From Podarcis gaigeae (lineage: Eukaryota), in NCBI GenBank assembly GCA_964106915.2, contig OZ066922.1: 64,000 nt of DNA; one strand, given 5' to 3'. The position numbers and the translations under genes are program-made. Numbering within the stretch: the first letter of the stretch is position 1; each line of letters starts with the position of its first letter. Positions 1-64,000 of the stretch are shown piece by piece. The notes beneath the pieces are model-generated. The model saw only the letters and a program-made list of their open reading frames with translations, did not search any database and was not told the origin of the DNA.

Positions 1-132
1 AGAAATGGGATAGCAGCACCCTTGGATACATGCATACCATTAAGCAAGGTAGAGAGCTAATGGCCAGCCTCTTAGTTTCTCTGATATTTTGCCAGCAACT
101 GCAACATGATCATCATTTGCTCTCTCTTTCAG

Positions 133-190
133 CTATCAGTTCGGCTGATGAAGTCACTGCTTGCACCTATGCTGATCTTTACGACAACAG
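133..190 (+). CDS. WD40 gene exon (ISSADEVTACTYADLYDN)
   Basis: Acceptor ctctctttcag, donor gtacaa; phase 1 to 2. Confidence 0.75.
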
Positions 191-3100
191 GTACAAAGGA
201 TGTTGTTGTTTCAATTTTAAAAATGAAAAGTATAAATGGCTAAGAAAATACAAGTAAGCTGGGAAGAGGTCTGTACCGAATGATCTTATAAGAATAATTT
301 GGACACCTGCAAGATGGACGTTTCAGACAAGTCAGCCAGTTGAAACACACATAAACTCTGGCAGCATAGAAAAGTATTGAAGTTACCCAATAAGTCTTCA
401 GGAAAGGCTGTGCATATTTTGTATGCAATTTGCATGGGTGGGGAACCTGTGGCCCCGCAGATGTTGCTAGACTCCAGTTACCATAATTTCTGACCATAGG
501 CTATACTTCCTGGGGCTAGACTTCAAGTCCAACAACATCTGGGAAGATACAGCTTTCTCCTCCCTCCTTTTGCACACTTACTTGGCAGTAACGCAAATAA
601 AAAATAGAGAGTTTTACCTCGGAGTAAGAATTTTATGAGACATACTTGCAGCTGAGTGTTTGGGTTTCCAACATTAGTGTTTTAAACTTACAGTGGTACC
701 TTGGTACTTGAATGGCTTAGTTGTCAAATAAATTGGCTCCTGAACGCTGCAAACCTGGAAGTAAGTGTTCCAGTTTTCAAATGTTTTTTAGAAGCTGAAT
801 GTCCAACATGGCTTCCGCTTGAGTGCAGGAAGCTCCTGCAGCCAATTGGAAGCTGTGCCAATTGGTTTTCAAACGGTTTCGGGAGTCAAACGACTCCCGG
901 AATGGATTAAGTTCAAGAACCAAGGTACCACTGTGGTGTATTTATAGCCCTTACACTTGCTGAGAATACATGTAACACTTGTGATGGTGGGTACAGGTAG
1001 ATTAAGGATGATAAATCATGCCAGTCAGCGCGAAATAAGTCATTGTTTGTTAAGCTTCTGGATTTTTGTATACATATGAAAATCAGTGATGCCACACTGC
1101 TTATGTAGTTGTTTCCTTTTGGAATCCAACACAAAAGGGGTTATATTAGAATTGGCTTTCCTCTTGAAATAACACATTTCAATTTTTTAAAAGATACATC
1201 ATCTCTGTTGGATTGGGACAGAAGATCAGTATTTTCCCAGTAAGTATAAATAAATGTTAAGTCTAGCTGCTCCACTATAAGATGTTGGGGAGGCCAAAAA
1301 TGGGAAATTTTAGGTGTTCCACAATGAACTCAGTAAGAAATTGGAAGCCCAGAATAACTATACCAGCATTGTGCACCCGAAAGATGGACAGGCATCTAAT
1401 ATGGAAAATGACTTGTTCAGGATAATGGACACCTGTCTGGGCAGGTTTTTCGAATGTTTTTTGTCTGATCAGTTCAAGGAGCTTTTCCTTACAGCCAATG
1501 ACTTCTTTGAGTAGTATGAACAGTTCCCATTCCCTCTTAACACTACAGACATGAACAGAAAGTGTGATGTCTATATGTGCATAAGTATGATTGGTTTATT
1601 GGAGGCTATTAGTAATGTCAACTACATGTTCAAAGGCAGAATGCTTCTAACACATGCCAGGGAGCACAACTGGGAGTGGGGTGTTTCCTTCAAGATATCC
1701 CATGTAGGCTTCCTCGAGGCATCTGATGGGTCACTGGAGGAAGTTTTGGGGAATGACTGTAGCTCAGGGACAGGGCACAGTCTTTATGTGCAGAAGGTCC
1801 TAGGTTCAGTCACCAAGTAGGGTTGGGAAACACCTCTGTCTGAAACCAAAGTGAGCTAATGCCACAATACACATCTGGTTGGATTGATGGTGTGGCTTGG
1901 TATAAAACAGTTTCCTATGCTCATTTCTAAGTATGATGCCAAATTATATGGACCTTTGGTCTAACCCAGTTGGCTGTTATTATGTTTCTAATCTCTATTA
2001 TATGGTCCCCCCCCCCCAATCAGAATAGCCTTGAGTCTACAGCTGATCCTGCCTACCCCATGGATGTAAATGAAAGGCAAAGTTGTCTGACAATATTTTT
2101 CATCTATAGCTTCAGCATTGCCTTTTTCTAGAAATATGAGTAGCACCAGTAGCACTGCTTCAACATACATTATTAACCTATGTTTAAGTAAAACAATTTT
2201 TTTTTGTTTATCCATAAAAGAATTATGAATCTCTGGAACTAAAGATGGAACTGAAAAGTTTTTAATTTCAGGATATTGATGATGAAGTCGTTGAAGGATC
2301 ATACCCACAACTGGACTGGATTAGAAGTATGGTAGGACATTAACTTGCAGTGAGAAATGGTAGTTAAACATGAATAAAAGTTGAAAAGATTTCTATATGA
2401 ATTTGCTTAGAGCAGGGGCAGGGCCACAAAAATGTTGCTGAACTACAACATCTGTTATCCCTGCCAAATAGCCATGCTGGATGGGACTGATGAGACTTGG
2501 GAGACCAATAACATGTGGAGAGCCAGAGATTCTTTACTCTTAGTTTAGAGCATAAGATACATCCCATGTGTGCTTGATAGGGCAATGACGGCATGAGAAT
2601 GACCACTTTGCCATTGCACCATGCAGGAACAGGGCCACAAGGACGATATTTTATGTTTAGCTTCGTGTCCTCCACATTTCTTGGCCACTTCTAGTTTTGA
2701 TGGTGAAGTTCTCATATGGAATCTGCTATCGGGACATCTCTGCAGCCGTCTTCATGCTGTAGACAGAGCAGCAAGGGAAGGAGAAACAGGTGAGTAGGAT
2801 TAGACCTTTTGCTGTGCTAAAATAAAAGCTTGAACTCACAAGGTGTGGTGAGAGAAGTGAAAAGCAAAGTATGTACAGTGTCAGTAATGAAAATGTTTTT
2901 AAAATGGATTTCTTGTCTGCGCCACCATAAATGGTAAAAAAAAATCTCTGGTAGTTGGAGTAAATTGCACAGTGAGCTACAACCACTGCACAAACCTAGC
3001 TGACCAGGCAATAACTACTTGAAGCCATTTAAATATTATTCTGTGTGACAGCCACAGTATGTGCAAATTCCAGCCCCCATTGTTGTTGCTACATATTTTA

Positions 3101-4036
3101 AAGGGGAAAGTGGCTATGTTGATACACACAGGGTTGTTTTTATCTGGGTCTCCATTTCCAAGTACAAAATGTTGAGTTAAAAGCCGCCCTGAAATTAGAC
3201 TCCCAAGTCATTTGGTGTGTTTTCAAATCACAAGATGAACCAAGTTTTTTTTAATCTGGGTCTCCATTTCCAAGTACAAAATGTTGAGTTAAAAGCCGCC
3301 CTGAAATTAGACTCCCAAGTCATTTGGTGTGTTTTCAAATTACAATACGAATCAAGCAGATTGAGGAAGCTGTGAGCAAATTTTACTATGTGACAAGGTG
3401 CTACACCTTTACCTGACATACGGCAACATCCTCCCACACAGAACAATTAAAGCCGCTCTCCAAGGAGTGGTAATCATATGCACAGGTGGCCTCCATCTGC
3501 CTCCACTACTGACACCAGTCTCCCTGCCTGCTCGCATAGTTGGTAAATGTTAGATGTGCACCATCTCAAGCCTGGACTGAGGGTGCTTCCTGTGAGAGTT
3601 TATTGTAGGAGCGCAGAGTCCACACAATGGAAATGTCACCCAATTGCCAGCCTCTGTGTACCTGCAGGTATATGTACCTGTGCCATCAATTGCGGATAAC
3701 ACCTGTTGCCCACAAGAACTTATTCAGTAATAAATTTGCTAGTTTTGATGGTGCCACAAACCTGTGTGTGAGAGGAAGTGTCTTGTGGAGTCTCCCACTG
3801 TACCTGGGCGAGCTGGGCTTGGCTTTACAGATTACAACAGTGAAATGCATTGCTGACAAATATCCTGTGCTGGTGTGAGATTGTGGAAATTTTGCTGGAA
3901 ATGCTTTAATGGTTCTTTTTGTCCCCTCCCAGAGGATTTAACCATCAATAAAATCATTTTCCTCTTATCAAGGCTGGAAAAGAAGAAAACAGCTGCAATG
4001 TTAGTGGCTAGTGGACCTAGAGGTAAAGACAAAAGT

Positions 4037-4102
<66 letters not shown>

Positions 4103-7100
4103 TAGATGATAGAGTGGGGCTGGGGTTCAGAGGCCTACATATGCTTAGATCCCATATTCTTCTCACGGCTCCAGGTGCTCACCAAAAACCTGCTCAGTGA
4201 TTGGGGAACCCTTCAAAATGGCTGCCAATGCAGTGCAAGGGGCTGCAGTCCAAAGGGTGTTTCAGGGCCAGGCTAGGCAGGACACCATTCATACAACTAT
4301 CAATTGTGTGAAAGGTGATTTGGGAGGCTGGGGACTTCAGCCTTGCTGCATTCCTCACACCATACATTTAAAGAACATTGCTTCCCCACCCCCTGAAATC
4401 TGGGAACTGCAGTTTACTCCTCACAGAGCTATAATTCCTAGCACCCATAACAAACTACAGTTCCTGGGATTCTTTAGGAGAAACAAAGCGTTTTAAATGT
4501 TGGTGTGGATGTCATCCAACTATTGTTATTGGGAGAAAAAAACTCCCATTGCAGCCATTAGAGCTTTCCTCCCAATCCATATATCAGGCAAGCATGGCAG
4601 GGAGGTGGGGGGAAACACCCCGATGGCACCTGAGGCTGTCGTAAGTTGCAGCACTTGTGACTTTGATGGTGTAGCACTGTGGCCAATCAGGTGGAGCCCC
4701 CAGTCCAAAGCTCACCTCCGCCATTAACTCAATGGCTTTAGGTAAGAGTCTTTCCCTCTCCCTCTCTCCTTTAGTCCCCCCATTTGCAATATGGGAGAGA
4801 ATAATCCTGATTTACATGGTTACTGTAAGGATGACAGTTATCTAATGCACAGGAAGCACTTCGAAGCACCTGAGAGTGATACCCAAATACAAAATATTAT
4901 TAAGAGGATGTTGTTCAACCATTGACACTTAAGAGGCAATGCCTCTTAAGATTAGTGCTGTTGAAAGAAGCACTCAGATCAAACAGGCATTTTAGCAAGG
5001 GAGATCCTTTCTTAAGAAAGGCAACTCAAAATTTCTTCCTTGTGCCAACTGCATATTGGGAAGAGGCTTTAGGCCTTGCGTCAGTACCTAGATTTGTGGG
5101 AGGATGTTACTCTGTAGAAGCTTTCTGAAAGAGTCTGTATAGAGCCTATTGTGTGACCATTGTAGGGTGAGAATGAACATATCAGTACAGAGAAAAAATT
5201 CAGGTTTCAGAGTTTCTAGCAGAAAACCAACACTCCCCACCCCACCCCCAACCACAGGGCAGACTTCTACTTTAAGGGGGGAATGCAGAAAATCTCATTT
5301 TCATCTTTGTGATACTGTTATTGATACCGTGATTGCTGTTATTTCCCAGGTTATATTGCATTCTGGAATATATATGGCCGTGGGAGACTTTTTGCTTATT
5401 TCTCTAGTGTAAGTGCTGCTCATTTTCTGGAAAAATGTTTTATATGTTGCTAATTTCCATTTGTAAGGCCTCTGTATGTTTTTATTAGTGCTGTGAGATT
5501 CCTAACAGTTTGGAAACAAACAAAATAAGAACTAGATCTTTAAATAAGTCATAACTGGAAGTGGCACACATTCATTTAGGTTGCAATCCTAAACAGCAAG
5601 GCTAGGTAGGTAGTGGTCCTCCAGATGTTGCTAGATCACAACTCGTATCTTTGCAGACCACTGTCCATGCTGGAGTCCAGCAACATCTGGAATGTCATAG
5701 GTTCCCTTCCCCTGCTAGCTACACTTACTGGGGGAGTAAGCCCCATTGCATGCAGTAGGGTCAACTTCTGTGTAAATATGCATAGGATTGCTCTGTGCAT
5801 TAGGGCTTTGCCTGTATCCTCTTCTGACTTTTCATAGGATGGTAGTCTAAGCATCAAGGTGAACCCAGAGACAGTGCTAGCCCAGGGCATTTTGCGATCA
5901 GAGACAAAGGACAAGATGCCACCCTGCTGCTTCCACATACAGAAGCTAGATAGACTGAGAGCTGACTCTCAGTGGTATCCCTCCCTGAGGGCAACAGGTT
6001 ACTTTAGGGGATACAGAGTATGGGGCATGCACAACCCTATCCCCTCGAACAACCCTGTTTGCATAGCGCAAAACCATGGGTTGGTATTACATTAGAAGCA
6101 ACCCAATAGGTAACATAATGTGCAATCAAAATAAAGAGTTAACAAAAGCCTATTGATAGTTGGGCTGGATCCATGCATTTCACATGTTTGCTTGACTTAA
6201 GGGCAACCTTAAAATGTAGGCACTTCTTGCCTGTGTGTGCCGAAATTGCACTTAAAATCTCACCACATGCACCAACTGAAATGCAAAACTAATCATTCAC
6301 CAAAAGTGACACAAGTAACGAAGTGCTCCTTAGAGTGCAAAGAAGCTTCAATCCAACGCACCCTTCTAGGCAGGGCAGGGAGTGAGTTCCATTGAACTCG
6401 GCTGAATTTATTTCTGAGAACATCATCACAGAATTATGCTGTTAGTCCTCCCTCTTGAGAGTAAAAATAAAATAATGCATTTCCGCCACAACTTTAGTAT
6501 TGAAGCTTCTGCAATCCAGCATACACGATTGTTATTTATTTTATTTATTTTTCCTTGCTTGCAGTCAAGAGAGAGATCCACAGTCAGTGACGTGGCAGTT
6601 GATGACAAGGACTTCCTCTTGTGTGCAGGAGACCAACTGGGCTTTCTCTATATCTGGAACATTGCAGAATATGCCATTAATGGCCCAGAAGCCAAGCCAC
6701 CAGTTTGTGAGAGAAACATTTTTATTCAAAACCCAAATGTTTCATATTTGCTCCCGAGTGTACAGTATGTCCTTACCTTAGTCTCCCCTCCTTCTTTTTT
6801 TCAAATAGTACTTCACAGCTGGAACACTCACAACTGCAGCATAACCAGGTAAGATACGCTGAGGAACACAAGGCCCATGAGGAAAGCTGGCGAATCCAAT
6901 GGGGACAAGCTCCCTTTACTTACATCTTAGGCCCCCTTCTCATGGTGCACTGGTGGTGGCAGTGTAGCACTTTTGCCTGCACTGCCTGTTTGGGTAGGAA
7001 AGCACAGATCCTGTAGAAGAGCAATGGGGAGCTGGATTCAGACAGTGCACTGTTGGAGATAAGCAGTGTCCAGTGCACAGCGGAATGATGAAAAGTACGT

Positions 7101-10100
7101 GCCAACATGCTCTATATTACTTTATTTACACTTCAAAGCTGGTAGTTTACAGAAAAAACATCTTCCCTCTGCCGGAGCAGAGAAAGGCATCCTCTCTCCT
7201 CTAAAGCACGGAGAGAAATCACACTGAACTGCAAAGAACAGTGAAAAACAGGAAACCAGTGTACGTCACATCCAGTCTCCTTTCCCGTGAGAAAACCCAA
7301 CAGCACTTGACTGCGGAATGTAAACATTGTCTTGTGACAAGCACTTCGCTGCTCAGTGAAGGAAGCAGAAACCAACATGCACTGGGTGCTTATCTCCCTC
7401 CCCCCATCCCAATGGGCCAACTTTGAAAGGCACACGACATCACAATGACATTTGAAAGGCACATGACACCACAATGTCATTAGGTGACTGTTTTTCCCTA
7501 TCACCATGCAAGGTGCCTTGCAAGCCACAACTATCAGCACTGTGCTTTGCAAGTCCTGAGCATCAGCCGGTTGTCTACGCTGGCAAAGTACTGTGTATGG
7601 CAGGGCTTTGTACAAACCCCCTTTTGGCTCAACTGCGTCTTTATTTGCCCCACACGTGACATCATATATGATGTCGGAAGTTGGGCATGTGGGTATGGCT
7701 TGGCATCGAGGAGTTCTATGAGTGTTGCCATTCTAGTTGTGGAAAGAACTTGAGAAACAAGATGTTTAAGAGAGTAAGGAAATTCCACAGCAGTGCCTAT
7801 TTTCAGAGCAGTTGTCAATATAACAAACTAAACCCATTTTCTTTTTCCAATGGAGTAGCATCAGCCTTATGAATGAGCACCAGCTTCTCCTCACTACTTC
7901 TTTAGACTATAATGCAAAGTTGTGGAGCCTAAAAGGGGAATATATAGGTAAGATTTAATTTTAGATGGTAATACATATACATTATTACACACTACTCCAA
8001 TCTCCCAGCAGTGTGAGATTCCAAGTGCTTACCCAGGGTTCATGTTTCCTTTTGGTAATGAGGTACAGTGGAAGCTGTGGTCTCTTTGATATATGGTTTA
8101 TTTACACATATATACAACTTAAGCCTACAGTGGAGGGGTTCACAGCATCAACAACCCAAGAGTATTGTTTCCTTCATAGCAGCAGCCTTTAATTCAAACA
8201 GAAACCAAACATCGTGCTGTGCCTTTCTGGCTTTCCTTCTAGATCACAACATTACCAAACTCAACTCTAAACTCTGGCTTTTGGCGTTCTCACTATCTGT
8301 GAGTTGAGGGGCCCTACCTATTTGCTGTATTGCACAGAGCCCCCTTAATCCTATGTTCTCTTAATGGCCCATCACCCAGGCAATTATCTCATCACGAAGC
8401 TAGCCTGGCTTACATTTTGACACCTGTTGGACCCAGGAATAAGGTGTTGCACACACAAACTGATAACTATACACACTGCATGATCTGTCTGCAACCCACA
8501 TACCCTGATCCTGTTTTTGCCACATCAAACTTTCTCTGATTGCATCTGGAATGGAACCATCACCAATGCATTGTCAAAGAGCAGAAGTCTATCAATTGCT
8601 ACTAACCATGATGGCTACTGCTTGTCCTCCACAGTTGAGGCAGTAATGCTTTTGCACACGTCTCTGGAAGGCATAGGGCTGGAGATTGCTCTTGTGCTCG
8701 GGTCCGGCTTGCTGGTCTCCTACAAGCATGCTCATAGGTGTCCACTGTGAGAGCAGGATGCTGGTCTAGGTGGGCCATTGGCCTGATCCTGCAAGCTCTC
8801 GTTATGTTCTTATGTGGTTGTTCATTCCCTAGTACTGTAACAGTGGTTTTGGTTTTTTGAAAGCTTTATTTTGGGTTGTATCCAATCAAGTTACTCAGTT
8901 AGCAGGTCTTCCACCTGCACAATGGGATTTCCTCTTCCTTTACACTCCTGTTGTCCTCCCAAATCTGTCCTGTGGTTTTCTCCAACCCTTTGGAGCAGAT
9001 TGGTTGGGGGAGGCAGGGAGCAGAAATTTCATTGCTCAGGCAGATGTTTTTATCTAACAGGACAACTTGGTTGGATATAGTCCTTTGTCTACATGCAAGT
9101 AAAAACTGAAGATATGCATAACAGAGAAGATTCTGAGGTTGTCAAGTATAGCATTTTAAAGTAACTTTACTTTTTTTTTAAAAAAAGGTACATTTGGTCA
9201 AAGAGAACCATGGAACATAAAAAAGAAGTCATCTTGGGGACTATCAGAATCCAACCCAAGTTCAGAAACTACCTCTGACTCTTTTGGACAGGAATCTACA
9301 AGAACCTTTGACACACAGAAGAAATCCAAGATGGATGCTGAGGTAGGAATATTATCATCACTGGGCAGTATTTGAGTTTTATTTAGAGCAGACACATTGA
9401 AATTAATGAACATGACTAAGTTAGGTCCATTAATTTCAAAAGGTCCACTATGATTAAAAGTTATGGTAGCTGAGTATATCCCCTTGTCTTGTCTTTACAT
9501 AAGCATTTGGCTTCATTACCATCTAGCTCCTGTCCCCAAGCCAGGTATACTATATTCCTGATAAGGATAACATTTCATGTATCTGATGAAGTGGCCTGCA
9601 GCCAATGAAATACTCAGCAGTATACTCCCCATCCCCAAGCTCAATATTTCTTGAGATGTGAAACTACATAGCTTTTTATATCTGGGCAGATCTGCGATTT
9701 TTGTAAGTCTCTGATAAGTATAATGAAAAATATGAAGAATCAGAAAATGGGATAAAATTTAATGTAGTGTTCACTGAGTACTGTATTGGTCCTCTGCCTT
9801 CTTCTCAGCTCTTTTTATGGAAATGAATGCTTTATGCCTGCTTGACACGTGGAGGGACTGGAAAACAGCATGATTTTCAGAATATATATATATTTTTTAA
9901 AACTATTATGTTGGCTTATCCTGGTTTTGCTACTTTTTTTGCCTGCTCCAGCAGCTTCTAACAAAATAAAATTATTGTAACAAAATAAAAATAAAAAGTA
10001 AAATTGATTTGAAATTGTCTAAAAAACCCTGTTCTTTTAATATACCAAACATAATGGCTAAACACATTATACACAATACTTTCAGTTACAGATAGGTAGC

Positions 10101-11394
10101 CGTGGTCTGCCATAGTCAAAACAAAAAAAAAATCCTTACAGTAGCACCTTAAAGACCAACTAAGTTAGTCGTCAACAGGCTCATCACAGCTATCTGCCAA
10201 TCACCCATTCCCACCACCCTTCTGAGTAATACCCCTCCCCACCTTCTCACTATATAGAAGGGTCTGGAAACTTCTGTTTCAGTGTATCTGAAGCAGTGTG
10301 TATGCACACGAAAGCTCATACCAAGAACTAACTTAGTTGGTCTTTAAGGTGCTACTGTAAGGAATTTTTTTTTTGTTTACACAATACTTTGTTACTTTCG
10401 GAACAAAAAAATTTTTTTTGATCTGTAATATATGTTTTATAGAAAGTAATTTACTACCTTGCAACCATTTTATTACCCTTTCTCAGTCCTACTGCTACTA
10501 TCACCCTTTGCTTCGAAGCTAAAATTATACTGCACAATTGTGTCACCAACTCACCCCACAGGTTCTTTCTTCCTTCTGGGAAAGCCTTGTAATTATAGTT
10601 GCTGTTTCACCAAAAACCTTTATTTTCTGGGAAATCATTGCCCCCTGTGTACTTTGAGGGCACTTCTCTGCCCAGCGTAAATGAGTGGTATGTTATCCCA
10701 TAGATGATTTGGGACACTTGCACTTCAAAGATGGTAACAGATGATGAACTTGCTGAAGAATTGAAGCAAAGGCAGATAGACAGACTACACAGGTGTGTAC
10801 AACTTGGATTTAAATCCTCTTTATTCACCGACAACATACTGGCCCATACTAGGTTAATTTAACAGATATGCGAGTCTTGCATGGCGTAATAGAATGCTGC
10901 ACTTTATAAAAGACACAGGACAACTGAAAATTAAATTTTGTTGACAGATGAGTTCATACTCAAGTGCGCAGTCTGTGTGTTTGATACCGTAGCAACATGT
11001 ATTTCAAAAAACTGCTTTTTGCATCTACCATTCCCTTTGTGTGCCTTGTTAGTAGTTTCCCAGAAATTATTGGAAGTGATCTGCAGACTCCTAGCTATCC
11101 ATATAATCTATTCTCTCCCCATTCCCTCACCTAATTTCCCAAATTTAAGGAAGAAGTCTTAATTTTGTATCATTTGGAAAAGTATCCTTCTTACAACTAC
11201 TAGCCAGAAAGAAACCAGCACACCATTTATCTTTCAGATCAAAGCAGTTCCAGTGGAAACCTATTCAACATGATGCAAACCGAATGAATTCTTATCGCTC
11301 TCTTCCACTGTGTGAGTTAGCTGACACACAGCTTGCCTTCCACAAACCAAATCTAGCAGCAGAACTTGATGACCCATTTCAGTTGGAAATTTAA
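133..11394 (+). CDS. WD40-repeat protein of the WDR49/WDR95/WDY-like family; 3' portion, 12 exons, 5' end outside the window
   Basis: GT-AG exons 133-190, 1194-1239, 2272-2331, 2627-2789, 3933-4022, 5350-5408, 6565-6706, 6809-6848, 7859-7947, 9188-9342, 10704-10792 and 11238-11394 join with consistent phases into one open frame of ~381 aa ending ...AELDDPFQLEI*. WD-repeat motifs include GHKDDILCLASCPPHFLATSSFDGEVLIWN, CAGDQLGFLYIWNIAEY and HNCSITSISLMNEHQLLLTTSLDYNAKLWSLKGEYIGTFGQ. Confidence 0.88.
436..565. mobile_element. ~130-bp palindromic hAT-like MITE family; other copies near 2415-2530, 5605-5715, 13222-13280 (partial), 47293-47423 and 53094-53222
   Basis: Recurrent core tggccctccagatgttg...actacaact...caacatctggagggcc with inverted arms, seen six times in the window. 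Confidence 0.65.
691..933. mobile_element. Tc1/mariner (Tigger/pogo-like) MITE
   Basis: TIRs CAGTGGTACCTTGGTACTTGAA / TTCAAGAACCAAGGTACCACTG; TA at left, TG at right (mutated TSD). Confidence 0.8.
1194..1239 (+). CDS. WD40 gene exon (RYIISVGLGQKISIFP)
   Basis: Acceptor ttttttaaaag, donor gtaagt; phase 2 to 0. Confidence 0.8.
1750..1925 (+). mobile_element. Squam3-like tRNA-derived SINE, degraded
   Basis: Head ctgtagctcag...gcagaaggtcctaggttca and tail ggtataaaacagtttcctatg resemble the recalled Squam3 consensus. Confidence 0.6.
2272..2331 (+). CDS. WD40 gene exon (DIDDEVVEGSYPQLDWIRSM)
   Basis: Acceptor tttaatttcag, donor gtagga; phase 0 to 0. Confidence 0.7.
2627..2789 (+). CDS. WD40 gene exon (EQGHKDDILCLASCPPHFLATSSFDGEVLIWNLLSGH...)
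   Basis: Canonical GH...WN WD repeat; donor gtgagt. Confidence 0.9.
3142..3340. repeat. Direct duplication of 87 bp (3142-3228 and 3254-3340)
   Basis: Two identical copies separated by 25 bp. Confidence 0.95.
3933..4022 (+). CDS. WD40 gene exon (DLTINKIIFLLSRLEKKKTAAMLVASGPR)
   Basis: Polypyrimidine tract plus cag acceptor, donor gtaaag; phase 1 to 1. Confidence 0.85.
4038..4102 (+). repeat. (AGAT)n microsatellite
   Basis: ~16 perfect units starting 15 nt after an exon donor. Confidence 0.98.
4345..4517. mobile_element. Palindromic MITE (possibly PIF/Harbinger-like)
   Basis: Inverted arms cacaccatacatttaaa / tttaaatgttggtgtg and ggaactgcagttt / aaactacagttcc. Confidence 0.6.
5350..5408 (+). 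CDS. WD40 gene exon (GYIAFWNIYGRGRLFAYFSS)
   Basis: Acceptor tttcccag, donor gtaagt; phase 1 to 0. Confidence 0.87.
6565..6706 (+). CDS. WD40 gene exon (SRERSTVSDVAVDDKDFLLCAGDQLGFLYIWNIAEY...)
   Basis: Acceptor ttgcttgcag, donor gtgaga; inside ORF 6436..6852. Confidence 0.88.
6809..6848 (+). CDS. WD40 gene exon (LLHSWNTHNCSIT)
   Basis: Acceptor tttttcaaatag, donor gtaaga; phase 1 to 2. Confidence 0.85.
7859..7947 (+). CDS. WD40 gene exon (ISLMNEHQLLLTTSLDYNAKLWSLKGEYI)
   Basis: C-terminal half of a WD repeat; donor gtaaga; phase 2 to 1. Confidence 0.88.
8583..8814 (+). mobile_element. CR1 LINE 3' end
   Basis: ccatgatggcta...ggatgctggtctaggtgggccattggcctgatcc...ttatgttcttatg tail, shared with the copy at 40820-40956. 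Confidence 0.65.
8873..9083. mobile_element. MITE with short TIRs
   Basis: GGGTTGTATCCAA ... TTGGATATAGTCC imperfect inverted termini. Confidence 0.45.
9188..9342 (+). CDS. WD40 gene exon (GTFGQREPWNIKKKSSW...)
   Basis: Family-typical GTFGQxxxW motif; donor gtagga; phase 1 to 0. Confidence 0.85.
10083..10377 (+). mobile_element. Penelope-like retroelement fragment with an inverted terminal segment
   Basis: ~51-bp inverted repeat (10119-10169 vs 10327-10378), 13-bp TSD tacacaatacttt (10070-10082 and 10378-10390), and a hammerhead-like motif at 10284-10321. Confidence 0.75.
10704..10792 (+). CDS. WD40 gene exon (MIWDTCTSKMVTDDELAEELKQRQIDRLH)
   Basis: Acceptor cccatag, donor gtgtgt; phase 0 to 2, which fits both neighbouring exons. 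Confidence 0.7.
11238..11394 (+). CDS. WD40 gene terminal coding exon (...SYRSLPLCELADTQLAFHKPNLAAELDDPFQLEI*)
   Basis: Acceptor tatctttcag, TAA at 11392-11394, AATAAA downstream at 11626. Confidence 0.8.
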
Positions 11395-11625
11395 CAGCTT
11401 CTTGGACAGGCTGCAGGGCAGAGGCAGCCTTTAAGCAACCAAGCAACTTTTCTCAAATGTATGATGTGTAAAAAGCAAGCAGAATTTATAAAGTGTGCTG
11501 ATGTGTTTTTTTCTGACCAAAGAACTTTGATGGCTGTTAAGAGATCAGTCCTCTTCGTGGACATTAATCCCATTGGTTAGGACAATCATTGTATTACAGT
11601 AGCAGATTAAGCTGAAACTAGTGAC

Positions 11626-11631
11626 AATAAA
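11626..11631 (+). terminator. Putative polyadenylation signal of the WD40 gene
   Basis: First AATAAA seen, ~230 nt after the stop codon. Confidence 0.5.
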
Positions 11632-14600
11632 AAAGTCTCAGGGGAACATCACTTCTGGTTCAAGAAGTAGATTTAAATATTTATTATAAATTTTTACACA
11701 CAATCTCTGGTAAATTAGTGTTGCCACTTGGAAATCAACTGACATATTCATCCATTTGTGCATGATGTCACTATGAAGGATTCCATCCCTTTACATATAA
11801 ACACTTTGCATACTTAAACACTGCTATAAGGTTATTCAAGCTGAACACACTCCTGTCCCATGGAGACACATTTACATAAGAAAACACACGCTAAATATAA
11901 AATGTCTGTAGAACCCTGGCCATGGCAGCTGATTGACTTTAGCTTCAGCTTGTTATGGTGAACTGATTTCCCCAATTCACACCTTCATTTTTCTGTATCT
12001 TGAGGTACGTTTATGAGAAAACTAAATGGAGTCACTTTGCAGCTTACAAGAATTGTACCATTTTGCTGTTCACAAGTTTATCCTAACAAAATAGCAAATG
12101 GTGGTTTTTTTAATTGGACAATGCAATTTAGCAAGCTTCTGTCCTCCTCATACATACTAATTTAATATATTCACAGGAACCCATTCCAAATTCCAAACTA
12201 TGGAAATGAATTTGAAATTGCAAAGATCATTCTTCATAATATGATTTTACATTTCTGACTTGAACTTGCTAGCTGGCAGCCTTGGGTATTCTAACTGCTG
12301 TTTAAAGTAGCTCTTCTGAAGCAAGGCTGGAAATAAAAGTCTTGTTTTGGAACCTTAGGTATTTCTGTGTGTGTATTGTGTCTGTGTGCAAGAAAGGAAG
12401 ATAGCAGGAAAGTTTCCACTTATACAGAAAGGTAACTCAAAAAACGACAACATTTGTCTGTAAGATAACAGCTCTGTAGAGAAGCTTGTACTGCGAATTA
12501 TGGCCTATTAATCTGCTGATTTTTGTAAGATACCTACTTAAATTAAGTAGCAATTAGGAATTAAAATGGAGCGGGGGTTTAGATGAAAAAATTGTGGGAA
12601 ATTGCAGTCAAACATAATATGCATGATTGCTAGTTACTGCATGAACGGGTTAAGAAAACAGAGCTGTATTCCCAGACTTGGCTATGTCACACACCCTCTT
12701 CTCTGATGTGCTAGGAAGCGAAGCCTTCTCTTCCTGTTCTCTCTCTGATCAAGGAGCAAGCTTAGAGCACGCGTTTGAAGTTTTCATTCTGTACATTCTG
12801 TCTTCTCCTTGCTGCTGCTTGGATAAATGCATGAATCTGACTTTTTTGTAAGTAAAGCTTTTTAAACTAACAGTGTGTGGTTTGTTCATTGCCAGAGGGG
12901 TAAAAAGAAAGGAGTGATGTAGGCAACTACATGGGTTATGAAAAGGGTTTAATAGCCTATATTCCCATGCTATAGTGCTGCTTGGCTTTTGTGAGTTTAA
13001 ACTCTGCTACTGGGGGCTCTCTCCTGCTGGAGAGTTCATTCAGCCCTGCATTTTGAATCCAGGCACCCAGCCGATTCTTTTATTCATAGCCCCCCAAGGA
13101 TTCATACCCCCCCCAATTAGTATCAAGGCCTGCATTCCAACTCAGTTAAATAAATACCTATAATTAAATTGTAGCCAATTTAAAATTACACCAAATTTAA
13201 GTGAGAAACTAGCTGCTTAAATCAGGCATAGGCAAACTCCGGCCCTCCAGATGCTTGGGACTACAACGCCCATCATCCTTGATTTAAATGGTGGGTTCCA
13301 TTTTTTTTAGGTAAGGGCCATGGAAGATGAAGGAATAACCAGTTAACATGAGCAGGCATCAATGCAGAAGGACATGACATATGGAGTGAAATTATAATTC
13401 CTGATGATTCTAAACAGGTTCAAGAAAATAATCTGATGCATTCCAGTAAAACTGGCCAAGACTTATGGGCTACTGTTTTATAGACAAGTGTGGGTGGGTG
13501 GCATGACTATGAATAATGAATCTATAAAACTATAATTACTGGTGCTAGGTGGAGATGAAAGTAGGAGCTGAACAAAAGCAGGCAGTACCACTAATTTGCT
13601 GTTGTGAGATAAGAGATAACTCATGCATATAAACAACTGAGGGAGTAAAACAAAGTTGCTAATTAATTTTTTCCCCATCACTCATGTTCAATATCATCCA
13701 CAACCAGAAGTGGGCAGAAAGTAGACAGGAGGGAAAAAAGCAGACTATGCAAAACTGCTCAGTCTGCCTTCCTGATATTCACTAAGCACTTTGCTCATGT
13801 GTTTTTCATGCATGCAAATACCCCATCCCAGACACATTTAACTACACTAACATACTGATAAATCTACTGGAGTCACAATGAACCACAGGAACATGATGGG
13901 GAAGAAATTCATCTCAGACACAAGGCACTATCCTCTATTAAGCCTAAACTGGAGAGGCCAAATCCATTCTTAAATAATGTTTTAAGAAGATACTTAGCTC
14001 TACTGGTCATGTGATACTGTGCCTCATGAGTTCTAGCACCAGTTGACATACCATTGTGACTTAGGGTACATACTGTATCAATCAGTCCATGGTCTAGTAT
14101 ATTAACTCGTAAAATGTACTTTAAAATTACTCAAAATGCTAAACGTAAGCCAAAAGTATGAACAGTGCTTTCGTTACATATAGTCTGCAACTAAGAAATA
14201 ATGTTCACTCAGAAACAGAAAGGTGTATAAAGCTAAACCCATGCTGTAAAATGTAAACAGATGCATTGAAAAATCTAGCATTTCTATCCCAAAAAGAAAG
14301 AGTCCACGTTCACAAAGAGGCTTTACATATATATCACACTTTAATAGGCTGATTTTGATTTAGCAGCTTCCCCTGCAAAGCAATCAAGCTACTTTGAAGA
14401 TAAAGTGTGGAAAAGTATGGAAAACCCCTGGGAGGCCAGCTTAGAAACTTTTTGAATGAATTCTGGGCAAACTCCATATGCCTACACTGCTAGATTACTA
14501 TTAATACAAACAAGGTTCCATCTTTGTACCATTTCATTAAGGGAATATTTTTCTGCAACAAATCAAGGGATAAAGAACAATTGCAAAAGTGTACAACCTC

Positions 14601-17014
14601 CTTTCTCATCTGAGCAACATTTCCTTAAATAATTTGGTGGGAACCATGCTTCATCCCTGAAGATATGAGCAGGGGGCTTCTAATGCTGTAACAGACCTTT
14701 CTTTTCTGCCATACCTTTCCACATCAATATTCCAGCTTGGACATTTTATACACAGCTCTCTGTAACCAATAATCACTTTAGTATCCAGAATTCATTTGTT
14801 TAGAGTAAGTCATTACGAAGTCAGCGTGACGTACCAGAAGCTGAATTCAGAATATGCTTGAATATGCACATGAAAAGTTTACCTCACACTGAAGCTGCTG
14901 GAAGTCAAAGGAATGGTCTCATCCCATGAATGCCTGTGCTAAATTGACTGCAAGAACATCACTAGTTCCACATATAAGAGAAAAATACAGGTCAAAAGAA
15001 TGTAGCAAAATTGCATAATCCATTATCCTAGGTATTGGTCATAAAAACAGTAATTGGCTGCTTATCTGTGATTTGACTTCCTTTGGGTTATCTATCAAAC
15101 ACTGTAAAATTGGGTTATGCTCCACTGGTATCATAAGACAGACTTATGGAAGGGGCAAATAGGAGAAAGTGACTCCTAATCCCTCCCAATAAAGCAGGCT
15201 TCCAAGTACCTACCAGTGTACAATGCCTAACACAATAATAAGTTTAATTCTTCCCTTCACATTTTTTTAAAAAAACAAGCATTTTATCTAGCTGGCAGAT
15301 TGGCATAAAACGGGGTAAGCACTAAGTTTTCTGCAAGCATCTCTTGGCAAGGAGGTAGGAAATCCACTACCCAAGCTCAAGAAAGGATCCTGATCCATGG
15401 AAGACTGAATACTGAATGACCCCCGTCTTCTTCTCCCACCCAATCCCGTTTATTATTCAATAACAATGTCTTGAAAGATAGAATCCACAATTGCCCCTAA
15501 ATGTTGAGTAATTTCAACTGGCTTCTTCCAGTTGACAAGGAATTCCACTTGCATGAGCTCTTGCTATTGGGGACAAAGAGAAAACATCTGCACCACTCAT
15601 TATTAAGATGGCAGGAGATGAATTAGTTTGTTGAGGCATGTGAAAGGGGTGTGGTACACTTGGGTGCTAAAGCCTCCTCACTGTACTCAGTAAATCTTAA
15701 GAGTGTTTAAAACAAGCAAACAAAACCCCCTTTCCTTGCATTGTTCTGGTACTTCTAAACAGACCAGATGAAGATCTCTGTTATTCACCATCCTGTTTCA
15801 CAGCCATCCTAAAATCAACCTATTGGTGTGAAAGTTGCAGAAAGGAGTGTACAAGAAAGCTTGGATTCCACATGTCCAACGTCATGGTCCTAAGGGAAGA
15901 TCAGAAAATGGCTTAAGCAGCAACATAGCCTTCTTTCTACCCTGAACAAAGATGGTTAAAAGCCTGAAAAATGAAGTCCAGTACAGGAATGTCTGGTAAA
16001 GTCAACCGAAGTCAAAGCCTCAGAAAAAACCTGTCAAATCCTGGACAGAGAATTTTGATAGCATTCCAAAAGGGCCTCTTTTTTGTGAAGTCTGCCTATC
16101 ACCCTGCAATCACTTTGGATTAGTACCACAGAAACCCTAGAGAATGCTAAAACATTTAGTAACATTATGGAGATATTGTACATTGCACAACTAAAAGAAA
16201 TTCTGCCTACAATATTCACTAATCTGTTAAAATCTGAGATGCGGAGAAAAATACAAAACAGAGTGGAGAACCTTCGTGCATGGAACCTGGTGCACAAAAA
16301 ACTGTAAGAAATGACTGAATAACTTGAAAAATACTGTAATAGAACTTGCATAGTAGTTGTGGAAAAAGAGAAGCAAAACTCTGCTAATGTGACAAAGGCA
16401 ACATTTAAGCCAAAAACTGGGCTACTCATGAAGGATGTCTGTTCATTACGAGTTCTTTTGACCCCAATTTGCTCATATTTCAAGGTAGTTGATTTATTAT
16501 CTCCTTTGATTAATTTTTAGGCTTAAAACTGTAATAGTAGAATCAAGTTTAAAGCAATGCAAATTTGGAACATTAGTTGCATGAATGTATCTTTGGGCTG
16601 AGTTTTTTATGGATGCCAAAGGATGCTTGGGACCATTGCTGACAGATTTTGTGACTTTTGTTGTGTTCCTTTTCTAAACACAGAAACAAAAATAGAAGAT
16701 AATTTGGCCAAGAGAAATGGTAGAAGTATTTCAGTAAGGAACACTGACAGAGATCAATTACCAGTTAATGTGTGTGTATTTTCCACTTTTAATTCTGAGG
16801 AGGACATATTTAAAGAACATGCATAGGCAGCATTCAAAATTAAGCTAAATTAGCAAGTCTGGAGGTAATTAAGAGAAATGAAAACATGAGTGAGTCCCCA
16901 GTTATGGCCTTCAAACTTTCACTAACGTTTCATACTATTACAACTTTAAACAGTGTCCTCAGCATCAACACAGAATATGATATATAGGACTGTGTGTACA
17001 CGGAGACCATGAGC

Positions 17015-17020
17015 TTTATT
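17015..17020 (-). terminator. Putative HSPA4L polyadenylation signal
   Basis: AATAAA on the minus strand ~630 nt after the stop codon. Confidence 0.45.
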
Positions 17021-17644
17021 TTGAGTCATGTTGCTAAGGCTTATGACAAAGAATGCTGCTGGTATGAGCTCCTTTCAAGCCTTGGATGTTTTGTCTACAA
17101 GGTTCTTACAGTTTTCATGGTACATCAACAAGATTAACTAATTTGCCAGCTAACCTCTATTTTAATATTTAAATTAGAACAGTACAACAACTAGAAAAAG
17201 GTCAGTGCTTCAAGTGGCAATATTTAAGCCACATCAAATCCAATATCTTCCAAAATAAAGATGCAGAGATCTAGATTTCAGCATCAGTAGTGCAATACAG
17301 TGGCCTTTCCTGAATAAAGGAGCAGAGGCTTACCCACAATAAAAGCTTTAAATAAGGTAGATTGTTGTCATTTATATAGCAATTCTGCCTATTTGATATA
17401 AAATATATCGGGAAAGCTTAAACTGACTTTTACAATCTACATTCAACTAACGCTCCACATAAGCGGTATCATGGAATGAACAATGGGAATGCACTCAAAT
17501 AGAAAAACACTTTCAAACCTACTGCAAAGAACAAAGGACAGAAAGTTGACTAACTGAACATCTGTAGTGTGAATCAGACATAAAAGAAAGATGGACCCTC
17601 TGATTACTTGCACTGCTTTTAATGGACTGAAAGAAATGCAAAAC

Positions 17645-43623
<25,979 letters not shown>

Positions 43624-43774
43624 TCACTGCGGAGCAACAGCCACCAACCGGCACTTCCTCGCCTCTGCGCACGCGCGCCCACGCGCGCCAGAGGCCGCCA
43701 AGCGGGGACGCCGCGAAACTCCGGCTGCGGCATTCGGCTCTTTCCGCACAGCCTCTCCGGCAAAGCCTTCCCGA

Positions 43775-43794
43775 GTTCGAGAAAGATCTGGAAA
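43775..43794. promoter_or_regulatory. Heat shock element (HSF1 site)
   Basis: Four alternating pentamers gTTCg-aGAAa-gATCt-gGAAa (one mismatch), ~290 nt upstream of the HSPA4L ATG. Confidence 0.75.
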
Positions 43795-44341
43795 GGGGGC
43801 AAGGTGAGCAGCGGAGGCAGAGCGCGCGCGGGGAGGGGGGGGGCGGTGGCCTGGGTCGCCATCTTGCGGCCAGATGTCAGTACTGCTGCTGCTGCTAAGG
43901 TGGTTTGGTCGCGCGGCAGGAACATGTGACTTTGGAAAAAGTATTTCTGGGCGTGGCCTAACATGACAGAGGCCGGCGCAGCAGCCCTAGATATTGTTAT
44001 GCAGAAATAAATTAAGCAACGAATTGAAAATCCACAGAGAGAGATTGGTTAATTATTAAATGGGGCTCCCAGGCGCCTGATGAGCAAATAATAGTAAAAG
44101 GGAAAAAATTAAAAAGAAACACTACAACTCAATCGTATTGCATAAGCAAACAGATGTTAAGTGTTCCTGTTGTCCAAAATATATATTACTTACACAATAG
44201 TAATAATTAAGTTTTGCATCTTGGGAAAACATGGTTGTTAGTCAGGTGACGGGGTGGAGGTGGCAGTTGCTATGCAAAGTATACATTAGGCCTACAATTT
44301 ACTCTGACCAGAAACATTTATGGAGTGGCACGGATAAGGTA

Positions 44342-45529
44342 CAGTGGTGCCCCGCAAGACGAATGCCTCGCTAAACGAAAAACCCGCAAGACGAAAGGGT
44401 TTTCCGATTTTTTAGCGGCTTCGCAATACGAATTTCCCTATGGGCTTGCTTCGCAAGACGAAAGCCCATAGGGAAATCTCCGGGGACAGTGGGGAAGCGC
44501 AGCGCGCCTTCTCCTCTGTTCCCGGACCTGTCCTAAGGCTTGCGGTGGGAGGTCCGGGAACAGAGGGGAAGGCGCGAAGGGCTTCTCCTCTGTTCCCGGG
44601 GCTTGCGGTGGGAGGAGGGTTTTTCCTCCCCACCGCCAACATTCAGAACAGCATTCTGAATGTTGGCGGTGGGGAGGAAAGCCCTCCTCCCACCGCAAGC
44701 CTTCAGGACTGGTCCAGGAACAGAGGGGAAGGTGCGCAGCCTGCTGCCCCGCTCTCCAAGCTGCGGATAGCAGCCTGCTGCCCCGCGCGAGGGGCGCTCT
44801 TAAGCAGAGTGCCCCTCGCGCGGGGCCGACATTCGCCGCTTGGAGAGCCCTGCGGGGAAGTCCTGCAGGGTTCCCCAAGCTGCGAATGTCTGCGCCGCGC
44901 GAGGGGCGCTCTGCTTAAGAGCGCCCATCGCGCGGGGCAGCAGGCTGCTATCCGCAGCTTGGAGAGCCCTGCGGGGAAGTCCTGCAGGGCTCCCCAAGCT
45001 GCGAATGTCTGCCCCTCGCGCGGGGCAGCAGGCTGCTATCCGCAGCTTGGAGAGCCCTCTGGACCTCTTCTGAAGGCGGGTGGGGGGCAAAAGTCTTTGT
45101 CCCCCCTGCCTGCCTTCCCGGGGGATTTTAAAATGCTGGCGGGCGGCAGCGCTGCCGCCCGCCAGCATTTTAAGATCGCCCCGGACAGCGGAGAAGTCCT
45201 CCGCTGTCCCGGGGTTTTTAAAATGCTGGCGGGCGGCAGCGAAGGCTTCGCTGCCGCCCGCCAGCATTTTAAAATCGCCCCAGGACAGCGGAGAAGTCTC
45301 CGCTGTCCCGGGAAGGGGGGGGAAGCAAAGACTTTCGCCCCCCCCGTCGGCCTTCAGAAGAGGTCGGGGGACAGACTGTCCCCAAACCTGGTCTGAAGGC
45401 GGTTTCCATAGGAACGCATTGATTGATTTTCAATGCATTCCTATGGGAAACCGTGCTTCGCAAGACGAAAAACTGGCAAGACGAAAAGACTTGCGGAACG
45501 AATTAATTTCGTCTTGCGAGGCACCACTG
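44342..45529. mobile_element. Non-autonomous Tigger/pogo-like DNA transposon, GC-rich, internally palindromic
   Basis: 22-bp TIRs CAGTGGTGCC(C/T)CGCAAGACGAA, TA TSDs at 44340-44341 and 45530-45531, repeated subterminal CGCAAGACGAA motifs. Confidence 0.9.
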
Positions 45530-45681
45530 TATCTAGTGAAAACAGTTCACTTCAGGGAACATGGGCATAGCTAGGATTCTAAGGTTGTTGAGCTTTTTTT
45601 GAGAAATCATGGGTAAATATACCCCCAAAATAGGACATTATGGGGGTGCATGCTTTGGTTGGGGGGGTAGAACCTCAGTTA

Positions 45682-45940
45682 CTGTATTTTTCGCTCTATA
45701 AGACGCACCAGACCAAAAGATGCACCTAGTTTTTGGAGGAGGAAAACAAGAAAAAAAATATTCTGAATCTCAGAAGCCAGAATACCAAGAGGGATCGCTG
45801 TGCAGTGAAAGCAGCAATCCCTCTTGCTGTTCTGGCTTCTGGGATAGCTGCGCAGCCTGAATTCGCTCCATAAGACGCACACACATTTCCCCTTACTTTT
45901 TAGGAGGGAAAAAGTGAGTCTTATAGAGCAAAAAATACGG
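45682..45940. mobile_element. Tc2/pogo-like MITE
   Basis: TIRs C(T/C)GTATTTTT(C/T)GCTCTATAAGAC, TA TSDs, internal inverted arms. Confidence 0.85.
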
Positions 45941-47292
45941 TAATTGAATACTTTCAATTCTTTTCAATATTTTTTGTGGATGGGGGGCAGCTGGTCCCCC
46001 TTGCTCTCCCTTGTCAGGGGAGGACAGTGGAGGTTGGTTTGTCAGGTTGGGTGGGATGCTGCTCCACCATTGCCCTTATATTCAGTCCAGCTTCCTGGAC
46101 TTCTTTTTTATATGCAGTTCTGATTGAAACAGTATGAGGTTATTTCCCGCTGCTGCGTTTCCAAATTACTTCCTTCTTCTTCTGTTCACACCACAGCCGG
46201 CTGGGTGTGTCTTCACCTAATTATTGCTTTTCCTGCTCTGAACACCCGTCAGTGAAGCTTTCGTTTGTGCATGTGCCATTATTTGTGTGCATGTATCCTG
46301 AACTGTTCACACCAATTGTGGCTTCCATTTTCAAATCATGCTGAAGCTCGTTTGAGGAAAATGCGTATGGAATAGGAGCATTTCTCCAGAAGCTACAGGA
46401 TACAGAACATCTTGTGAACCCGGTTTATAAATCCGGTGTTGGGAGTGCACTGGAGCCACAGTAAATCATGCTAAATCAAGAAAGGGGGAAGGGGAAATAC
46501 ATTTTTATTACTGCTTTTTATTATGTCTTTTGCTGCATATTTACAATAAAATCACTTTTTTAAAAAAGGGCCAACAATGTATTTTAAGAACGGTATAAAA
46601 ACGAACATCTTTGCACTACAGAAAAAGCACATTGCCCTGATTCTCAGTGATGAGTTAATTTATACATGTAACCTGAACTCACTACACACACCAGCACTGC
46701 TAGATATTAATGAAAACTAAATTCCAATGATAAGAAGCTATACAAATGTTTTTTGTTATAAAAAGACACCTGGCTGATAATAAAAATTAATTCATGTCTT
46801 GATTGTTCACACTCAACCCCCATCCTCAATACATGAGCAGCAAAGATTGCACAGAAATCTTATAGATCTTATCAAAAACTTCTGTGATGTGTTTTGGGGA
46901 AGATGTCATACCATTGTGACATGAAACATGGTAACATTCTGACACACACAGTATATCATTGCCTCATGAACTAGACTCCCTTTGCAGGTGGGGGGAAATA
47001 ACCTTTACAGTGCGCAAACCAGAAAGGCATTTCAGCTGTAGTTTTATTTCATTCATCACCTTCCTTGTCTATATGTTATTACTTCAGGACTTTGCATAGC
47101 ACTCTTCTGATCAAGGAGACCTGAATCCCACATCACTTAGAGGTTGAGGGCAGTTTTGTTCTATTGATTCCACACCCTTTAGAATCTTCCACACTGTTAG
47201 GTAAGCGGCCAAAGGAATGCAGAATAAGGAATGTTCAAGGTTCACTGCTGTCATAGCAGCAGAAGTATTTGCTTATTATGGTTTCCCTAATT

Positions 47293-47423
47293 CAGGTATG
47301 CGGAACCTTTGGCCCTCCAGATGTTACTGAACCACAACTTCCATCATCCCTGGCCATTGGGGACATATGGGGGTTGTAGTTCAACACCATCTGGAGGGCC
47401 AAAGGTTCCCCTCACATGCCCTG
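47293..47423. mobile_element. hAT-like MITE, best-preserved copy
   Basis: CAGG...CCTG termini; arms ggaacctttggccctccagatg / catctggagggccaaaggttcc. Confidence 0.7.
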
Positions 47424-47716
47424 ATTAATCACAGCATGGTCTCTTCCTGACAGCAGGACCAGACAAGTTCTTGCCCCTTTTACAGCTATTCAGGCCAGAA
47501 TCACAAAAAAGTATGTTTCTGTAATTGCTCTATGCACACACAATTGCTCTATGCACACACCCTATTCCCATTTGTAACTGATGGACTATGTATTTAATTT
47601 ACTTTATTAAAAAAAAAATCACCTGCCCTTCACCAGGCCCTTCACACAGTGCTGACAATTACAATATGTAAATGTAATGAAGCTGCATTCTATTGAGTCA
47701 GACTATTGGGCAATCT

Positions 47717-48080
47717 GTCTGGGACGCAGGTGGTGCTGTGGGTTAAAGCCTCAGCGCCTAGGACTTGCCGATGGAAAGGTTGGCGGTTCGAATCCCTGCG
47801 GCGGGGTGCGCTCCCGCTGCTCGGTCCCAGCGCCTGCCAACCTAGCAGTTCGAAAGCACCTCCGGGTGCAAGTAGATAAATAGGGACCGCTTACCAGCGG
47901 GAAGGTAAACGGCGTTTCCGTGTGCGGCTCTGGCTCGCCAGAGCAGCGATGTCACGCTGGCCACGTGACCCGGAAGTGTCTCCGGACAGCGCTGGCCCCT
48001 GGCCTCTTGAGTGAGATGGGCGCACAACCCCAGAGTCTGTCAAGACTGGCCCGTACGGGCAGGGGTACCTTTACCTTTAC
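47717..48080 (+). mobile_element. Sauria SINE, full length, young
   Basis: Pol III A box near 47731, B box GGTTCGAATCC at 47785-47795, (ACCTTT)n tail; 14-bp TSD ctattgggcaatct (47703-47716 and 48081-48094). Confidence 0.92.
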
Positions 48081-48617
48081 CTATTGGGCAATCTAGCCCA
48101 GCTCTGCCAACTCTGACTAAAAATAACGGTGTTTTTTGGAGGTCTGAGCAAATGCACTCTCTTACGCTGGTGGGCCATCTCAAGCTCACTTGGGAATGGT
48201 CATAGGCGCCATCTATGTGGGGCTGTTGGGGCCCAGGCACCCACAAATTTTCAGTGAAGGGGCTGCCCCCCCAAGTTCTACTCAGCAGCATATGCATGCC
48301 TTGGGAGGGGTGTGTGTGATGTCAGCACACCCCAGGCACCCTTTGTCACGGGGGCAAGGTGGTGCACCTGGCAGTGGTGGTGCAGCAACACTCAAAGAGG
48401 GACCTGGAAGTGGAGCTGCCATTTTAATTTACTATTATGCTCAAAGAGTGCCTAGAGTAGTGACACTCTAGCACTTGAAGAGTCTTAAAGACCCAGAAAT
48501 CCAATGTGGTCTCAGAACAATCTGCATTACTCAAATGTTTTTGTGTCATCCAGAGTATGTTTCAAGTAACTATGTCATAGAAATCTATTGTGAAGAAAGC
48601 AATTAAAAATGTAAATT

Positions 48618-48621
<4 letters not shown>

Positions 48622-48660
<39 letters not shown>
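48622..48660 (+). repeat. (GA)n microsatellite
   Basis: ~19 perfect units. Confidence 0.97.
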
Positions 48661-48664
<4 letters not shown>

Positions 48665-49536
48665 AAATTTCCACACCCAGTCATCTAGCAAAGCAGAGAT
48701 TACTAGTCAGGGCATGTGTCAGAGGGATTTCTGTAAAACATGCCCTCTGCATCAAAGGAACAGGTTTTTAATTCCAGTACTATATTGTAGCAGTTACCTG
48801 CACTGCATTGCAAACCGAATACTGAATGATCAGGCCTGAAATCAAGAGGTGATTAAAGGAGTAGTCACTAGATTTTCATCATTAAATCATTATTTTCCCT
48901 TTTCTGATACATATGTCAATGAACTAAAGTGGCCTCTAAGTGTTGCTGCACTGAATAAAATTAAAATGCAGTGTTTACAGATTTATAGATGTGTATGAGA
49001 AGTGCCAGGAAGGGACTAAGGAGGCTAAATTCACCACAAAATGTCATGTTGGGAGGGGCAGCTACATGATGCTGATAGTTTTCCCCAAAAGTATTGCTTT
49101 AGGGACCATCATAGGTAGCTGGGTATCTTACTTGTATTTGTCATTTTCTAGATACATTTTTGGTGATAATATTTGTTGCACCAGGTTGCTCACAGACCAG
49201 AACTCTTTTTACAACAGTTGAGGCATTGCTTCTTCATAATCAGGTGGAAACTGAATGAAAATAGAGGTTCAATGCAGCACTTAATGCTCTTATCCATGAC
49301 AAAGGTATTTTTGTCATGTTTATTCACAAGTCTTATTTTAGCAAATGTCCTTTCCAGTGCTAATTGGAAGTGTACTGGTAAGCGGGTCCTGTCTGCTTGA
49401 GAGTTTCTAGTTGACCTCAATGGGAAGAGTCATGAAGAATTATCCAAGTATCAGTTTTTCTTCCTATTGGTTTCCTTGATCCAACCCCCTCTTTTTATAG
49501 TCTATAGTGAAATACCACTGTTTCACTACAGACATA

Positions 49537-50106
49537 GTCGCCGCACCCTGAGAATGGCTTAGATTGGCTGGCTAATCTAAACCAAGGGAGGGTAGCCGAT
49601 GGGTCTCAAACCCTGGATAAATTAGGAACTTCCCTCTGCATGCGGCAGATTGAGCAGATGAGACCAAAAGTGGGTCCAATGACAAAGACAGTATCTGCCT
49701 GTGCTGCAGAGAGAAGTGAGGGACGGATGGGGTTGATTAACCTGGGAGGGGAGCCCATCTAAGAGAAGGAAATCAATGATCCTAAACTTCCGCTGCCTTG
49801 CAGAATATCTCCAGGAGAAGAAAACGCTGAATTGGAGACAAATCCCTAAGACTGTTGGATGGCGCCTTCTATGTCATCTTCTGGCAACTCCTGCAGCCCA
49901 GCTGGTGCCAAATGTATTGCTCTGCTTTCCTTTAAACCACATCAGTGAGGCCAAGATGGGGGTCTTATTGTCTTGGCATCCCAGGGCCTCCATACACACT
50001 GCCCAGGCTTGCACCTCAAGGTCACTTTGGTACTGCTAACACAGAGGTTTGATTTCACGGCTGGAGGTGCACTCCATTGTCTCTTGAGACATACAGATGC
50101 CAACAA
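49537..50106 (+). mobile_element. RTE-clade non-autonomous element (5' UTR joined to a short 3' end)
   Basis: RTE 5'-UTR-like motif cccatctaagagaaggaaa...cctaaacttccgctgccttgc and RTE-like 3' end ccattgtctcttgagacatacagatgccaacaa; no clear TSD. Confidence 0.5.
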
Positions 50107-52189
50107 GACTGACACTTATACCTGCACTTTTTAAAAAGTTCCAGTATAATGTTATAAATGCACAAGCAAATGAAATTGCATTCTCCTCTTCTAAAGTAGG
50201 AAAATCTACAGTTAATGAGAAAGTGCCTTTAAAGGCTGCCCTAGAACTGCATAGAAAAACAAATGTTCTTATCTCTTGACAAATACAGCTTATTATGTGA
50301 GAAAAGCTGCCTTTCTGAGGGCTTCACTAGGGAAGACTATAGATATAACGTGCCTTGCAACCTCATCCCTGTGCAGCAGGCTGTAAATCATTTTACCAGC
50401 ATATTCAGTTCCAAACATTATGCCTCCCTTAAGAGCCACAACTGAGTAGCAGTGCTTATGAAAAACAAACCACTGAACATAACACCTTGTAGGCTCATAT
50501 ACAATTCATTCCCAAGGAAAACAAGTAGGCTTTTGGTGTGTTGCCATGGTAACCATCCTGTTGAATTTCTGGACCTTTTGCCCTTAATGGTGGTCATGCT
50601 ATTGCATCAACGTATTACTGCTGCTTTCATATTTTGTGGTTCCTTCTCTCCTCCAACGTCCTATAAAGGTTGCCACTGAACTGTAATGGTTTACATGAGA
50701 TTTTTTAAAAAATAAGAAATACTTTCCAAGGTCCACAAAGGTGGGCGGGGGGCTTTTTCAGAGGTGATAGAGGGAAAGGGAATCTGGGCATCCAGATTCT
50801 TAAATGGTGGACCAGGGCCCACAACTGATCCTCATGCCATAGTCTACCTAGTTCCTCCTCACACACTCAACCAGCCCTCTGGCCATGCCATAGTTTTGGA
50901 TTGAACTGAAGCCAGCACCAGCAACTCCCCACACACTGAACAAAGGTTGTTGGTGAATTTGGGAGGGGTGAAGGCAGGTGCTTCCTTCCTCTGAAGGGAA
51001 AGGGCCATAGGATGTGCTAAAGGAAATAGTGAGTGCGTACAATTGTTAATAGTGTAAAGCTGCTATTGGAGGAAGGACAGAGAGATTAAAGGAGTTGACA
51101 ATCTGGGTATGGAGAAATAAGGTACAAATTGAGAGTGAAAAGAAAAAGGGGAAAGAAATTATAGATGAGTAAAAATACTTTTGAAAGCCATAGGGGACAC
51201 AGAATAAAAAACTCTGTCCAGATAGAGACATTAGATGAGTAAGGTGTCCCTAAAATGAGCATGTCACACTATAATCAGGGCTAAGGCCCATTCTCGGCCT
51301 GAGGAAAAATTAGTTATGAAACTTTGCCAAAATTAGCAATTTACAAAGAGGGATTAATAATCAACAGAATTTGATGTTCATAACGGCTGCTTATGCCAAA
51401 CTACTCCTCTACCCAACACGATTTGGTTCCACCCTTTTTCCTTGCCATTTCACGACTTAGTGGGTTCCAGCAATTTCCACGCCTCTCAAGTGTGTCCTGG
51501 AGGGTAGAAACCTTGAGAACCTCTGCTCTGCTAGATTCTTTTGCAGATCTACCACCTTTCATGTCAAAGAACCTTATGGCTTTCTAAACGATGGAACAGG
51601 AAATGACCCATTATTTCCAGGAGGAACAAGAGTGCCATCACCTAAACCCCATCTTCCAAGGCCTCTTTTGGGCTTCCTCTGAAAGTAGGCATATGGAAAC
51701 GTGGCATACTGAAACGACTGTGGTTTTGTCCTCTCTGAAACACGCTTTCAGGGTGCTGCCAACTGAGCATCTGTTATCACCACAGGTTTATTCTGCAAGC
51801 GTGAAAGGAATACACAAGGGGAAAGGATTCTCCTGCAAGCTTGTTGGCTAGTAGTATAAGAATTAACACACTCCCACCATCTGTTGAATGAGAAGCAGAT
51901 ATTTTTTTCTTCCTTAATTTTCTATTTCAAGGTGGTGGAAGTCAGCCATTCAGCTGGCAACCCTGAGTGCTTTTTTACATTTGATTTGGTGAAGGAGTGG
52001 GAACCCAGCCAGCCTCGATTTCACATTGACTTAATGGTCAAATGTTGTTTTGTAGATTCCCAAGGTCTGTCAGGGTTACATATCAAGCTGGGCAAATCAA
52101 TGTTGTTTTCTTGGGCGTGACTAAATGATAGTAGCTTTCAACTCTTTCTCAAATTCTTCAAGGCATGTTCTCTAAGGTATTCTCTGGCC

Positions 52190-52815
52190 TGTCCTTCTCA
52201 GACTGGTAACACCCAGGTTACAATACTGTAACGCACCACTTGTAAAGCTGCCTCTGAAAAGCACCATGGAAGCTTCAACTGGTGCAGAATGCCATCTCTA
52301 GACTATTTACTGAAGCTAACCGCTAAGGATACATCACTTCAGTATGAATAGATTTTTCACTGGCTCCCATTTTGCTTCTTTATGGGCTCAATTCAAAGTG
52401 CTGTTTTTGCTCTTTATACTCCGTGGCAGGGATATCTAAAGGACGGTCTTCTTCCATATGAACCAGACAGATCTTTTTCTCACGCCCTTCTTTTGGGGGC
52501 CCAACCACAGTAGGCATGTGGCTACTGGAGAGAAGGGCAACTCCCTTCTCAGGCATATCTTCCTGGCACCTTCTTTGTAATCTTTTAAGTGTCAGATGAA
52601 ATTTGTCATGTTCTTTGTGCCTTTAATGACTCATAGTTTCTTCTCACTTCTGTTTATGTTGTCTTTATCTGAGTTTCTAATTACCCTCTCTATTGTTTTA
52701 TCTGCTGTTTTAGTTAGCTATCTCTTGTTGTTATGTTTATTGCATTTTACTACTTCACATTGTTAGCCGCCTTAAGGCTATTTGGCAAAAGGCCGGATAG
52801 AAGTGCTATAAATAC
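52190..52815 (+). mobile_element. L2 LINE 3' remnant
   Basis: Degenerate YCN...LPL...KLQLVQNA and LHWLP-like segments; tail tgttagccgccttaag...ggatagaagtgctataaata. Confidence 0.65.
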
Positions 52816-53611
52816 GTATGCAAGCAAGCTGTCTAGTAAGTACCATAAGCTACCTCTATTCATAGCCATTTGCTTTCCTCCACATATCTGTAATTTACAC
52901 CAGAGCAATTCTATTAACTTGGAAGGGATTAGTGTGGAGTTAAAGATTTGAAAATTACAACTTTTGCAAGAGCTCTGCTACCTTGATGGCTGTGGATATT
53001 AAACTGCCTCATAAAAACAGACGGATGTGTGTCTTGTCAGGAAAAGCACCTCATTTCTGACTGCACTAATTTAAAAAAATCTAAAATCTGGTGCATGGAT
53101 AGGGAATCTGTGGCCCTCCAGATGTTGTGGGACTACAACTCCTATTATCTCTGATCATTGGCCATGCTGGTTTGGGCTGAAGAAAATTTGGACATCTGGA
53201 GGGCTGCATGTTCCCCAATGCTCTCTAGTGACTGGTGCTGACCTTGCCTCATGGAAATCTAGGTTCCAACCTCAGCTCATTCATGAACTCAAAGGGTTTT
53301 ATCACTATAAGTTGCCCAATTGTTAGATGAAAATAGCAGCAACCTTGGTTTTGACTTGGTAGTGAAAATGAGTGACACAACAATACAAGTGAAAAAACAA
53401 AAGCCAGGCATTTGAAAGGAATGCACACACAAAAAAACAAGTAAACGCAACTCTTTATGAAAGGAAACAAATCACGCTTTAGCTGCCTTCAAATCATTAG
53501 TGTAAATGATTAGCAGACCCATGCAAAACTTTTGATTGTTCTTACAGTACTCATCATATAATAATGAATGACATTTTTAACAGTAGGGACAGGTGACTAT
53601 TATCAGTGACT

Positions 53612-53812
53612 TTAGTCAGATGATCGGCCTATTGATGGATCAATATTAAGAAACTCCTTAATTTTGTCATATAGGACCAACACCAAGGCACCGCCTGTCC
53701 CACGAAGTACATTTGAAAAGGCTCCCCGAAAAAAGGCATTTAATCCTTCCTGGTTGTATATCTTGAAAAAGCAGTCAATGGTTCCTTTGTACTGACGTTC
53801 AGCCTCGCCACT
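53612..53812 (-). CDS. SLC25A31: SLC25A31 exon 6 (coding part)
   Basis: [66 protein letters not shown]. Confidence 0.95.
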
Positions 53813-56800
53813 CTGTGTTAAAATAATTTTAAACAAAGACAGATGATTGGAAAATGTACATGCTTACTATGTGGCAAGGGACTAATCTGGCATTTGGTAT
53901 TTTTATAATTTTCAGTCTAGGGTCTGATATATAGTATTAGGCATTTTTGTAATTATAAGTCTAGAAACACCTCTCACTAATTTTATCTCTTTTTCAATAT
54001 AAGAACCTTAATGAGTAAATGCTTCCCTGATGTAGTTCTCTGCAGCTAAATTTAGCAAGTCTGTGATCTTCTTGTGATGTTTCTTTTAAGCTTCAGAGTT
54101 AAACAAGGTCATGTCATTCCTCAGGGTGTTTTGAAGCATGCTGATTCTTGGATAATGTCTGAAGCATATTTTTGGAACATTGTTCTTCACTGCCTTTTCG
54201 CTGAACTTCACATGGTTCTTCACCCCCATCACCAACATCGACAAGTACCAATCTAGAAGTGTTTAGATTTCCCCAAAGTTGGTAGTATGGTTTTTTTGAT
54301 AGATATTTTAAAAAATGTGTTTGCATCAAAATATTTACACCGGAGAATTTTCTTAATCTATTTTTTAAGATAGATATTTATATTGAGATAGTCAAATAGT
54401 ATTCCATATAAATCTGTAAGATATAAAAAATTAATTTCTCTTGCTTTCAAATTGGCATACTGTACTTCCTTTTCAAAAGTCTCTAATGTTGAAAAAAAAA
54501 TCCAGAAGGAAGATTACATAAAATTACATAAGTTGTTTCTCTTTTTGTAAATAAAACAGCTGTCAGGCAGACAGACCCATTGCTGAAATAAACAGCAGAC
54601 CTTAAAGAAAGCACACGACAGAGCTTGCGTTCTTTGCACCACAGGGCGACAACAGGATGGTTACTGCCCCCTTACCCCCAACAGGAAAAGAATAAAAATA
54701 AATGTATTTCTCTTAACACAGAGACACACACTGCTGCTTTGAAATTAAACATGAAACAGGAAAATCACCTGGTTTGCTCAGCACATCAACAGGCAAATAC
54801 ATGTTTCTGACTAGCCAGCTGGGCAACCACACAAATATGTGGTCAAAATGTAGGGTCCACATACCCAGGTAAATGCTTCCTCTCCACACCTGAGAGAGTC
54901 CTGGTGATAGCACTTGTTATATGTGATATGCTATGTTGTGCAATTAGCTGATTGATAAAAATGGCTGCAGGAGCCTCTGCAAATGCAAATTGAAGGATGT
55001 CAGTGGGGGACAGGAGAAGAGGGTAGCTTTGAAATTTGTTAATATTTCCCCTCCTAGAATTCCCCCCAGGACTCTACCCTTCTAGATAGGCCTCCTGTGC
55101 TTAGACACCAGCAAGTATATGTTGTTTACCTGCATCATCATGCGTCTTCTGACAGTGTCAAAGGGGTATGACAGTATGCCAGAAAATACAGTCACAGCTT
55201 GAGCTATTGCAAAAGATACGACAAATGGTGTTTCTTTTGGATTTGGCAACATTCCCTAAGAAGAGAAAAGAGAAATAAGAATTCACTGGGGTAACTTGAG
55301 AATCTAAATGGAAAAACAGATGCTGTCAAATCATTATATTGCTTCAGAATTTCCTAAGTGCATTGTATTTTGAATGGATTATTTTACATGGTCAGTGTAG
55401 TTGGAAACATATTCTTTTCTCCTTTTGTTTTACGCTTTACACATGGCAAACAAGCCAAATGATTTTTTGGGGGAGGGGGCAAATAACATATATTAAGATT
55501 GCAACTTAAGCACATTTAACTTGTGCGATTGCAGCTTTACACGCTTTGCAGCTGGCCAGCTGATATCACACAAATTAAAGACACACAAGACAGAGCTTTT
55601 AGGCTCTCAGGCTTGCTTACTGGCCTTTGGGAAAGTCTCAAGTGGGCTCTGGGAGGCTCCTGCAAGATCTTTCGCAGTCCGAACGAGACTGTCCAGGAGC
55701 CTGGTTAGCATCCCTTAGAGCTTAAAAGCCATTTCTGTAGCAGGAAATCACAAGAGATTTACTTCTAAATAGAAATGCACAGGATTCATCTGTGAGGCAC
55801 ATTAATTAACTAAATAGTATAAATGTTTTATCTATACATATGAGCATCCCCATGTCCAATGAATACACTGAGATCTTGATCGTAAGCGCTGCCCAATTTA
55901 ACAGTCAACTTGCTTTCTCATTTTAAATCAACAGGGCAGCCATTGTGAGCAAAGGAGCATCATATTGCATCAGACCTTTGGGCTTCAGGAACCAATTAGC
56001 AAATTGGGATGAATAAATGTGTAGAAATAATTAGCTTTAAAACAAGTGTTATCATCAACCATAAGGAACAACAGAGCTCCTCCAGATCATGTAGTAGATT
56101 TATTAAATTTATAAAATAATAACAAACTAAAGGAATACAAACCAAATTGGGCATGTCTTTTTATTTTTAAGTCTTAGCTCTCTGTTTCTGCAGTAGGATT
56201 AATAATATCTTAGCTGATAGGATAAATACTGTAAAATGCATCCATAATAAAGGTGACAAATAATCCTTTTTTTTAATGGGAAAGGGTGAGTTTGATCAGA
56301 AAACTTACTTTTATGGTGTCATAACATCCAAAATAGGATGCCCGATAGACAATGATCCCCTGTACTGAAACACCAAATCCTTGATATAGGCCGGTAATGC
56401 CATCTTTTTTTGCAATTTTACCAATACAGTCAGCAAGGCCTTTGAACTGTCGCTCTTCCATACCTAAAATGAAAGAAGAAATAACAAAACTAGGGGAGCA
56501 CTTTAGCTCTAAGTATTCCCCACAATGAACAGGGGAACTATTACTATTAATTCATTTTTTTATCCGGTCCTTCTTCCTAAAGGAGCCCAGGGAGCCATAT
56601 AAGGAGCCATACAACAGGTAAAATATCATGAAAAACATTTTTCAAAATAAATACAACAATTTTCAGCTGCTGAAAACCTACTACCCATCACATACTAAAC
56701 AGTTGGGTTGAAACCCCCCCTCCCCCCGGTTACATCAAAATGATGGTAATGGAGGGAACAAATGCATATTTCTAGGAAGGGAGCTCCATAAACTGCGGCA

Positions 56801-59800
56801 CCACCACAAAGAAGGCAGAAACACAAACTGCCAGTCTCAGCGCACAACCCTTAAAATATGAAGATGAAGCTCTTACCTTTTCCAATGTCAGCACCTAACC
56901 GGGTCCGTGCAAAGTCTAATGGATATACCACACACAATGAAGTTGCTCCAGCTGCTCCACCAGAAGCCAGATTTGAAACAAACCACCTTCCGAACTGAAA
57001 ATGAAAAACTGCTGAGTTCAAAAATAGGGTTTGTAACAATCCTCAATTTTTATTTTTTTTTACAAATACCTTAAGCAATGGTGTGATGACACAAGCCTGA
57101 AATTACTGTATTTTTTACATTCCCAAGGTGATGCTTGAATATAAGCAAATCAACAGTGTCCTATGGAACTTAGATTTGACGGCAATATTTTAGTTGAGAG
57201 AATTCAAGATGGAGTTTCCTCTTGCAAATTCCCATGAGAAAATCCACAACCTGCATTGCAAAGGGCGCACCAAACTCAAGACTTGGTGGCAAAACTTGGC
57301 TTGTGTGTAAAACAACCTGAGGCTCTTTCACAAAATCCATCCCAACACAAATTGTGCCATGAAAATTGAGTAACAAAGGAACTTCAAAGGGAGGCAGAAA
57401 GATGAAACCAGTGAATTATAATTCATCAAGAGTTTCAGTGTAGTCTCAAACCTGTAGTTTGAAGCAGGACAAAGTTGTTGTTGTTTAATTATTACACTTG
57501 TGATAATTGGTTTGCCAACGCCAGGATGTCTGAGTTACCCTCAACTGTTGTATGAATGACCAAATTAAATTATGCAATTATCACTGTCATTGTACTTACT
57601 GCATTTCATTTACCCGTGACCACATTGTTTACCTTCTCCCCTTCCCCATGTGTGTGTATCTATTTATACACACATACGTAACTCAGGATAACACTTCATT
57701 CATCTGATGAAGTAGACTGTGGTCCATAAAGGCTTCTGCCATAATTTATGTATTTAGTATTTATTTAGTATTTATGGTGCCACAAGTTATTTTCGAATAA
57801 CTAGGTTGTGTTTTGAAGTAGAAGATTTTTTTGGTTTCTTCACATTTTGAGGGAAGGTTGAGTGGTAGTCAACTGAGTTTTATCAGAGTAGACCTATTAA
57901 AATGAATGGGCCTAATTTAAACGGGTCTACCCTTAACTTAGTTAAATATGACCCAGAATCTTTTGGTACTGGCATTTACAACTTTACAGTTTCAATGGGA
58001 GTTATTATACACAACTAACTTAAGCTAGATGGGAACTTCAATATTCAAGACACACATTGTTGAAACTATTTATTTGAAAATATAACAGTATGATAATATA
58101 AAAAATCAAAAAGACTTTTACCCTTTGGAGCATTTATATCACAAAGTATGTCAAGATGTATTTCATGTTCTTTCAGAGTAAGAGCTTTAAAACTGAAATG
58201 GCTTACATATGAATACTGACAGAAAATAAGTATGCAATGCAAGGTATTAAATCCAAATGCAGAGTATTTGTAAATGGTCATTAAGCATGAAAGAGTACCA
58301 GGTGCTTTAGAAAGTATGATTCTGGCAATGCAGAAGGCACTGGGAGGAAAGAAAAGGAACCAGCTTATTAGAAAAAAATCCCTTAAAAAATCCCATGACA
58401 GTATCAAACAAAGATTACATAGCAATAAAAGATGTCCCCAAAATACATATATAGTATATTATATGGCCTTCATGGATCACTGCCTTGCCGTGGCGAAGGG
58501 GCTTGAATAACTCAGAGAAGCTATGAGCTATGCCGAGCAGGGCACCCAAGATGGACAGGTAATAGTGGAGAGTTTTGACCAAACATGATCCACCTGGAGC
58601 AGGAACCGGCAAGCCACTCCAGTATCCCTGCCAAGAAAACTCCATGGACAAAGACAAAAGGCATATGAAGACAGAAGTGCCTGGTGTGCTCTGGTCCATG
58701 GGGTCACGAAGAGTCGGACATGACTAAACAACTAAACAACAACAACAACATATGGCCTATAACAGCCTTTTTGTGTTGCTGAGGTGATTGTATGTTGTTG
58801 ATCCCCCTTCTCAAACTGTGGAACGTTAGGGCTGATTCACAATGACCGCTCTCCACATCAAATGGAGGGTGCCCTTAGCATGCCTGCATGAACCCCCCCT
58901 CGATCCTACGTGACTCCAGAGCACTCCTGGACCGCCTCTCCAAGTCGCAAACCTTGAGGTTCCTACCAAACCTCAGTTTAAAGTATCTATCGCAACTGGG
59001 GAGGCGTAGCCAGGGAAGCGGATCAAGTAGGGTGGGTCCCCTCTTTAAGCTGATTCACAAAATCCCCATCACTTGGGATCAATTCACACATTTATTTTGC
59101 TCCATAAGAAATACTCCCATGCACATGGGAACAATATGAATCAGAAACAGACAGCGGTAATTTCCACAGCTGCAACAGCGCCTAAAAATTCTGTGTAAAG
59201 TACAATGTCACCTCACACTTTACTTTGATGTTGAAATTACGGCCTCACACATTACTGTGCATGAGTGGGGTTTTTTTGGGGAGGGGGGGACAGCAGCCCA
59301 AACCTATATCTAAACTAGTCCTGTTGCTGAATGTGTGAACTGTCCCCACTGATTTTTCTTTTTTTAAAAAAAATATACTTATAGAGCTTGATTTGCAATG
59401 GCACTTTCACATGCACAAATTTTCATGTTATGCTGCAGTCACAGAGTGATGAACAACAGAGACGTGTAAACCTGCCCTTAAAGACTGCCTTTTCAGTATT
59501 CCTTTCGAAGGAGGCAGCTCTGCACTCTGATGGTGTCCTTTGAAAATACATGCATCTACCTTTACAGATCAAAAAAGCAGAGCTGGGGAACAGTCAGTAC
59601 CATCAGTGCTATTAAGAGAAAACCATTTCCAAACTGCTGATTTACGCCTCTACATACCATGCGACTGGTCAAGTCGAACAGGTTTGGAGAGCTCCAGGCA
59701 TCAGTGAGAGGATTGCTTGCTCCACTTACTAAGAGCAATTGCTTTTTTCATTTTGGCTTAAAGTACCAGCTGGACTTTTTTTTTTTAAAGGCCTAATTCA

Positions 59801-60493
59801 GATAAAGAATGTATTTGTAAATAGCATGATACTGAGCTTCAAGTAGAAACATCCTACACTAATAAGCTCATTCTTCAGAGTACAGACTTGCATTGCTCAA
59901 ATAGCACCATTCACAAACAAGAGGAGGTATCAGCAGGCTTCAGTGAACTCCAAGGTTTGCAGAAGTACAAAAACAAAAACCACAGTAAAAACTCTAAGAT
60001 GTAGCCCCAAAATATCCCAATGAGGACTGAGCATGCACAGTAACTTTGGAGCACTGGCCTACTTGTAGGGAGGAGAGAAGGAATGAAGTATCCTGGAAAA
60101 GGGTTGGCAGTAACCCTGAACATTTTATTGCAAGTTCCACTTGTCACATATGATGGGGATTAATATTGTTCACGCAATTACTGTACTCATATTCATTAGA
60201 ATTTTTTCTTAAATACAAATCCCAATGCCTCTTTTATACACCACCTATTGAAATATACTGTATACTATTAATAATTCAAAAGGATATCCCAATTTCTTCA
60301 TGTTTGGACCAAGCAAAATGGTTTTGGACACATCAGCAATAAACAAAATGTTACACCACATTTACCTGTTTATCTTTATCCACTCCAGCCATGAAAATCT
60401 GCTTGTATTTGTCCTTAAAAGCAAAGTTTAGGGCTTGAGTTGGGAAGTACCGGATAACATTGGCAAGATTGCCACGCCAGAAGCTGGCAAATC
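53612..60493 (-). CDS. SLC25A31: ADP/ATP translocase 4 (ANT4), exons 2-6; exon 1 outside the window
   Basis: Exons 60366-60493, 56877-56994, 56309-56463, 55130-55255 and 53612-53812 are in frame. The ANT signature RRRMMM is present. The layout matches the six-exon ANT4 structure (ANT1-3 have four exons) and the gene is next to HSPA4L. Confidence 0.95.
55130..55255 (-). CDS. SLC25A31: SLC25A31 exon 5
   Basis: [42 protein letters not shown]; 126 nt. Confidence 0.95.
56309..56463 (-). CDS. SLC25A31: SLC25A31 exon 4
   Basis: [51 protein letters not shown]; 155 nt. Confidence 0.95.
56877..56994 (-). CDS. SLC25A31: SLC25A31 exon 3
   Basis: [39 protein letters not shown]; 118 nt. Confidence 0.95.
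58470..58749 (+). mobile_element. Bipartite (5'+3') BovB-derived non-autonomous element
   Basis: BovB 5'-UTR-like block joined near 58666 to the same BovB 3' end as the 40441 and 42378 copies; (CAA)n tail; 9-bp TSD atatggcct (58461-58469 and 58750-58758). Confidence 0.8.
60366..60493 (-). CDS. SLC25A31: SLC25A31 exon 2
   Basis: [42 protein letters not shown]; 128 nt. Confidence 0.95.
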
Positions 60494-62379
60494 CTACAGA
60501 AGATTAAAAAATGTACAGTTGACATGATCTTAAATTGTTTCTGTTGCATAACTACATGTTTATGTCTACTGAACTTGGACCTATTCATATGCTTGAAATG
60601 GTACTTGTGGAATAAGTGAATCCATAAAGAGTTCAATGTTCACTGATCATCCAATTCTTTCACCTCAAATCTAGATCCCCTATAATTATGTACAACTGTC
60701 TCAGTACTGATTTTTTAAAAAGCAGAGAGAGATGCAAACCCTGGAAAAAACGGAAGCTCAGATCATCGATAGCAGTAAACTGGATGCTATTAATCTTTTA
60801 AAGAGCCAGAGTTAGCAAATAAACAGCAGGAAATAGAAAGCACACTGTGATGGTAAAGCATGCTAAATCTGTGTGTTTGATTGCCACCAAATATATAACC
60901 TAGTCTTAGTAAGATAGTACTGTACAGCTGTTTTTTAGGTTATGTTTTCACCACCAGAGGGGGTGCTAAACCCATTTTAATAAGGAGTGGTGGACTTGGT
61001 TTTGCAGTACATTGGAGGCATACATGCATAAATTTTAAATAACCAGAATTAGCCAAACAATAATTATTTTAGACATTCTGACCACTGTGCTGTTCAGGCT
61101 CAGGTGATCTTGCTAAGACTCAGGTGATGCAGTGTATTACTAAGCCTTACTAAGTGAAAACTAGATCAACAAAAGGAATTATTTTGGAGGAAGAGTTTTG
61201 CTGAGAGCTGGGGAAAGTGAAGGCAAAACTAGGCTTTGAGGAAGATCTGAAGAGGCAAAAGAAAGGGAGATAGGCAGACCTGGATTAAACTACATATGTA
61301 TTTCAAGAGGAAATACCACATAAAAAGAGCAGCATTTGAGAACAGGAAAAGTCAAACAAAGGGACAAATGGAAGCCAAGGTCTCACTGCAGGAATGTAAA
61401 GAGAGCTGAAAAGGAGCATGAAGCCAAACAATACCAAAGCTTGTGGGCACCAGTTAACTGGAAGGGAGAAGGAGGGAGGAAGAATCATTGGAAAGATCTG
61501 AGAATCTTGGTTAGGTCAAAGAGGACAATTTTACAGGATGAGTTTAGATCAGTGGAAAATGAGTTTAACATGCAAGTAAGATCTGTTCAAGACAAAAAGT
61601 AGTCAAAGGATGGAAAAGTGTTGCATCTGCAGGCACCAAGGTAAATAATGGCAATCAGTAATGGGCACTATATATTCTGATGGAAAACAAGGCTTCTGCA
61701 AACATTAAGTACGATGAAAGATCTTTACTGTTGTGACCACTGCAGTTCAGTACAAGTTGTAAGGAGAGGGCTTACACTGCAGGACAAAATATTTAAATTT
61801 AAAGTGATAAGGAAAGTATTGCTTCAAATATCAGTGGCTGTCTAGACAGGAGTGCAAAAGATTGTTATGAAAAAAGTTAAAACTAATGTTTTTGCTAATA
61901 AGAGCAAGCAGGGCATGTTTCCTGTTTTATTCAGTAGCTTGGTAGACCATAAATGAAGGGGATACTTCCAACATTTGATGAAGAATAGTAGATAATTATG
62001 TTCATTTTTGTGTTCATATTTTATTAAAGTTATGTAACTGAATGACATGGAAAATAAAAGTCTGAGCAGTTGGTAATCCATATTTCATTCAACGTATAGA
62101 ACAAATTTTAGCTTGCGCCCAACATTTAATATGACAGCCTTCAATCTGTAGTGTTTAAACGAAGACAATGAAGGCATTCATTCTCATAAGAACATGTAAA
62201 ATAACTCTAAAACGGGAACCAAGTGTTTCAAGTTAAATGCACAAAGGTATCACAGTTTGAGAGTCATCAAGCCATGGTAAGAACTGCCAATTGTTTTGAA
62301 ATATCTTCAAGATAATATTCCTTTACTAGGTCCAAAAGCTCAGTTCACATTTAGGGAGAACACATTTGTATTGTCCTAT

Positions 62380-62717
62380 GCCTCAGCACCTAGGACTTGC
62401 CGATCGAAAGGTCGGCGGTTCGAATCCCTGCGGCGGGGTGCGCTCCCGCTGCTCGGTCCCAGTGCCTGCCAACCTAGCAGTTCGAAAGCACCTCCGGGTG
62501 CAAGTAGATAAATAGGGACCGCTTACCAGCGGGAAGGTAAACGGCGTTTCCGTGTGCGGCTCTGGCTCGCCAGAGCAGCGATGTCACGCTGGCCACGTGA
62601 CCCGGAAGTGTCTCCGGACAGCGCTGGCCCCTGGCCTCTTAAGTGAGATGGGCGCACAACCCCAGAGTCTGGCAAGACTGGCCCGTACGGGCAGGGGTAC
62701 CTCTACCTTTACCTTTA
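62380..62717 (+). mobile_element. Sauria SINE, young, slightly 5'-truncated
   Basis: Near-identical to the 47721 copy; B box intact; no obvious TSD. Confidence 0.9.
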
Positions 62718-64000
62718 TTTCACCTTACTACCCAAACACTAGCAGTCTAGTTCTACATAGGTTGGTCTGGTATGTCCTGCGGAGTTCAGTAAAACATTTC
62801 TTAATAAAAGTGGTTTAGAACTGCAGCTAAAATGTTCAGAATCTTTGTTTCATGATGTGGGCTCCAAATAAGCCAGGCTAAATATTTTGCTGGTAAAACA
62901 GACACTGAAGGCATGCTAAACTACAGATTTAGTGCACATTAACACTATATACACACAGCAAGGAAAGAGATCCCATGCCTATTGAATTAAAGGTATATGG
63001 AGGTACTTGGAACTAATTGTTTAGTGGATTTGTTGTTTTAGATTTGCTACTTTCCTAATCAAATAAGCACTGTAGTGGGGATCCATAAACACAAAGAACT
63101 GCTTACACAGACAATTATAATTTAAAAGTATGAACATTTGTACAAAACACCCTTAGAATTCACCATAAATAGAGTAACTGCACAAAAATACATGGCACAG
63201 GTCAGTGTACAATGTTATAATAATTATTTGGAGAAAGATAACCACCTATGAGATCTTCAGCTATTATTCCAGGAAGTCAAATTAAGTTTCTATCCTACGC
63301 AATGGCTTGGGAGTAAGTCCCACTGAACTGGGTGGGGCTTAGCTCCAAGCAGACATATCTAGGATCAGGCTGCACGTGTGGTGCAGTGGGAGTCTTGTAT
63401 TTCTGTTGCTTAGAGAAGTAGGAGTATATATTACAGAAGAAATCCTTGCTTGCTGGGTGAATATATTCCGTTAGCTGAAATGTGAGCATGTTGTATTAAT
63501 TTTGCATGTGTAGATAGGTCAGTATGAATTAGGGAAACCTGGTGTGGTGGAAGCAGCCAGGAAGGGGATGGGAGTTGTACAATGGGGGGGGGGGAGGACA
63601 TAAAAAGGATATTATGCACTATGTACTCTGGAGTGTGCAACTGTTTGGTTGGAATGAAAACAATATAGGAATATGGAAGTGAGGCCTCATTGGAAGCACA
63701 CAGCCATTAAGGAAAGATTGGAAAAATGTAAAAGCTGGAATATTGCCTTGGAGAAAACACACAAACACACACACACACACACACAAACTATTCAGAGTAT
63801 TAGTAATAAGTATTTGTTTTGTGCTAGGTATTCAGAGAACTTAATAGCACATTTCCCCACTATCTTTTACAGCCACCTCAAAAAGGTAGGCCAGAATTAT
63901 TAGCCTCTTATTGCAGCTGGTGGGGGGGTTGGCACAACAGAATTGCCACTTATTTTGTTCACAGTTGAGGCACGATTTAAACAAGGGGCAAACGTTTGTG

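What the first reader, a model, noticed from the sequence alone, without database searches (positions are those of the whole stretch)
133..11394. Intact WDR95/WDR49-like WD40 gene tail-to-tail with HSPA4L: candidate retained ohnolog of WDR95
Seen: 12 in-phase exons with no internal stop encode several WD repeats and end ~6 kb from the HSPA4L stop, on the opposite strand. Recalled, not checked: in mammals the order is SLC25A31-HSPA4L-PLK4 with no such gene, while mouse Wdr95 and human WDR95P lie tail-to-tail with HSPH1, an HSPA4L paralog. Inference: the Hsp110 plus WD40 gene pair predates vertebrate whole-genome duplication, and this lizard keeps the HSPA4L-linked copy that mammals lost. That would be an unnamed, probably cilia/sperm-associated paralog, sitting beside two genes known for testis expression in mammals (HSPA4L and ANT4).
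Basis: partly seen in the sequence, partly recalled or inferred. Interest (0 to 1): 0.8.

Follow-up and report, generated by a model that had tools for sequence, protein, structure and literature searches.

The report
Unnamed WDR95 sister gene lacking EF-hands
This lizard DNA holds an intact, unnamed twin of the cilia/sperm-tail gene WDR95 that arose in early vertebrates, shed its calcium-binding domain, is kept from sharks to frogs, turtles and lizards, and was not found in mammals.

Summary
Observation confirmed: 12 AG/GT-bounded exons give 381 codons with no internal stop, ending 6,250 nt from the HSPA4L stop. The window is a Podarcis lizard; RefSeq already predicts the gene under '-like' names. 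It belongs to an orthogroup (clade A) spanning sharks, sturgeon, gar, bowfin, coelacanth, lungfish, amphibians, turtles and lizards. Clade A is sister to WDR95 (clade B), which the same species also keep; amphioxus and other invertebrates fall outside. A lies between PLK4 and HSPA4L in gar; mouse Wdr95 lies tail-to-tail with another Hsp110. All 11 introns are shared; dN/dS is about 0.3. All 29 mammalian hits are WDR95. Not shown: expression, function, the Hsp110 link in pre-duplication outgroups, or absence at DNA level. Best reading: an early-vertebrate ohnologue encoding an EF-hand-less CFAP337-family axonemal adaptor. The scan had not reported this gene on other DNA.

The parts
133..190 (+). 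WD gene exon (first in window; upstream exons lie outside)
1194..1239 (+). WD gene exon; the family's conserved Trp reads Leu here
2272..2331 (+). WD gene exon
2627..2789 (+). WD gene exon, Pfam WD40 repeat
3933..4022 (+). WD gene exon
5350..5408 (+). WD gene exon
6565..6706 (+). WD gene exon, query of the large protein search
6809..6848 (+). WD gene exon
7859..7947 (+). WD gene exon
9188..9342 (+). WD gene exon; end of second propeller and start of the low-confidence tail
10704..10792 (+). WD gene exon; predicted tail helix
11238..11394 (+). last coding exon with TAA stop
11626..11631 (+). nearest AATAAA, candidate polyadenylation signal (not tested with RNA)
17645..43491 (-). neighbour: Hsp110-family gene HSPA4L, ATG to stop, tail-to-tail with the WD gene
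53612..60493 (-). neighbour: SLC25A31/ANT4, exons 2-6 (exon 1 beyond the window end)

Best explanation
The gene is an intact vertebrate paralogue of WDR95 in the CFAP337 (FAP337/WDY/WDR49/WDR64/WDR95) family, born when the chromosome segment carrying an ancestral EF-hand+WD40 gene was doubled in early vertebrate whole-genome duplication. Shown: two sister clades spanning jawed vertebrates, shared introns, purifying selection, loss of the EF-hand pair before sharks and bony fish split, Hsp110 neighbours on both sides. Inferred: that the doubling was whole-genome rather than segmental, and the function. Likely mechanism: the ~860-aa protein folds as two beta-propellers and, like CFAP337 and WDR64, docks on the CCDC96/CCDC113 coiled coil of the 96-nm axonemal repeat, touching CFAP57 and an inner-arm dynein stem. 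It would act as an alternative subunit without its own calcium-binding module, most plausibly in sperm tails or one class of motile cilia, partly redundant with its paralogues, which would explain repeated loss. Origin about 0.85, axonemal role about 0.65.
For: Tree: A 100/100, B 100/99, vertebrates 100/100, invertebrates outside (same). Synteny: PLK4(-)|A(+)|Hsp110(-) in gar; A|Hsp110 in P. raffonei and Varanus; PLK4|A|INTU in Xenopus; Wdr95|Hsp110 858 aa in Mus pahari. All 11 window introns match in position and phase in gar, frog, mouse Wdr95 and lamprey, 10 in amphioxus. dN/dS 0.23-0.37 against Varanus and turtle; free omega beats omega=1 by 26 log units. EF-hands absent in 19 clade A proteins and in gar and frog DNA, present in B and outgroup controls. 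Best PDB relative by sequence and fold is bovine sperm WDR64 (9fqr_No), next by fold a Tetrahymena N-DRC-associated chain (8tid_Z). Family function: PMC6761771, PMC10504270, PMC11779644, PMC9915733; mouse Wdr95 is reproductive-organ enriched and its knockout is fertile (PMC13253961).
Against: No Hsp110 within 10 kb of the lamprey, amphioxus or chimaera genes, so the ancestral pair is not seen directly and WDR95-Hsp110 adjacency was shown in one mammal only. Lamprey placement is unresolved (86/79 with B; AU p=0.178). WDR95 itself has never been placed in an axoneme structure among the papers read; the structural relatives are distant paralogues (19% and 16% identity, TM about 0.34).
Confidence: 0.55

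Rival explanations
1. Same gene history, but the EF-hand-less protein left the axoneme and works at the centriole or basal body, or in assembly of cilia, co-regulated with PLK4 from a shared head-to-head promoter.
For: Head-to-head with PLK4 in gar (1.5 kb gap) and Xenopus (6 kb gap); the PLK4 link survives in frog where HSPA4L and ANT4 do not; domain loss and 1.5-fold faster evolution suggest a changed role.
Against: Neighbourhood is not function; mammals keep PLK4 without it; both propellers, which make the dynein and CFAP57 contacts in CFAP337 (PMC10504270), are retained.
Confidence: 0.2
2. The gene arose by a segmental or small-scale duplication of the Hsp110-WD block in a stem vertebrate, not by whole-genome duplication.
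For: The tree only brackets the event between amphioxus and the shark-bony fish split; only one shared neighbour family (Hsp110) was tested; no third or fourth copy was found.
Against: The timing coincides with 1R/2R; the human 4q/5q/13q/X regions holding HSPA4L, HSPA4 and HSPH1 are a recognised paralogon (recalled, not tested).
Confidence: 0.12
3. The gene is a largely redundant relic under weakening constraint, on its way to loss in this lizard lineage.
For: Not found in several lineages; 7 amino-acid versus 3 silent codon differences from P. raffonei, including Trp to Leu at a site that is Trp in 68 of 76 family members; fragmentary RefSeq models in P. raffonei and L. agilis; the sister gene is dispensable for mouse fertility.
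Against: Intact frame and splice sites in all lizards checked; dN/dS about 0.3 over longer spans; kept for over 400 million years in many lineages; the within-Podarcis counts are too small to show relaxation (dN 0.008, dS 0.015).
Confidence: 0.1
4. The gene is the one-to-one orthologue of WDR95, WDR64 or WDR49, moved next to HSPA4L in lizards.
For: Database names (WDR49-like, WDR64-like, CFAP337-like; one gar model is labelled WDR95).
Against: Podarcis lilfordi and 15 other taxa carry both A and WDR95; the same position in gar and frog rules out a lizard move; bovine WDR64 scores 282 bits on the family profile against about 1,000 or more for full-length members, including lamprey. WDR49 itself was not retrieved, so its exclusion is indirect.
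Confidence: 0.02

Closest known systems
WDR95 (mouse Wdr95, human pseudogene WDR95P, zebrafish wdr95)
   Same: Sister clade; about 40% identity over the full length; same intron positions and phases; tail-to-tail with an Hsp110 gene; two beta-propellers.
   Different: WDR95 is about 1,080 aa with an N-terminal EF-hand pair (kept even in opossum and echidna); this gene is 860-920 aa with none. It sits beside PLK4/HSPA4L, evolves about 1.5 times faster, and was not found in mammals or teleosts, which keep WDR95.
CFAP337/FAP337 of Chlamydomonas and Tetrahymena; Drosophila WDY
   Same: Same family; tandem propellers; Tetrahymena 8tid_Z is the second-best fold match. CFAP337 binds CCDC96, CFAP57 and the dynein d stem; WDY is needed for sperm to swim in the female tract.
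   Different: FAP337 and WDY are described as EF-hand proteins; this one has none. No localisation exists for it.
WDR64 (bovine sperm, PDB 9fqr_No) and WDR49
   Same: Best solved relative by sequence and by fold; precedent for tissue-specific paralogues swapping at the CCDC96/113 site (PMC11779644).
   Different: Much older paralogues (19% structural identity); not orthologues, although pipelines name this gene after them.
'Elusive' genes of Hara et al. 2018 (PMC5901865), e.g. FoxG2
   Same: Early-vertebrate duplicate kept in reptiles, missing from mammalian data, faster evolving than its widely kept paralogue.
   Different: No WDR95/WDR49/WDR64 entry was found by name in that paper's or the 2023 follow-up's supplements (lists may use IDs). 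The region is not gene-dense or GC-rich (36-44% GC).

Membership tests
CFAP337/WDR95 family | Sequence homology over the full length with family members | tested here: met
   38-45% identity of P0156 to WDR95 and invertebrate orthologues; best PDB hit WDR64
CFAP337/WDR95 family | Two WD40 beta-propellers | tested here: met
   AlphaFold model of the P. muralis orthologue, pLDDT 81, all-beta to residue about 730 (70); top fold matches 9fqr_No and 8tid_Z; relative orientation unsure (pTM 0.53)
CFAP337/WDR95 family | N-terminal EF-hand pair | tested here: not met
   No EF-hand in clade A proteins or in gar and frog upstream DNA; controls positive. The 5' end of the window's own gene lies outside the window and is judged from 95-96% identical Podarcis models
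CFAP337/WDR95 family | Axonemal location on CCDC96/CCDC113 with CFAP57 | not testable with these tools
   Inferred from PMC6761771, PMC10504270, PMC11779644
WDR95 orthologue | Falls inside the WDR95 clade | tested here: not met
   Separate clade, 100/100; the same species hold a true WDR95
WDR64 orthologue | Closer to WDR64 than to WDR95 | tested here: not met
   WDR64 scores 144 bits against P0156 and 282 against the family profile
WDR49 or EFCAB8 orthologue | Groups with WDR49 or EFCAB8 in a tree | not tested
   These sequences were not retrieved; indirect only: cnidarian and sponge WDR95-type proteins were retrieved ahead of them
Ohnologue (1R/2R) of WDR95 | Duplication after amphioxus and before the shark-bony fish split | tested here: met
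   1R versus 2R unresolved
Ohnologue (1R/2R) of WDR95 | Paralogous neighbours at both loci | tested here: met
   Hsp110 gene tail-to-tail at both; one family only; the mouse gene's identity as HSPH1 rests on length and recalled C-terminus
Ohnologue (1R/2R) of WDR95 | Same pairing or linkage group in a pre-duplication outgroup | tested here: inconclusive
'Elusive' gene (absent from mammals and birds) | No orthologue in mammals | tested here: met
   All 29 mammalian hits score as WDR95; annotated proteins of 300-952 aa only, DNA not examined
'Elusive' gene (absent from mammals and birds) | No orthologue in birds | tested here: inconclusive
   No bird protein of either clade appeared, so there is no positive control; PMC3155547 lists Intu-Hspa4l-Plk4 in chicken without such a gene
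Functional protein-coding gene | Intact frame, splice sites, purifying selection | tested here: met
Functional protein-coding gene | Transcribed | not testable with these tools

The most novel reading that the evidence does not exclude
Non-mammalian jawed vertebrates carry a fifth CFAP337-family subunit that lost its calcium-binding module over 400 million years ago, is co-expressed with PLK4 from a shared promoter, and swaps into the CCDC96/113 site to give a calcium-uncoupled version of the inner-dynein hub in sperm or multiciliated cells; its independent losses (mammals, teleosts, perhaps archosaurs and snakes) track changes in flagellar control. The A/B pair in Xenopus would be a natural test of what the family's EF-hands do.
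Probability: 0.2. Interest if true: 0.7.

Novelty: new member of a known kind. Interest (0 to 1): 0.45.

Why it matters
It separates a real, ancient orthogroup from a tangle of misapplied names (WDR49-like, WDR64-like, WDY-like, CFAP337-like, even WDR95), which matters for anyone reading cilia or sperm proteomes of frogs, fish, turtles or lizards. It adds a case to the known class of early-vertebrate duplicates missing from mammals. Its twist is a clean, old loss of the EF-hand pair in a family where those EF-hands have been proposed, but not shown, to let sperm tune motility to calcium (PMC9915733). Xenopus tropicalis has both versions, so that question becomes testable. It is not a new kind of system, and such retained ohnologues number in the hundreds.

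Tried and rejected
Word search with exon 4 found nothing because only 30-95 aa candidates are seen; the Atlas and PDB searches with single exons gave generic WD40 hits, so the large search was used, with exon 7. My first exon 3 boundary was off by one base and was corrected. The P. muralis model's extra three residues at the exon 2-3 junction were not adopted: the window has no AG at that position, and P. lilfordi, Varanus and turtle agree with the shorter form. Contig look-ups for a gecko WDR95 and one amphioxus isoform were not on record; the catshark gene was too long to show neighbours. No Rfam match in 11700-64000. The spliced model was never sent to a search tool: searches used single exons by reference or database protein ids; the joined peptide was built only inside local scripts from the window file. 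No human contig was fetched, so the suggested search for remnants between human HSPA4L and PLK4 was not done.
Full report
Observation. The twelve exons are real. With exon 3 set at 2272-2331, all junctions are AG...GT, the phases match, and the spliced frame gives 381 codons and a TAA with no internal stop, while the other frames contain 17 and 32 stops. Exon 4 is a Pfam WD40 repeat. On the opposite strand an Hsp110 gene runs from ATG 43491 to stop 17645, leaving 6,250 nt between the stops. Beyond it lie five exons of an adenine nucleotide translocase with the six-exon layout and the motif that PMC3155547 gives for ANT4. That paper gives the order INTU-ANT4-HSPA4L-PLK4-MFSD8 in human, anole and (without ANT4) chicken and mentions no WD gene, which identifies the Hsp110 gene as HSPA4L. 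The window contains no N.

Identity. The word search and family scans left the protein open, so the large search was run with exon 7. It returned near-identical models from Podarcis raffonei and Lacerta agilis and relatives from Komodo dragon, turtles, frogs and coelacanth. Window DNA is 96-97% identical to P. raffonei over long stretches, so the window is a Podarcis or very close lacertid. The peptide is 95% identical to residues 478-860 of P. muralis XP_028599198.2 and 96% to P. lilfordi models. The gene is thus already predicted by pipelines, under inconsistent '-like' names.

Orthogroup. A word search with the Komodo protein gave 100 hits, fewer than the 120 that can be listed, and one with an invertebrate relative added full-length WDR95s, lamprey, amphioxus and invertebrates. 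Trees split the vertebrate proteins into clade A (the window's gene: sharks, sturgeons, gar, bowfin, coelacanth, lungfish, caecilians, salamanders, frogs, turtles, geckos, cordylid, varanid, lacertids) and clade B (WDR95: chimaera, sharks, ray-finned fish, lungfish, amphibians, turtles, alligator, squamates, monotreme, marsupials, placentals). In the finished IQ-TREE run on 36 rows A has 100/100, B 100/99 and all vertebrates 100/100, with amphioxus, ambulacrarians, lophotrochozoans and cnidarians outside (searches agree on larger sets; redundant isoforms and fragments were left out). At least 16 taxa have both copies, including P. lilfordi. Lamprey joins B weakly (86/79) and A+B without lamprey is not rejected (AU p=0.178), so the duplication is bracketed between amphioxus and the shark-bony fish split but cannot be assigned to 1R or 2R. 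Summing branches from the vertebrate node gives 1.29 (A) versus 0.86 (B) for Podarcis and 0.87 versus 0.59 for catshark, about 1.5-fold faster in A. WDR49 and EFCAB8 were not retrieved and are not in the tree; bovine WDR64 scores far below family members.

Synteny. A lies tail-to-tail with an Hsp110 gene in P. raffonei and Varanus. Gar shows PLK4(-), A(+), Hsp110(-), with 1.5 kb between PLK4 and A. Xenopus tropicalis shows PLK4(-), A(+), INTU(-), with no Hsp110 exons between. Mus pahari Wdr95 lies tail-to-tail with an 858-aa Hsp110 whose last exon differs from the lizard and gar one; calling it HSPH1 rests on recall, and an alligator WDR95 model named after TEX26 fits the recalled TEX26-WDR95-HSPH1 order. 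The same arrangement at two paralogous loci makes an ancestral pair the simplest reading, but outgroups did not show it: lamprey has a kinase and a HECT gene as neighbours, and amphioxus and chimaera have no Hsp110 within 10 kb.

Gene structure and selection. All 11 window introns match in phase and aligned position (three within a few columns in gappy stretches) in gar A, frog A, mouse Wdr95 and lamprey, and 10 in amphioxus. All 12 exons are intact in P. raffonei, and exons 1-9 have identical sizes in Varanus and the turtle Emydura. Over those 248 codons dN/dS is 0.23-0.37 (NG86, LWL85) and 0.30-0.48 (YN00); a free omega fits 26 log units better than omega=1. Against P. raffonei there are 7 replacement and 3 silent codon differences, too few to judge.

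Domain loss. Clade A proteins have 0-71 residues before the first WD strand, against about 200-290 in full-length WDR95 and invertebrate orthologues. Pfam finds an EF-hand pair in alligator and teleost WDR95 and in the invertebrate protein but in none of six A proteins. A profile of the EF-hand region scores 93-124 bits on six B proteins, including opossum and echidna, and under 1 bit on 19 A proteins; it finds EF-hand exons in chimaera and lamprey DNA but none in gar or frog DNA upstream of A, where PLK4 bounds the space. Lungfish A keeps a short remnant of the helix that follows the EF-hands. The loss is therefore genuine and predates the shark-bony fish split. The window's own 5' end is outside the window and is judged from its orthologues.

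Distribution. Profile scoring assigns all 29 mammalian hits, all teleost hits, and the alligator and snake hits to B. Because mammalian and teleost WDR95s were recovered at 28-42% identity in the search seeded from clade A, an annotated A orthologue of normal length should have been seen; this supports absence in mammals and teleosts at the level of annotated proteins. For birds there was no hit of either clade, and for crocodilians, snakes and iguanians the control is thin, so those absences are only leads.

Mechanism. The AlphaFold model of the P. muralis orthologue is all-beta to about residue 730 with a disordered tail and one helix (pLDDT 81, pTM 0.53). Its best matches are bovine sperm WDR64 (9fqr_No) and a Tetrahymena N-DRC-associated chain (8tid_Z); WDR64 is also the best PDB sequence match. 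In the literature FAP337 depends on FAP57 and stabilises inner-arm dyneins (PMC6761771); CFAP337 has two propellers, cross-links to CCDC96 and touches the dynein d stem and CFAP57 through its WD40 domains (PMC10504270); WDR64 and WDR49 are proposed tissue-specific alternatives at this site (PMC11779644); Drosophila WDY is needed for sperm motility in the female tract, with its EF-hands proposed as a calcium sensor (PMC9915733); mouse Wdr95 is reproductive-organ enriched but dispensable for fertility (PMC13253961). I infer that clade A is another interchangeable subunit at this site, keeping the propellers and lacking the calcium module. None of this is shown for clade A; no expression data could be obtained.

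Novelty and verdict. The class is known: 469 'elusive' genes kept in reptiles but missing from mammals and birds, 263 with early-vertebrate paralogues, typically faster evolving (PMC5901865). No paper or supplement naming this paralogue was found, and the scan's own notes hold only other candidate lost ohnologues. New member of a known kind; interest 0.45.

Limits set by the operators. The joined peptide was not sent to any search tool; it was built only in local scripts. No human contig was fetched or compared.

Noticed in passing
L003:1-52326 (Xenopus tropicalis): PLK4, the WD gene and INTU are adjacent with no HSPA4L or ANT4 between them, so both genes are missing from this locus in the frog while the WD gene stays; this shows local synteny that PMC3155547 could not find in frog.
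   Followed up: partly
L005:8478-10001 (gar); L003:3955-10001 (frog): PLK4 and the WD gene are head-to-head, 1.5 kb apart in gar and 6 kb in frog: possible shared promoter.
   Followed up: no
window:1213-1224: Three clustered base differences from P. raffonei turn W-G-R-K into L-G-Q-K, replacing a Trp conserved in 68 of 76 family members; could be real or an assembly error.
   Followed up: partly
window:44337-45534: GC-rich 1.2-kb element with 27-bp terminal inverted repeats and nested internal palindromes, about 850 nt upstream of the HSPA4L ATG; looks like a non-autonomous DNA transposon.
   Followed up: partly
window:3133-3356: 112-bp tandem duplication (94% identical) in intron 4 of the WD gene, apparently single-copy in P. 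raffonei.
   Followed up: no
window:53612-60493: Intact ANT4/SLC25A31 exons 2-6 in a lacertid, extending the anole report; exon 1 lies beyond the window.
   Followed up: partly
window:6707-6808: The 102-nt intron 7 is in frame and stop-free, so retention would add 34 residues without breaking the frame; some database models skip or misjoin exon 8 here (Varanus P0008).
   Followed up: no
L001:10001-15497; L004:1-21297: RefSeq splits or truncates this gene in P. raffonei, Lacerta agilis and Emydura although the exons checked are intact, consistent with weak RNA support in sampled tissues.
   Followed up: partly
No bird protein of either clade appeared among about 220 hits, which may mean birds lack both WDR95 and its sister.
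   Followed up: no
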